A DNA stretch of 64,000 bases, taken from Isurus oxyrinchus. Lineage: Eukaryota. Both the position numbers and the translations under genes were made by a program. Where the stretch lies: positions 186,001 through 250,000 of the forward strand of contig JANJGN010000140.1 in assembly GCA_026770705.1 (NCBI GenBank), in the 5' to 3' direction. Below are positions 1 to 64,000 of this stretch, in pieces (position 1 is the stretch's first letter; every line of letters starts with the position of its first letter). The notes beneath the pieces are model-generated. The model did no database searches and was not told the origin of the DNA. It worked only from the letters and a program-made list of their open reading frames with translations.

Positions 1-3000
1 GGCGGAATTATATAATTTCTGTTGAGCGCATTAGTCTTGAATTCAGCTCATTTCGATAGATTTTACGAGTGACAACAGTGCCCGCGTCCGCCTCCCCCAT
101 AGTTCTGTTCGTTTCTCTCGCTCTGACCTTCCTTGCCTTTCCTGTGATTTGGAAGGTATTTCCCACTGTTCCTGGTTTGACGTTGGTTGGATCAACAGTA
201 CAGTGCGCTGGGGGTCTGCACTTCTGCCCTGACAGAGGATTTGGCGGACTGTAGAGTTACAGACTCAGGGAGCATCATGGGGAATTACATCACACCCGGT
301 CCTCGTCATTATATCACTTCTTAGTAAGTATTTCCTTCCCAGAAAAAATCCGTTCTCCCCCTGACTGCTGTAACCCACATGTTATTAATTGTAAGGTGAT
401 GCTGCTGCTGATGAAGCTACTTGAAATAATTGTGACGATGATCCTGATAATGATGACATCTACTCAACTACTTTGTTAGGATGGAGCCATTCATTCACAG
501 TGGTCGTGTCGGTTGCTGAAACGATGCCGAAGACGGCAGTAACACCAAGTGATCTGAATCTTGAAAACATATCTCCATAACCATACAAAGAGTCATACGG
601 ACTCGAAACGTTAACCGTCTTCCTCTCTGCAGATGCTGTCAGACTTGCTGAGTTTTTCCAGCTACTTTTATTTTTGCTCCATAACCATTTGTTCTGGTAT
701 AGTCAGCAGCCCGAGCAACATCCACAGCTCCCGAATAATCTGATCAGTGCGAATGAAAACAAGAAGACAGATATTGTTGGTCAATTCTCTTCTACACTCA
801 ACAGAACTACCAAGAGAACGGAGTTGAGGCTTTAACTGCCACGCAGCCGAATATTTCTGTGCACAAGCCCCAGGGCAGAGATACGGCGGATCGCGGTCAA
901 AATGCCAGAACGAGCGGCTCAGTTAATGCTCAGCAGAGGGCGCTCGAACACCGGGAAACAAGGGCAAATATTCAGCCTTGGTGTCAGATTCAGGCGGAGC
1001 TTCCTTAAAAGAGCAAGAAAACCGTAACATTTTGTTGGGCTATGACGTCCGAGCTCCAAGGCCGTGTAAGTGGAAGATACACCAAAGATGCGACGGGGAA
1101 CACTCTGCCCGGAGTTCCCAGGCAAGGTTTACACGGCAGTTGTCCGGGAAGTGGAAACTTCCCATGGGCAATTGCTCTGTACTGGGAACAAACAGAAAAT
1201 ACAATTTACATTGCAAACCTCGAATGGTTCCGACTGTCCGACATCAAGAGTTGCCCAGAAAAAGTTAGAATTAAAACCACTTCTAGCTTCTGGGTAACTT
1301 TGTACAGAGCCACACTGACGCCCACGAGTCTCCTTCCACAACCCCGAACTCCCAGGGACTCCCCCACCTCTCAGACTCGAACTCCCCCCACGGGACACCC
1401 CCAACCCCCGAACCCCCAGGGGACTCCCCGCACCTCACTCCTCTCAGCCGCCCAAACCCAGCTGCTCATATAAAGAAAGTCCAGCGAATTCAGTAAATAG
1501 ACGGAGAATTTCTCACCGCCTGGCAGCGGGGGATCCTGCGGATTGTAAACGGAAGAGGGAGACGGAGAGAAAGAAGCATAAATAAAAGCAGAAATGATAT
1601 AACTAGAGTTAAAAAATCCAGGCAGGAATCAGAAAAGGAGAGAGCGGGTTAAAATTATTGAATTGTGCGATGGCAGTAATTGAAAGGAAGATCTGAACAT
1701 TGTCCCTGTGCACGCGATGCCGCCTGCTCCACAGTGCATCGGCCCCACACTTTATACCGTGTGTTTAAAACCTGAACAATGTTCCGGTGACGGTGAGTGA
1801 AACCCCCTCCTTCCGCCGCCGCCTCCACCATCACCGTCGTATATTGGCTCAGTGCCTGTCTGGCCTCAATGATTAAAGGCTTGAGAGACCTACCTGGAAG
1901 ATCAGCGAATGAGGTCCCCATGGTGAATAATTTCAGTGCCGTCTGCTCTCACCAGTTAAAGATTTGAAACATTGAGCTGTGACAGGCAAATGTGTACCTA
2001 GTCTACGGATTAGCCCTGTGTCTGTCTGCATGCTTTCAGACACCTACACAATGCCGAATATAAAGTTGAGACGAAGAACGATGGGCAATGCGTAGGGAGT
2101 TTGATAAAAATGAGACTCAATATGGTGATAATGCAGAGAAACACTAACAGAGAGACATAAATAAAGGTGAGATTGTTTACATTGAGTGGTAGAGAGACAT
2201 ATTAACAGAGAGAGATGTATAATGCTGAGGTGAGGACGGGATAGCAGAAGGGTATTGATGCAGAAATGTATTTATAAATATAAAGGCAGAGAAAGTAAAT
2301 AGTTGATAATAGCTATTCTCCCATATGACACTTGCTGCAGTGAACTGCGGGAAAGGGATCATCACTGCTCTGTATAATACAAATGGACAAGAGAGACTAA
2401 CACTGACTGAAGTTCTGGGACGCACACACAGTTTGTAGACTCCTCAGTGACACCAGAAAACATAAAAATTGGAGAATCCTGGAGATTTTAATCAGGAAAA
2501 TGGGGACGACGCTAAAGGAAACAATGGAAAACAAAGGCAAACATTAGCACACAGCTAACAGAAAAAAAAACAGCAAGTTAAAATAAAACAAACTCGTGGT
2601 ATAGGAATCTGAGCACCTTTACTGTGAATTGAGTGACGGCCACCTCAGTGCATAAACTCAGTGCCTGGTCGTACACAGTTACTCAAGGATTAAGCAATAC
2701 TCATTTATTAGTGCACTGTAAAATCCCTCTGTTTATATTAAACCAGAGGTCGCCTCATTTATTACTGCACTGCACTGTTACACTAGATGATGTCTTAGCT
2801 ATTACTGCATTCGATATGCCTCCGCTTATGGTAGACGAGGCCCTACTTTTGATATTACTGACTACTACATTTTAATGTTTATGTTTATTTTATACTAAAC
2901 ACTGCCCCAATCGAACTACACTAGACCACACCTCACTTTATATTGCATTCGTTCCTTTTTTCAGTTATTTGCAATAGATTGCATCTTTGTCTATGTGATC

Positions 3001-3900
3001 CTAAGTCATATCTCAGTTATTATTGCACGAGGTAATCTCCATTAGTGTTAGGCAACATCCTGTCCCAGTATTACACAAGATAATGTCACTCTTTATATTA
3101 CAATAGCCTATGTCTCTGTTGACGGTACATGAGACCCAATCTCATTTATTGCGGCATTACACATGTCTGCTTGCATAACGCTCGGCCATGCCTGAATTAC
3201 TACTGCTTAAAAAGGCTTTGAAGTGTTCGATCAGCCATGATTGTATTGAATGGCGGAGCAGGCTCGACAGGCTGAATGGCCTTCTCCTGTCCGGATGTTC
3301 CTATGCTTCCAGATCCCGTATTATTGGCATTATTCCGAAGCAGACACTCGCCACCTAGCCAAGTAAGGTAACGAGCTGCTACTTTTTGTGTATGTCGTGT
3401 ACACCTGCTTGGATATTGGTAATGTCACTGGACTCCCTCATATTGTAACCTGGCCTCCAGTTGCCGGGCCAGGAAAGATGCCGAGTCTGAGGCGCTGGCC
3501 TTCAGATCAAGAGTCGAATTGAGGTCCCGCCAGTCCGTTCAGGGCGATGTTAAACAATCTCCGTAATATTGGAGTAAGAGCGAGGCGGGGGGTTCTCCTG
3601 GTGTCCTGGGCCCACATTCCACCTTTAACAAACACCACCCAATACAAACACATACACCGACCTCCCAGTTCATCACTGCGGGGAAAGGAAGGCGGCAGCA
3701 CAACTGGCAGAAAGAAAAGCTCCCCTCCCCCACTCATGTACACCAGAGTATTGTGGGAGGGGCTTTCACATCCGGATCACAATCCAAATGTAGAGTCAGA
3801 AAATTGCAGCCTCCTTTTATAACCTGTCTCTTATTCACACAACACAAGCCAGCGACACGGGAACAGTGCGGCCCATCAATAATCTCAACAACATTGCCAT

Positions 3901-4026
3901 GTGCAAATCAACTCGGCCCCGCGAAAGTATTTCAGTCCAGCTCTGAGGTCCGGTCTCCCATTGCAGTCCAGGGCTGCAGTCTCCAGCTCCCCGTCATATA
4001 AACCCTCAGCTGCAGGCAGCAGAACA
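3901..4026 (+). promoter_or_regulatory. Promoter of NAR-type V1: octamer-like GTGCAAAT (3901), conserved block, CGTCA half-CRE and TATAAA (3997-4002)
   Basis: The block TTTCAGTCCAGCTCTGAG...GCTGCAGTCT...GTCATATAAAC recurs in front of all three NAR V leaders (here, 9248-9843 interrupted, 63707-63803). The TATA lies about 25 nt before the ATG. Confidence 0.65.
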
Positions 4027-4069
4027 ATGGGAATCCTCCTTGTTTTCACCCTGTGTGTCTGTTTCCCCC
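4027..4069 (+). CDS. Leader exon of NAR-TCR V1 (MGILLVFTLCVCFP, phase 1)
   Basis: ATG at 4027, hydrophobic signal peptide, GTGAGT donor at 4070. Splices in frame to the acceptor TTTCCAG ending at 4217. Confidence 0.92.
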
Positions 4070-4217
4070 GTGAGTACCGATCAAACAAACCGAAATTGTG
4101 TGGATTCAATATAAAGCTGCCCGAGTCCATCCCAATTACAGACACTGTCTGGGGTTTTGACCTCGTTCTCTGGTTCGACGCCGATTGTCCATTGAACTCT
4201 CTCTGTTTAATTTCCAG

Positions 4218-4500
4218 GATCTTTCAGTCAGTCAGTGACACAGACCCCGGCAGCGGTGACCAGGAAGGAGTGTCAGTCTCTCACCATCACCTGTGTTTTC
4301 TCCGGTGCTTCGGGGCATTATTTCCAAACGGGACATTTCTTCAAACAAACCCAGATCGGGACAGAGTGGGAGCGGATTTCCAGCGGGGGGAGATTTGTTG
4401 TGTCGGTGAATAAAGCACAAAAGACATTTTCGCTGGAAATTCGGGATATGAGAGTTGAAGACGCCGCCACCTATTACTGTAAAGCTCAGTACTACACATA
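4218..4500 (+). CDS. NAR-TCR (IgNAR-type) V segment V1, unrearranged, open frame
   Basis: SFSQSVTQTPAAVTRKECQSLTITCVFSGASGHYFQTGHFFKQTQIGTEWERISSGGRFVVSVNKAQKTFSLEIRDMRVEDAATYYCKAQ. It shows the VNAR hallmarks of a short FR2-FR3 with no CDR2, a GGRF motif and YYCKA, plus an extra FR1 Cys (4271-4273). An RSS follows. Confidence 0.93.
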
Positions 4501-4538
4501 CACAGTGATGGGCCTCGGCTTCCCGCGATACAAAAGCT
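4501..4538 (+). other. 23-type RSS of V1
   Basis: CACAGTG + 22-nt spacer + ACAAAAGCT. Confidence 0.88.
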
Positions 4539-4865
4539 CTCACTGCAGATTATCACAGAAACAAATGAAAAAGCGGAGTTAATCTGCAGTTAAAGCCCCA
4601 CAGTTCCGCCTCACACCGTCTGCCCCACAGTCTAGTTTATAATGAGACTGGATTATTGCCGTTAACATCTTGAGTTTTATAAATGCCCAGTGTGTGCGGA
4701 TGGTGATGCCTTTCCTGGGATTGGTGTCAGTGAATGGGGATTGGGAATGACTGATCCCAGTTAGAAACCCCTAACGCCAGATGTGATCCTGGTCTAACAG
4801 CTGGAACCGGGAACGGCAGTCCCCGCTGTTTAACTAATGTCCCCAAATCTTACCAAGTGCCCGAG

Positions 4866-4938
4866 GGATTTTATGCTGACTTGTAACACTGTGTGGATGG
4901 ATGGGGGAGTCACAGTGGGAGAGACCTGAACAAACACG
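4866..4938 (+). other. D segment (coding 4894-4910, TGGATGGATGGGGGAGT) flanked by 12/12 RSS
   Basis: GGATTTTAT-12-CACTGTG on the 5' side and CACAGTG-12-ACAAACACG on the 3' side. All three frames are open (WMDGG, GWMGE, DGWGS). Confidence 0.88.
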
Positions 4939-5253
4939 TCTGTATAATTTAAATATAAATTCTCCGGGCCTGGATAGTGAATTGTCGGGTTAATGTTATT
5001 ATCGCTGGAACCTGGTTCCATTTCATTGTAATTTCCAACATTGAGTTATCTTTCTTTGATATTTTTCTCAGTTTATATGAAGCGAACATCTCGTTTCCGG
5101 GATCATTTACTCAGAGCTCAGGGCCTCACAAAGAACAGTTTGAACCGACAGAGACTTTGAAACATTGAATATTGCTTATTTATTTAAATCCGCTGAATAA
5201 TTGGGCAGTTTCTACTGTCTGATGATGATTTCTCGGCAGGTTGAGTTATCGGT

Positions 5254-5292
5254 GGTTGTTGTACAGGGGAGATTGTGAGCGGTGTCACTGTG
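5254..5292 (+). other. 23-RSS of NAR-TCR J1
   Basis: GGTTGTTGT + 23 nt + CACTGTG. Confidence 0.9.
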
Positions 5293-5345
5293 GTGGGAAA
5301 CTGATTATGCGGATGGATCCGGGACAGTGGTGACTGTCACAGCCG
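5293..5345 (+). CDS. NAR-TCR J segment J1 (WETDYADGSGTVVTVTA, phase-1 donor)
   Basis: G-x-G-T-x-V-T-V motif, upstream 23-RSS, GTAAG donor at 5346. Confidence 0.92.
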
Positions 5346-6189
5346 GTAAGTAGTTCCAAACCCCGCCGGGTTATAGCCTGTCCCGGGTAACGTTCACCAT
5401 CAGTTTATTATTGATATCAGTGGAGTTTGGGTGGGATGTGGGAGTTGACAGGATCTGGACCATTATTGGTTTAATGGGCACATCGGGGACAATATCAACA
5501 TCACGGACTCTCACACTCTGACTCGCTTTTAATGAGCGCAGATTGTCGACAATCCGGACTCCACTCCCGGTGCTAACTGTGACCGACGGAGCTCTGTCTG
5601 TCCCTTAGAGCCCGGGAGCGGGGTCACAGAGCTCTCTCCTGGGCAGCAGATTGCATTCCGAGCCGCGGAATGAGGTACCGGGTGAATAAACTGAACACAA
5701 CTGCGGCCAGTTCGGATACCTGCAGCAGCTCGTTCCATACCTGACCCGGGAGAAAAACGGGAGAGTGAAACAACGGCCTTCAGATATAAGAAATCCTGAT
5801 ATGGGTCCAGATGGAATTTTATTATTGGACAATCAGTGACTGAAATTAGTGACATTGTCCCCGCCATTTCTTTCATATAACCAAACACTTTCCTACTTTT
5901 CCGCCCTCAGACTGAAATGTGTAAGTTTGGAACTGCAGCCGCTTCTCTATATTGAATGTAAATGTTTGAGAGATGGGATTGCTGAAATGTATCTGTATCC
6001 CTGATTACTGTGAGTTGAAACAACACAGTGCAGTGAGACAGAGAGGATGATGCATTAATCTTATAAAGGAGAACAGGAACATAAGGAAACGATTGTAAGT
6101 TGTAAATTGGGGGGAATGTTCATTTAGAAGCAGCAATAAATAATTCATCGAAAGCGGGAGAAGGATTGGTGGATCTCTGGCCCAGTCAA

Positions 6190-6795
6190 AGTACAATCCG
6201 AGCCCAGTGCGGGTGAATGAGTTAAATGGACGGAAGGACTGAAATGGGCTCCAGTCTGGAATGCTTTGTAAAGTTTTGGTCTCCTTACTAAAGGAAGGAT
6301 CTACATGCATTGGAGGGCGTGCAGCAAAGGTTCATCAGACTGATTCCTGAGATAAAGGGATTGTCGTATAAGAAGAGATTGAGTTGTCTGGGCCTATGTT
6401 CCCTGGAGCTTAGATGAATGAGATGTAATTTCATTAGAAATCTAACATCCAGGGCACGATATATTCCCGGTGGGTGTCTCCCCAGGCTGAGAAGCCTATA
6501 ACTAGGGGTCAGAGTTTCAGGCTAAGGACTCGATCCTGAGAAATGAGAAGAAGAGAAATTTCTTCAGTGAAGCCACTGTTGTGAATCTCTGACATTCTCT
6601 TCCTCAGAGAGCTGTGAATGCCCAGTAGTTGGATGTTTTAAAGGAAGTATTCAATAGATTTCGGGATGCTAAAAGAATCAAGGGATATGGGGACATTGCT
6701 GCAAAGTGATGTTGAGTTAGGAGATGAGTCAGGTTATTATTGAATGTCGGAAAAGGTTTGAAAAGTGACGTGGCCGCTCCTGCTTCTGTTTGTTA
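6190..6795 (+). mobile_element. CR1 LINE 3' fragment, degenerate
   Basis: Similar to the 3' ends of the CR1 copies at 23600-24180 and 28900-29516. Confidence 0.6.
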
Positions 6796-9302
6796 CATTA
6801 ACTGCTCTGATCTGTTACACTTCTGAGAAAAGAAATCAGGAATAATCTACATCTCTGTGGAGAGGTTGAACAGGCCGGGCATCATGTCTCTGGAGAACAG
6901 GGAAAGAAAAGCAGAATTCATGGAAGTCGTTTAAATAACGAGTGGGTTCATTGGGGTATTTGTGGAATAGCTGCTTATTTGTGGGTGAGCCTAGAGCCAT
7001 TAGAATAAGACAGTCACTAACAGAACAAATAATGACATTAGGAAGAAGTGTAAAGACAGGCAGGTCAGAGTGTGGAACTTGCTGCCGCAGGGAGTGGTTG
7101 GAGCAGGTAGTATTGATACATTTATGGGAAGACTTGAAAATACAGGAGGGAGAATGGAACAGACTGACTCAGGGAGCTGACTGGAAATGGTCAATTAGAT
7201 TTCGGACAGATGGGGGCTGGTCCGCAGTAAATACACAGGCATAAATCATTTGAGCGGAATGGATTATTCCTATTCTGGCAGATATTATGTTAAATTACAA
7301 TTCGAGAAAACTTCAACCAGTCAATCAGTAAATGGGCGGAAATTTTTTTTTAAATTGTCAGCAAGGGGGAAGACACAGTTCCGAGTGAGTAACAGTAAAA
7401 CTACTGCGGAAACTGAACAGACTGAACCCAACAGACAACTGAGAGACTTTGGGGCAAGTTCCCACGATTGCTACGTTCCCATGCAAGAAGCACAAACTGC
7501 ACAAAGGAAATGGAGAAATAAAATGAAACTAAATGTAAATATATCAAAATAAGTGGAATTGGAAAAAAATTAAACCTATTGATAGAAGAAATTATGTTTT
7601 TTTTCCCAAACAAATGCTGATTGAAATACATTCAGATAATATTTCTCCTTCCATTTAAAGAATCGTGGTCTCTTAAAATGAGACTGCTACAATCTGAGTG
7701 TTCGTAATTATGATGCCAAAATGTATCCGTGTTCCTACATTACAGACGATGACTCGGGTGATCGGCCATATTGGCCTCTCAGGATTCATGTTTTACGAAG
7801 ATCACTGTCACGAGCTGCTGAAGGGACCTTTCATTGTACTAAATGTGCTTTAAAATGCAATTCGTATTTGTGGTAGCTCTGAGGCAAAACATGCTTATGT
7901 CATGCGCTGTTCTGCACCATTTCGCGCCAGTAGCTTTCAAAACCAGAAGGAAATTGGACAATATTTAATGTGCAAAACTTGTGGATGAAGCAGAAAGGCT
8001 TTTTCAGGTTTTTATTTTAGTTTTCGATGAATTAGATGATGCTTATGTCTTTTATTGCACATTAGGGATCAGCGGCAGCCCATCTGGAGCTACTCAAAGG
8101 TCGATTAAACAATCGACCACTTTTGAGCGACGTACGATCGGCCATGTTTATGTGATGTACAGTCAAACAAGATAGTGTGAGGTCCTCTGCTCCTGAAGTA
8201 GTTTCTTGGCCCTTTTCTGCCCTTTTCATGCCTGCCTGGATTACTGAGCAGCCCCATGTCCTTGCATCCGTCAGTTTCCAGGAGCATTTGACTGCGGCCA
8301 GTTCACAAGGTTCACTTCAACAGAACGAATTGTTAGATCCAGGACAGTTTAAACACAACTAACAGATTTCACCAAGTTAGTGGGTGTGATATTTTAAACA
8401 AGTCCCAAACACAGTGTTCGCCCCCATTTCAACTGTCCTCTGAGTGTGGCTTCATGTTCTAACACTACAACTGGAATCTCTGAATAAACCAGACCTAGAA
8501 ATCAAACATTGTTTTCTGGAAACATCATTTTAAATGCAAGTCATAGGGGAAGGTTGCAGCAAGCATTTGTTTCAATGAAGTGGAGAGTTTATTCTTTGTG
8601 GTATTTCTGTACTTCCGCCTTAATATTGGCAAAGTCTCTGGACTGTCTCACATTGTAATCTGGTCCTCAGTTCCTGGACTATGGCGGGTGTAAGGCTCCT
8701 TCCCTTGGAACAGACTTTCAGCTGAAGACCCACCAGCCAGTTCAGGGAGATGTTTAATAATTTCCCGCACAGGCAGCTCTGAAGAAGAGTTATACAGACT
8801 CGAAACGTTAATTCTGTTTCACTCTTCACAGATGCTGCCAGACTTGCCGAGTTCTTTCCAGCATTTTCTGTTTTTTCATGACAGTTAGAATAAAATTGAG
8901 GAAAGAGGGATTCTTTCACACTCCATTCTCATAAAATACCATTTGCCAAACACACATGGACAGACCTGCCAGGTCATTACTGTGGGAGAATGAGGGCTGC
9001 AGATTTCACTAATGGAAACAAATCCACCTCCCTTGCCCCATTACACTGGGCACTGTACATCAGACAAATGGGAGAGGGGACTTCACATCAGGCTTACAGG
9101 CCCAACGAAGCAATATGAAACTGCTAGTTCCGTTTTTAAACCTGTCACTTGTTCAGAAAACACACAAGCAGAGAGATGGGAATGGGGCAGCTAATCAATC
9201 ATCCGCGGGACATCGTCCTCTGCAAATCAACTGTACTGTCTAAAATATTTCAGTCCAGCTCTGAGTTCCAGTCTCCCTGAGCAGTTCAGAGCTGCAGTCT
9301 CC

Positions 9303-9800
9303 TACATTTAAGCAGAACACCGTGGAAACCTGAAATAAAAACAATAAATGCTGGAAATAACTCAGCAGTTCTGGCAGCATCTTTTATTTTATTCTTTGGA
9401 TGTGGGTGCTACTGGCAAGGCCAGCATTTATTGGCTATCCGCGTATTTCAGAGACAACAACATTACTATGGGTCTGGAGTCATATGTAGGCCAGACCAGC
9501 TAAGATTAGCAGATTTTCTTCCCTAAAAGCTGTTAGTGAACCTGATGGGTTTTACAACAATCGACAATGGTTGTATGGTCATCCTATTCGACTTTTGATT
9601 CCAGATTTTTATTCAATTCAAACTCCACCATCTGCCGTGGCTAAACTCGTACGCGGGGCCACAGGATATTACCCTGCGTCCTTGGACTACTAGCCTAGCA
9701 ACAACACCACTCCACAGCGATTGGAAATGTTAACGCTGTTACAATCTCCACAGACGCTGCCAGACTTGCTGAATTTCTGCAGCATTTTCTGTTTTTATTG
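9303..9800. mobile_element. ~500-bp insertion in the V2 promoter (inverted-repeat-bounded element with an internal SINE-like segment)
   Basis: Splits the conserved promoter block between ...GCTGCAGTCTCC (9301) and GCTCCCCGTCAT (9803). The ends AAATGCTGGAAA..CTCAGC..GGCAGCATC and GACGCTGCCAGACTTGCTGA..CAGCATTTT are mutually inverted. Confidence 0.7.
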
Positions 9801-9843
9801 CTGCTCCCCGTCATACAAACTATCAGCTCCAGGAAGCAGAAGG

Positions 9844-9886
9844 ATGGGAATTTAATTTGTTTTTACCCTGTGTGCCTGTTTACCCC
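9844..9886 (+). pseudogene. Inactivated leader exon of NAR V2
   Basis: ATG GGA ATT TAA places an in-frame stop at 9853-9855. The donor has degenerated to GTGGCT, versus GTGAGT in V1 and V3. Confidence 0.9.
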
Positions 9887-10034
9887 GTGGCTACCGATCA
9901 AACAAACCGATATTGTGTAGAATTAAGATAAAGCTACCCGAGTCCATCCCAATTATAAACACTGTCATGAGTTTTAGCCCCGTTATTTGGTTCGGCTCTG
10001 ACGGCCAATTAAACTCTTTTTGTTTAATTTCCAG

Positions 10035-10379
10035 GCTCTTTCAGTCAGTCAGTGGTACAGACCCCGGCAGCGGTGACCAGAAAGGAGTGTCAGTCCCTCA
10101 TCATCACCTGTGCTTTCAAAGGTAATTCTCATCGTTTAGAGGACGGACAATTCTTCAGACAAACCCAGACCGGGACTGAGCACGAGCGGATATCCAGCGG
10201 GGGGAGATTTGTTGTGTCAATAAATAAAGCAGAAAAGACTTTTTCGCTGGAAATTCGGGATGTGAGAGTTGAAGACACGGCCACCTATTACTGCAAAGCT
10301 CAGTATAAATATGGATGTGGTTCCCTTTGGAAAGATGGTTCTGTAGACGGATCCGGGACAAAGGTGACTGTCACAGCTG
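10035..10379 (+). CDS. Germline-joined NAR-type VDJ exon (V2), open frame, phase 1-1
   Basis: SFSQSVVQTPAAVTRKECQSLIITC...YYCKAQYKYGCGSLWKDGSVDGSGTKVTVTA. V runs directly into J with no RSS. The acceptor TTTCCAG (10034) and donor GTAAG (10380) are intact. Confidence 0.92.
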
Positions 10380-13300
10380 GTAAGTGACTGAAAACCGCGA
10401 CGTGTTACCAAGTATCCAGGCAAATAATCTGCATGGGGAGGGGTGGCCTCGTGGTACTGTCATTAGACAAGTAACCCAGCAGCCCTGTCAATCCTCTGTG
10501 TGCTAACTCTAGTTCATATCCCACCGCAGCAGCTGGTGGAATCCAAGCACCAGGAGTTAAATGTTGTTCTTAGTATGGTGATCATGAAACTACTGCCGAT
10601 TGTTTCGAACTGCCCAGCACTATACTCTGCTTAATGGAAAGAAATCTGCTGTTCTTACTTGGTTTAAACTACATATGACTTCAGACACAAAGCGTTGTGG
10701 TTTATCCTTAAGTGCTTGGTGAAATGATGGCCAAGCAAGCTACTTATTTGTATCAAATGGTTACTAAGTCTCAAAGAAAAGGATGGAACATGGACCACAT
10801 CACTTGGCATACCACCGGCCATCTGCCTAGGCTTCGGAAATGAGAATGGCAAACCCAGGCCTGTCCATCCTTTCAGTGTCCTCCTTACTAACCTCTGGAA
10901 GTATGTGCTAAAATTGGGAGAGCTTTCCCACATGTTTGTCAAGCAACAACCTGGCAGAGTCAAGCTCACGGAATCATAACGTACAATGTCTTATACAGCA
11001 CCATCACTATCCCTGTGCATGTCCTGTGCTACCGGCAGGATAGACCCAGAAGTGGCTGCACGGTGATATACAGTGAGCAGGGAGTTGCCTTGGGAAGCCT
11101 CAATATTAACTGCAGACCGCAAGGCGTCTCATGGCGCCAGCCCAAACATAGGAAGCAAACTTCCTACTTCTTATCAGCTATGTACGAACCGCCACTTGAG
11201 CTGATGAATCAGTACTCCTCGGTATTAAAACCAATTGGTAGAAGTATTGTGTGTGGGAAGGACTGCACTGTACTCCACTCTATGTGCTGCGTAAAGGTTA
11301 AGATTCATAATCGAGAAAAGATCTATATGTGTTGAAGGAAGTGAACAAAGTTTCATCAGGCAGCTTCCTGAGTTAAATGGTTTATCCTATGAGAAGAGGT
11401 GAAGGAATGACAATCTGCATTCCCTTGTGTTATGATGTGTCAGATGATGTGTGCTATGGATACAGCCACTTTTACAGTCTCACCACTTTAAAAGCCCCAT
11501 ACCAATTCCTGGATTCAATGTTCTTCTGACACTCGTAGCCTTAAGATTGAACATCTCCGAACTAATCAAGGAATTTCTAACATCCCGCAAAGAGCCCCCA
11601 GTTATGATATCACATGGCAGGTGATGTGTGCTAGGTGGGTCAAATCCACAAGGGAAACTTCATCGCTCTGTCACAACGGTTTTGCAATCGATATTTGCAT
11701 TGATTCTGAAGTAATGAGTCCAGCAAGACATTTAGAGACTTTTAAGAAATTAAATTAGAAGATTTATTCACAAAATAAAATATTCCAAACACATACATGA
11801 GATGACAAGGTATTTACTACCATAACAACTCCTAAAATTCTGAATTAACTTGACACCCAGTTATACACCCCTTAACGGCAACAGTCCAAATAGATTTTTG
11901 ATTTAAAACAGAACCAGCAAGTTAACGTAGCACACACTTGATAGTGGAATTCCTAATGGCTTCCCCAACATCACTAACATCACAAAGCAGACATATGCAA
12001 AAATGTCTGGCTGCTTCATAAAAGTTGTTTCACGAATTCATGTTAGATCTTACATGGCCCTCTCCTCACATCACTTTTCATTCTCCCGTATGTATGTTTC
12101 TCTCTCTTTAACATGTAAATTCTATTGTCCCATATGTGTTTAAAACTGCATCTTCCTCACTATATGAAAACTTTCATGTTGTCAATATTGTCAGCTCCCT
12201 TAGGAGCACATTAACACGAACGTCTTAGCCTTTCTTATCTAGCTAATTTTATGCAGCCTAGCATCCCTTTGAAGCCCAAATTCCCTTTACACTGTACATG
12301 CTAAGCCCCATCCACATTTACGTCTTAACATTTCAAGCATATTTCCACACAAATAGCTTCCTTTGATAATTTCAAGCTTGCTGCACACTTGACTCCAAAT
12401 GCAATAAAATCACACAGACAGAGCCAACAATACTTACATCCATTAACATACTGCAGAATAAACCAGAAAAAAAAAATTATAAAACTCATTATACTTTCGC
12501 AACAGTAGTTTCAAGGAATGTGAGCTGATCTCATTGGAACATATATTCTCAACGGGCTGACAGAGCAGATACTGCTGGGTATTTCCTGAGGCTACTGTTC
12601 TGAACCTGTTGCATTCAATACCTCAGAGAGCTGCGGATACTCAGTGGATGAATGGGAGTGTTCCATAGATGTTAGGTTATTAAAATAAATTGGGAATATG
12701 GGAATGTGATGCTTACGTCGAAGATCAGCCACGATATTATTGAACGTCCGAGCAGGTTTGAAAGTTGTTATGGCCATTCCTGCTTCTATTTGTAAGATTC
12801 TTTGCATTGATTTCTTAAAGTTCTGAGAAAAGAAATCAGCAAAAATGCAAATCTCTCTGGAAAGATTGAACAGGCTGGGTCACCTTTCTCTGGAAAACAT
12901 AGAACCAGGGAGAGAATTCAGAGAAATCTTTTAAATTATGAACGGGTTTAATGGAGTGCATGGGTTACAGCTGTATATTGGTGCATGAGTCCAGGTCAGT
13001 AGGACATTAATATCAGATCGTCACTAACGGAACAAAGATATTAAGAAGAAAAATGTGCGCTAAGACGCATCAGAATGTGGAACTTGATGCCACATTGAGT
13101 GGTTGGAGCAGACATTATTGGTGGATTTATGGGAAGGCTGAAAATACAGGAGGGAGAACGGAACAGGGCGGCTCAGGGAGCTGGATGGAAATGGTCAATT
13201 AGATTTCGGGTTGGGGGTACTGGTATGGAGTATACCCACAACATAAGTCACTGTGCCGAATGGCTGGTCTCTCTCCTGCAGATGGAGTACATTGAAAAAC

Positions 13301-14250
13301 TTAGAGAAAACTCCGCCCAGAGAACGCGGAGAAAATCAGTCAAAAGGCGAAAGAATTGAAATTGTCAGAGAGGCGGAAGAGGCAGTTCCCAGTGAGTAAC
13401 AGTAAAACCACTGCGGAAACTGAACAGACTGAAGCCAACCGACAACTGAAAGAGATTGGGACAAGTTCCCACGATTGTAAGACGTACAAATAGTGCAAAA
13501 TAAATGTAAAAATAAAATGAAACTAACTATAAATATTTCAAATTAAAGAGAAATGGGGAAACAGAGATTAATCGAAGAAAATAAACTAATAGACCCAAGA
13601 GCAGATGGAAGCAACTGAGAAGTGTTAAACTGCAGCTAATGGGTGACATTTCACCATCGATATTCACTATCTGTTTGACCCGATTGGTGCTGCCGAATTG
13701 CAATCGCATTCTGTTGAATCTTGCTGTGCGCAGTGATGCGTTATATCTGGGTCACTGTCTGACAAATAGTTTTTGGAAACTGACTGTTTCACTGTTAATA
13801 AGAAGTTCCCTCGGGGTTGTCTCTCAGCAGGGAAAATAAAAACACATCTAATATACATAATAGAACCATTCAGCGCGGAAGGATGACATCCGGCCCATCG
13901 TGTAAGTGCTGTCCCTTTAAAAGTGTAATCCAATTGTTCCCACCACTCATGCATATTCTCCATATTCCTGCATTTTTTCTGCTTCAGAACAGATACATCA
14001 CCCGTTTGAAAGTTACTACTGAATCTGTTCCCAAAACCCATTCAGATAGTAAAGTCCTGATCGGAGGAATTCGCTATGGAAGAGAAAATATCATCTCATT
14101 CCCCAGTTGACCATAGTTCAGTAACAATGAGCAGCGTTCGAACAGGCTTCAAATCGAGATAAAAAAACACAAAGCTGTTCGCGCGATTGACAAATTCCCC
14201 ATATCAGCAGTAGCTAAACAAAAACAAAATGTTCATTTTTCACCCTTCAG

Positions 14251-14556
14251 GTTCCCGTCTCCTGATATTCCAGAATCCGCCTTTACAAACCTCTGCTGCT
14301 GGTGACACCGTTACTTTAAGCTGTGAATATTCAGGTATCTGTCAGTACACAGTACACTGGTACCGTCAGTCCCCAGGACAGGCTCCGGAATATCTGCTTC
14401 AGAGACACACTTCAGGAGAGGAGAATAAAGAAAATGCTGTCGGGGAGAGAATTTCTGCTTCTATCGATTCTGCCAAGAAAATCAGCCGGTTAATTATCTC
14501 CAAACTACAACTGAGCGACTCCGCTGTGTATTACTGTGCACTGAGTCGGCGCAGAG
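14251..14556 (+). CDS. Leaderless supporting TCR-delta V segment of NAR-TCR
   Basis: SRLLIFQNPPLQTSAAGDTVTLSCEYSGICQYTVHWYRQSPGQAPEYLL...SDSAVYYCALSRR. It has TCR alpha/delta V motifs, an extra CDR1 Cys (14340-14342) and a phase-1 acceptor CCCTTCAG. I see no upstream leader exon. A perfect 23-RSS follows. Confidence 0.9.
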
Positions 14557-14595
14557 CACAGTGATACAGAGCATGGAGAGAGCTGTACAAAAACC
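14557..14595 (+). other. Consensus 23-RSS of the supporting V-delta
   Basis: CACAGTG + 23 nt + ACAAAAACC. Confidence 0.95.
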
Positions 14596-15007
14596 TGAAC
14601 ATGGTGGGAAATACAGACACACAGTGATAACAGAGCACGGAGAGAGCTGTACAAAAACCTGAACATGGTGGGAAATACAGACACACAGTGATACAGAGCA
14701 CGGAGGGCGCTGTACAACAATTTAACATGATGGGATTAGAGGCACACAGTGATACAGAGCACGGAGAGAGCTGTACAAAAACCTGAACATGGTGGGATTA
14801 CAGATACACAGTGATACAGAGCACGGGAGGGAGCTATACAAAAATTTAACGTGGTGGGATGAGAGACACACAGTGATACAGAGCATGGAGAGAGCTGTAC
14901 AAAATCCTGAACATAGTGTGATTACAGACACATAGTGAAACAGCACGGAGAGAGCTGTACAAAATCCTGAACATCGTGGGATTGCAGACACATGGAGATA
15001 CACAATG
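14557..15007 (+). repeat. Tandem array (~62-bp unit, ~7 copies) of the 23-RSS
   Basis: Heptamers at 14557, 14620, 14684, 14745, 14807, 14869 and 14931 (CATAGTG). Each is followed after 21-24 nt by an ACAAAAACC-like nonamer. Confidence 0.93.
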
Positions 15008-16029
15008 CATGGAAATTTGGAGAACAAATATTGTTCATGAATATATTTTCAGTGGCTCTTACAACTTTACAGTACAGAATGAAGTGATTAAACTCATTAA
15101 ATCTGCATTTCCTTCTCGCTCCTTATAATTCTTGGTATCTTCTCCTGTCCAATTCGCCTTCAAACATAGTTCATGAAATTATTCCACATTCTCATCTCCC
15201 TTTTCCTGGAAAAATTCATAATGTACCGATTTGTAATCTAGGGTGAATTTATTGCCGCCTTTTACCTCAGATAACAGCAAATTAGTTTCTTTCCCTTTTG
15301 CTGTTGAAACCGCGTTTCCTCGTTTGACTTGATAAACCTTCATCATCTCCTGTGATTTCCAGCTTTCGGGCTACAATCGGCTGCGAGATTCCGTCCGCTC
15401 GAGGGAACACGCAAGAGACCGGGCAGTTCCCAGCTGAGGGTAGTTTGGGTTTGGATTCACTCCACCAATTATCTTTCCATGGAGGTCAGCATCTCCCACA
15501 ATTACCGCAGCTGGGAAAGGTCCCTTTGTGTTCACGGGCCGCGCTGCAGTGGGTGAGAACATGCGTACCTCAACAGTGATCCCTCTTAAAATAGGGCCGT
15601 TCTATCTTAATAACCGGCTGCATTTATGTAGAGGTTATGACCCACAAACATTGTTGAATGCACTTTTCACTAAGATGATGGAAGTTTGCCCCTTGGAATC
15701 GACGACCCCCCAACACTTTCCATCAGTCACAGCACCATGATTGGCCAATTCCACCATTGAATCAATGGCTGGGCAGAGCCACTGCAATATGGTTGACCCT
15801 TAAACTCCCTCGCAAATGGCCCAGCACGCCACTCAATTCAAGGGCAATTAGAGATAGGCAACAAACGCTGGCCTTGCTAGCGACGCCCACATGCCATGAA
15901 AGAGTAAATTTCGTGTTTCCTGTCCATTTATTCTGTTAAAGGCATTCCTTCAGTTCTTCCATTTTCTCACCTCCTTCCTATTTAAGGATTTTTTGTTTCT
16001 CAAGTAGAAAATATATAGAATTATTAAAT

Positions 16030-16810
16030 CACTGAATCGTCGCATGGTTATATCTCAGATAGAGGCCATTCACCCCGTAATGTCCGTGCTAGCCCATTTC
16101 AAATGCAACTCTCCCAGTCCCACTCTCCGTCTTTTCTCTCTGGCTTTGCAATGCTTTGCTCTTCAGGTTATTATTTGATACCCTATTGAAAACCACGATT
16201 GGACCTGCTGCCACCACACACTCAGGATGCACATTTCAGATGTGAATTACTCAGTCCATGGGAAAAGATTTCCATCATGTCGCCGTTGCATCTTTTGCCA
16301 ATCACCTTGTATCGGAGCCCTTTCATTCTCAATCCTTCCCGACATATGTTGTCCATTTCCCGCATCATTTTGCACATCCCTAACATATCTATCAAATCTC
16401 CACTTAATCTTCCCCTCTCCACAGAGACCAACCATCCACGTAACTTAAATTAATTTCCATTGGAATCATTCCCATGAGACTTTTCTGCACCAGCTCTCAT
16501 GCCTTCACTTCCACCCGAAAGTGCGATGGCCAAAACGACACATAATACTCCAGCTGAGGCCAAGTCTTTTGCACAGATTTGTCATAATTCCCTTGTTTGC
16601 ATCCTTTATACCCTATTTATAAAGACTGGTATGCTGTATATTTAGTAACCGTTTTCTCAATCTGCCCTGTGCTATTCAATTATTTATGCACATAGACCCA
16701 AAGGCTCCTCTACTCCTACATTCCCTTTGCAACTGAACCCTTAATTTCATATTGCTTCTTTTCACTTTTAGTACTAAGATGAATCAGATCATACTTTTCT
16801 GCATTTACTT
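16030..16810 (-). mobile_element. CR1 LINE 3' fragment
   Basis: Minus-strand ORF VERGRLSGDLIDM resembles the CR1 ORF2 C-terminus (RRLRGDLI). Confidence 0.6.
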
Positions 16811-17283
16811 GCCACTTGACTCGGGATCACAGCTTCAGAATAAAGAGTCATCCATTAGAACGGAGAAGGAAAAAGGATCTGCAGTAGAACTATTGTTGTG
16901 AATCTGTGGCATTCTGTAACTCAGAGAGCGGTGGGTGTTCATGTGTGTATGCAAGACAATATTCTATAGGCTTTTGGATACTAAAAGGATCAGGGGATAT
17001 GGGGAGAGTGCGAGAATGTGACGTTGAATTTGGAAATCAGCCACGATATTACTGAATGGCAGAGCAACTTTAAAATGTGAGATGGCCACTTTACCCTGTT
17101 TCAGTGATCACTGCCCTTGACCTGATGACCTTATCTCAGTTATGACTGCACTGGACCATTCAAAGATACGAGTGTACAAAAAGGAGCAGGAGTAGGCCAT
17201 TCAGTTCCTCGAGCATGTTGTGCCATTTAATAAGATCATGGATGATCTCATATTAACCTGAAACCTGCATCCCACCTATCCTT

Positions 17284-18080
17284 TTTGAGTGTTGTGGGAG
17301 CTGCATTCATCCAGGCAAGAGGAGAGTGTTCCATCACACTCCTGACTTGTGCCTTTTAGATGGTGTACAGGCTTTGGGGAGTCCGGAGGTGAGTTACTCA
17401 TCGCACGAGTCCTAGCCTCTGACCTGCTCTTGTTGCCACTGTATTTGTATGGCTAGTTCAGCTCAGTTTTTGATCAATAGTATCCCCCCAGGATGTTGAT
17501 AGTGGGGATTCAGTGATAGTAATGATATTGAACATCAAGGAGATGATGGTTGGATTCTCTCTTGTTGGAGATGGCCATTGCCTGTTATTTGCCACTTGTC
17601 AGCCCAAGCTTGGATATTGTCCACGCATTACTGCATTTGGACATGGACTGCTCCAGTATCTGAGGAGTCACGAATGGTGCTGAACATTGTGCAATCATCA
17701 GCCAATATCCCCACTTCAAAAACAGAATTACCTGGAAAAACTCAGCAGGTTTGGCAGCATCGGCAGAGAAGAAAAGAGTTGACGTTTCGAGTCCTCATGA
17801 CCCTTCAACAGAACCCCACTTCTTACCTTATGATGAAAGGAAGGTAATTTATGAAGCAGCTGAAGATGGTTGGGCCTAGGCCACTTCCCTGAGGAACACC
17901 TGCAGTACTGTCCTGGAGCTGTGATGACTTACCTGCAACAGCCACAACCACCTTCCTTTGTGCTAAGTATGACTCCAACCTTCGGAGACTTTTTCCCCTG
18001 ATGCCCACTGATTGCAGATTTGCTTGGGTTCCTTGATGCCACACTCGGGCAAATGCTGTCTTGATATCAAGGGCAGTCTC
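17284..18080 (-). mobile_element. LINE reverse-transcriptase fragment (CR1/L2 group)
   Basis: GVPQGSGLGPTIFSCFIN RT motif in ORF 17823-18044; same family as 32130-34220. Confidence 0.75.
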
Positions 18081-18562
18081 TCTAAAATTGTTCAGCGATA
18101 AGTCAATTTAATGATTTGATTGCACTAAATGATTAAGAACTAAAATACTTACCAATCAACCAAACACACGATCTAACCTGACTCTTAAAAACACAAACTA
18201 TTTGGGAACATAGTAGAGATGGGAAGAAACAGTTTTAGCTTAGAGATTGGGTCTGTGGACCATATCGACAATTATTGGCTGCTTAATGAGGACTCCAAGA
18301 AATGGTTTGGCGGGAAGGAGAGGTAGTTGTGCCGCAGAATTGGCAACCAGCAGCTCGCCCAAAAAGATATGGAACCATCCACCTGGCTGATGTTACAAAT
18401 GGAAGGCATGAAACCGTGAGTCCTTCTGTTTGTTCACTGAACTGTAACTAAGGTGCATCTTCTAACCTAATTGTCCCTTTGAGAGTTTCAGCCAGTATAA
18501 GTTGAAAGCGTCTCAGAGCTAAGGTTCACAGCTTGCAGAATTCCCTTAGTTTGTGAAAGGAG

Positions 18563-21177
18563 ATGCACGGGTCAGTGAATGGACCTGTCTATGCTATTTA
18601 CTATCCTGTTCTCGCTGTTATTAGTGTCCAGGGTAAGTTATAGACTCCAAATTAATTATTTACTTTCTTTTAAGTCGCCAGAACACTTGTGCCTTAGATT
18701 TCGGGAAGGGTCTTTTTTTAATATTCAGCGCTCTGTTTGAGTTTAAGGAACGTCAACTGTGTTCCTGTATAGAGGTGCAGTATATGATATTGTACTGCAT
18801 TACGGTGACTTATAGTTTATGAATTCCACTTGCATGATGTAGCAGCACAAGATATTATTCAATGATCTATGGTGCAAGTTTATAGAAACAGCGTCTGTTG
18901 GGTTGCTGAATTATGAAGTATAATGTATGAAAATGTATGGACAGTATTACGTTACATTGTTAAACATTAGCTTTCATTCCAATGTAATAAAATGCATTAT
19001 AGCGTTTTTAACATTGTATGGAATAATGGCGTATCACAGAGTATTAAACATCATTGTCGTGCATTTATTTTATTACAATGATTTACACTGATTCTTTACA
19101 GTGCAATAATTACACTAGATGCATTGTGATATAAATTGTACACTCATTAATTGCAGGAATCAGCAGTGCAACCTCTGGAAGGAAGTAGTATTTTTCATTT
19201 ATTATTATGCAGTAGAATATAATATTTATTTATTACTGTCGTTGGCAAGGTCAAAATTTATTGCCCATCCCTCGTTTCCACTTGAGAAATTAGAGTTGAG
19301 CTTTTTACTTCAACCTCTGCAGACCGTTTGGTGAGGGAAGGTGCTTCACAGCAGATTTAACAAACAAAATTTGATATCAACTACATAAGGAGAAATGAGG
19401 ACCGATAACCAAAAGCTTCATCGAATGAGTAGGATTTGAGAATCGTCTGGTAGAAAGAAAGAAAGGTGAAGGATTTGAGGGAGGGATATCCAGACATTAA
19501 GGCCACGGCAGCAAAAGGCAACTTCGCCACTGGTGGAACATTTAATTTCTGGGGTAGACAAGATTATAGATATTGGCTGTGAGCAAAACGATGTTAGAGG
19601 GTTACTGGAGTAAGTAATGGCGAGGCTATGGGTGGATTTGAAAGCAAGGATGAGGAAACTAAATTCAAGGTGTTGCCAGGCTGGGAGCCAATGTAAGTGG
19701 GTGAACACAGGGCTGGTGGATGACTGGGACTTCCTGTGAATAGGAATATCCCCACCAAGTGCTTCAGATGAGTTTAAGATCACTGATGACCTAAAGTGGG
19801 AGAACGCCAAGAGACTATTCCAATTGTTGGCATCTAGATGTTACAAATGTATGGGGAAACCTTGAGCAGCTGCTAACCGAAGGCAGGTTTTGGAATGTGT
19901 GATATTATGGTCGATATTAGAAATGTGGAAGTGACCAGTCTTTGTGCAGGATGATCATCATAGGGCGGAGGACGTTTGGAAGCGCAGCTCTGGCTCGAAC
20001 AGGTCGCCAAGATTGTAAAGGGCCTCAAGCCTCGGTGGATGGACTCAGTGGTGAGAGAACAGAGTTTTTAATGGGGATTGAAGGCAATGTCTTCTGACTC
20101 TCAAATGTCTATTGAATCAAATATGCACTTATCCAGAATTGGATGCCAAACAAGCAGTTACGGCTTTGGAATGGTTGGAGTCAGGAGGTGGCACAGGCAC
20201 GGGTGAGGACGGCTTTTTATTAACAAGTTGCATGAGGCAGCAGCTGGTGTTTGCAGTTCACTCGGTAACATATCTCTCTTTTCCTTCCTCACAGTCAACA
20301 TGGTGGCGATCATAATCTTATCCCGTGGCCGGTGCGGGCTCTCCCAATGCATCACCTATTACCTGGTGCTGATAGTGGTGACAGATTTCCTGGTCATCAT
20401 CACCGCTGTCACATTGAACCGGATCAGTGGCATCTACTTTCGTGAGAGTGTCCTCTTCACCACCCCAGGGTGCGCTGTCAGCACCATGCTCGTCTATGCC
20501 ACACGAGATGGCTCAGTCTGGCTGACCGTTTCGTGGCCATCTGCTGTCAGAGCCTGAAGGCCGGATACTGCACTGAGAAAACTGCATCACTGGTTATAGG
20601 ACTGGTCAGTGCCCTGAGCTGTGTCAAGAGCGTCCCTTTCTACTTCAGCTACCAGCCCTTGTATATTCTGGACGGGGTGCCTTAGTTCTGCAACATCAAG
20701 TCCACCTATTACACATTGCCCATCTGGCAGGTCTTTGACTGGCTTGACCGCATCTTAATCCCCTTCCTCCCGTTCCTCCTCATTCTGCTGCTCAATGCAC
20801 TGACCATAAGGCACATTTTAGCGGCCAGCAGAGCTCGCAGGAGGCTCCGGGGAGCCGAGAGTCACAGAGATCCAGAGATGGACAACCGTAAAAGGTCCAT
20901 TGTGCTGCTCTTCGCCATCTCCCTCAACTTTCTCCTCCTGTGGGTCACCTATGTCGGACATTTCCTGTACGTGCAGATTACAGGTGAGGCATATTTCACT
21001 GGCCTGGATTTCAATGACCCGCAAGTCATCTTTCAAGAGACAACCAACATGCTCCAGCTTCTCAGCTCCTGCACCAATGTTTTCATCTATGCAGTGACCC
21101 AGACCAAGTTCGGAGAGCAGTTGAAGAATATGCTGAAGTGCCCTTCCGCCACCTTCACTGCTTCATTTAATTGGTGA
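18563..21177 (+). pseudogene. GPR139/GPR142-like rhodopsin-family GPCR pseudogene (exon 1 18563-18632, exon 2 20295-21177)
   Basis: Exon 1 MHGSVNGPVYAIYYPVLAVISVQ|GTAAGT splices to VNMVAIIILSRGRCGLSQCITYYLV. Motifs DRFVAIC and NVFIY are present. A frameshifting deletion lies near 20525 and a TAG at 20683. Confidence 0.85.
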
Positions 21178-21566
21178 AAGAGCAATAAAATATTTGTATC
21201 CTCCCTTTAAGGTTCAACTTCTGTCTCAGTCTCATATTCTTTCCTCTCCATTGGAGTGTTTTGGTGTGTACCACTTTATCTCTCGTAGCCGAATCGGAAA
21301 GTCCAAGGCTCAAGCCCCGCACTCCAGAGGTGCAAGGCCCATCCCCAGTGCTGAGCGCCCAGACTTTCCTGTACTGAAGGAGTGCTGCACTGCCTGAGGT
21401 GATGTCTTCCCTGATCAAACTCTGAACTGAATCCACGACTGTCCTCTGAGATGGAACACAAATCATCCCCTGGTTACGATCATAGAGAGAACCCAGAGAG
21501 GTTTTCCCAGTATTTATCACTCAATTAACCCCACAAAAAACTATTTTATCCCATTGAGTTTGTGAA

Positions 21567-21685
21567 TTGTTTCTTTCTTTCTTTCTTTCTCTCTTTCTTT
21601 CTTCCTTTCTTCCTCCCCTCCTTCCCTCCTTCCCTCCTTCCCTCCTTCCCTCCTTCCCTTTTCCTTCCTTTCTTTCTATCTTTCA
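21567..21685. repeat. CT-rich microsatellite
   Basis: (TTTC)n/(CCTT)n runs. Confidence 0.9.
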
Positions 21686-21799
21686 TTTTTCATTCTCAGC
21701 AGCACTCCACCCCACAAAATTAATTCCAAAAGAATGTAAAGAGTGGGGGATTCTTCAAGTGAAAAGAGCAGGGATACCAGAGTAATTGTTTAATAAATT

Positions 21800-24180
21800 A
21801 AATAAAATACAATATTGATCACAGGGCAGGTAATGTGCTGCTGCTGCTGCAGCATGTGGCAACTGCTGGACACCAAGTTGATTCAAAGTGAGCACATCTG
21901 TATTAAATGTTCGAGAGTTCCAGGAATTTCGAATCCAAGTTGAGGAGCTGGAATCCAAGCTGCAGAAATTGTGCCACATCAGAGAGGGAGAGAGCTAACT
22001 GGACACTTTACTCTGGGAGTTGGTCACACCACATGAGATTAGGTAATTCCAATCTGGTCTGTGATCAAGGACAGGAGTTTGTGACTGCAGGTGAGGCAGC
22101 TGTGTGGACCCAGGGGGTAGCGTTCGAGGAACCTCGGCCCCTGCAATTGTTCAAGAGTCACGAGGCTCTTGCAAGCTGTGTGGACGAGAGCAGGGGCTGC
22201 AGGGAAGATGGGGGAACTGGCCACGGCACCGTGGTAGAGGGAAACATTAAAATGGTGGGAAAAAATTGAATGCAGTGGTAGGAAACAGTTTAATTAGGGG
22301 GATAGATGCTGTTCTCTGCATCCGTGAGCGTGAGTCCCGAAGGCTGTGTTGTCTGCGAGGTGCCAGGGTTAAGGACATCTCCTCAGGGCTGGAGAGGAAC
22401 TTGAAATAGGAAAAGGCCAAAGTGAAACTAGGCCCGTTAGAGAATGAGGCTCTGGAAATTATAATGGGGAGCCAGGGAATGGCAGAGGAGTTTAATAAAT
22501 ACTTTGCATCAGTCTTCACGGTAAAAGGCACTAATAACATTCCAAAGGTATGAAATTATCAAGGGCAAAATGGCGGGGAGGGGGGAGGAAATAAATACAA
22601 TCATCACCAGTGAAAAGTGCTAAGGAAACTAATGGGCCGAAACGCTGTTGCCCCCCTGAATGTGATGAGTTGCATCCTAGGATATTAAATGAAATAGCTG
22701 CAGAGATAGTGGACACACTGGTCTTCCAAGAATCCTTAGATCTCCCAAGAATCCTTAGATCCCAGAGAAGTCCCAGAGGATTGGAAAACTGTCAATGTAA
22801 CACCCTTGTTCAAAAAGGGAGGGAGACAATAAACATTTAACCACAGGCCAGTTAGCTTAACATTCACCATTGGGGAAATGTTAAAGTCTATCATAAGTGA
22901 TGCTCAGAGGATTTAAAGGTGCATAATATAATCAAGCAGAGTTAGCAAGGCTTCATGAAAGGGAAATCATGCCTGACAAATTTATTAGAATTCTTTGAGG
23001 AGGTAACAAGCAGGATAGATAAAGGACAACCAGCAGGAGTAATATATTTGGATTTTCTTAAGGTACCACGCATAAGGTTACTTAATAAGTTAAGAACCCA
23101 AGGGATTGTGAGTAGTATGTTAGCATGGATAGAGATTGACTAACTAATAGAAGACAGATTTGGAATAAGAGGCACATTTTGTTGATGGCAAACTGTAACT
23201 AGTGGAGTGCCACAGGGATCAGTGCTGTGGCCACAATTATTTACAATATATATTAATGGTTTGGAGGAGGAAGTGAATGTACTATCGCCAAGTTTGTGGA
23301 TGGCACAGAAATAGGTGGGAAGGCAGGTGGTGAGGTGACACAAAGAGTCTACAAATGGATAGCGACAGGTTAGGTGAGTGGGCAAAGACTTGGCAGATGG
23401 AATTTAATGTGGGAAAGTGTCAGGTTATGCACTTTGACAGGAAGAATAGAGGAGCTGAATATTATTTAAATGGAGAAAAACCACTGAAAGCTGCAGCACA
23501 GAGGGTTCTGGTGGCTTTCGTGCACAAATCACAAAAAGCTAGCATTCAAATTCAGCAGGTAATAGGGAAGACAAATGGAATATTTGACTTCATTTCAAAG
23601 GAATGGAGTATAAAAACAGGGAAGTCTTGCTTAAGTTATACAAGGCACTAATTAGACCACACCTGGAACATTGTGAACAGTTTTGGTCCCCTTATCTGAC
23701 GAAAGATATATTGGCTTTCGAGTCAGTCCAAAGAAGGCTCATTAGGTTGATCCCGGGGATGGAGGGATTTTCTTATGAGGGGAGGTTGAGTAGATTGGGC
23801 CTGTACTCATTGGAGTTTAGAAGAACGAGCGGCGACCTTATGAAACATGTAAGATCCTGAGGGGGCTTTGACAGGGTAGATGCTGAGAGGTTGTTCCCCA
23901 TTGTGGGAGACCAGGACCAGCGGTCACAATCTCAGAGTAAAGAGTCGCCATTTGAGACAGAGATGAGGAGGAATTTCTTCTCTCAGAGGGTAGCGAATCT
24001 GTGGACTTAATTACCACAGAAGCCTGTAGAGGCTGGGCCGTTAGATATGTTCAAAGCTGAGGTGGAGAGATCTTTAACCTGTCAAGAAATCAAGAGTTGT
24101 GAGGAATAAGCAGGACATTGGAGTTGATGATTATCAGATCAGCCATAATCTTGTTGACTGGCGGAGCAGACTCGATGGGC
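21800..24180 (+). mobile_element. CR1 LINE, internally deleted (ORF1 remnant + RT)
   Basis: KGKSCLTNLLEFFEEV, WQMEFNVGKC, LYKALIRPHLE..QFWSP; multiple frameshifts. Confidence 0.88.
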
Positions 24181-24539
24181 CAGCAGAGGCATGGCCTAGT
24201 CCAGTTACACATGACAAATTGCCTCGAGTGATATAAACTGATACAGCCAAGCAGCAGCAGGGCCTGTTATTAAATGAAAATCAGAAATTCCAACGTTATG
24301 ATTTAAACAGAGGCAGTGTCTCGTCTGGTAATGGCTAAGACATTCATGTGATATAAACAAACGCATTTTCTAGTTTATTATGAATAAAAACAATGTTGTA
24401 TATAATAAAAATGGATGCAAGATCAAGTGAAATATAAAAGAAAGAGACGTAGTGTGTCCCAGTGTCAGGTTAACTGAAACATGAATGAATGTCCTGCAAA
24501 CTGAGACAAGTCCTGTTGCAGTAATAACCGCGGTAGGGT

Positions 24540-25200
24540 GTAGGTTAATTTAAAAGCATATAGAAAGATGCAATAACAACTAAGCTTGCTGGAATATAAA
24601 CTGAGACTTGACCTAGTATAATATAAACAGTTATAGGGTTTAGTATAACACTAACAGAGACGTGGTCCTGTTCAACATAAACAAAGACAGGGTTTAGTGC
24701 AATTTAAGAGAGAGATGGCCTTGCATATTACAAACAGGGATAAAGCCTAGTGTAATACAGACAAGAGGTGGAATATAGTTTAATAGAAACAGAGGCGGGG
24801 CCTAGTGTAATATAAACAAGCAGGTTATAGTGTAATATAAACAGCGACGTGGTCTAGTCTAATATAAAGATAGACATGGTCAAAAATGGCATAGTCAAAT
24901 AAATGGTCGAGTTTAATATAAATAAAGACAGAGTCTAATGTAACAGAAGAAATTGCATTATGTAATAAAAAATGGACATGGTCCCGTGCAGCAAATTCAG
25001 TGCTGTGGTTTACTGCAGTCATAACTGAGACGGAAGCTTATGTAATATAAGTAGATACATAGTCTCATGTGCAATAAACAGAATTTTGTGCAGCATAATT
25101 AAGCAGATACGGTTTCTAATGCAATTTAACAGCGTGGTCATGGTATTGTTTCATAATGACTGACACAGGGACTAGCATCATATTAACTGAGAAAGAGCGA
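24540..25200 (+). repeat. Degenerate ~29-30 bp AT-rich satellite-like repeat (CTAGTGTAATATAAACAGAGAC..)
   Basis: Recurrent AGTGTAATATAAACA motifs; related tracts near 2600-3200 (inverted), 54050-54400 and 61700-62450. Confidence 0.6.
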
Positions 25201-26892
25201 GAGCAGTAACAAATGCAAAGAGGCTTAAGGTAATTTAAAGAGTTGGTCGTCTCATCATAGAATTAGAAAATAGTGCAGCACATAATACAACACATGAAAG
25301 GCCTTTCAGCTCATCATGTGTGCCAGATTGTTGAAAGAGCTAAAAAAATCGGTTCAGTTCTCGTGTAATTCTCTTTTAATCATGCAAATGTTTGCACATC
25401 ATTGATTTATCCAATTGACTTTTAAACAATCCTATTGAGTCGGCTTGCACCACCTTTTGAGACAGAGCATTCATGGTCATCGCTTTCTCTTGTGCCGATT
25501 TTGGTGCTGTTGCAAATTACTTTAAATGTGTCTGTTCTGTTTTCCACCCTCTGTCCCAAATGACTTCATGTATTTGAGCATTACTGTCATATTACCACTT
25601 AAACCCCAAAGCTGCAAGAAGATCAACATTTCTTTGATCTCTCCACAGAAGTCAATTATTTCATCTTTGGTATCAATCTAATGAATCTCTTCTGATCCAT
25701 CTGAAAGGCCTTTCTCTCTTCTTTAAAATGTAATGCCGAATATTTAACAAAACGTTTGGTGCTTAATGAGTATTCTGTGATGGCGAGCAACTCTCCCTTG
25801 CCTTTGTAACGCGATGCTTCTATTTAAAAAATAAAGACAAGGATCATGAACACTCTTTAGGTTCTTTCATAACATTGTAACTTCAAAGACATATTTATAC
25901 ACACTCATAAACCCTTCACTTTCAGCCTTAACTTAGTATTTCCCTACTTCGGTTAAATTTACAGGACCTAGTGAAATATAAACATGGACATGTCCTAATG
26001 CAGTAATAACTGAGATAGGGCCTCTTGTAATATAAACAGAGTTCGACTCTTTAAATGCAGACTGGCAATGAACTAATACACCAGGGCGTGTCTCACTTAC
26101 CTACTCAGAAATATTGTTCATATTTCCTTTCATTCAATCTCTTCCATGTGCCAGTTTCATAACTTTATTTTATTTCAACCTGCTTTTTGTTTCCCTTTTA
26201 CCTGTCTCATTATTCCTCTCTTTCGGCTAATTTTCCACATCGGTTCTGCTTGCTTCTCCCTATCTTCCTCCTTCCCATTACAACCCCCAGATGTCCAAGC
26301 AGTTTTCCTGCTGAAACCTGTGTCTTTATGTCCTTGAGCCTCAGTCAGTGTTAGTACCTTTAGTTCTATATCAGTCTACGTCACCTTACCTCAGTCATGC
26401 TGAGCGCATTCAGTCCCTCATTGTCCACTTGTGTTCCACAGAACAATGCCAATTCCGTTACCCCAACTTCACAGCAGCAGCGACATTCCTAATGAGGAAA
26501 TAGACAGCAGAACCCTTAGTAAACATTTAGAACAGGCATAATGCTGATCTATGGAGCAGGTCTTACTCAGCTGAGCAACACCATTGACCAAACATTTCAC
26601 CATTGAGGCAATGGAAACATTGAACGGATGCACCCACAGGAGCCCCCATTAGTCTTGCTCAGATCTTTCTTTCATTCAATTTTTCCAATGATTCTCTTCC
26701 AGAATTTGTTGTTTTATTTTATCAGAAACATTATGTTTATTTCTGTTATCTCTATATATGCATCCCTTTTCATTCCGATTTGCATAACTGCTCTTTCTGC
26801 TCGATTATCCTTATCTTTCCCATTACCATCACAATCCCCAGCCTACTCACTCCCATGACCCCTGATGCGAGCAGTGCAATTTGTTGCCTGTG

Positions 26893-27028
26893 TGTCATCA
26901 GTCAGCAGTCTATGTGACATCAGTCTGAAGTCCGCATGACCGAAGCCTGCTTCCTCTGTGACGTCAGTCTGTGGCATTCTTGTGACGTCAGTCACCAGTC
27001 CGTTTGACGTCAGTCTGCAGTCCCTGTG
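26893..27028 (+). repeat. 22-bp minisatellite built on CRE (TGACGTCA) motifs
   Basis: Units start at 26893, 26915, 26937, 26959, 26983 and 27005; a further unit lies at 29517 on the far side of a LINE. Confidence 0.75.
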
Positions 27029-27029
27029 T

Positions 27030-29516
27030 AGAGATAAGAAACACCAAGCCTCCGAAAACGTTGGCGGGGGTTGCCTATAGGCCCCTAAACAGTAATGGGA
27101 ATGTAAGAGAATGCATTAATCAGGAAATTAGAGAAAATGAAATAAGGGTGCAGATGTTATCATGGGTGACTTTAATCTGTATATAGATTTGACAAGCCAA
27201 ACTAGTAATAATATTGTGGAGGAGCGTTTCCTGGAGTATGTACGTGCTGGTTTTTCGATTAATACGTTCAGGAACCAACTAGAGAGCAGGCTTTCCTAGA
27301 CTGGGCATTGTGCAATGAGAAAGGATTAATTAACAATCTTGCTGTGTGGGGTCCCTAGGGGATGAGCGGCCATAAAATGATGGAATTGCTCAGTATTATG
27401 GAGAGTGAAGAAGTTGAATCCTAAACTAGGGCCCTGAATTTAAATAAAGGGAATTGGATGAGTACGAGGTTCGAGATGGCAAGGATGGATTGAGGAACCT
27501 AACTGAAAGTGTTGACAGTGGATAGGCAATTGCTAATATTTAAGGAGCGTATGCATGAATTATAACAATTATTCATTCCTCTCTGTCGCAAAATGATAAC
27601 AGTAGTTCAACCATGGCTTACAAGACAAATGAAGGATCCAAAGAAGAGACATATATATTTGTCATAAAAAGCAGAAAGCTTGAGGAGTGGGAGCAGTTTA
27701 GAATTCAGCAAAAGTGGAGAAAAAGGTTGACCAAGAAGGGAAAAATGGAGCATGAGAGTAAACTTGCAGGGAACATACCAACTGACTGTAAAGCCTTTTA
27801 CAAAAGAGAACACAACTAATTTCCCAGAAATGTTAGGGAAACAAGGGTCCAGTGAGACGGAGGAATTGAAGAAAAGTAGTATTAGTAAAAATGTTGTGCG
27901 TGAGAAATGAATGGGGTTAAAGGCTGAAAAATCCCCAGGGCTTGACAATCTGCACCCCGGAGAACTAAAGGAATTGGCCCTGGAAATGCTGGATGCATTG
28001 GTGGGCAACTTCCAAAATTCTGTAGACACTGAAGCATTTCTTACAGATTGGAGGGTGGCAAATGTAACCCCACTATTTAAAAAAGGAGAGAGGGAAAAGA
28101 CAGAGAATTACTGGCTAATTAGCCGCACATCAATAGTGGAGAAAATCTAGAATCTATTAAAAATATGTGGTAACAGAACATTTGGAAAGCACTAACGAAT
28201 TAGATAAAGTCAGCATGGATTTATGAAAGTGAAATCGTGCTTAACTAATCTACTGGAGTTTTTGTGGACGCAACTTGTAGAATAGTTAAGGGAGAACCAG
28301 TGGATGTGGTGCATTTGTAATTCAAGATAACTTGTCATAAGGTCCCACATAAGATGCTAGTCTGCAAAATTTAAGTACATGGGATTCGGGATAATATACT
28401 GGCCTGGATTGAGAATTGGTTGACAGACCAGAAACAGAGATTGGGAATAAATGGGCCTTTTTCCAGGTGGCAAGAGGTGACTAATGGTGTGCCGCACTAG
28501 TGGTGTACCGCAGGGATCAGTTCTTGGGCCCCAGCTATTCACGATATATCTAAATAACTTGGATGAGGCAACCAAATGCAATATTTCTAAGTTTGCTGAT
28601 GGCACAAATCTGGGCGGGGCTCTGAGTTGTGAGGAGGATGCAAGGAGGCTTCAGGGAGATTTAGACAAGTTGCGTGTGTGTGGGCAAACACATTGCAGAT
28701 GCAGTATAACGTGGATAAATGTGAAGTTATACACTTCAGTGTGAAAAACAGAAAGGCAGAGTATTACTAAAATGGTGATATATCGGGAGATGTGGATGTA
28801 GAAAGGGATCTGGGTGCTCTTGTACACCAGTTAATGAAAGTAAGCAGGCAGGTGCAGCAAGCAATTAGGAAGGCAAATGGTATGTTGGCATTTATTGCAA
28901 GAGGATTTGAGTTCAGAAGTGGGGATGTCTTACGACAGTTATACAAGGCCTTGGTGAGATCACACCTGGAGTACTGCGTGCAGTTTTGGTCTCCCTACTT
29001 AAGAAACGATATACTTCACATCAAAGGAGTGCAGCGAAGATTCACTAAGCTGATACTGGGGAAGGCAGGACAGTAGTTGGAGGAGAGATTTGTTTAACCT
29101 GGTCTGTATTCAATGGAGGTTACAAGATTGAGAGGGTATCTGATTGAAACGTATAAAAATTCTAACATAGCTAGACAGACTGTATGCGGGGAGGCTATTT
29201 CCCCTGGTTCAGGCGTCTAGAACCAGGGGCCACTGTCTCCAGATGAGGGGCAGGCCATTTAGGACCGAGATGAGGAAATATTTCTTCACCCAGAGGGTGT
29301 TCAACCTGTCGAATTCTCTACCAAAAAAGACTGTGGAGGCCGGGCCACTGAGTATATTCGAAAAACCAAGAATTTGATACATTTTTGGATATCAGGTTTG
29401 GAGAGAAAGCAGGAATATGGCTTTGAGATAAAGGATCAGACATGATCATATTGAATGGCGGTGAGGCTCGAAGTGCCAAATGGCCTACTCCTGCTCCTAG
29501 TTTCTATGTTTCTATG
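27030..29516 (+). mobile_element. 5'-truncated CR1 LINE ORF2 (endonuclease-RT), degenerate
   Basis: GVAYRP, KSPGLDNLHP, WRVANVTPLFKKG, GVPQGSVLGPQLF, KFADGT; 3' tail TTTCTATGTTTCTATG. Confidence 0.9.
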
Positions 29517-29894
29517 TGACGTCAGTCTGCTGTCTCTGTGTGTCCCTGAGCTTCAGGCAGCTTTAGACTCATTAGCCTTGTGCCGAGTGGCGTGCTTTGA
29601 GTGACGCTTGAGTGCCAGCGGCCTCGCTCTCCCAGCTGATATGAAATATTAAGCGAATAAACAACTGATCAGAAGACTGAAGCTGTGCTCGACCTATCGG
29701 TATGATAGGATTCTGCAGTTTGTTTTCACAACCACTTCTCAAAACAGTTGGGTGACAGTTTGATCCGAGGTTAAGTTGGCTTCCTCTAGATGTATGTTTC
29801 AGCGCCTGAAAGCGGGCTGCACATTGAGGCGACATCTGCCCGCAATTCTATACAACCCCAAAGGGACAGGAGCTCCCAGCGACAGTCCAGAGGT

Positions 29895-29933
29895 AGTTTT
29901 TGCACGGTGGTGAGATTGCTCCACATCACTGTG
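29895..29933 (-). other. 23-RSS of the minus-strand V pseudogene
   Basis: On the minus strand: CACAGTG + 23 nt + GCAAAAACT. Confidence 0.85.
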
Positions 29934-30560
29934 AGTCTCAGAGAGAGTAATAATACACCAAACTGTCAGTACTCATGTCTTTGTAAAGAATAGGTTAAGT
30001 ATCGAAAGAAGCTGCCACTGCATAAAGTAAAGATCCTCGTACAGCATTCGCAGGGCAGGTACAGGCACGGATTGGATGCAGAGTAATATTCCCTCTCAAA
30101 TGTTCCATTTAAAATTCTCAGTGCAGGTACATTGCCAGTTACATACAGAGTAAAATCCCATCCCAGCAACCTCGCCTTGGACAGGTAAAGCACTGATTAT
30201 ACGGAGAATAAAGTCCCATCAATCTGTCTGCATCAAACATTCCTCGGTAAGGCGCAACACAGGCTATAAATAGAACAAGGATCCCTTTACACTGTACCAT
30301 TGAACATTCCCCAGGTCTTGTGTAGCACACGTTAAATACAGAGTAATGTTCCCTCCAAAATCTCAGGGCAGATGTAACATGGGTTACTGTGTTAGATACT
30401 GAGTGAAACACCATGCTGTCCATTTAAATTGCTGGAATAATATCCACGATTAACAGGCGCTGCTTTCTGGGACTTTACAGGTACTTGCTGAATAATTTTG
30501 TTCTGAAATTGAGCTCAGGGTCAGGCAAATCTTATGAAGTAATTATCTGATATTCAAGAT
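29934..30560 (-). pseudogene. Decayed TCR alpha/delta-type V segment interrupted by a satellite insertion
   Basis: The 3' part reads ASFDT*...TDSLVYYYSL* up to the RSS (compare ASIDS..SDSAVYYCAL). A 5' remnant LTLS..KYL*SPRKQRLLI lies near 30430-30530. Confidence 0.6.
30020..30420. repeat. ~65-bp unit satellite-like repeat
   Basis: Recurrent ..CAGGGCAGGTAC..GATACAGAGTAA.. units. Confidence 0.65.
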
Positions 30561-32129
30561 AAATCTCTTCATTTAAAAATGACAGTCTTTGATGGAAGTT
30601 TAAACTCATTAACGTTTGGTTATTTCTTACGAGAGATGAAACCATTTATATTATATTGCTGACTCGAGGTCTTCAACCTTATTACGTCGATGCACATTAA
30701 CATTGCTTGAACACTGCGTTTGCCTCGATACACAAGACAGATGACAGGGTAACGCCCAAATAACAATGTTCTCTCATACGCTGTAATGTCAACTTTAGAA
30801 AAGATTGGCTGGAGATCATTAAACTCCCCCTAGTCTTTAATGCTTTCCATTAAGCTGGCCCACCAAGGGACGGTGGGTCAGAAACAGCATTGGTTCTGAA
30901 CAGATTAGAGATTCTTCCATGCCTTTTATGTAGTGCTTCTAAGTTGTTCCTTCTATCTATCAGACACTGGATTACTGATCTTGCTTGTGAGGCGCCTTCT
31001 TAAGCTTTATGTCAAGCTTTAACCTTTCTATGAAATACAACCTTCTTGAATCAATGTGTCGAACTGCACTATCTGAAATACACGAGAATGAGCTAAAAGG
31101 TTTATAACCAGCCGGGTGGATTCCTGATCCGCACACAGAGCAGACACACAGAAACAGATACCAACGGTGCAACAATCTGGCTCTCGGCAGATAAATCTCT
31201 ATTGTTTGTCAAATTAAACAAGGTAATTTATCTTAATTGAGTAATGGTAAATTTCCGACAATATTAAGTTTGCAAGCACTTAAATTAAGCTGCTGTTCAT
31301 TTAAAAACCTCCCTTCGACGTCGAATAACGTTTCCTTCCCTTTAGATAATACTGCAAACCGAGTAAGATCTGGTTTCTATAAAAAAGAATTGTATCCGGT
31401 AATTCACAGCCAGCAGGATTGCTGTCTGGAAGAGGGGCTTTCTGAGGTGGAAGAAGTTAGCAAATTAGGAAACCTTTACATTGTAAGCAGATTGCCCACT
31501 GGCTTATCATAATGTAATTAAATATTTCAGTAATTAAACAATTTTAGGATGAGACGGGGGTTTAGTGGCACTGGACTAGTAATCCAGAGGCCCATGGTAA
31601 TACACTGGGAACAAAGATTCAAATCCCACCACGGCGATGGTGGAATTAATTCAACTATTAAAAGCTAGCCTCAGTCATGGTGACCATGAAACTACCATCG
31701 ATTGTCATAAAGAGCCATCTGGTTTATTAATATCCGTTAGGGAAGCGAATCTGCCATCCTGATCTGGTCTTGTCTACATGTGACTCCGGACCCACAGAAA
31801 TGTGGGTGACTCTTAACTGCCATCTGAAATAGTAGGGGACACAATTCAATCCAAGGCAATTTGGGGTGGGCAGCAAATGCTGGCCTTGCCAGTGATACCC
31901 ACCTTGCATGAAATAATTTCAAAAATGTAACCTCTAAAACTATCAAGGGAAATAACAGAAAGTTAATGCATTAAAATCTGGAGTCACAGGTTATAAACTC
32001 GGACGCCTTCCAAGGGAAATGTTTTCTCAATTAATTCACGTTTTAACTTAATACACACGTGTTCACATTGAAGACACCTCCACCGTGTTGTGTGCCACTA
32101 CCACCGCTCTCATTGGGATAGATTGCAAA

Positions 32130-34220
32130 CAGATCAAGCAACTCAGACTGTGCAACCTTGAGGCACTGGGCCATCAGAAGCAGCACAAATGTACACAATC
32201 ACAATTTGTAACCTCATGGCCTGGTACATCTCTCACTCCACCATTACCTTCAAACCGGGGCATAAACCCTCGTTCAATGAAGAGTGCAGGAGGGCAATCC
32301 AAGAGTAGCACCAGGCATACCTAAAAATAAGGCGTCACCCTGGTGAAGCTACAACACAGGACTACTTGTGTGTCAATGAGCGGAATCAATATGCTATAGA
32401 TAAAGCTAAGCAATCCCACAACCAATGGATCAGCTCTAAGCTCTTCAATCCTGCTACTTCCAGCCGTGACTGGCGATAGACAATTCAACAATGAATATGG
32501 GGAGGAGGCTCCACAAATATCCCCATCCTCAATGATGGAGCAGCCCAACACATCAGTGCAAAATGCAAGGCTGAAGCATTTACAACAACCTTACTCCAGA
32601 AGTGCCGAGTGGGTAATCCATCTCGGCCTGGTCCTGAGGTATCCAGCATAACAGATGCCAGTCTTCAGCCAATTCGATTCAAAACAAGTGATATCAAGAA
32701 ACGGCTGAAGGCACTGCATACTGCAAAAGCAGTGCTCCAGGATGAGCCAGACCGCTAGCCGAGCCGTTCCAGCACAGTTACAAGTGACATCTATCCGGCA
32801 ATGTGGAACATTTCCCAGTGTGTCTTGTGCGGAAAAAGCAGGATAAATCCAACCAGGTCAATTACTGAACCATCAGTCTGCTCTCGATCATTAGCAGACC
32901 GTTGGAAAGTGTCATTGACAGTGCTATCAAGCGTCAGTAACTCAGCAATAACCTGTTCATTGGCGCTCAGTTTGAGGTCCTTCATGGCCACTCAGCTCCT
33001 GGCCTTATTACAGCTTTAGTTCAAAAAAGGACAAAATAGCAGAAAGGAAGATGTGAAGTGAGAATGACGGCTCTTGACGACAAGGCAGCTTTTGACTGAC
33101 TAGGTCATCAGGGAGCCGTAGCAAAAGTGGAGTCAATGGGAATCAGGAGAAAACTTTCCACTGACTGGAGCTATGCCTAGCACAAATGAAGATGATTGCT
33201 TTTGAAGGTCATCCATCTCAGTCGCAGGACATCACTGCAGGAGTTCCTCGGGGTAGTGGCCTAGGCCCAACTATCTTCAGCTGCATCATCAATGAGCCGC
33301 CCTCTATTATAAGGTGGGGATGTTTGCTGATGATTGCACAATGTTCAACACCACCCGTGACTCCTCAGACACTGCAGCCGTACATGTCCAACTGCTGCAG
33401 CAAGACAAGAACAACATTCTGGCTTGATCTTATAAGTGACAAATACCATTCTCGCCACACAATTGCCAAGCAACGAACATATCCAACAAAAGCTTATCCA
33501 AACATCTCCCCTTGACATTCAATGGCATTACCACCGCTGAATCCTCCACTATCAACATCTTTGGGATAGTCATTTCCCCAAAACAGAAGTGGACAATGCA
33601 TAGCAGTGCTTTGGCGACAAAGGCAGTTCAAAGGCTGGGAATTCGGTAGCGAGGTACTTAATATCTGATTGTACAAATCCTGTCCACCATCTACAAGACA
33701 TAAGTCAGGAGTGTGATGGCAAGCTGTCCACTCGCCTGGGCGAGTACAGCCCATAAAACACTCAAGAAGCTCGACACCGTCCAGGAAAAAGCAGCCCGCT
33801 TGACTGCGACCCCTGCCCTCTATCCACTACCTTTAGCAGTCACTCCCTCCACCACTAACGCATGGTGGCAGCCGCGTGTATCATCTAAATTATGCACCGC
33901 AGCAACTCACTAAGGCTCCTTCGACAGTACCTTCCAAACAAGTGACCTGTGCCACATAGAAGGACATGGGCAGCAAATGCATGTGAACACCATCACCTGC
34001 AAATTACCCTGCAAACGGCACACATATCCCGACTTGGTACTACACCACTATTCCTTCACTGGCACCAAGTTAAAACCTTGGAACTGTCTTTCTCACAGCA
34101 CTGCTTGAGCATCTAGGCCACATGGACTGCAGCGGTTCAAGGAGACAACTAATAACCAGGTTCTTAAGGCCAATACGAATAGGCAATTAATGGTGGTCTA
34201 GCTAGCGCCGCCCACATGAA
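32130..34220 (+). mobile_element. LINE ORF2 remnant (CR1/L2 group)
   Basis: GVPRGSGLGPTIFSCIIN, FADD-like motif, TLKKLDTVQEKAARL. Confidence 0.75.
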
Positions 34221-34429
34221 AGAATGAAGAAAAACATTCACTAGAGTTGCTGGAGATGTTTTGGACTAAATTTTCGGGGGTGGAGGGCGGGTGGACATCA
34301 ACATATCTTAGGAGAACAGGTTAATAAAATACATAAATTGAGGTAGAGTGTTGGATATTAATAGAGAATGAAATAGCATCATATCAGATAGAATGGATTA
34401 AAATGGTTGACGGGCAATCCAAAGATAGG

Positions 34430-36390
34430 TTTGAAATGTGGGTATGTGAGAGCAAAGAGTCTGGTGAATAAAGTTGGTGAGTTGCAATCACAAATATCCG
34501 TTTGGACAATGATGTAGTAACTATGAGGGAAATCCGGCTTAGAAATGGTAAGCACGAAGACAGGGGAGGGCGAAGAGGAGGTGGGGTTGCGGTGTTGACT
34601 GGGAAAGACATTACAGTGTTGGAAGGAGAGGATGTCCTTGAGGCGACAAGAGAAGAATCAATTTGGTTCGAGCTGAGAAGTGGAAAACGGTTGACCACGC
34701 TGTGAAGGGTATTGTATTGGCCAAATGGAGAGTCCGAAAGAGAGAGAAAGAGAGAGGGATGAGTGGGAGAGAGTGGGGGTGGGGGGTGGGGGTGGGGGGT
34801 GGGGTGGTGAGGAGAAAGAGTGAAAGAGAGGCAGGAGTGAGAGAGAAAGAAAAAAGGAGAGCGAATCTGTAGGGAAATCACAGAGATGCAAATACTTGTG
34901 TTATTTTGGGACTTTCTGATTACCCAAATGTCGATTGAAATAATGTTTTAGGGAAGGATAAGGAGTGGGAGGAATTTAGGAAATGTGTTCAGGGCGAATT
35001 CCTTATCCAGTCTGCTTCCGGCCCAACCAGGAAGGAGGAATTACTGGAGTTTGGGTTGGGGAATAACGTGGATTACATGGGCTAAATGTCTGTGGAAAAC
35101 ACATGAATAGAAGTGATCATCGTGTCATATGGTTCTGACTAGTAATACAGAACAGCAAGTAACAATCTAAAGTAAAACTTCTAAATTGGAAGAGGACTAA
35201 ATTTAATGTAATGTGAGGGGATTTAGTTAAAATAGAACCAAAGACTGAGAAAAAAAGCAGCAACGGAACAACGGATGATTTTAAGGACAAGATATTTTCG
35301 GTGCAACCTTGTTACATTCCAACAAGAGCAAAACGTAGGAGAACCCAAAGTCATTGCTCCTTGGATGGAGGGGGAGATAGTAAATGTGATTAAACAAAAT
35401 AGAGGGTGCATAATGCATATCAGCAAAATTGATCAAGTAAAAAGCAGATCAAATGCAATAAATTGAGATTCTATGCCTTGGACATTGGAACGCGGAATGA
35501 AGTTTCAAAATATGTGGATGATACCAAGGCTTGAGGTGTCACAAACAGTGAGTGTGATACGAGCGGCTGCAACAGAAACTAGATGGGCTAGCAGAGGGGT
35601 AAACAAGTTCTGATGGAATTTAACACAGAATTGAGAGGTGATGCATTTTCGCAGTAGAGCCTGGGAGGGGCAATATAGATTTAAAGGTACCGTTCTAAAG
35701 AATGCACGATGGGAGAGGGACCTGAGGTCCATATGCATCGACCTTTGAATGTGGCTGGGCATATTGAGAGATCATTTAGCAATGCATTTGGATCTTGGGC
35801 GTCATAAATAAAGGAATTGAGTACAAAATCAGGAAAATTATGCTGATCCTTAATAAATCACTGGTGAGGTAGAAAATTGAGTTTTGCATCCAGTTCTGGT
35901 AACCACACTTTAGGAAAGCTGTGGCTGTCCTTGAAAGGATGCAGAGGGGATTTACCAGAATGCTTCTAGGCTTAAGGAAATTCAGCTACAATGTTATATT
36001 GGAGAAGCTGGGTTGTCCTTGGAGGAAAGGAGAGTAAGGGGAGATTTGATAAAATGTGCAAAAATATAAAAAGTGTCACAGAAATAGGCAAAGAAAAGGT
36101 GTTTTCATTAATTAATAGTTCAAGAGTTTTGGGACACGTGTTGTAAAGTTTTTGACAAAAAGGTACTGGCAGTGTGAGGAAGAGACTTTTGTGAAGCGCA
36201 TGGTATGACTCGTTGCCAAATATGGTGGCAATGGTGGACACTATCAATGATTTGAGAAAGGAAATTAGATTGACACGACAGGGAAGTCAAAACTTCCAGG
36301 GCTATGAGGGTACAGCATTGGAGTGTGACTAACTGGTTTGTTCTACAGACGTCCAGCATGCACTCGATGCCCCGAATGCCTTCCTGCCCA
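34430..36390 (+). mobile_element. CR1 LINE remnant
   Basis: DRGGRRGGGVAVL endonuclease motif and CR1-like 3' region. Confidence 0.7.
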
Positions 36391-37851
36391 CAGTGACTCT
36401 ATTATTCCAGGGCTCTGTCATATCATTAAATATTCTCTGCAACCCTTCAGAATTTGCACTCATGGTAATCCTGGCCAGTTTACAATGAAATTGTAGAAGG
36501 TTGTTTATGTTTGATGCGATAAAAAGTTCGAATTATTGTCAGATAATATTCGTGCAAGATAATATCCATTCGTTCATGTATCCTGTATTATAAAGGTATT
36601 AGTTAATATCAATTTCAATCCTGCTCCTGCCTGGTAATTCGCGAGATTTTACCGTTCAAGTTAGGTTAACAGGATACTTTATCAATATTAAAAATTTAGT
36701 GTCCACTCAATATATGAATACATTTGGTTAATGTTATTTTACTTGAAGCAAATTCAACTTCATTGATTTAAAATGAGCAGTCTTACTATCTGCTTGCACC
36801 CTTATAAACATTACATGTTTTTGAACAAAATGATATAGCATAAACTCCGTCTATTCTCAGGGCGTATTTCACATATTAGGAAAAAACGAATTTAAATCGT
36901 TCTCTAAATCACCTCCGAAATTTGTAAATGTTTGCTGTATTTTAATAAGATGAACAAATGTGAAATTTGCAACTGTTTGTGTCTGATAACTTTTGTGTTT
37001 TAGAGGCTATCACACTACACTCCATCACTCTGTTCAATTTAGGGCTTCCAATATAAACTTAATCAATATTAACAAATTGAGTGAGAAACAGTGTTAATGT
37101 TTCGAGTCAGAACTCTGAAGAAGAGCCATACGATCTCGAAACGTTAACTTTGTTTCATTCTCCATAGATGCTGCCAAACGTGCTGAGTTGTTCCTGCATT
37201 TTCTGTTTTTAGTTCAGATTTCCAGCATCCACAGTATTTTGCTTTTTTATGAATATATCGTGTATCGTTCCAAAAGTTACGCACAACTGGCAAATGCTTT
37301 TCTTTCTTCAATAAAATCACATTGAAATGATCTGTGATTCTAATATTCTTTTCTCACTAGATGCTCGCGGTAAATTATCCACATTGTAAAACATAATAAC
37401 ATGACATAAAACAGATCTGCTCTCGGAGTGTATTTCAAATGACGGACTTAGCAATGGTCTATTTGAAATAGTTCTGTGTTTCACAGCGAAGATTCGCGAA
37501 TGTTCAACTCTGTCACAATACTACGGTATCACATCATCTCAAAGAATATCAATATATCATGAAAAGGGCCAGAGACATAGACTGTCACAGAACTCATTTG
37601 TTTACTGTTGTCAGATTCTGTCCGTATAACATCAACAGTTTAGTGAGAGGTTCAACCCCAGACCGGCACCTACTCTGGAACAGTCGCTTTATTCTAACAG
37701 CACCTTGAGCACAATCACAAGTAACATTGCATTCAAACTTAAAGAGCCCACTAATCATAATGGATGGCCAAAGTAATTAATTTAAAAAAAACATAATTTA
37801 AGATAAAGACAGGAATATAACCTAATTATTAAGATAGTGCATGTTTCTTAC

Positions 37852-37905
37852 CTGCCGTCACTGTAACTTTGGTACCTTGTCCCCAGTAGTCAAGGCTATC
37901 AGTAC
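37852..37905 (-). CDS. IgH-type J segment (TDSLDYWGQGTKVTVTA)
   Basis: WGQG motif, phase-1 GTAAG donor, and a 23-spacer RSS at 37906-37944. Confidence 0.92.
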
Positions 37906-38274
37906 CACTGTGTTACATTCCCTGCAATGGGCCACACAATAAATGGGTCCTGCATAAAATTGAGGAAAGAGGCCATTCTTTTAGAAAGTAACATCGCACA
38001 ACTAACAATAGATTTCTAAAGCATTACAAAGGTACAATTTCATTAATTTTCATGTTTATACATCAGTCTTTCCTCATTTGATTGCCCAAATTGAATGCTT
38101 CTTCCAATAACCAACTGATTCCTGAATAATTATCTAGCAGTTCTCTCTCTCTCTCTCTCTTAAACCCGGCGAGAGTTTCAGTTCTGGATTACAATATCAA
38201 CACTGCTTCACCACATGTATAGCGAACTCATACTCGCAGTCAGTGATCCAGACTGAGCCTATAAGTTCTGTCGG

Positions 38275-38349
38275 GTTTTTTGTATTGACAGTTAGTAATG
38301 TGATACCCCACCCCATAGTATCACAGTGACACACGCCCGCACAAATACT
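38275..38349 (-). other. D segment (coding 38303-38321, ATACTATGGGGTGGGGTAT on -) with 12/12 RSS
   Basis: On the plus strand: GTTTTTTGT-12-TAATGTG ... CACAGTG-12-ACAAATACT. Confidence 0.85.
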
Positions 38350-38681
38350 GCATTCCCTTTCTGATCAAATCCTGACTTTCAGACTCCATTTCACGAGCGT
38401 TTGCTTTACTGTCAACGATGAGAAGTGTTCAGGATAGATTCATTCCAACTGATAGGAATGTATCGCCAGTCCTTCTAAAATCCTTCAATAGCATATTGTT
38501 GAAACGTTAGCCCCTGGGTCTCCAAACATTTTTGCTAAACATAATACACATGAGAAAGCAAACAATTGTTTTGCTGAAATTCATTTGGTAAGGGGTAACT
38601 CGAGGTTCAGAGTCAGACTGTATTACGAACATTGTTTCTGAACGAGGTGTTCTGCCTGGAGCGTTAGATTCCCCCTCGTTC

Positions 38682-38720
38682 TGTTTTTTCCTGGGTCCAG
38701 CCTTGGTTTCTCTCACCGTG
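38682..38720 (-). other. 23-RSS of VH
   Basis: CACGGTG + 23 nt + GAAAAAACA. Confidence 0.75.
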
Positions 38721-39020
38721 ACTGCCTCGCACAGTAATAGATGGCCGTGTCCTCGGTTTTCAAATTATTCAACTCAACATAGGTTGTGGAAGATTCAGTT
38801 GAAAAAGTGATTCGACTTTGAACTCCAGGCGCGTAAGAGGTGTTGTACCCTTTCCTATAAGCGAGTATGGATTCCAACCCTCCCCCGGCGACCTCTCTAA
38901 TCCAGTGCATATGATGTTGGTTGATATTGTACCCACTCACCGCACAAGACAGTTGGAGAGAGTCACCAATGTTTTTGGAGATGGAATCCGGTTGGGTTAG
39001 CACAATGCTGGCCCGGATAC
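38721..39020 (-). CDS. Immunoglobulin heavy-chain-type V segment, open frame
   Basis: IVLTQPDSISKNIGDSLQLSCAVSGYNINQHHMHWIREVAGGGLESILAY...YAPGVQSRITFS...LKTEDTAIYYCAR. The VH motifs LSCAVSG, MHW and YYCAR are present. Confidence 0.9.
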
Positions 39021-39140
39021 CTACGAGCAAATTATAAAGGAGCAAATCTCGGTGAAAAGAGACATTTTAAAATGCAACAAAGTAAACCAGAATATTTAAA
39101 ATATTAATGACTCTACGATCAATAAATGATCAGCACTCAC

Positions 39141-39189
39141 AAGTAAAGCTAACTAGAAACAAACAGAGGTACAGGAAGAGCACCATCAT
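39141..39189 (-). CDS. Leader exon of VH (MMVLFLYLCLFLVSFT)
   Basis: Hydrophobic signal peptide, GTGAGT donor, phase 1, in frame with the V exon acceptor. Confidence 0.88.
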
Positions 39190-40619
39190 TTGCTTTTTCG
39201 GTAGAAGTTTCTCCAGCCTTGTAAAGACTCCCCGACACCGCTTCCTGATTGTTAATTTCAAACTGAACCGTTCACTTTTTAAACTGGCTGGAACCCAGTG
39301 TCAGGCTGGGGTTCACCATCTTCCCCTTCAGAAACCTAACTCCTCCTCTATTTCCTGTTTATACACCGCTGTTTCCTAAATGGTAAAAAATTAACCATGA
39401 ATAATCCAAGTTACCCAAACTTATATTCTACTTGCCCCGCGACAACGGTGAGTCACTTGGTGGCGCTGTTGCCTCTAAATCAGGCGATTCTGGCTTCAAG
39501 TCCCAGTGAATCAGGCTAATTCTGCAGTGCAGAACTGAGGGATTACTGCAGTTCCGGAGATGCACCTTTCAGATGGGATGCAGATAAAATAGTTGATTAG
39601 ATCAGAACATCAGAAGCTGTGTCGGCTGTAATGCAGATAGATGCCTGACTAGGATTTTCTACCTTAATTTCTGACTTTGTTCTTTGATTTGTTTAAACTT
39701 TTGTGGCTGTCGGCCAGTTTCCTTAACATCCTGTCATAAGGGCAAAGTAAGAGATAAATTTCCCATAATCACATTATTGTCATAACACTGCAAACTTTCT
39801 GGAGGGCAGAAGAATGTGACAGAGAAGGCTGACAACCTGAAGCTTTTCCAGCATAAAGATAAAACTTTCATGGAAAACAACAATCCAGAATAACTTGACA
39901 GATTTTCTGCTTCCTTGAGAGAACCTGCGCTCCCAATTATCTTCAAGGTGGCAGAGAAAATCCCTGTTATGTTAGGCTCCACCGATGTGCGCACACAAAC
40001 CTTTTCTTTGCTGAAATGCAGCAAAACACTCTACAGATCCAACTAAATCACCAGCATCGCAATTACTTATTGTGTATTTCCAGAACAAGTCCGAAACCAT
40101 ACGTTGATGTCTTAGTAATGAGGGTGACAAACTATGCTGTTTACATGAAGTCAAGAGAGTTTGAGAAGCGGCTGTTTGGTTAAATTATTGCAATGCATCG
40201 TAATAGACTCATAGAGTCAGAAGAGCACAGAAGAAGATTGTTAGGTCCTTTGCGCTTTTGCTGGCCCCCGGAGGATAAATTCATCCAATCCTATTCATAG
40301 TCTTTTCCCTGTAAACTGTGTCTTTTTTTAAAATCTTTTACAGATAACGACCCAGTTCCCTTTTGAAAGTCCCGATCAACCTGCATTCCAGATCCTAATC
40401 ATTCGCTGCATGGAAAAGTTTTTCCTAATGTCGCCGTTGCTTTTTCTGCCAAATATCTTAGAGCTGTCTCCTTTGGTTATCGATCCTTCCACAAATGGGA
40501 GGAGTTTCTCCCAATATACCCTTTCCAGACTCTTGTGATTTTGAATAATTCTATAAATTCTGTGATGGTTTAACAATTCTAATCGCAAATGTATAATGTT
40601 TATTTGTACCAAAATCAAT

Positions 40620-41700
40620 ATTTGTTTTAATTGTTCAGCAGCATTTCCGGTCCACAAACGATTTCCATACCCAGATGTGGCCCCCGGGCAAGGAAGTTTG
40701 CTCATCCCTGGGTGTACAGTGCGAGATCTACCCCGCACTTCAAGGAAATCTTCAGGGTGCCCTTGAGATGCTTTATTTGCCCTCCTCTGGGGTGTTGGCC
40801 ATTGGAAAGTTGAGAGAAAGGAACCTGGTGGTGGAGACGCTTTTAGCCCATCCTGACACAGTGTCCAGACCACTGTAACTGATTTTGCACAAGTCTTTCA
40901 TGAATGCTTATGGAGCTGACTCCAAGAAGGACACAACTGTTTGGTCAATGGTCCTACCATGAAACCAAATGGCGTGGCGAGTCATTGCTGATGGAAATCC
41001 TCTTGAGCTGTTAGGCTTCATTGATAACCGGCCCAGTTCTCACTGCGGTACGGGAGCCTGTTGATGGCAACTGCTCTGTACATTCGGACCACTGTTGTCT
41101 TGCGGAGGTCTTTTTTGTGAACACTCACTGTCGTAGTTTTCAGAAGGCGAAGCTGGTGTTGAATCTCCTCGTCAGTGGTGGCCTTTTGAGAGAGCTGGCT
41201 GCCACTTATTCCACATTCTCTCCTTCAACATTTATGGCAGGTAGAATACTTGACTGGCCAGATTTGAGTTGAAATTTGAGTTTTGTTTTGGAAAATTTCA
41301 AGTGCAGGCTGAATCTCCTGTTTGCAGAATTGAAGAAATCAAGAATGGTTTGTAAGCGCACCGCACAGTGCGCAATGACACCGCAGTTCTCTTCAAACTG
41401 TTGATAATGTGATGGTCAGTTTAATTTTGGTGCGGAGGTGACTGAGTTACAGTTTTCCACAGAAGCGGTGCTTAACACTGCCACCAGAGGGCCGTTGATC
41501 TTTGTTTAGGTGAATAGACACTGTCAGGCAGATTGTAAACAGCAAGGGCGCTATCACACAGCTTTGCTTGAGCCGAGTCCGGATTTCCAATGTGTCTTTT
41601 TTAACTCTGCCACTCAAGATTATTGCAGTGATATGATCATGAAATAATTGCATGGTTTTGCTGAAAATTCTTGTATATCAAGTCTTTGCAGCAAAATTCA
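40620..41700 (-). mobile_element. RTE-like LINE remnant
   Basis: LKQSCVIAPLLFTICL resembles the GVKQGCVIAPTLF RT motif of RTE elements. Confidence 0.55.
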
Positions 41701-43349
41701 CCAAGCCTCGCGATACACATAGACATGATATATACACATTTTCATACTCATACATAGACAAACACACAAAAATACACAAATACATCGACCTATAAATAGA
41801 TATGCAAACAATTGCTATTATCCGGTGGAGATTATCGATGCACATTTAGCTGTAAATTATTTTGGTGCGAATGAGAAAGAGACTCGATGCAAACAACTCT
41901 AGAATTAGATTCATTCTGTCACCCGACAATGCATTGGGAGACTTTCTCGGCCAGTTAAAAAAATTCGTGAGGACCATTTAGGAGGGAGAATCTGCTCGTC
42001 CCTGAGTCACATGTTGTACTTTTGTTCTTTCTCACTTCTCATACTGAATACAGCCAGCTCAGTGCCATCAGCCCCCCAGTGTGAACTACCCGTCTTTAAA
42101 TGATGAATGCAAGTGTCTGGAAGAAACAGATCGCAGGACGCTTGGGCAGTAATTCGAAGCCATTGTGTCTACAGCTACAAGAGAATCTGAATTGTCTAAA
42201 CTGCTGCAATCTGGGGATCTGGGACAGTGAAGGGAAATTGTTAATGTTGCTTCAGCATCAGTGCTCGCTTCTCCCGTTGAATAACCTGCTCACTTCTCAT
42301 TAGAACTATTCACAGCCCATTTTCAGGAGATACAGACATACAATGGCCCCGAAGGGATTTGAACACAACAATGCGATACCTCATCCATCTGACTGAAATA
42401 AGGATTGACGAACAGGTTTGAACAGAATGGGATATTTTGTAAAAATATTAATGTGATTGTACTAGGAGGACATTTATAAGGGTCTTTCCTAGACTGAAGG
42501 GTATTAGTTATGAGGAAATATTGGACAGTCTTGCCTTCTTTTCATCGGAAAAGAGGAGGCTAAGGGGAGACTCAAAGGAAGCGTATCAAATAATGAGTAC
42601 TTTGAAAAAATTGGATACCATGATCTAAGCTCTTTGGCTGTGTGGTCAGCAACTAAGGGGGAATAGATTTTGGTTAATAAGCGGGAGTTATAAAAGGGAA
42701 AACGAGGAGATTTTTTCTCACCTAGAGGGCAGTGGGCTTCTGTAACTCACAGCTGGAAAGGATATCAGTGGCAGAAGATTTCATAATATTTAACAAAAAG
42801 GATATGCACCTTCAAGTGTCTTAACCTATAAGGCGACTGATCAAACCTTGAGAAGTAAGTTTAGGCTGGATTGCTAATTACCGGCTGCCGCGTAAACAAA
42901 CAGCCAATGGCCTCCGGCCCTGCTGTACATTTCTGGAAGTAGATACTGGGTGAACGTCTCATGGAATATATTTCCAATATCTCGCGGACAATACTTCAAT
43001 ATTTGACAATATCACTATAAAGTAAACACGAATTCCATTTGTAAATGACGCTTTTACTTCCGAATCCGTTTCTTTAATCAGTTTTATTCAAAAAAGTAAC
43101 CGAATGACGTTCTCCGTGCACACTGAAACCAGCAAGGTGAACACCGTCATCTCATGGAAGCATCATGTAACTCCAAGGTACAATTGTTCCATGCTGCATT
43201 TTTACAGTTCATATGATCATTAAGAATAAGGGTTGCATTTCTGCCCGTCTTTGTTCATTTATCTGGCAAGATCCAAGTCCTACCCACAATAGCAATTTGC
43301 AATAATTCCATAAAGTAACCCAATCGATTTCCCTCAGCTACATTGATCA

Positions 43350-43579
43350 ATGTGTGTTTGCGAGTGTCTGCATTTGTGTGTGTGTCTCAGTGTGTGTGTA
43401 TGAGTGTATGTGCGTCTGTTTGTGTGTCTGTTTGTGTTTGGGTGCGTCTGTGTGTTCGTGTGTCTGTGTGCGTTTGTATGTGTCAGCGTTTGTGTGTATG
43501 CGCGTTTGTGTGCATGTGCCTTTGTGTGTGTCTCTGTGTGTGTTTGTGTGTCTGTATGCATGTGTCTGTCTGTGACCGT

Positions 43580-43610
<31 letters not shown>

Positions 43611-43615
43611 GGGGT
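43350..43615. repeat. (TG)n compound microsatellite with poly-G
   Basis: Direct inspection. Confidence 0.95.
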
Positions 43616-43877
43616 GGTGCCTGTGTGCGTCTGCGTGAGTCGAACTCTGATTTACGCCGCTGATTCAAACAACCCCCAGTGTCCATCCCTGTCATCATTC
43701 AGCTTCAAAGGAAGATATGATTATGAAGAAAGTGAACATTAGAGGACTAAAGCTTTCATTTCTCTTAGGCAGAGCGTGGAAGAACTTGATTGTGTGTTCA
43801 CTTTGTGACTGCGCATTCCATTCTTTTCTTCAATGTTTTAAACAAAAATAAAGCATAATTAAAACAAGCAACATTAC

Positions 43878-43935
43878 CATCCAACGTGGGGATCGAGATT
43901 TAAAGTTCTATTACACATCAATCGAGTGAGCCGAC
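43878..43935 (-). pseudogene. Possible degenerate tRNA-Lys-like relic
   Basis: The minus strand ends TCGATCCCCACGTTGGATG, like the vertebrate tRNA-Lys 3' arm TTCGAGCCCCACGTTGGGCG. The rest is poorly conserved. Confidence 0.3.
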
Positions 43936-44926
43936 TTTGTCGGAGCTCCCACTACAATTTTTTTTTCAGCTCAGATGGCAGCGCCACAAGTAACCCTTCC
44001 GTAGGGAAGCAGAAGTTCAAGAACTAAGACTTAATTCATATTCTAAAATAACAGACTCTGCGCAAATTGACTTTAATCCTAAATCCACTAAAACTCACTG
44101 TCACGCCCCCTGTTAACAATTTTAATACTCATATAATTTTCCGCGTCTTTAACAGTGACATTTGGAGAGCTTTTCAACTTCATTGATGCAACTGCCACCT
44201 ACTGGAAATAAGCCAGGAATAAATGTGCATCTGTGCCAGCGGCGGGAATGCTGGCCGAGTGGACTCACAGCGGCCAGGCCAGTTCCCTCTAATCACTGAT
44301 GGTGTGATATTGTCCGAAGAGGATATGGCATGGGGCTGACACAGCTCCATTCCTATGTGTGTCTTAGGGTGAAATAGTTCATTTTGCTGCTGTGCTGGTT
44401 AAGGTTTTTTCCACAGTAGAGAAGTGGTCGGTCCTCACGTTGGGACTTGTGAACAGGGATGTGTTTCTCTGTTTATTTCTGTCTGGTTTTAGCGCTCACT
44501 GTGATGTTAATGCACATGTGGAATCCGAATGAAAAAATAATGATCAGGTTTGGTTAAGGGACGAATGTTTCTAAATGTTCAAGTTTTCTTCCAGCCAACA
44601 GTTCCAGCGGGTGTTCTGTGTGTAAACAGTATTTGGACAGGACAATGGGGGAAGGAGAAGGAGAAGGAAGGTGATGCTGGTTTGTCATTTTAATACAGCA
44701 GATATTGCCCATTACCTTTTCTTGTGCTGGCAGTTTCCTGGTCGGGCTCCAGTCAACCTGTTGCTTATTGTCCAATATGTCGCCTTATGAGCCAATTTCA
44801 CGAAGAAGGGACTTATAAAAAAGCTGAGAACAGAGGTCACGGTTCCGCTGGGAGTTTCTGGGTGGAGCTGCCAGAGGTCGCCGTTTATGACTGTGCTCTG
44901 AGACCCTCAGATAAACAGTTCAATTG

Positions 44927-45059
44927 GCTTGGCCTAAATAGCCAAGTGGTTATGGTACTGGGCTTGTTAGCCCGAGTTCAAATCTCACAATGGCAAACTA
45001 TGAAACAATGTAACTTCATCTGAAGCAGATGGAAACGTGTTTGTATTCGAAAGAGTTAC
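44927..45059 (+). mobile_element. Short tRNA-derived SINE
   Basis: A box TAGCCAAGTGG and B box GAGTTCAAATC; near-identical copy at 60804; imperfect TSD ACAG(T/C)TCAATT. Confidence 0.75.
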
Positions 45060-45269
45060 ACAGCTCAATTTCCGCCCCGTAGAAAAACTTTAATTGCTCT
45101 GCCATGACCTTGTTTTCTCTTCTAAATTCTCCCGGTTTGGACTGTAAAGACCTACATTTGTCCTCACTAATCCTTTCTTTCTTTCTGAATATTTAAAGAA
45201 GCTTTAAAGCTTTAACAATTACTTTAGTCCTGTCATCTCGGAGGAAGCACAACTAACTTTCAAACAAGA

Positions 45270-45480
45270 CCAGCTGACGTCACACTGACCTCCGAGTGAC
45301 GTCGTAGAGACAAAAAAGCTGACGTTCACATGTTCACAGGCTGACGTCACAAGGCAAATGCTCTGAAGCATGCGCATTCCCCTCCCCCATGCCCAATCAA
45401 TGTCCATGCTCCCTCGCAGCTTCACTTTGTGATCGCAAGTCCGAGTTCCAGAGATCAGAGGGCGCCCTCTGCTGGAGAGC
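45270..45480. promoter_or_regulatory. Candidate promoter/enhancer: CRE cluster, NRF1-like site, palindromic CTCF-like motif
   Basis: TGACGTCA x2 plus two variants, GCATGCGCA, and CAGAGGGCGCCCTCTGCTGGA. Confidence 0.45.
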
Positions 45481-47429
45481 ACAAGCCTCACCTACAACAT
45501 TGGAAATCGGAACAGATGCAGACAGATAAACATATATTTGCACGCAAGGGTACACAGACAGATAGCCACAGTAGATCACACCACAATAGTTGTCGTTTCG
45601 TTTTACATTAGTCCAGTTGCAGAAACCGTGGAAGCGCAGTTTAGCTCACATCATCACCAGAGACTCATTCGTCATTTTCCTGTTTTCGATGCCGAACACC
45701 AATTTCAGAGTCATAAGGTACTGACGGATGACAAAGCAGTTTGTCCCATCTTAGTTTGTCCTTCCAGGCATCCTAACGCCCCTACAATCCCCCTAGTTAT
45801 TACGCAGGAAATTCCCTGGATTTGGACTCTGTAAGTTAGAGTGAAGACCTGTTCAACTGTTCACTTTCTGTGCGACCAACAATCAGCTGGTAACAGTCCG
45901 AAAACATAGTTTTCGTTTTTCCTCTCAACTCAAACAGTTCCATCTGAAGAATCAGGAATCACCCCTGCATTCCCGCCAAGTTTCAGTGACCTCAGTCTTA
46001 CTTGGTGGCGAGAACTAAAGACGGTGCTCATGGAGTATGGTCTGACTGCAACTTTCTACGTTTCCTTCAGGGCTTCCTCTGACTTGTGCCCTTGTTGGAT
46101 CGATGAGAAGGATCCCACTGGTGTTGTTCAGTTCTCGACTGAATTCTCTGCCCACATAGAACATGATTTCAGTTGGACCCACCAAACATGATGGGCAACA
46201 TTGTTAAAGTGTCAACACGGGAGGAACAGATGTTGCAAGATTCACTTACAGATGGACAATAAGGACCAGAATTACCATTGACAGCCAAATTCCGAGAATG
46301 TATATTTTTGGTTGTCAATTAAACATCACTTTTTTATCATTTACGCTCACTGCAATTCAAATAAACAAAATGCAATATCTACAATATTTATCACCATGTT
46401 CAGCTCATTGCTCCACGAAGCAAATAGCCACTCCACAAGTGAAATAAATTGAAAAATAGAACATTTCAGGAAGTGAAACTCAGTTTGACAGATTCAAAAA
46501 ATCAAATATACCCGAATGCATCAGTAGGTGGCGTGTCTGCCCCGTTGGGTATATAGGCAGAGGACAAAAAGGACAATTAGTAAGCGTCAGAAGAAAAAAT
46601 GTCTCTTCGGGAAGGAAATCTGCCGTCCTTTACCGGTCTGGCCTACATGTGACTGCAGACACACAGCAACGTGATCGAACCTTAAATGCCGTTTGAAAAG
46701 GGGCAATTAAGGATAAGCAATAAATACTAGCCTAGTCAGCGACGCCCACATCCTATGAATGAATAAAAATACGAATTAATGGTCTAAAGTGCCACCAAAC
46801 TTTTCCGTGCCTGTTTGCCTCATGCAAAACAAAATGCACCATAGACGAAATGTAGAAGTAACAAAGAAGCAAGTATTAACTTAAACGAGAAAGGGGGAGA
46901 GCAAATTCAGGATTCAGATGCTGAAGGTGAGGAACAAGCTGCTGATTGCCTTAAATAAACTTAAAAAATCTAAACAGTCATGTGGATTGTACAGCACTTA
47001 GAGACAAGGATAAAGCTGCACATGTCATTGTTGAGAACACAGCTCAAACACGTGGACCAGCTTTCTGGTCTGGGACATCATCCGCTTTCCCCCGAGGACT
47101 GGTCTGTCGAGTCTCTTTCTGTCTCTTGACCAGGAGATGTTAGACAGTGTGCATCACGATTATTTATTCGGGACTATACGAGCATTCGTGTTCGGGATCC
47201 ATTTCTTCGCTCGGATCCGACTTCTGTGCGCTGCCGCAGAGTGCTTAGTTAAGATTAACGGGTCCCTGAAGGCACCAATTCGCTTTGGGAGAGCAGTGCG
47301 TCATTGTCTAGCCAATTGTATTCTGTCCGCTGGAGCCTTTCTTGCGCCTCTTGTGGAGGAGGTTGTCGGGATTAGTCCTGCATGAACAAGGCTTCGGGGC
47401 GGTCCTCTAGGCTTACACCATTGACGTGT

Positions 47430-49275
47430 CCTCATTTTTACCAACATGGCTGACCTGTGGAGGATGGGCGAGTTCCAGGAGGTCTTTTCTGCCGTGTCCT
47501 CTGCCAGGATCAACTGGGGAAACAGTTCTAGTCTCCTGGTCGGTCAGTGGCAGATAGATGTCCTACCCGAGGAGCTCAGGCCTTTAACCTGGAGCAGGGC
47601 CAGCCTCCTCGACCTGGGGTCCACCTCTGCCCTGCTAAGGAATTGTGGCTGGCGAACTGGCAGGGGCTGGAGGCCAAAGTCACTACTCGCCTGGGGCGCT
47701 GGACAGGACTGCTCCGAGTGCTGTCTTACTGGGGTCGAGTTTTGGTCATAAACCAGCTGCTTGCCATGTTGTCGTGCTGGCTGGTCACTTTGACCCCTCT
47801 CCCGGATTTTGTCACAAAACTGCAGAGAATTCTCGTCGACTTCTTCTGGAACAAATTGCTGCACTAGGTAGCTGCTGAGTTTCTGAGTCTCCCACTTAGG
47901 AAGGGCGGTCAGGCTTCCTGCAGTGACACCTTTACGTCAAGTCCCCTCCCAAACAGTGTGCCCTGGCGATGTATTTCCTCCAGTAGGTGCACGACCTGAG
48001 TTATGACGTGCAGCTCCTGTTTGTAGACCGGAGGGGCCTTCATGGCTCCTTGCAGGCATCGCCCACCTTTTACCAGGATCTGATCAATGCCTGGCACATG
48101 GTTGCCTTGCGATGCAGCTCTCCGCTGTCAGGAGTAGCGGCCATCGTCCGAGGTCCGCTGCTCAGGAAGCCGCACTTCCGCCCTTTTCAGTGGCTGATGG
48201 AGAGGAGGGCTGTGGATGCTAGGGTGACCAGGATTGGGGACGTGTTGGGTGGTGGATGAGTGGGCTAGATGATTCCCAAGTATTTGATACAGCGTGCATT
48301 TGTGGACGTCCGGCTCGTGGCCAATGCCACCCAAAAACTTTGCACGGCCATGCTCTGCCATGACGTTTTCCTGGGTCTTCAGGTGGCGCAGGTGCGCTGT
48401 TCTCCTCCGTCTCAGCGTACCCCTGTTCGGACCAAATTCCACATTGGCCCCAAGCCTCGAACTCTCCTTCTGGAGCCCATGCCCCACAAGTTGACTCTTC
48501 TTGCAAAAATGACCCCCGTGACCTTTAGCACGGCATGGTGGGGCTTCCTGCATCGGCTTTTGCTGCACACCATTTAGTTCCTTGCCCTCGCCCGCTGCCT
48601 GTTACCGGCCAGTGGCGAAGGCCCCCAGTGGGAGGCCCTCTACAGGGATATCCTTCCATTTTCCATCGAGACCTGGGGTGGATGGTGTTATATGCAGTAG
48701 TCCCACACAACTGTAGGATGTGTCAGTTCACAGACTCCCAAGATGCCTCTGCTTTTTGCGGCCTTTTGGAGTCTGTGGATCCCTATTTGAGCTGTTGTAC
48801 AATGCACCCCATTTTTAGTTACTTGAAAACCTTTTGCTTCTGCTTTATTTGTACATCAGTCCCACGATCCTGATCTATAGACTTCCAGCTGGAGAGGGGA
48901 CGGGAGGGAGGAGGATCTCCTCATGAACCTGCTCCTGCGCCTAGCCAAGTTGGCCATTCACAGTCCAGGCAGAGGCCGATCGAGGGGGTCGTCCAACCCG
49001 ACTGTTTGCCTGTTTTTCTTCACTGTATTTGTGCCGGGCGTCCCTGGAGAGGGAGCACGCGGTGCCTGCCGGCACTGCTGATGCTTTCCATACTCGGTGG
49101 GCACTGTAGTGACTGGGGTGTTTAATTGAACCTCTTAATCACATTTAGGCTTAATGTTTGCAAATTTCCTTTAAATTTTGTCTTTCTTTTTGCAGCTTCA
49201 CTTTAAGGGGCTGCTTTTTAAAAAAACTGTCCCCAATTTTGTTAATTTAGTTTATTTGCCTGTCTGAAAAGAGTT
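47430..49275 (+). mobile_element. Tx1/L1-clade LINE 3' portion, degenerate
   Basis: FSAVSSARINWGNS, RLGRWTGLLRVLSYWGRVLVINQLL..LQRILVDFFW, and a C-terminal Cys motif. Confidence 0.75.
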
Positions 49276-51892
49276 TACAGCTTTCTACGTTTCATTCAGG
49301 ACTTCCTCTGACTTGTGTCCTTATTAGCTAATGCTAACCATTCCATAGGTGTTGTTCCCTTCTCTACGGAATTCCCTGCTCAAATGGGCCATGATGGGGA
49401 GAGGTAGCGTTATAGTTGCTGGACTAGTAATCCAGAAACCCAGGATAATGCTTTGGGACCCGGGTTCTTATCCCGCAGTGGCCGTTGGTGCAATTTGAAT
49501 TCAATAAAAGTCAGGTTTTAGTCAGGAATTAAAAACCCCTCTGGTTCATTTAGGGCACGCGATCCTTCATGTGACTCAAGGCCCACAGCAATGTGGTTGA
49601 CTCTTAAATGCCCTCTGAACAAGGGGCAATTAGGGATGGGCAATAACTGCTGGCCTAACCAGCGACCTCCACATCCAATGAATAAAATAAAAGAGCAAAT
49701 GGTCCGAAGTACCACTAAATATTTCCGTGTCTGTTTGTTTCATAGAAAAAGAAATGTTAAGTAGGGGGAAGGAAGAAAGAAGTAAATATTAATTTAAACG
49801 AGATAAGGTGAGAAAGAATTCAGGACTCGTGTTGAAAGTGGGGAAAAAGCTGCTGATTGCCTAAAATAACTAAATAATCCAAAATTATAAACAGACATGT
49901 GGATTGTATAGCACTTAGAGACAAGCGCAAAACTGCACGTTATTTGTTGAGAGCACAGTTCAAACACTTATCTTCCTCTCCACAGATGCTATCTGACCAG
50001 AGATTTTCCAGCAATTTTTGCCTTTGTTACACGTGGGACCAGTTTTAGGGCTCGTCTTTCGTTTTCTGTTAATGTCTTAGTCAGAGTTGGGACCAGTCTG
50101 AGAAAGGTGAAGCAGCGGTAGCGCGGGGAGTGGGGGGGAGGGGGGGGGGGTGAGGTCGGGGGGGGGGGGGGCGGTGGTGGTGAGGGGGATGTTGGGGGGC
50201 GTCGGTGGGGGGGGGGTGTGATTGTGCGGGTGGGGGGGTAGCGGTGTGAGAGATGTTAATCCAAATACATGAGCAACTTTTCACCAGGGGAGGGAATATT
50301 AAGAAGCAGTCTGACAGACTGTGCCCAAGCAAGGAAGGTTTTAAAAGGTTAATAAGAAAAGAAGTGAATCCGACTAGATGCTCAGTGAGTAACTGGATGG
50401 CGTCATTTATCGTTATTGTAAAGGAGAGGGAAAGCGTAGAATATTTATGTATTTTGAGCAGGGCACTGTTAGAAGATATGATGGCCCATGAAAAACCTTG
50501 ATGGAGACAGTATCTATCAGTAATTTTGAAAGACAAGTGGATAAATATTTGAATAGTCAAAGGAAATTTAAAAAGACAAATATACAGACCCCAGACAGGT
50601 AATTAAGACAAATGGATAACTCTTTAAGAGAGTTAGCACATAGTAGGCCTAATTGCCTCTCTTTGTGCTGTAAAACACTCCGATACTAAGATGGCGAATG
50701 GTTCTTCATAGTTATAAAGTCAACAGAGAACAAGCCTGATGAAACAATTTAACCCGTTGATACACCAGAAGCAAAGAAATTCATGAGCAGTGACAGTTCA
50801 AGTGGTTTGGTTTGAGAAGCCACTAATCGCTCAGTGGCACCGTGAATTACGTCAGGTAACGACATCCTATAACAGACCAACCGGTGAGAATGTCGCCCAT
50901 CCGTCTCCAACTGCACGAGGAGAATATAAACCTCTCCCCTCTTCCTTCCCACCGTTGAAAGTCCTGGGGTCGGCAGCAAGTCTCAGCCTGAAAATCAGAC
51001 CCTGATTGATTTGCTTTTTGTCCATCCTCATCTTCATGAACACAAACCCCCGCAAAGACCTGTTTCCAATTGGAGCCCTGTTGCTATTGATATTATATCA
51101 GTTTATTTATCTAATCAGACGCTTTTTTTTCTAATGTTATAATACCATATGTTTTGTGAGTGATTTTTCTTTTGTTCACATCCTTTCAGTGCGAGGGTCA
51201 GAGCTCCCACCCTGAGCAGGTCGTGTCTTGCGAAGGGGAACAGGTTGAAGCGGACTGTCGGCGCTCGGTTGTTTTTGGCAATTCCGTAGCCTGGTATAAA
51301 CACTGACAGGGACTCCGACATTTACCGCCTCCATTTATCAGGGGAATGCGACTAAAGACGCTGCACACTGCCCTTTGACAGAGTGAATAATTCCAATAGT
51401 CTACAGATGGGACAGCGGCCCAGGGTGTCAGAGTTTAGCACTGTGCGAGAGGGACGAATTGAGACAACGGCGGATTTGGCCGTACAATGTCTTGTTCACT
51501 GCCGTGTCCGTTGCACCGTTAGCCTTTCCCTAACACAGGACCGTTGGAAATGCTGGTGATATTCAGAAATGTTACTTTCCCATGTTTAAACTTCCATCTG
51601 GAGAAAGTTACAACATCCTATAGCTGCCATTACAGATACAGGGTAGAGAAACATATTCAGTAAAATTCTATAGAAAACAGAGATGGATGGAAAACTAACT
51701 CTGGCTCTCAGATATCTAGACAGAGAGGAGAGAATAAACAGATAAACAAGATGTCATACAGACAGAAAGGCGGGCGGATAGACTGATAGATGAATAGATA
51801 GATAGATCAGTTTATATAGCTGATATTTGGAAGCACTTTATTTAATTCTGCTCCCATATATCATTAAGATAATTTTATTATTATTGTGGCAG

Positions 51893-52140
51893 CTGCTCCT
51901 TTTCACTCAGAGACATTTCAGATATCGATATATCGGAGAACTTCCGGACCAGAACTCGTATTCTGGCATTGGCAGATCTCCAATCAAGTTCTCGAGTATC
52001 CTGTCTTCACATGTATAGATAGAAGAGTTGAGGGAAGCTTCAAAGTTTCTGTGGACCACGAGAAAGGCACCACCACTCTCACTGTTAACATACTTCAGCC
52101 GTTAGGCCTGCGGTCTGTTACAATGCAGTGCGACACCGTG
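51893..52140 (+). pseudogene. TCR alpha/delta V pseudogene with degenerate RSS
   Basis: FWHWQISNQVLEY..GSFKVSVDHEKGTTTLTVNILQP, then a frameshifted PAVCYNAVR (compare SAVYYCAVR) and heptamer CACCGTG at 52134. FR1 is truncated. Confidence 0.7.
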
Positions 52141-52684
52141 AAACTAAGAGATCAGGAATCTATGTGAGAACTTACTAGGCATGGGGACTGAGGAGGCAAC
52201 AAGTCACAGGGCTCATAAATGAGAGACACACACGTTTAAGTCTTTAGAAATCTAATTTAGATATGTAAATTACACCATCTCTGTAATCTGATAGAAAAAA
52301 ATATTAATTATGTTTACTTAGAAGTTACAAGTTCATTCCTTTCACAATTTCTAGCAAAGTCGGCGCTCATCGAACCAGAATTTCTCTGCATTCATTCTGC
52401 TGTAGCTATACGAGGAGCCTTTAATGATACAATGTGAATGGAGATTCACCCTGCAGATCATCCCTGTTCTATATGCCTGGAATTGTTTGGAGCTTTCATT
52501 CCGTATGCAACCCGTGCTGCATTGACTCTGGTTAGGAGTGGAAGTGTAGAGGAGATTTATTTTGTGTCATAAATGTGCCGTACCTGTCCTGACAGTGTTT
52601 GACTGGGTAGTGTAGAGGAAGCATTTCTCGCTTAGTAAACTGTGATGCCCCTGATTGACACGCTTGGCTGGTGAGTAGCATTCA

Positions 52685-52702
52685 TACACACACACCCGCA
52701 CA

Positions 52703-52737
<35 letters not shown>

Positions 52738-52800
52738 AGATGCACACAAACAAAAAGACACACACTCAGACGCACACACGCTAACGTACACACACACACA
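52685..52800. repeat. (CA)n microsatellite
   Basis: Direct inspection. Confidence 0.95.
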
Positions 52801-55399
52801 AACAAATAAATAGCGAAATAATCATCACCCTTGATTCATGGACCTATCCAATTTGGATCTGTGCCGCCTTTAATTATTAGGGGAGTGGGAAGATTCCATT
52901 TTTACGAAATTTCCATCCAACCTCATCAATGGTGGAATTATTAACGTGAAGCCGATGAACATGCAGTAATGTATTGAGCACACTCGAGAACGGAAATAAT
53001 CTCACAGTTGATGCAAAAAAGCAACTGTAGCAAATGGAAAACACCAAAGAGAGCAGTTAAAGTAAAAATAAAATCAAAGTAGCAACACATAATAATCTGA
53101 CGTAATAATAATTCAGCAAAATCATGCAGCAATATTCGGGTAGAAATTAACAGGCTTTGCGTTTATACAAAGTTCCACTGGATGGCGCTCCAGCACTTCA
53201 GCTTTGGCGAAAGCTTGCAGAATAAGTTTACCGGTGTCACGGCTCACAGATGGGGATTACAGGAAATATCTATGTTCCATGACACTTCACTCCATGCAAT
53301 GGTACATTGAGCGCAAGTGCTTGTACATAATATGTAGGTGATGTGGCAAAGGAATATTAAACAGTGAGCTCTGGGAATCATTGTATTTCATGGTCCAATG
53401 CTACCTGATTGCCCGAAGAAAAGGAGGGGCATTTTTCTTTCATCCAAATTGGTTCGTCAATGTTTCATACTGGGATATGCTGATAATTTTGTAACTTAAT
53501 GACATTGTTATTATTGGCCACAAATTGAAATTTTGCAGAAGTGCCTGAATCCCGCCATTCCTTTATTCCCATTAAACTCAGATTGACAAATCTTTCTGGC
53601 AAATAATTTCACATTGCCGTTTCCCTCTGTGGAACTAATATTTCCTGCATTACAATATCGACTATGCTTGAAAACAAGTTCAGACTTAAAGCTTCCTGAG
53701 ACCCTGAGGACGTAATATTTCGTTGAAAAGTTCGGATGAACCTTGTAACTCCGAGGGGGAAGCAGGATTGAAGGGTGGTACTAATTGTCAGCACCGTACG
53801 TTGCACATTTAAGGGCAAAAAGTGTAATGTGAAAGTTTACTAATTCAGGGTGGTGTTATGCCCTACCAATTACGTGTGCGTGTGTGTATGTATGTAAACC
53901 ATGTACTATGCTGTACTATGCATGTTTGCGTATTTCGTTTGTGGAGCACATGTGCATGCAAAGCACATAACACATCATTCTGAATATATGCAAATGCATG
54001 TTCCTAGCAATGCCACACTAGATCTTTACATTTTTCATACTGAACAAGGCAATGATTTTGTTGACGTCACACAAAATCCGTTTTCAATTATTATTGTATT
54101 TGAGTTTGGACCTGTTACGTAATACAAGTCCCTGTCTCAGTTCTCTCTGAAGGGGAAAATGTCCACGTTTATGTTAGATTAGACCCTGTCTCTGTTATTA
54201 ATTTATTGGATCTTATCCATATTACATTAAATCGCATCAAATTTCATGAGATTTGATCATGTTCGGCGATCATGTCAGAACATATTTTGGCGCGGTTCAT
54301 GTTTCACCAGACAATTGTTTAGTTCCTGTCACACACGGCCATCCCATGTCGCTGTTTATAATAGACCAGATCACGACATTGTCATTCTATGTTTCAAACC
54401 TCTCATAACCATCCACATTCTCTCGTGAAACATATAAAAATACGACCATGAGACCATGGAGCAGAAGTAGGCCATTCAGCCCTTAGAACCTGATGCACCA
54501 TTCGATACGTTCATGGCTGATCTGCTTGTGGTCTCAACTTCACTTTTCCGTCTGCCCCTTGAGTCCCTTGTCTACAAAAAAATCTAGCTAGTATTAGCGC
54601 AACATAATTCACCCTTGAATAAATTTATTGACCAGCCTCCACTGCTTCCTGGGGAAAAGAATTCTACAAACGAAGGAACAACTGAGAGAAAAACAAATCT
54701 CTTCATTTCCGTCTTAAATGTAGCACTGTTATTCTTAAACTCTGTTACCTAATTCTGGTCACTCCCACAAGTGGAAATATCACCCCCTGTATCTACCCTG
54801 TCAAGACGCAACTGCCGCCCCATCCCCCTCCACCTCAGGATCATGCATGTCTAAATTACTTATCAATCTTCTAAAATCAACTGGACATTGACCCAAACTA
54901 TTCAAGACTTCTAAATAAGATAAGACCTTCATCCCAAGCAACGATGAGGAAATGGGTGGTTTTCAGTGATAAGGAAGCAATAAAGAATCGACCGCTGCAT
55001 ACATTTGCTGCACCATTTCTCAAAAAGCTCTTTATCCACCGAGAAAAACTGGTCGTGTGGCCTGTAGTTGCGAATAGCGCTGTTTATAACCATAAAGCAA
55101 AGGTGCAGACCTAATGGACGCAGCATGTATTCTGGGCCTCTGAGAAAACAACTCAGCTACTTACAGTTACTTGTTCTTAACAAAATGTCTCATGTACCCT
55201 AGCACTGGGCAGGCAACAGAGCCACCTGGATTCATGTACGTTTCTGCAAAAAACGGTGTCAACTCCTCTGACTATACTATCCCATACTACCACTACATTC
55301 CTCCCACTTGAATGGGCCTCTGCGCCTCTGAAAGAACAACCCAGTTACTTACACTTGCTTGTTCTTAACAAAATGCCGCCATAGTAACTTCAGAAATCA

Positions 55400-58300
55400 A
55401 TGAGTGGAGATTTCGGCCTGAGTGAGACAGAGGCTGAGTGAGTTTTTGCGAGTATTTGGTTTAAGTGGGAATTCAACTGTTGTAGGTGCTGTACTGCAAG
55501 AATTGCAATGTAGAATAGGGTGCTGGGAGTTGGGTAATTGAGGGAGTTAGGGGAAGAAGGGAAAGCTTTGCTCTTTTACTTTCTGCTTTCGACCAATCTC
55601 TGCCTTCAGAAGGTGGTTGTACTCTACCACAGGAGAAGAAGCTAGTTTTTTGGTGAGTATCTGGCAAGTGACTAAGGTTTCTAAATTTCCTAATTTCAAA
55701 ATAGTCTAGCAACTGGTGGTAAGGTTGATCAAATATATAAAAAGAAAAACAAATTATGTAATTGTGTGAAATAATTTAATAGTTAATTAGAACACATTAA
55801 GGATGCCAGGAAAGGAGATGTGGCACAGCTGCAGCATGTGGGAGCTCCTTGATGCCAGTATGATAAAGGGCAAACACGTCTGCAATAAATATTTGAAATT
55901 TGAATAGCATCAGCTTCGAGCTTGTGAGCTGGAGGCCGAACTGCAGACACTGCAGCACATCAGCGAGGGATTCTTTGTACCAGGAGGCAGACACACCTTT
56001 TAGGACAGGCTCATCTAATTTGGTCAGTGGTCAGAGGCAGGACAGTGTGACTGTGAGTGAGGAAGTAAGGAGGCTCACAAGGCAGGAGTGCAGGAGCCTC
56101 GTCCCTTTCAATTGTCCAACAGGTTTGAGGATTTTTCAGCTTGTTTGGATGAGAGTGGGGGCTGAAGGGTAGATGAGCTAACTGGCCATGGCACCATGGT
56201 ACAGGAAGCCATTCAAGTGGGAGGAATGTAGTGGTAGTATGGGATAGTATAGTAAGAGGAGTTGAGACCGTTTTTTGCAGAAACATACGTGAATCCAGGT
56301 TGCTCTGTTGCCTGCCCAGTGCGAGGGTGCGGGACATATGCTCAGGCCTGGAGAGGGACTTGCAGCGGGAGGGGGATGGCCCAGTCGTCGTGGTCCATGT
56401 AGGTATCAACGACATAGGCTGGACAAAGAAGGAGTTTCTGCATGGTCAGCATGAGGACGTAGACACCAATTTAAGAAGCAGAACCTCAAAGATCATAAAC
56501 TCTGGATTATTACCTAAGTCACGTGCAAATTGGCATAGGACAAATCATATGTGGGAGATGAGTGCACGGTTCACAGACTGATGTGGGATAAGTGGGTTTC
56601 GGTTCATGGGGCACTGTCATCAGTACTGGGGAAAGTGGTATCTGCACCGTTGGAATGATCTACACTACTGGGGCCAGTGCTCTTGTGAGCCGCATAACAA
56701 AGGAAGTATAAAGTGGTTTCACTTAAATAGTGGGAGCAAGGGATCGAATTTGGGAAAAGGTGATAAGTCAAGGAGCAGAGACAAGACAAAAGAGAAAGGT
56801 ATTATTATGGGAAATGAAAAATAGGAAGGGATAGACACTACAAATCTCACAGTAAATCAGCAGATGAAGCGAGAGGCTATAGGAAGAATAAAAGGATAAA
56901 ACAAAAAGCTCTGTATCTGAATGCACGTGGCATTCGAAATAAAACAAATGAACTGAGAGCGCACATAGACATAAATAATTACGATTTAATACCCATCATA
57001 GAGACATGGCTGCAGGAAGACATAGATTGGGACCTGAATATTGAAGGGTACATGGTTTTTAGGAAGGACGGGAAGCGTGGAAAAGGTGGAGTGCTCACTC
57101 TGTTAATTAATGATGGTATTAGCACAATAAATAATGAGGACTTAAGTTCAGGAATCCAGGGTGTGGAAACGGTTTGGGTATAGATGAGAAATGGTGAAGG
57201 CACCAAGGAAGTTCTGGGAGTTGTACACAGGACCCCTAACAGTAACCACTTGGTAGAGTTGACCATAATGACATAAATATTTGGAGATTGACAGAAAGGC
57301 ACGCCGATAATCATGGGAGGTTTTAATTTACATATAGATGGGAAAAATCAAATGGGCAAAGAATGGCTCACTGAGGAGCACATTGAATGTTTTTGGATTG
57401 TTTCTTAAAGGAGCATGTTCTGGAGCCAATCCGATAGAAGGCTATACTAGGACTGGTAATGAGTAATAAAATGGGAGTAACTAATGACTTCATAGTGAAG
57501 ATACCCCTAGGTAGCAGCCACCAAAATATAATTGAATTGTACAGGCGGGTTGAGGGAGAGAGAAGTGGACCTGAGATGAAGTTTATAAACTTAAAATAAG
57601 GTCAATTACGAGGTCATGAAAGCTGAGCTAGCTAAAGTGAATTGGCAAATTAGGTTAAGCGATAGGTCAATAGAGATGCAACGGCTAATATTTAAGTGGG
57701 CATTTCAGAATGCACCGAATAGATACATTCAAACAAGTAGGAAAAATCCCAGGAGACGGACACACCATCCATGGTTAACTAGAAAGGTTAAATATAGCAT
57801 CAAACTCAAAGAAAAAAAACATAGAATTGTGCCAAGATAGGTGGGAGACCAGAAGATTGGACAAAATGCAAGAAACAGCAAGGAATGACTAAAATATTAC
57901 TAAGGAGGAGAAAATTAGAGTATGAGGGAAAGCTAGCCAGAAATATAAAAGCAGTGTTTAAAATTATTATAAAAAGTGTATAAAACATGTTTTATAAATA
58001 TTTAAAAGAGAGAAGAGTTAACAAAGTGAGCGTTGGTCCCACAGAAAGTGAATCTGGAGAATTGATAAAGGAAATCACGGAGAAGGCAGATGAATTAAAC
58101 TAGTGTTTTGCATTAGTTTTCACTACAGAGGATAAAAGTAACATCGCAGAAGCAGCTATAAACCAGGAAATGGAAGTGGCGAAGGAAGTCAAGAACATTA
58201 CAGTCACAAGAGAAGTGGTACTGAGTAAATTCTTGGAGCTGTGCGCTGACAGGAGCCCGGGTCCTGATGGACTTCATCCTGGGGTATTAAAAGAAGTGCC

Positions 58301-59060
58301 TAGTGAGATAATTGATGCATTGGTTTTCCAAACTCGCAAAATTCTGGGAAAGTCCCATTCGATTGCAAGATAGCAAATGTAACTCCATTATTCAAAAAGG
58401 GAGGGAGACAGAAAGCGAGGTACCACAGGCCAATAGCTTAACATTTGTTGTCGGGAAAATGTCAGAAACTATTATTAAAGAAGTTATAGCAGAGCTCTTG
58501 GATAAACAAGTTCATCAGGCAGATTCAACATGGTTTTGTGAAAAGGAAATCGTGCTTAGCCAAATTATTGGAATTATTTGAGGAAGTGACGTGGGCTGTG
58601 GATCAAGAGGGACCGGTGGATGTGCTGTACTTAGATTTCCAGAAGATATTTGAAAAAATGCCGCATCAAAGGTTATCGCAGAAAATGAAAGCTCATGGTG
58701 TAGCAGGTAACATTTTCGCATGGATAGAAGATTATTTGTCTAACAGGAAGCAAAGAGTAAACATAAATGGATCTTTTTCATGTCGGCAGCACGTAACGAA
58801 TGGTGTGCCACAGGGATCATTGCTGGGACCTCAACAGTTTATAATTTATATGAATGGCTTGGATGAAGCGATTGAAGGGATGGTTGCCAAATTTGCTGAT
58901 GACTCAGATGTCGGTAAGAACGTAAGTGGCAAAGAAGACTTATGGAGGCTTATGGAGGTTAAGTGAGTGGGCAAAGATCTGGCAAATGGAATATAATATG
59001 GGGAAAAATCCCATTTCATCAAATACATTTGTTTAAGTGGAAAGATTAATGTTGATGGGG
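55400..59060 (+). mobile_element. Near full-length CR1 LINE (ORF1 zinc-finger/SGNH esterase, ORF2 endonuclease-RT), degenerate
   Basis: WDSIVRG..CLPSARVRD..VVVHVGINDIG (esterase), RSPGPDGLHP, KSCLAKLLELFEEV, GVPQGSLLGP, KFADD. Confidence 0.88.
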
Positions 59061-59596
59061 AGAGAGTCGCAGTGAAGCAGGGGAACGAAAGAATGAGATA
59101 AAGAAAGAAAAAAAGAAAGAAGAGAGAGCCTTGAACGACTACAGGATTTTCCCAAAGTGCTTTACTGCCAATTAAGTGTTTTCCCATTGTAATGAAGGAA
59201 ATACTTCAGCAAATGTGCAGAGCAATATTTCACAAATGTAATTGAAAAGTACTCAGATAGCTGGTTTCAACTGGTTTAAATGAGGGGCAGTTATTGTAAG
59301 AAGCTGGGGAAAGCTCCTCCTGCTCATTTCTGAAATTCCGACTGTGGGTCATTACATCGATCTAAGAGAGCAGATACTCACAGTGGTTTAACATCTCATC
59401 CAGAAACGCAACAATTGTCTTAGCTCAGTATTCCTTCAGGGACACAGTGGGACTATCGGCACTGCAGTATGGGCCTGAAATCTCACAGATCCGGGAGCGA
59501 GAACCCAGCACTTTCTAATTATGGAGAGAGAGAGTGTGCTACACATTGAACTACTCTGATGGAAGTGAAATAACGCGAAGAAGTTTTAACGTTTGT

Positions 59597-60498
59597 TTAC
59601 CGTTTAAACCAGCCAGTGAACGTGGTGACCGGCCACATCAAAACCTTCCTCAGCTCCTCTCGGAACTTCTTCTGGGCCACCGCATAGATGAAGACGTTGT
59701 TGCAGGAACTGACTAACTGCAGCATGTTGGCTGTCTCCTGGAGGATATACTGCGGGTCATTGAAGTTCATGCTGTTGAAGCAGCCCTTACTTGTAATCCA
59801 CACGTAGAGGAAATGTCCAACATAGGTGGCCCACGGGAGGAGGAAGCTGAGTGCAATCGCAAAATGCAGGATAATGGATCACTTACGATTGACCATCTCA
59901 GGGTCTCTGTGACTCTCGGCGCCCCGGAGCCTCTTGCGGGCTCTGCTGGCCGCTAAGATCTGTCTTACGGTCAGGACATTGAGCAGCAGGATGAGGAAGA
60001 AAGGGAGAAATGGGGTTAAGATGCGGTCCAGCTAGTATTAGGCCTGCCAGGCGAGGAAAGTGAAATAGGTGGATTTGAGGTCGCAGAACCAGGGCACCCC
60101 GTCCAGGATGTACAAAGGCTGGCAGACGAAGTACAAAGGGACGTTCTTGACGCACCTCAGGGTACTGACCACTCCTATAACCAGCACCACAGTTTTCTCG
60201 GTGCAGTATCTGGTCTTTAGGCCCTGACAGCAGATGGCCACGAAACGGTCGATGGTGAAGGCGACTGTCAGCCAGACTGAGCCATCTTGCATGGCAAAGA
60301 CCAGCATGATGCTGACTGCGCTTGCTGGGGTGGTCGACAGGACACTGTCACGAAAGTAGATCCGGCCAATCCGGTTGAGGATGGCGGCAGTGATAATGAC
60401 CAGGAGATCGCTCACTGCTATTGCCACCAGGTAGTAGGTGATGCACCGGGAGAGTCCACACTGTCTTCGGGATAGGATTATGATCACCACTACGTTAG
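59597..60498 (-). pseudogene. GPR139/GPR142-like GPCR pseudogene, main exon
   Basis: NVVVIIILSRRQCGLSRCITYYLVAIA..AFTIDRFVAICC..NVFIYAVAQKKFREEL with internal stops near 60038. Paralog of 20295-21177. Confidence 0.85.
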
Positions 60499-60803
60499 CT
60501 GATAGATGAACGTGAGGGATAAAAAGAGTGAGATGTTACCGAGTGAACTGCAAACACCATTTACTGCCTTATCCAATCAGTTACTGATCCCCTCCTAATC
60601 CGTCCCTTTGCCATCTCTAGACCACAAATCTTCAAAAGCCATTGGTAATTGTAAAACATCCAATTCTGGATTAGACGTGTGTCAATCCAGAAGGCATTGC
60701 AATCCGTTCCCACCACAATCTCAGCTCTCTCGTCACTGAGTCAGCCCAAGGCTAGTTATCCAATTTCAGTTCATCTGAGACAGCTGCCGATACCCACATT
60801 CAT

Positions 60804-60936
60804 GCTTGGCCTAAATAGCCAAGTGGTTATGGTACTGGGTTTGTAACCTCAAGAGTTCAAATCTCACAATGGCAAAACCATGAAACAATGTAACTTCATC
60901 TGAAACAGATGGAAATGGGTTTGTACTCGAAAGAGT
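60804..60936 (+). mobile_element. Short tRNA-derived SINE with 13-bp TSD
   Basis: Flanked by TACCCACATTCAT at 60791-60803 and 60937-60949. Confidence 0.8.
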
Positions 60937-61029
60937 TACCCACATTCATACCAAATCCCATCCGTCCATTAACCCTACGCTCGCTGATCTACATCGGGCC
61001 CCATTCGGCAACGTCTGGGTTTCAATAAC

Positions 61030-61590
61030 CTCCGCCTTCATCTTCCGACTAGACAATCTACAGCATTCCGGACTTAATATTGAGCTCAAAAATTTCAGAT
61101 CATGAACTCTCTCCTCCATCCCCACTCACTTTCTGAACGCCTTTTTCCAATAATTTATAATTTTTTAAATATATTTTTCTTTTCCCACCTATTTTTAAAT
61201 TTATTTCGATCTATAGTTTTATCTCCATCTTATAGCTCATTTCGATCCCTTCCCCCTACCCCACCCCACTAGGGCCATCTGCCACTAACTTGTCCTGCTT
61301 TCTACCCTTATTGTCCCCATTAGCACATCCCTTAGATAACATCACCACCGTCAACACCCCTTTGTCCTTTTGTCTATGACATTTTTGGCAATCTCTTCTT
61401 TGCCTCCTCCTATCACTGGCCTCTACCCAACTGTACCTGACCCACCCCCTTCAACCAGCTTATATTTCACCACATTTCTATATTTGTTTAGTTCTGATGA
61501 AGGGTCATACGGACTCGAAACGTTAACTGTGTTCCTCTCCGCAGAAGCTGTCAGACCTGCTGAGTTTTTCCAGCTATTTTTGTTTTGGAA
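61030..61590 (+). mobile_element. Penelope-like element 3' fragment
   Basis: FIFRLDNLQHSGLNIELKNFRS* matches the typical PLE GIY-YIG C-terminus and is followed by a hammerhead motif. Confidence 0.65.
61490..61528 (+). ncRNA. Minimal type I hammerhead ribozyme
   Basis: AGTT-CTGATGA-A-GGGTC-ATACG-GACTC-GAAA-CGTT-AACT contains the core boxes, stem II, palindromic ACGT stem III and stem I AGTT/AACT. Confidence 0.7.
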
Positions 61591-63706
61591 TATTACACTT
61601 GATGTCTTATAGGATTATAGACAAGACCTCCTGCAATGACAACCGAGAGGGAGTCTAACATAATACTATGAATGGTGTGATCTCGGCAAGTCATTACTGG
61701 ACATGGCTTAGAAGAATGCAGCAGTAAATGAGACAGGGTCAATGTGATATATATGCGTCACCCAATGCAGTAATAACTTAATAACCGGTGCAATCTAAAT
61801 AATGACATGGTCTAGCTTAATGTTGGCAGACGCAGGATTGAGTGTAGTATAAACAGGGATATGATATGTTGTAATATACACTGTAACAAAGATGAACAAT
61901 GACATTGTCTAGAGGAGTAATACTAACTTAAAAAAGGTCTAGCGTAATGGAAACAACCGCATAGACATCGACATAGACATAGAAAGGGACTCCTGTCATA
62001 TAAACAGAGACAAGATCGAGTGCAATAACAATTGAGACAGGGTCAATTGCTATACAGCCAGAGATAGAATCTTGTGCAATGATTACTTGGATAGATGGCC
62101 ATTTTATAATCAAGAAGTAGTGGACTAGAACAATCATAATCAGGCCCTGGTGAAACAGTAAATGAGACAGAGCATACTGTAATAATCAAGGAGCCAGAGA
62201 CTAATGAAATAATAGTGAGGCTCTGTAGAAACATAACCACAGGCAGAAAGTAATGTGGTAATCGAGGAGACAGGGACTAATGAAATAATAAACAGGGTCT
62301 AGCCAAATATTATCAGAGTCACACCGATGTCTATCTATCAACGACAAATGGCAGAAAATAATAATCAAGACCAGGCAACACACTAACAGAGGCAGAGTCT
62401 CGTGCCACAATCAAGGGCAGGATTAGTACAATTATAATCCGGACCTGTTGAAACACGAACAGAGGCTCAAACTTCATTGCAAGTTTAATCTCACGATTTA
62501 GTTTCTGCGCAAATGGTGCCTAAAGCTATGACTTCTCTGGTAAGTTCCATGCTGATCTGTAAATCGCTCGGCAGGAAAACGGGTATTTAAAATTTGAGAT
62601 AAGCAGTTGTTTTGCCCAGAGATAAAACAGTAACCAATTTATAACGAACCTGGTGGATATTAGCACAAAATGGTAAACAACGGGCACTATGATGAGAGTC
62701 ACGTATTTGGGTGAATATTTGGACATTGCGGACGCCCTGTTTGCTGGAATGTCAATAAGAATATCGAATATCGACTAGTTCTGTGTGACTTCCCGTCTGC
62801 CTTGCTTGTGCGCCGCACAGTCAGCCTTTTTTGTGCGGCCAGACGCTATCGGGAATTCCCCGTTTTTTCCGTTATTGACATGTCTAGGTCTGCCTGTAAT
62901 ATTGCACAGTCCCTTTCCCATGATCTCTGTCATGTCCTGGATTCTTTACTCGCAGACTCTGTCACTGTTAATGATAAGTCTGAATATTACAGAACTGGAA
63001 ATCAATCCTCACTGAATTGAATCATCATTTTAAATGCAAAACAGAGAAGGGAAGCGTTTGTTTAAATGAGAGAGGGGTGTTGTTTTTCGCGTATGTTGTA
63101 TATATCTTCCTGGATGTTGTCAATGGGCTGTATCATATTGCAAGCTGATCATCAGCTGCTGGACTGAGGTCAGGCATTTAACCCAGATCCCGTCAACTCC
63201 TTCAGGGTGTTAATGAATTCCCTGCAGTATTGCAATGAGTGGAAATAAGACCACACAGTAAATACACATGGAACCACCTCCCAGCTCCTTACTACAGGGG
63301 GAAGGAGGGCAGCAGCACCTACTGACAGAACCACACCCATCTCACACCGCCCTGTTCAACAGAGAAATGTGAAGGGGATTTAACATCCAGCTCCAATGAA
63401 GCAAGAGATAGCTGTAAGCTTCCCTCATTCAGCCTGAGAGTTATTCACACAACACACAACCAGAGACCGTGTATCCGTGCGGCCCACCACTGATCTCGCG
63501 GACACTGCCCTCTGCAAATCAGCATTAGCCCACATTAAGCAGGGCATCCCAAACTGCGTGTCACGCGACACCCAGTGGGGTTACGAGGCCGGATTCGTGG
63601 GTCGTGAGTTCCGAAGCAGCAACAGACTGAGTGCAACAGCTCCGCCCCCTTTGAACCCTTGATTTAATTAAATGGCAGGCGTGGCCTAATTTTCGTGCCT
63701 AAAATC

Positions 63707-63803
63707 TTTCAGTCCAGCTCTGAGGTCCGGCCTCCCAATGCAGTCCAGGACTGCAGTCTAGAACTCCCAGTCATATAAACCCCCAGCTCCAGGCAGCAGA
63801 ACG
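63707..63803 (+). promoter_or_regulatory. Promoter of NAR-type V3 (TATAAA 63774-63779)
   Basis: Homologous to 3930-4026. Confidence 0.65.
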
Positions 63804-63846
63804 ATGGGAATCCACTTTGTTTTCACTCTGTGTGTCTGTTTACCCC
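63804..63846 (+). CDS. Leader exon of a third NAR-TCR V (MGIHFVFTLCVCLP)
   Basis: Intact ATG and GTGAGT donor; intron homologous to that of V1. Confidence 0.88.
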
Positions 63847-63988
63847 GTGAGTACCGATCACACAAACCGACATTATGTGGATGTCATATAAAGCTGCCCG
63901 GGTCCATCCCAATTACAGACAGGGGGTTTGACCCGGTTCTGTGATTCGGCTCTGATGGTCCATGAAACTATCTCTGTTTAATTTCCAG

Positions 63989-64000
63989 GAGATTTCAGTC
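63989..64000 (+). CDS. Start of the third NAR-TCR V exon (runs off window)
   Basis: Acceptor TTTCCAG, then (R)DFSQ, homologous to the V1 and V2 starts. Confidence 0.75.

Follow-up and report, generated by a model that had tools for sequence, protein, structure and literature searches.

In the 64,000-nt window of the Isurus oxyrinchus genome that we analyzed (contig JANJGN010000140.1 of assembly GCA_026770705.1, positions 186,001 to 250,000, forward strand; coordinates below are positions in this window), a NAR VDJ exon that is already joined in the germline, V2, lies between a rearranging NAR V-D-J unit and a leaderless supporting Vdelta exon (Table 1). In all likelihood the mRNA includes V2 as a spacer that does not vary, and the product would be a delta chain of three V domains tied head to tail by two predicted disulfides. 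Taking the window together with its paralogues, we judge on balance that these loci probably encode NAR-TCR delta chains with between three and five V domains, for which a disulfide ladder is predicted. A literature search, incomplete for key papers, found no delta chain with three or more V domains, and the portions of the literature on TCR chains that we consulted (NAR-TCR, TCR mu) describe at most two V domains per chain.

Table 1. Features of the cassette, in window coordinates.
Feature	Position	Strand	Remarks
V1 leader exon, intact	4027..4069	+	donor GT at 4070
V1, rearranging NAR-TCR V exon	4218..4500	+	extra FR1 Cys 4271; canonical Cys 4292, 4478
V1 recombination signal	4501..4538	+	consensus heptamer, 22-nt spacer
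D segment	4894..4910	+	flanked by two 12-spacer signals; DGWGS in frame 3; Cys in no frame
J1	5293..5345	+	23-spacer signal upstream; consensus phase-1 donor at 5346
Intron stretch	6568..7594	.	70.5% identity to 12587-13583 (V2-Vdelta intron)
V2 leader, disabled	9844..9886	+	stop at codon 4 (9853); degraded donor
V2, germline-joined NAR VDJ exon	10035..10379	+	open frame; consensus phase-1 acceptor and donor; canonical Cys 10109, 10292
Leaderless supporting TCR-delta V exon	14251..14556	+	extra CDR1 Cys 14340; canonical Cys 14322, 14535
Supporting-V 23-spacer recombination signal	14557..14992	+	seven 62-nt tandem units

V1 has the marks of a NAR-TCR V, namely an intact leader, the extra FR1 cysteine and Phe in place of the Trp of WYRK, and recombination signals are present on V1, D, J1 and Vdelta. 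V2 is 80% identical to V1 and is a contiguous VDJ exon without internal recombination signals. It is nearest to VNARs: the nearest solved sequences are shark VNARs (E 5e-21) and the nearest proteins are shark NAR-TCR models. The next V-family exon after V2 is the TCR Vdelta, and none of the four ATG frames in the 450 bases upstream of that exon is leader-like. The intron stretch that resembles the V2-Vdelta intron is a vestige of the duplication from which the cassette arose; a supporting-V remnant was sought between J1 and V2 and not found. No constant exon was found in the window by a motif scan of open frames of at least 75 residues, and there is no Cdelta-like exon on the window's contig. 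Two Cdelta-like exons are present elsewhere in the genome (70-74% to a database C region), one of them 70-160 kb downstream of paralogous cassettes and in the same orientation.

We propose that V2 would have arisen through germline joining of a NAR V-D-J unit, with a change of its D-encoded Trp codon to Cys. In the T cell, V1-D-J1 and Vdelta-D-J would rearrange separately, and the mRNA would then run leader, V1DJ, V2, VdeltaDJ, Cdelta. The FR1 Cys of V1 would bond to the CDR3 Cys of V2, and the FR1 Cys of V2 to the CDR1 Cys of Vdelta, this second rung being the pairing already proposed for ordinary NAR-TCR. Because such a spacer has one spare Cys at each end it should be able to stack on itself, so that where a cassette has three joined exons the chain would reach as many as five V domains.

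The four non-canonical cysteines lie where the original prediction placed them, with TGT codons at 4271 (V1 FR1, in the motif RKEC), 10088 (V2 FR1), 10316 (V2 CDR3, in YGCGS) and 14340 (Vdelta CDR1, in SGICQ). Counting the canonical pairs, V1 has three cysteines, V2 four and Vdelta three, and V2 lacks a CDR1 Cys. The origin of the CDR3 Cys in a D-like Trp codon also held up: in frame 3 the D of the window encodes DGWGS, and YGWGS is found in two paralogous D segments, against YGCGS in V2.

The plan of the window recurs in this shark. In the examined regions of the genome we counted 25 full-length joined exons in 17 cassettes on five contigs, several of the 17 probably being haplotype copies. 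A cassette contains at most three joined exons, and three in a row occur in 4/17. The window's cassette has three compatible V exons and paralogues have up to five, in departure from the two-V plan described for NAR-TCR. A leader-bearing NAR unit lies upstream in 16 of the 17 cassettes, and a supporting Vdelta or a remnant of one lies downstream in every case (17/17). Against the three-V plan, a NAR unit is missing immediately upstream of one joined pseudo-exon (C26:25218143). We rejected the idea that the junction is an artefact of assembly from a rearranged lymphocyte, as there are 25 genomic copies on five contigs and further examples in other genera. Where a joined exon is broken, another part of the cassette is also broken or missing (6/6 cassettes), and in one cassette with an internally deleted joined exon a single CDR1 Cys persists in the supporting V.

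Two outcomes had been named beforehand as refuting the ladder, a V2 CDR3 Cys out of reach of the V1 A-B loop Cys in models and a lack of conservation of this Cys in orthologues; neither was observed. The CDR3 Cys is kept in all 25 paralogues, always as TGT, and in white-shark and basking-shark gene models, and the FR1 Cys codon is likewise kept in 25/25. Nineteen of the 25 joined exons are open, and each of these 19 has exactly four cysteines, with spare ones only in FR1 and CDR3. The leader-bearing Vs have exactly three (14/14 scorable), and the ladder is complete in all 11 cassettes in which every exon is open. The original claim that the three-V chain has no free thiol does not hold without exception: cysteine counts are odd in two orthologous models, and 4/19 distinct D segments can encode Cys in some frame. 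These two observations would also suit a three-V chain whose CDR3 Cys is paired otherwise, whether with the gamma chain, with another delta chain or with a Cys that D contributes to the CDR3 of rearranged V1. There is a precedent for such pairing in shark UrIg2, where V domains are joined between chains by non-canonical disulfides, according to the part of that account we drew on (PMC12227049). We regard alternative pairing as unlikely: it leaves unaccounted for the single spare Cys at each end of 19/19 open joined exons, among them the members of three-exon stacks, and V2 has no CDR1 Cys to serve as an intradomain partner. The positions of the base and apex cysteines also argue against it. 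In an AlphaFold2 model of an orthologue at 93% identity, the CDR3 Cys is at the tip of the F-G hairpin and the FR1 Cys is in the A'-B turn, at opposite ends of the domain. The model places the two at base and apex, as in the original prediction, and the bonds themselves are predicted. A complex prediction for two neighbouring joined domains (C26:38.75-38.76 Mb), run as separate chains and without alignments, scored 0.02 against a mark of 0.34 and gave no verdict. When the orthologue model was compared with the PDB by Foldseek, the matches were to scFv, diabody and dual-V antibodies with rmsd values of 10-22 Å and were uninformative on the interface.

Most joined exons have lost their leaders, and all have kept their splice sites. 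Of their own leaders 22/25 are broken, through lesions of at least five types; the other three retain an ATG, a GT donor and an open frame. The AG/GT splice sites are kept in 25/25. Only one or two nonsense events are seen, compared with about 13 expected under neutrality (P about 2e-4 or less, a rough estimate), and dN/dS is about 0.50 over 125/136 pairs. For the CDR3 Cys by itself, retention could be neutral (P about 0.08-0.12), and 5 of 18 CDR3 columns are invariant. These data bear on the possibility that duplication left the joined exons behind as relics and that splicing normally skips them, with cysteines carried over from one founder, so that the cassette makes an ordinary two-V NAR-TCR. 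The data do not reject one origin for all joined exons (p-AU 0.458), the CDR3 Cys could have been retained neutrally, and 6/25 full-length copies are broken and three more are internally deleted; an array on C242 demonstrates that tandem NAR units can be decaying. We nevertheless find this reading improbable, given the strong deficit of nonsense changes, the dN/dS of about one half, the contrast between splice sites and leaders, the retention of the joined junction in two other shark genera, and a paralogue that is spliced in frame into Vdelta. In the C242 array, moreover, the damaged units are upstream of an intact unit beside the supporting V, which is the reverse of the joined-exon plan.

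Splicing was searched for in contigs from 6/13 listed sequencing runs (X1-X5, X10), none of the runs being on record as RNA. In a contig of depth 2 from run X2, classed as RNA by an automatic guess, the J donor of a paralogue (C26:30056133) is joined in frame to the Vdelta that supports it, exactly at the start of that exon; this contig could also be a sterile transcript. Among the joints listed for these six runs, none links a NAR J to a joined exon, V1-J to V2 included, and no somatic junction was seen among the listed contigs. A contig from X1 that had looked like a rearranged V-D was rejected as a somatic join because it matches a germline V-D-joined family. The one listed contig that enters the V2 acceptor, also from X1, was rejected as V1-J splicing, its upstream part being a zinc-finger-like exon found at 8 places elsewhere in the genome. 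With that exon and an in-frame stop, it indicates that non-productive transcripts use the V2 acceptor. All splice sites of the cassette are phase 1, so skipping of V2 would also yield an in-frame chain.

Acceptance of this foreign exon raises the alternative that V2 is an invariant N-terminal domain, the V1 leader being spliced past an unrearranged V1 to give a chain of two V domains whose binding site is fixed and whose CDR3 Cys is exposed. Three NCBI models (P0002, P0004, P0005) run in the order leader, joined V, Vdelta, the leader frame is retained in 3/25 joined exons, and germline-joined Ig clusters are described in sharks in the part of the literature we used (PMC3149040). The leaders in those three models come from automatic annotation, however, and N-terminal use would not explain three joined exons in a row. 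It also fits poorly with the CDR1 region of the joined exons, which has a mean of 1.0 aromatic residues in 20 joined exons compared with 4.0 in 14 leader-bearing Vs (the copies are not independent), a depletion expected of a non-binding spacer. We consider N-terminal use quite unlikely.

The proposed receptor shares its outer parts with NAR-TCR (Criscitiello 2006), which is described as a TCR delta chain of cartilaginous fish that rearranges twice, once in each of its two V domains, and with an interdomain disulfide from the NAR V to the supporting V that is called putative (PMC1845163, as far as the consulted text goes). From the same partial description, both have a NAR V that bears a leader and an a-b loop Cys but lacks the WYRK Trp, a leaderless Vdelta with a CDR1 Cys, and separate recombination signals; unlike NAR-TCR, the cassettes insert NAR V exons already joined in the germline, from one to three of them, and each of these carries a further spare Cys in its CDR3. 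An invariant, pre-assembled V as internal support under a diversified N-terminal V is also reported for Vmu-j of marsupial TCR mu in the sections available to us (PMC3457774, PMC2275272), and the likeness is one of analogy only. In those sections TCR mu has two VH-related V domains, its own C and a mammalian TRM locus; V2 is not VH-related. The shark exon further differs in being NAR-type, in being added to a still-rearranging Vdelta, in keeping its leader intron and in being repeatable. A CDR3 Cys is often found in IgNAR VNARs, as it is in V2, and in the part of the VNAR account consulted (PMC3149040) it bonds within the domain to a CDR1 or framework Cys, whereas the sole other spare Cys of V2 lies at the far end of the modelled domain. 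IgNAR V-D-J is spliced to IgNAR constant exons, unlike the V2 paralogue that is spliced to Vdelta.

More tentatively, and with rather less confidence than doubt, we suggest a lamniform TCR of adjustable height, in which a diversified NAR domain would be raised above Vdelta by one, two or three invariant V spacers that stack on themselves and are locked by disulfides, for a total of three to five V domains, and in which cassette choice or exon skipping would set the reach. If a chain of three to five V domains is real, receptor height could be extended by a reusable module, and germline-joined supporting Vs would have been used a second, independent time. A spare Cys at each domain end predicts specific linked peptides, by which the long-proposed interdomain disulfide of NAR-TCR becomes testable.

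Public annotation misses the joined-exon architecture, and none of 60 database protein matches has a diversified V1 followed by a joined V2. The junction and its cysteines are kept in gene models of Carcharodon (XP_041031384.1, XP_041031398.1 and XP_041031388.1) and Cetorhinus (XP_078393265.1). XP_041031384.1 consists of two joined domains plus Vdelta. The white-shark model XP_041031398.1 has two CDR3 cysteines, which breaks the even count, and the supporting V has no CDR1 Cys in both basking-shark sequences. An unconfirmed gene model from Heterodontus (XP_067869961.1) has tandem NAR domains and lacks the CDR3 Cys. One white-shark model with the joined exon bears the annotation name DSCAM-like.

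In the window the germline-joined NAR exon V2 lies between a rearranging NAR V (V1) and a supporting Vdelta. The leader of V2 is interrupted by a stop at codon 4 and its donor is degraded; every donor and acceptor of J1, V2 and Vdelta matches the consensus, in phase 1. V2 shares 93% identity with a protein of Carcharodon carcharias, which makes the source shark likely lamniform. One kilobase of the J1–V2 intron is 70.5% identical to the V2–Vdelta intron, and a search of the J1–V2 intron for a supporting-V remnant found none.

Features of the window (assembly G000, contig C140, 186001-250000); coordinates are window positions
Feature	Position	Strand	Remarks
V1	4218-4500	+	intact leader; recombination signal present
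D segment	4894-4910	+	downstream of V1
J1	5293-5345	+	downstream of D
V2	10035-10379	+	contiguous VDJ exon
Supporting Vdelta	14251-14556	+	no leader; 23-spacer signal
23-spacer signal of supporting V	14557-14992		tandem array of seven 62-nt units; heptamer and nonamer match the consensus in several
IgH-like V, one D, one J	39190-37845	-	V with leader; no constant exon found within the window
Remnants of decayed TCR Vs; also the beginning of a NAR V cassette with a frameshift	about 600-900; 29930-30000; 44700-44900; 63793-64000	+; -; +; +	the frameshifted cassette runs past the window end

V2 belongs to a family. We scored the best 150 of 648 candidates from a search of the assembly with V2, the best 150 of 1712 with Vdelta and the best 40 of 76 from a DNA search with the junction, so the counts that follow are lower bounds. 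The fetched regions contain at least 25 full-length joined exons (19 open, five with a stop at one common codon and one frameshifted) in at least 17 cassettes, as well as three internally deleted joined exons and a truncated fragment. Several cassettes on contigs C140, C151, C152 and C210 are near-copies of C26 cassettes and may be haplotypes, so independent cassettes are fewer. Thirteen cassettes have one joined exon and four have three; a leader-bearing NAR unit lies upstream in 16 of the 17, and a supporting Vdelta or its remnant downstream in all 17. A tree built from 105 distinct V parts places the 21 joined parts in two groups with support, one of 14 rows and one of 7, and a single origin is not rejected (p-AU 0.458); the junction letters they have in common suggest that they share one. 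Several other NAR families are only partly joined, with V and D fused in the germline and J separate (loci L148, L152-L155, L157, L169-L171, L029 and L030, and L121-L135 at C242:400000-545000), and in one large V-D-fused family the V frame is closed by a stop right before the D signal.

The sequences indicate that the joined exon is maintained as an open frame without a leader of its own. Its leader is broken in 22 of 25 copies (through the codon-4 stop, a deletion, a lost donor or one of two kinds of ATG loss); the AG and GT splice sites are kept in all 25; one or two nonsense events are seen, against about 13 changes expected under neutrality (P about 2 x 10−4 or less, a rough estimate that assumes equal rates and comes from searches favouring intact copies); dN/dS is about 0.50 (125 of 136 pairs, those with dS > 0.05); and the CDR1 region averages 1.0 aromatic residues in 20 joined exons, compared with 4.0 in 14 leader-bearing Vs. 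That V2 is instead a relic skipped in splicing we regard as quite improbable. The array on C242 serves as a control: there, damaged tandem NAR units lie upstream of an intact unit adjoining the supporting V, the reverse of the plan of the joined cassettes.

Four extra cysteines had been noted, at 4271, 10088, 10316 and 14340, and all four positions were borne out. The FR1 Cys codon and the TGT at the CDR3 position are kept in all 25 full-length joined exons. Exactly four cysteines occur in each of the 19 open joined exons, and exactly three in each of 14 scorable leader-bearing Vs (five others were unscorable). The CDR1 Cys is present in 28 of the 30 best supporting-V loci, the remaining two being unparsed. 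At locus L076 (C26:30028547), beside an internally deleted joined exon, the supporting V has this Cys shifted by two residues (SCIRQ). The CDR3 Cys probably arose when a Trp codon in a D segment changed to Cys, judging from germline Ds whose frame 3 gives YGWGS or DGWGS. Retention of the CDR3 Cys has P of about 0.08-0.12 under neutrality and so is by itself compatible with neutrality; with orthologues added this Cys shows no change and each neighbouring residue shows three, but invariant columns make up 5 of the 18 in CDR3.

In an AlphaFold2 model of the white shark orthologue P0002 (37 sequences; mean pLDDT 76.9, pTM 0.60), the conserved CDR3 Cys (109) sits at the F-G hairpin tip, the FR1 Cys (33) in the stretch joining strands A' and B, and the Vdelta CDR1 Cys (160) in the B-C loop. 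Solved VNARs have Gly in the FR1 Cys column, in the same turn. In the V fold the A'-B turn is next to the C-terminus of the domain, with the CDR loops next to the N-terminus; because of this, the modelled positions make base-to-apex bonds between consecutive domains plausible, and a bond between the two spare cysteines within V2 not plausible.

The most likely reading, which we hold with modest confidence, is that the cassette mRNA would read leader-V1DJ-V2-VdeltaDJ-Cdelta and that V2 would form an invariant spacer, disulfide-bonded to V1 above and Vdelta below. That a three-V chain is made seems probable and, given the chain, the proposed pairing quite probable. Runs X1 and X2 come from one sample, RNA by an automated guess, and yielded a single contig apiece on V2, at depth 2-2.5. 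The X2 contig shows six differences relative to the window, the same number as the paralogue at C26:30056133, and the four listed differences match that paralogue; the contig exits at the J donor and runs on in frame into the opening 30 bases of the supporting Vdelta in that cassette. The X1 contig begins exactly at the V2 acceptor and has an in-frame stop. The acceptor and the donor of the joined exon are therefore both used. No J1-V2 joint was seen among these contigs, either of which may be sterile. V1-J splicing was rejected for X1, where the preceding part is a zinc-finger-like exon from elsewhere in the assembly; this exon, repeated at loci L081-L088, has a real donor. V2 might alternatively be an invariant N-terminal domain using a borrowed leader, which we consider distinctly unlikely.

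The junction occurs in 4 of 60 database protein matches, none from outside Carcharodon and Cetorhinus, and the same four top 68 junction-profile matches; in both genera the evidence is protein gene models rather than DNA. Carcharodon XP_041031384.1 has two joined domains ahead of Vdelta, and XP_041031388.1 also carries the junction. The CDR3 Cys is, as predicted, unchanged in the orthologue alignment with both genera. In organism C, contigs from runs X5 and X10 extend across the joined CDR3 and its donor; each has two differences, and no listed difference falls at the Cys codon. Cysteine counts agree in part with the complete disulfide ladder of the original prediction: the number is even in all 11 all-open cassettes (four with a weak-looking recombination signal), but Carcharodon XP_041031398.1, which has the junction, has two CDR3 cysteines, and the supporting V lacks the CDR1 Cys in both Cetorhinus models (XP_078393265.1, which has the junction, and its cluster mate). 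Bonding of the CDR3 Cys to another partner is an unlikely alternative to the proposed pairing. A Heterodontus gene model, P0003 (XP_067869961.1), has two tandem NAR domains with a common junction without Cys, which may reflect a separate joining event in the germline or an artefact of annotation.

V1 and Vdelta have the sequence characters that define NAR-TCR in PMC1845163, where the interdomain bond is called putative. Marsupial TCR mu, through its germline-joined supporting V, offers the closest working analogue of V2; that supporting V is VH-related and sits in a chain with two V domains (PMC3457774, PMC2275272 and PMC7615758). We found no germline-joined NAR-TCR V or three-V chain in literature searches or in passages of PMC12227049, PMC6795676, PMC5931798 and PMC3149040; a germline-joined, stackable V exon would be a new variation on the NAR-TCR plan, with earlier mention possible.

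The assembly also contains two distinct Cdelta-like exons (C242:616927 and C26:29902121; L199 and L200). In supporting-V models of catsharks, epaulette shark and horn shark (P0025, P0029-P0031, P0033, P0036, P0038, P0042, P0045, P0046 and P0048), the first canonical Cys is replaced by Trp or Tyr and the CDR1 Cys is kept.

Follow-up and report, generated by a model that had tools for sequence, protein, structure and literature searches.

T-cell receptors with two V domains in one chain arose twice, as NAR-TCR in sharks and as TCR-mu in mammals, and for both it has been proposed that a V gene turned into a supporting domain inside the chain. Shark NAR-TCR is reportedly a doubly rearranging TCR-delta, a description said to go back to Criscitiello in 2006. 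According to the portions of the papers available to us, its features are an IgNAR-like V, a Cys in the A-B loop, the absence of the Trp of the WYRK motif and a supporting V-delta that lacks a leader and carries a Cys in CDR1 (PMC1845163, PMC12227049, PMC5931798). It is presented either as a chain that has gained one additional V or as a V of single-domain type within the TCR-delta locus (PMC12227049, PMC6795676, PMC3149040, PMC5931798), and the available portions of these last four papers make no mention of a pre-joined or a third V. Marsupial TCR-mu carries an invariant, germline-joined internal V, V-mu-j, under a rearranging V (available text of PMC3457774, PMC2275272 and PMC7615758). In sharks, germline-joined immunoglobulin genes have been described in which RAG-like joining in germ cells fixes the V(D)J exon (Lee et al. 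2000, PMC2193156, in part). The intermediate step towards double-V receptors is a model, of which the literature available in part offered no observed example. Likewise, that literature yielded no account of an NAR-TCR that is joined in the germ line or has three V domains, and an earlier mention elsewhere is possible.

The window, by which we mean the whole 64-kb stretch of DNA that was analysed, is, judged by its segments, part of a shark NAR-TCR/TCR-delta region. On the plus strand, the order is L1-V1-RSS, D, J1, V2, then a supporting V-delta followed by a row of RSSs. The first cassette begins with a TATA box (3997-4002), a 5' UTR and an intact leader exon L1 (together 3997-4069, ATG at 4027, donor GTGAGT at 4070). 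The unrearranged V1 exon (4218-4500) is open and carries its RSS (heptamer at 4501, 22-bp spacer; 4218-4538 in all). Next come a D segment (4894-4910) flanked by two RSSs with 12-bp spacers (4866-4938) and J1 with a 23-bp-spacer RSS (5254-5351, heptamer ending at 5292, J end at 5345, donor GTAAGT). V2 lies at 10035-10379 behind its own upstream promoter block (8952-9302), which is homologous to V1 3648-3984 and to V3. The supporting V-delta (14251-14556) is leaderless and open and has a CDR1 Cys, as described in the part of PMC1845163 available to us; the hallmarks given there for NAR-TCR V or supporting V-delta are present in V1, in V2 and in this V at 14251. Behind it stand seven tandem RSS copies (14557-14967) with 23/24-bp spacers and a period of 60-64 bp, six of them with a perfect heptamer. 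A third V, V3 (63260-64000: promoter, intact leader at 63804-63846, exon start at 63989), is cut by the window end and served as a comparator only. Queries with TCR and IgNAR sequences found no C exon within the 64-kb window. A protein search with V2 returned gene models of Carcharodon and Cetorhinus as top matches.

The window holds other features as well. At 37850-39190 on the minus strand, opposite in direction to the NAR-TCR cassettes, lies an open IgH-like leader-V-D-J cassette (V at 39018-38716, D 12-RSSs at 38302 and 38322, a J with a WGQGT motif and a donor). Two rhodopsin-family GPCR sequences, at 20207-21177 (plus) and 59597-60535 (minus), are in pieces spread over several frames; two of three pieces match 7tm_1.

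V2 is, as read from its sequence, a NAR-TCR V-D-J exon joined in the germ line. Its 345 nt form 115 open codons of phase 1-1 between an acceptor TTTCCAG and a donor GTAAGT, as an earlier note on this DNA had claimed when it called the exon untouched. Within this single exon, the CDR3 starts at the V end, continues with 6 nt that match the D core and passes into the 3' half of J, and no RSS adjoins V2. The four cysteines are the two canonical ones, one in the A-B loop (residue 18, in KEC) and one extra in CDR3; FFRQ stands where WYRK is expected, so that the canonical Trp is absent. The predicted fold is a VNAR-type domain (pLDDT 87), the top Foldseek matches are VNAR structures at 33-42% identity, and V2 matches the IgNAR sequence P0072 at 46%. 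Hence, V2 shares with NAR-TCR V genes the IgNAR-related V, the A-B-loop Cys and the missing WYRK Trp, and downstream of it lies a supporting V-delta that has a CDR1 Cys and RSSs and no leader. It has no typical leader peptide and does not undergo somatic V-D-J rearrangement, whereas V1 does. By these features, V2 is classed as a derived member of the NAR-TCR V genes and not as a canonical first-domain gene. Being VNAR-type, it does not have the VH-related V and C-mu of TCR-mu. The in-frame V-D-J junction together with the kept leader intron (9887-10034, acceptor intact) is what RAG-type germline joining gives; retention of this intron argues for joining at the DNA level, and retroposition was rejected on this ground. 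The joined CDR3 was found in DNA contigs of three organisms and in Carcharodon models. A further joint touches the V1 cassette: contigs in runs X1, X5 and X20 on 4492-4910 carry a V-to-D paralog joint, with 18 other letters between the segments in X1 and X5, and look like a germline V-D-joined NAR-TCR paralog.

The promoter and leader of V2 are in a very different state. The earlier note had listed four lesions there, and each of them is found in the sequence. Homology to V1 stops at 9302 and restarts at 9803, which leaves an insertion of 500 bp (9303-9802) where about 500 bp had been claimed. The insertion consists of repeats with further copies in the window; an inner repeat is flanked by inverted arms (9334-9382 and 9752-9799), and the 3' end of the insertion lies 11 bp above the TATA position. 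There, TACAAA (9814-9819) replaces the TATAAA of both V1 (3997) and V3, at the same 30-bp distance from the ATG in V1 and V2. The leader exon (9844-9886, with its donor 9844-9892) starts with an ATG at 9844 and meets a TAA at codon 4 (9853-9855), while the leaders of V1 and V3 are open. Finally, the leader donor reads GTGGCT (9887-9892) against GTGAGT in V1 and V3, with the GT retained in this genome. These lesions suggest that the V2 promoter is silent. As for the comparators, which the note had taken to be intact, V1 is so. V3 falls short: its exon is cut after 12 nt by the window end, which makes it unusable as a control, and its upstream block has an insertion of its own of about 165 bp (63522-63700), about 70 bp above the TATA box and thus farther off than that of V2.

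A DNA contig of run X1, which may be the source sample, covers 9813-9885 with 0 differences and rules out assembly error as the source of TACAAA and the stop. More broadly, DNA contigs from other runs and organisms also carry the lesions and the joined CDR3, which rules out both assembly error and somatic rearrangement. Run X1 also has loose ends at 9809 and 9860, of 30 and 11 letters, which weakly hint at a second V2-like copy in organism A; this possible copy has the same insertion tail and apparently a TAG at leader codon 4.

How the exon came to outlast its leader can be read in two main ways. According to the first, V2 is an ordinary pseudogene of a pre-joined NAR-TCR family: it was inactivated by either the insertion or the stop and picked up its remaining lesions by drift, the exon was spared by slow shark evolution or gene-converted by paralogs, V1 messages skip V2 or the cassette is unused, and the acceptor serves stray sterile transcripts. 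We regard this as a real possibility, though short of even odds, and the insertion in the V3 promoter fits it. The distribution of the lesions speaks against it to some degree. By our own estimate of target size, the leader side makes up 24-28% of the inactivating target. That three to four lesions all fall on this smaller target has p 0.004-0.02 (post hoc); counting only lesions further to the first, the values are 0.06-0.08 for two and 0.014-0.021 for three, again post hoc and dependent on how a lesion is defined. The leader-side clustering is therefore mildly beyond chance. In addition, changes found only in V2 reach 12-13% over promoter, leader and intron versus 2-7% for V1 and V3, about twice as many, and the V2 framework stays close to consensus, departing at 1 of 41 highly conserved columns. 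Further upstream, V1, V2 and V3 all stand at about 12%.

Selection on the exon was approached through dN/dS and through simulated survival, neither of which demonstrates it. The framework dN/dS of V1 versus V2, part of the check proposed in the earlier note, is 0.37 (79 codons; dS 0.21, dN 0.076), a confounded value that mixes the time before and after silencing. The few changes that can be dated to the V2 lineage are mostly amino-acid changes. In simulations with assumed rates, an exon evolving neutrally stays open with a probability of 0.55-0.68 at d = 0.015, 0.30-0.45 at d = 0.03, 0.14-0.26 at d = 0.05, 0.03-0.10 at d = 0.08 and 0.005-0.02 at d = 0.12; at d = 0.08-0.12, neutrality predicts 13-19 framework changes. 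The age of silencing is bounded by d of at least 0.016 and at most about 0.12. Compared with its other copies in the window, the insertion differs at 2/41, 13/95 and 7/63 columns, and it lies 5-14% from the majority letters, a rough figure given the few copies. With silencing that goes back no further than the divergence of organism C, survival of the exon would thus be unremarkable; with silencing of the apparent age of the insertion, its probability would fall below 0.1. The range of 0.14-0.68 for d up to 0.05 is what the pseudogene reading can draw on.

Organism C differs from the window by 3.2% in the flanks (95/3001 letters in seven of its pieces; one more listed piece, which differs by 14%, was treated as a paralog and set aside). 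It shares with V2 the 3' part of the insertion, TACAAA and TAA. Its leader has decayed on: the donor carries a G>C change at +1, which removes the GT, and G>T at +4, among more leader changes. Among the contigs of four runs at 91% or above, no indel is listed, and 0 of the 16 listed exon differences is a stop. Positions beyond 10155 in X20, 10118-10138 in X7 and 9803-9865 in X6 are uncovered and were left out; cover of organism C is incomplete and paralogs are mixed among the contigs. In the comparison of leader and exon decay across species that the earlier note had proposed, the non-synonymous counts of 3/31 in the leader and 7/183 in the exon (polarised by hand) do not differ significantly (Fisher p 0.16). 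Against low-depth contigs of organism C, V2 shows two amino-acid differences (R/H, codon 49; V/L, codon 97) and two silent ones, which is in line with a pseudogene. A metagenome scan gave 114 pattern matches, 0 of which were confirmed.

The second main reading, which we prefer at a probability of roughly one half, is that V2 has become a dependent exon run from the V1 promoter, either with a borrowed leader or as a third V domain. It starts from the anatomy of the first cassette, which also stands against the pseudogene reading: V1-D-J1 has all its signals intact and has no supporting V-delta of its own before V2, nor another partner in the window. A profile built from 45 supporting V-delta sequences matches 14253-14546 (iE 4e-58), the only such match in the window, and finds nothing between J1 and V2. 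A weak tblastn match at 7981-8064 (E 0.43) might have been the remains of a supporting V; this was rejected, since the profile search is empty there. The stretch behind J1 (6568-7566) is homologous to that behind V2 (12587-13561), the homology ending before any V-delta. With V1-D-J1 apparently complete and the sole supporting V beyond V2, a productive V1 message must cross V2. All four relevant junctions, L1 to V2, J1 to V2, V2 to V-delta and J1 to V-delta, are in frame with open junction codons. By a crude pyrimidine score, the V2 acceptor ranks joint second among the 102 candidates from J1 to the supporting V and equals that of V1. In a normal gene, too, the V-D-J exon is an internal one; inclusion of V2 is hence the default expectation.

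One contig bears on whether this acceptor is used. It comes from run X20, is probably RNA (depth 2.5) and is the only one from that run at 91%. It covers 10035-10155 with 0 differences and departs from the genome exactly at the V2 acceptor. Its last 30 upstream letters have 0 matches in the window at up to 3 mismatches and correspond neither to J1 nor to a leader; read in the frame of V2, they contain a stop 8 codons upstream of it. At 10053-10062, ten of the 30 letters occur again, a recurrence that makes an artefact possible. Overall, the V2 acceptor appears live and the X20 molecule looks sterile. The only spliced contig, which does not code in the frame of V2, sits well with a pseudogene. 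It could also be taken to mean that V2 is a working exon that owes nothing to V1 and is fed from a promoter or first exon beyond the window, or by whatever activity its own promoter has left: the contig does link an exon absent from the window to the V2 acceptor, and TACAAA and a GT donor persist in this genome. We consider such a feed improbable, given the in-frame stop in that upstream exon, the TAA at codon 4 of the V2 leader, the loss of the GT in organism C and the absence of a signal peptide, without which no surface chain would form.

The dependent-exon reading, too, meets the limits of this material. Among the contigs compared, none is a J1-to-V2 transcript, the sole junction-spanning contig coming from neither J1 nor L1. 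For in-frame splicing between a rearranged V-D-J and downstream domains, as in V-mu-j, the frames fit and the acceptor was joined by an exon other than J1. The proposal in the earlier note that a first-domain gene was turned into an internal exon is thus upheld in part: the in-frame J1-V2 and V2-supporting V junctions, the lack of a V-delta before V2 and the single use of the acceptor agree with it, while the missing J1-to-V2 transcript, the in-frame stop of the X20 contig and the mostly amino-acid nature of the datable changes do not.

Related joined exons occur in other sharks. The closest protein to V2 is the Carcharodon carcharias model P0010 (XP_041031398), at 93% and with the same supporting-V subtype; 8 of 114 residues differ, with derived changes spread about evenly over the two branches, against 8 of 98 in the supporting V. 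Other models are P0009 (XP_041031384) and P0012 (XP_041031388) from the same species and P0013 (XP_078393265) from Cetorhinus maximus, all of them automatic and with uninformative names. A C-G/S-S CDR3 junction is found in P0009 (twice), P0010, P0012, P0013 and P0062, and P0010, P0009, P0012 and P0013 also have the CDR1 type of V2. Some CDR3 Cys is present in 18 of 53 modelled junctions, most models being stitched from unrearranged segments. In P0010, P0012, P0013 and P0062, the CDR3 Cys of V2 comes with an intact leader in the model, own or borrowed, which means that the Cys is probably older than the loss of the leader. In a tree of 54 rows and 91 columns, V2, P0010 and P0009 group together (support 97/83); a single clade for all six has p-AU 0.39 and is neither shown nor rejected. 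P0009 has two such joined domains ahead of one supporting V and no leader. The first of these domains lacks its 5' part, and 16 of 68 residues differ between it and V2, a point in favour of the pseudogene reading. No complete leader-NARV-NARV-Vdelta protein was noticed (P0001-P0065 and four more examined by sequence, the rest by score and coverage); such protein searches are blind to broken copies. A PDB sequence search with P0010 returned engineered antibody fragments among the best 60.

Two further observations concern these models. In P0013 and P0062 of Cetorhinus, the supporting V that follows the joined NAR V has an Arg where the conserved CDR1 Cys is expected. In Heterodontus, the model P0011 has repeated copies of one joined NAR V-D-J end followed by a supporting V, without the CDR3 Cys, and may represent tandem joined exons in a distant shark.

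If V2 is a dependent exon, the locus could have formed in three steps. Germ-cell V(D)J joining would first have fixed a first-domain gene; a duplication or deletion would then have placed a partnerless V-D-J module before it; finally, the repeat insertion and point changes would have killed the V2 start. Two products could follow. With V1 unrearranged, L1 would be spliced straight to V2, giving a two-V chain with an invariant tip. This borrowed-leader route, in which V2 stays the first domain, was absent from the first reading of the sequence, and the resulting chain may be what the P0010 model shows. With V1-D-J1 rearranged and the supporting V joined to D-J-C-delta, the message would be L1-V1DJ-V2-Vdelta-Cdelta, V2 acting as a fixed spacer. 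Either product would be ruined by a stop or frameshift in V2, and the exon would thus stay open while its leader decays. In the three-V chain, the free CDR3 Cys of V2 might pair with the A-B-loop Cys of V1, and the A-B-loop Cys of V2 with the CDR1 Cys of V-delta; towards V1, the CDR3 Cys would take over the role played by the CDR1 Cys of the supporting V. A TCR-delta chain of this kind, with a rearranged NAR tip (V1-D-J1), a fixed V2 spacer stapled to the tip through its CDR3 Cys and a rearranged V-delta, seems to us unlikely as a whole.

The V1/V2 cassette has the anatomy of the proposed double-V intermediate. If the dependent-exon reading is right, either the known number of V domains per TCR chain would rise to three, or an invariant NAR-TCR would run on a borrowed promoter. 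In the three-V case, V2 would be a first-domain gene caught midway in its change to a supporting exon, a transition by which both NAR-TCR and TCR-mu have been proposed to arise. If it is wrong, there is still a family of germline-joined NAR-TCR exons across mackerel-shark relatives, a description of which was not found in the literature searched.

The comparison with known systems places the locus closest to NAR-TCR, with which it shares the IgNAR-like V, the A-B-loop Cys, its own D and J and the supporting V-delta that has no leader and a Cys in CDR1. In the chain described so far, two somatic rearrangements produce two V domains; V2, in contrast, is pre-joined, has no usable leader and is flanked by another, rearranging V-D-J on one side and the supporting V on the other. 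To V-mu-j, as far as the available text describes it, the likeness is by analogy only: a pre-joined invariant V inside the chain, and tandem V-D-J duplication as the origin of a double V. V-mu-j is VH-like, has C-mu directly behind it and no longer contains a leader intron, a loss for which retroposition has been proposed. V2 is NAR-type, has kept its intron and lies on a further rearranging V-delta, so that it would be a third V. With the germline-joined shark immunoglobulin genes, again from the text available, V2 shares a RAG-like join in germ cells; those are antibody genes with promoters of their own, whereas V2 belongs to a TCR-delta cassette and has a dead promoter. The new element in this locus is the leader-dead joined exon inside an intact V1 cassette.

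Follow-up and report, generated by a model that had tools for sequence, protein, structure and literature searches.

In a 64,000-nucleotide window (the whole stretch analysed) of the shark Isurus oxyrinchus, a V segment whose features mark it as a NAR-TCR supporting V-delta is followed by seven head-to-tail units built on a 23-RSS, although V segments normally have one RSS. The stack is not private to this locus. It is family-wide in supporting Vs and occurs in several sharks, with carpet sharks apparently included, judging by protein models that read through into the units. The stack is old and belongs to the supporting-V family as a whole, a point absent from the earlier sequence-only reading of this DNA.

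The supporting TCR-delta V of NAR-TCR in cartilaginous fish was reportedly described by Criscitiello in 2006. The window holds such a V, with a NAR cassette and a germline-joined NAR exon upstream of it:

14251 to 14556, plus strand: leaderless NAR-TCR supporting V-delta exon (by its features), frame open, splice acceptor at 14250, phase 1, Pfam V-set E 8e-17
4027 to 5346, plus strand: unrearranged NAR V-D-J cassette, V with a single 22-RSS at 4501, D 12/12, J with a 23-RSS
10035 to 10379, plus strand: germline-joined NAR V(D)J exon, open, with intact AG/GT, phase 1-1, 89% to white-shark model P0124

With its splice acceptor, its lack of a leader and a CDR1 cysteine (in CEYSGICQY), the V at 14251-14556 has the marks that passages of PMC1845163 give for NAR-TCR supporting V-delta, and on these marks it is an intact member of that class. 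Its nearest short matches are TCR alpha/delta Vs, and it is 65-94% identical to shark and ray protein models, the closest being from white shark and basking shark (85-94%; white-shark P0123 at 94%), which suggests a lamniform shark. Putative RNA contigs X19 and X20, which may be paralogues, carry J-like tails spliced before 14252/14288. The supporting Vs of cartilaginous fish are likewise leaderless, with a CDR1 cysteine, lie behind a NAR V-D-J and are rearranged separately, as portions of five papers describe them (PMC1845163, PMC5931798, PMC12227049, PMC6795676, PMC3457774); those portions mention no more than one RSS, whereas seven units are found here. In the upstream NAR Vs (4027-5346, 10035-10379), FFKQ/FFRQ replaces WYRK, and the WYRK tryptophan is absent. 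The germline-joined V(D)J (9844-10379 with its leader) has a stop at leader codon 4. Its exon could splice behind the upstream NAR V-D-J, giving a chain of two NAR Vs plus the supporting V, a layout that also appears in models P0123 (white shark) and P0130 (horn shark), both predicted models only. At 63701-64000, a further NAR V begins (promoter, leader, intron), 86% like the NAR V at 3924-4229.

The stack lies directly 3' of the supporting V-delta, where seven units of 60-64 bp span 14557-14990, each in the order heptamer, spacer, nonamer and a linker of 22-24 nt. Tandem Repeats Finder places a single array at 14557-14992, with a period of 62, 7.0 copies, 85% matches and a score of 612, and head-to-tail units of tens of bases are the layout of a minisatellite. 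The copies are as follows:

14557 to 14619, plus strand: copy 1, consensus 23-RSS CACAGTG-23-ACAAAAACC and a 24-nt linker, in-frame TGA within the heptamer
14620 to 14683, plus strand: copy 2, heptamer and nonamer consensus as in copy 1, spacer of 24 nt
14684 to 14744, plus strand: copy 3, heptamer intact, spacer of 23, nonamer ACAACAATT with 3 changes
14745 to 14806, plus strand: copy 4, 23-RSS of perfect consensus, then linker
14807 to 14868, plus strand: copy 5, heptamer intact, spacer of 24, nonamer ACAAAAATT with 2 changes
14869 to 14930, plus strand: copy 6, heptamer intact, spacer of 23, nonamer ACAAAATCC with 1 change, common to copy 7
14931 to 14990, plus strand: copy 7, heptamer CATAGTG with CAC lost, spacer of 21 nt, nonamer ACAAAATCC
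14991 to 15013, plus strand: worn half unit (heptamer and about 8 spacer bases) that terminates the array, found by self-blast

The sequence-only reading had given about seven copies at a period of about 62 bp, with perfect consensus in copies 1 and 4 and an in-frame TGA in the first heptamer. All of this holds: both copies are exact 23-RSSs, and the V ends in ALSRRRAQ and a stop. Its intact heptamers and 23-24-nt spacers in copies 2, 3, 5 and 6 also stand, but it left unmentioned the decay of the nonamer in copies 3, 5, 6 and 7. A CAC-led heptamer, a spacer of 23±1 nt and a consensus-like nonamer (0-1 change) are combined in copies 2, 4 and 6, partly so in copies 3 and 5, and not in copy 7. 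The heptamer-1 stop is nothing peculiar to this V, as most of 58 shark-type protein models end in it. Such signals are rare by chance. Six of the seven plus-strand RSS matches with an exact heptamer in the 64-kb window lie inside the array, against 0.11 per window in shuffles, and three matches are near-perfect, against none in 100 shuffles. Copy 7 is predicted to be dead as a signal, since it has lost the CAC that is near-essential to recombination according to passages of PMC2193808.

The copies are 73-97% alike, and their shared changes nest copies 1+2, 3+5 and 6+7 (copies 3 and 5 share 5 changes), as expected from unequal exchange. No further unit was found elsewhere in the window with nhmmer. 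The linkers of copies 1 and 2 contain GTGGGAA (14600-14612, 14664-14676), which we take to resemble RBPJ/Ikaros sites; the other copies have GTGGGAT. An origin of the array in a germline RAG cut is unsupported: the 5' edge coincides with the heptamer, as it also would under selection on the V end, and the 3' edge is inside a spacer. We also rejected the linker as a D segment. The X19 junction is like the linker for 9 nt, but there is no facing 12-RSS.

Short tandem repeats are generally error-prone in assemblies, and such an array could arise as an assembly artefact or if this locus alone had expanded recently. We give this explanation almost no credence. The copies differ by up to 27%, and among the 8 of 24 listed sequencing runs that were compared with the window, a 153-nt contig from another study is identical to 14906-15058 (X18 record 10). 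A private expansion is further contradicted by a 668-nt contig of a second organism, with five unit starts in a row (X7 record 16). Ends of supporting Vs are joined to a unit in 6, 9, 11 and 7 contigs of the four DNA runs (organisms A and B), which also hold many unit-into-unit contigs, and X19 record 13 shows a paralogous V, then an RSS, linker and a second RSS. The half unit at the array end looks intact in paralogues, with loose ends behind 14821 in all four DNA runs. One long array looks alike in all three samples of organism B. Skips in contigs may reflect either alleles or paralogues; such skip joints do not prove fewer copies. That the array exists only as an artefact is refuted, and the count of seven rests on the assembly.

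Protein models extend the stack to other sharks. Among the 58 shark-type models, the 25 with longer tails were tested, the others ending at the heptamer or being omitted. Twelve of these tails continue into unit 1 (p ≤ 0.01), and 13 are spliced elsewhere. Seven of the 12 extend for at least 11 residues past unit 1, and in each of them the extra stretch matches the array a second time, which none of 500 shuffles did; they come from three Hemiscyllium, two Rhincodon and one Stegostoma models and from P0164. The last has five copies, none of them at odds with intact motifs, and a protein search for others matching its tail returned only P0164 itself. Tails from Pristiophorus and Pristis show unit 1 and a similar linker and are too short to demonstrate a second copy (p=0.18).

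Stacking appears to follow the class of V. The window's other Vs (NAR V, IgH-like V, decayed V) have a single RSS. A metagenome scan gave 59 loci, at 29-44% identity apart from one 18-residue match at 89%, with no close supporting V among them. None of the 41 distinct V-type signals of these 59 distant loci, controls that are not shark Vs, is stacked; the lone second RSS among them is an unrelated 4-mismatch match. The unit pattern was absent from the genome contigs searched and the stacked pattern from viral contigs, as expected.

Which copy is joined? Two putative RNA contigs leave the germline sequence at 14556 and 14550 (0 and 6 nt trimmed), that is, at copy 1. The coding joint at 14556 is probably from this gene, since there is 1 difference in 97 nt; it is in frame, and its end resembles the J of model P0121. 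The 14550 contig, from organism B, has 7 differences and continues in frame. These rearranged contigs, with in-frame junctions of which one is J-like, end before the constant region. At later heptamers there were no loose ends among the 10 that are listed for RNA runs, with 39 others outside that list. The receptor joins observed were thus cut at copy 1, in a small, RNA-biased sample of two contigs at depth 2, from runs whose RNA status is guessed and in which non-productive joins are disfavoured. The sequence-only reading had argued that joins at downstream copies would be non-productive and would spare the upstream RSSs, and for copies 2-6 the sequence and established V(D)J chemistry bear this out.

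If extra copies served as RAG targets, their motifs might be spared. Of 26 distinct changes in the window's array, 1 is in heptamers, 8 in spacers, 4 in nonamers and 13 in linkers. The heptamer count is 1 vs 2.9 expected (p=0.19), that of the nonamer 4 vs 3.8 (p=0.68), and the two together give 5 vs 6.7 (p=0.30), so that motifs are not significantly spared. Across paralogues, where we counted a position as variable if a variant had at least a 2% depth share in the four DNA runs, variation affects 0 of 7 heptamer, 10 of 23 spacer, 3 of 9 nonamer (4 of 9 with indels) and 7 of 23 linker positions. The contrast of 0/7 in the heptamer with 20/55 elsewhere has p=0.055, a comparison that also takes in copy-1 contigs and edge effects. 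At the copy-2 position where CAC would encode His, all seven carpet-shark tails that reach copy 2 have Gln or Tyr, from which we infer that CAC was lost from copy 2 in carpet sharks, probably in two or three independent events. Signs of selection on the extra copies thus appear weak.

These patterns bear on two selective explanations. The extra copies may have been selected to bind RAG, so that a V which lacks a leader and probably a promoter, some 10 kb away from the promoter of the NAR V, is used productively more often. We regard this as possible though doubtful. Its appeal lies in the confinement of stacking to the leaderless class, with the other window Vs and the 41 control signals single, in the long persistence of the stack across sharks, and in RSS quality being tied to segment use in passages of PMC9723617 and PMC13433984. 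However, the class restriction amounts to one evolutionary event, and the nonamer is as variable as the linker, with single-base deletions in its A-run at a depth share of about 4-12% in all four DNA runs. The RAG-loading platform proposed in the sequence-only reading is therefore weakened, because the nonamer, the main RAG binding site according to excerpts of PMC9723617, is not preferentially kept.

Alternatively, D-proximal copies may be cut first, so that dead joins throttle or delay the V while copy 1 is left for a retry onto a further 12-RSS. This selected decoy or ratchet seems improbable to us. The geometry permits it, with a stop in heptamer 1 and all copies in the same orientation, and the heptamer, required for cutting, is the best-kept part in two lamniform-like organisms. 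Serial rearrangement at TCR-alpha and the many J segments of sharks, in the relevant portions of PMC5931798, offer a precedent. However, it is copy 7 and the half copy, nearest to D, that are dead, a retry requires a spare downstream 12-RSS while D-delta/J-delta lie outside the window, and contigs show no joins at copies 2-7, a weak objection in that contigs drop rare joins. The apparent loss of CAC from copy 2 in carpet sharks (7/7 tails) weakens the decoy and ratchet functions in any conserved form.

A role at the RNA level is also conceivable. Unrearranged alleles would give a transcript of NAR V plus supporting V that stops in heptamer 1, with the array as its 3' untranslated region. Contigs cover parts of the array in all three putative RNA runs, the heptamer-1 stop ends many RefSeq models, and two ATTAAA motifs just 3' of the array (15087 and 15096) could be a sterile-transcript end. 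However, the RNA status of the runs is guessed, and one contig includes intron, which leaves room for DNA carry-over; carpet sharks have a different stop frame, and the repeat itself is left unexplained. We consider this role very unlikely.

The explanation we prefer, at slightly under an even chance, is that the extras are loosely kept passengers, i.e., an old duplication in the supporting-V family, in flux by unequal exchange and weakly selected as RAG targets, with copy 1 as the cut site. A single duplication behind an ancestral supporting V would have spread via cassette duplication; since supporting Vs form one family, one origin suffices for the restriction of the stack to that class. 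Later unequal exchange, which the changes shared by copies 1+2, 3+5 and 6+7 would record, may also renew downstream copies from the selected copy 1. Copies 2, 4 and 6 would be bindable and sometimes cut by RAG. Joins there would be non-productive yet spare copy 1, and the resulting small cost would let lineages tolerate intact and dead extras alike. The drift of spacers in the array to 24, 24 and 21 nt counts toward this reading. Against it stands persistence from mackerel to carpet sharks, possibly also to sawshark and sawfish, which is long for a neutral 62-bp repeat: mackerel and carpet sharks are some 200 million years apart. Further points against it are the invariant heptamer across paralogues, the six of seven heptamers that are intact here and the five compatible copies of P0164. 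Perfect extra signals, if cut, should waste alleles, so their retention may mean a benefit. The functional readings taken jointly and the passenger reading have roughly equal odds; long persistence and the invariant heptamer are the main support for the former.

RSSs without a coding segment, or spare signals for a second rearrangement, are familiar from deltaRec, from the Kde/RS deleting elements and from the embedded heptamers of VH replacement. Those are single sites, whereas here there is a row of units and use of the extra copies is putative. Like a canonical single V 23-RSS, copy 1 abuts the coding end, and copies 1 and 4 are exact consensus; unlike it, the array has six more head-to-tail copies whose "coding flank" is non-coding linker. 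Passages of PMC2193808 (Cowell 2003) treat cryptic signals in VH segments and cryptic 23-RSSs in mouse gamma-satellite. The latter is also a tandem repeat, with units that RAG can cut. However, gamma-satellite is huge and independent of genes, with poor cryptic signals, whereas the array here is short, sits at a receptor locus and stems from a genuine V signal. In the portions of the literature covered, we found no description of stacked RSSs behind a V, and the text of the elephant-shark genome supplement (PMC3964593), possibly unreadable, gave 0 matches; the core NAR-TCR papers could already describe the repeat, and it may therefore be in print. A family-wide V-RSS layout with stacked signals is thus apparently undescribed.

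A V family whose members carry several near-identical signals at 62-bp intervals offers a natural test of how RAG picks between neighbours, by scanning vs diffusion and in cutting vs binding. It also bears on how sharks coordinate the two NAR-TCR rearrangements. If the stack is selected, it represents a new means of tuning gene-segment use; if it is a passenger, perfect spare signals are tolerated beside a working V. In either case, annotators of shark TCR loci should know of stacked signals.

The window has several further features. On the minus strand, 39187-37850 is an IgH-like leader-V-D-J cluster with D 12/12 and a weak V signal (CACGGTG, 3 nonamer changes), TAILV-like in the sense of the label in passages of PMC12227049. 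Decayed V-like segments lie at about 30400-29895 (minus strand) and 44585-44906 (plus strand), the first keeping a single 23-RSS at 29933. A heptamer pair at 59379/59443 was rejected as a stacked signal, being a chance match with unrelated spacers. At 45270-45350 there are four closely spaced TGACGT sites, presumably CRE-like. Finally, GPCR-like gene fragments at 20128-21190 (plus strand) and 59584-60674 (minus strand) form an inverted pair, about 79% alike.
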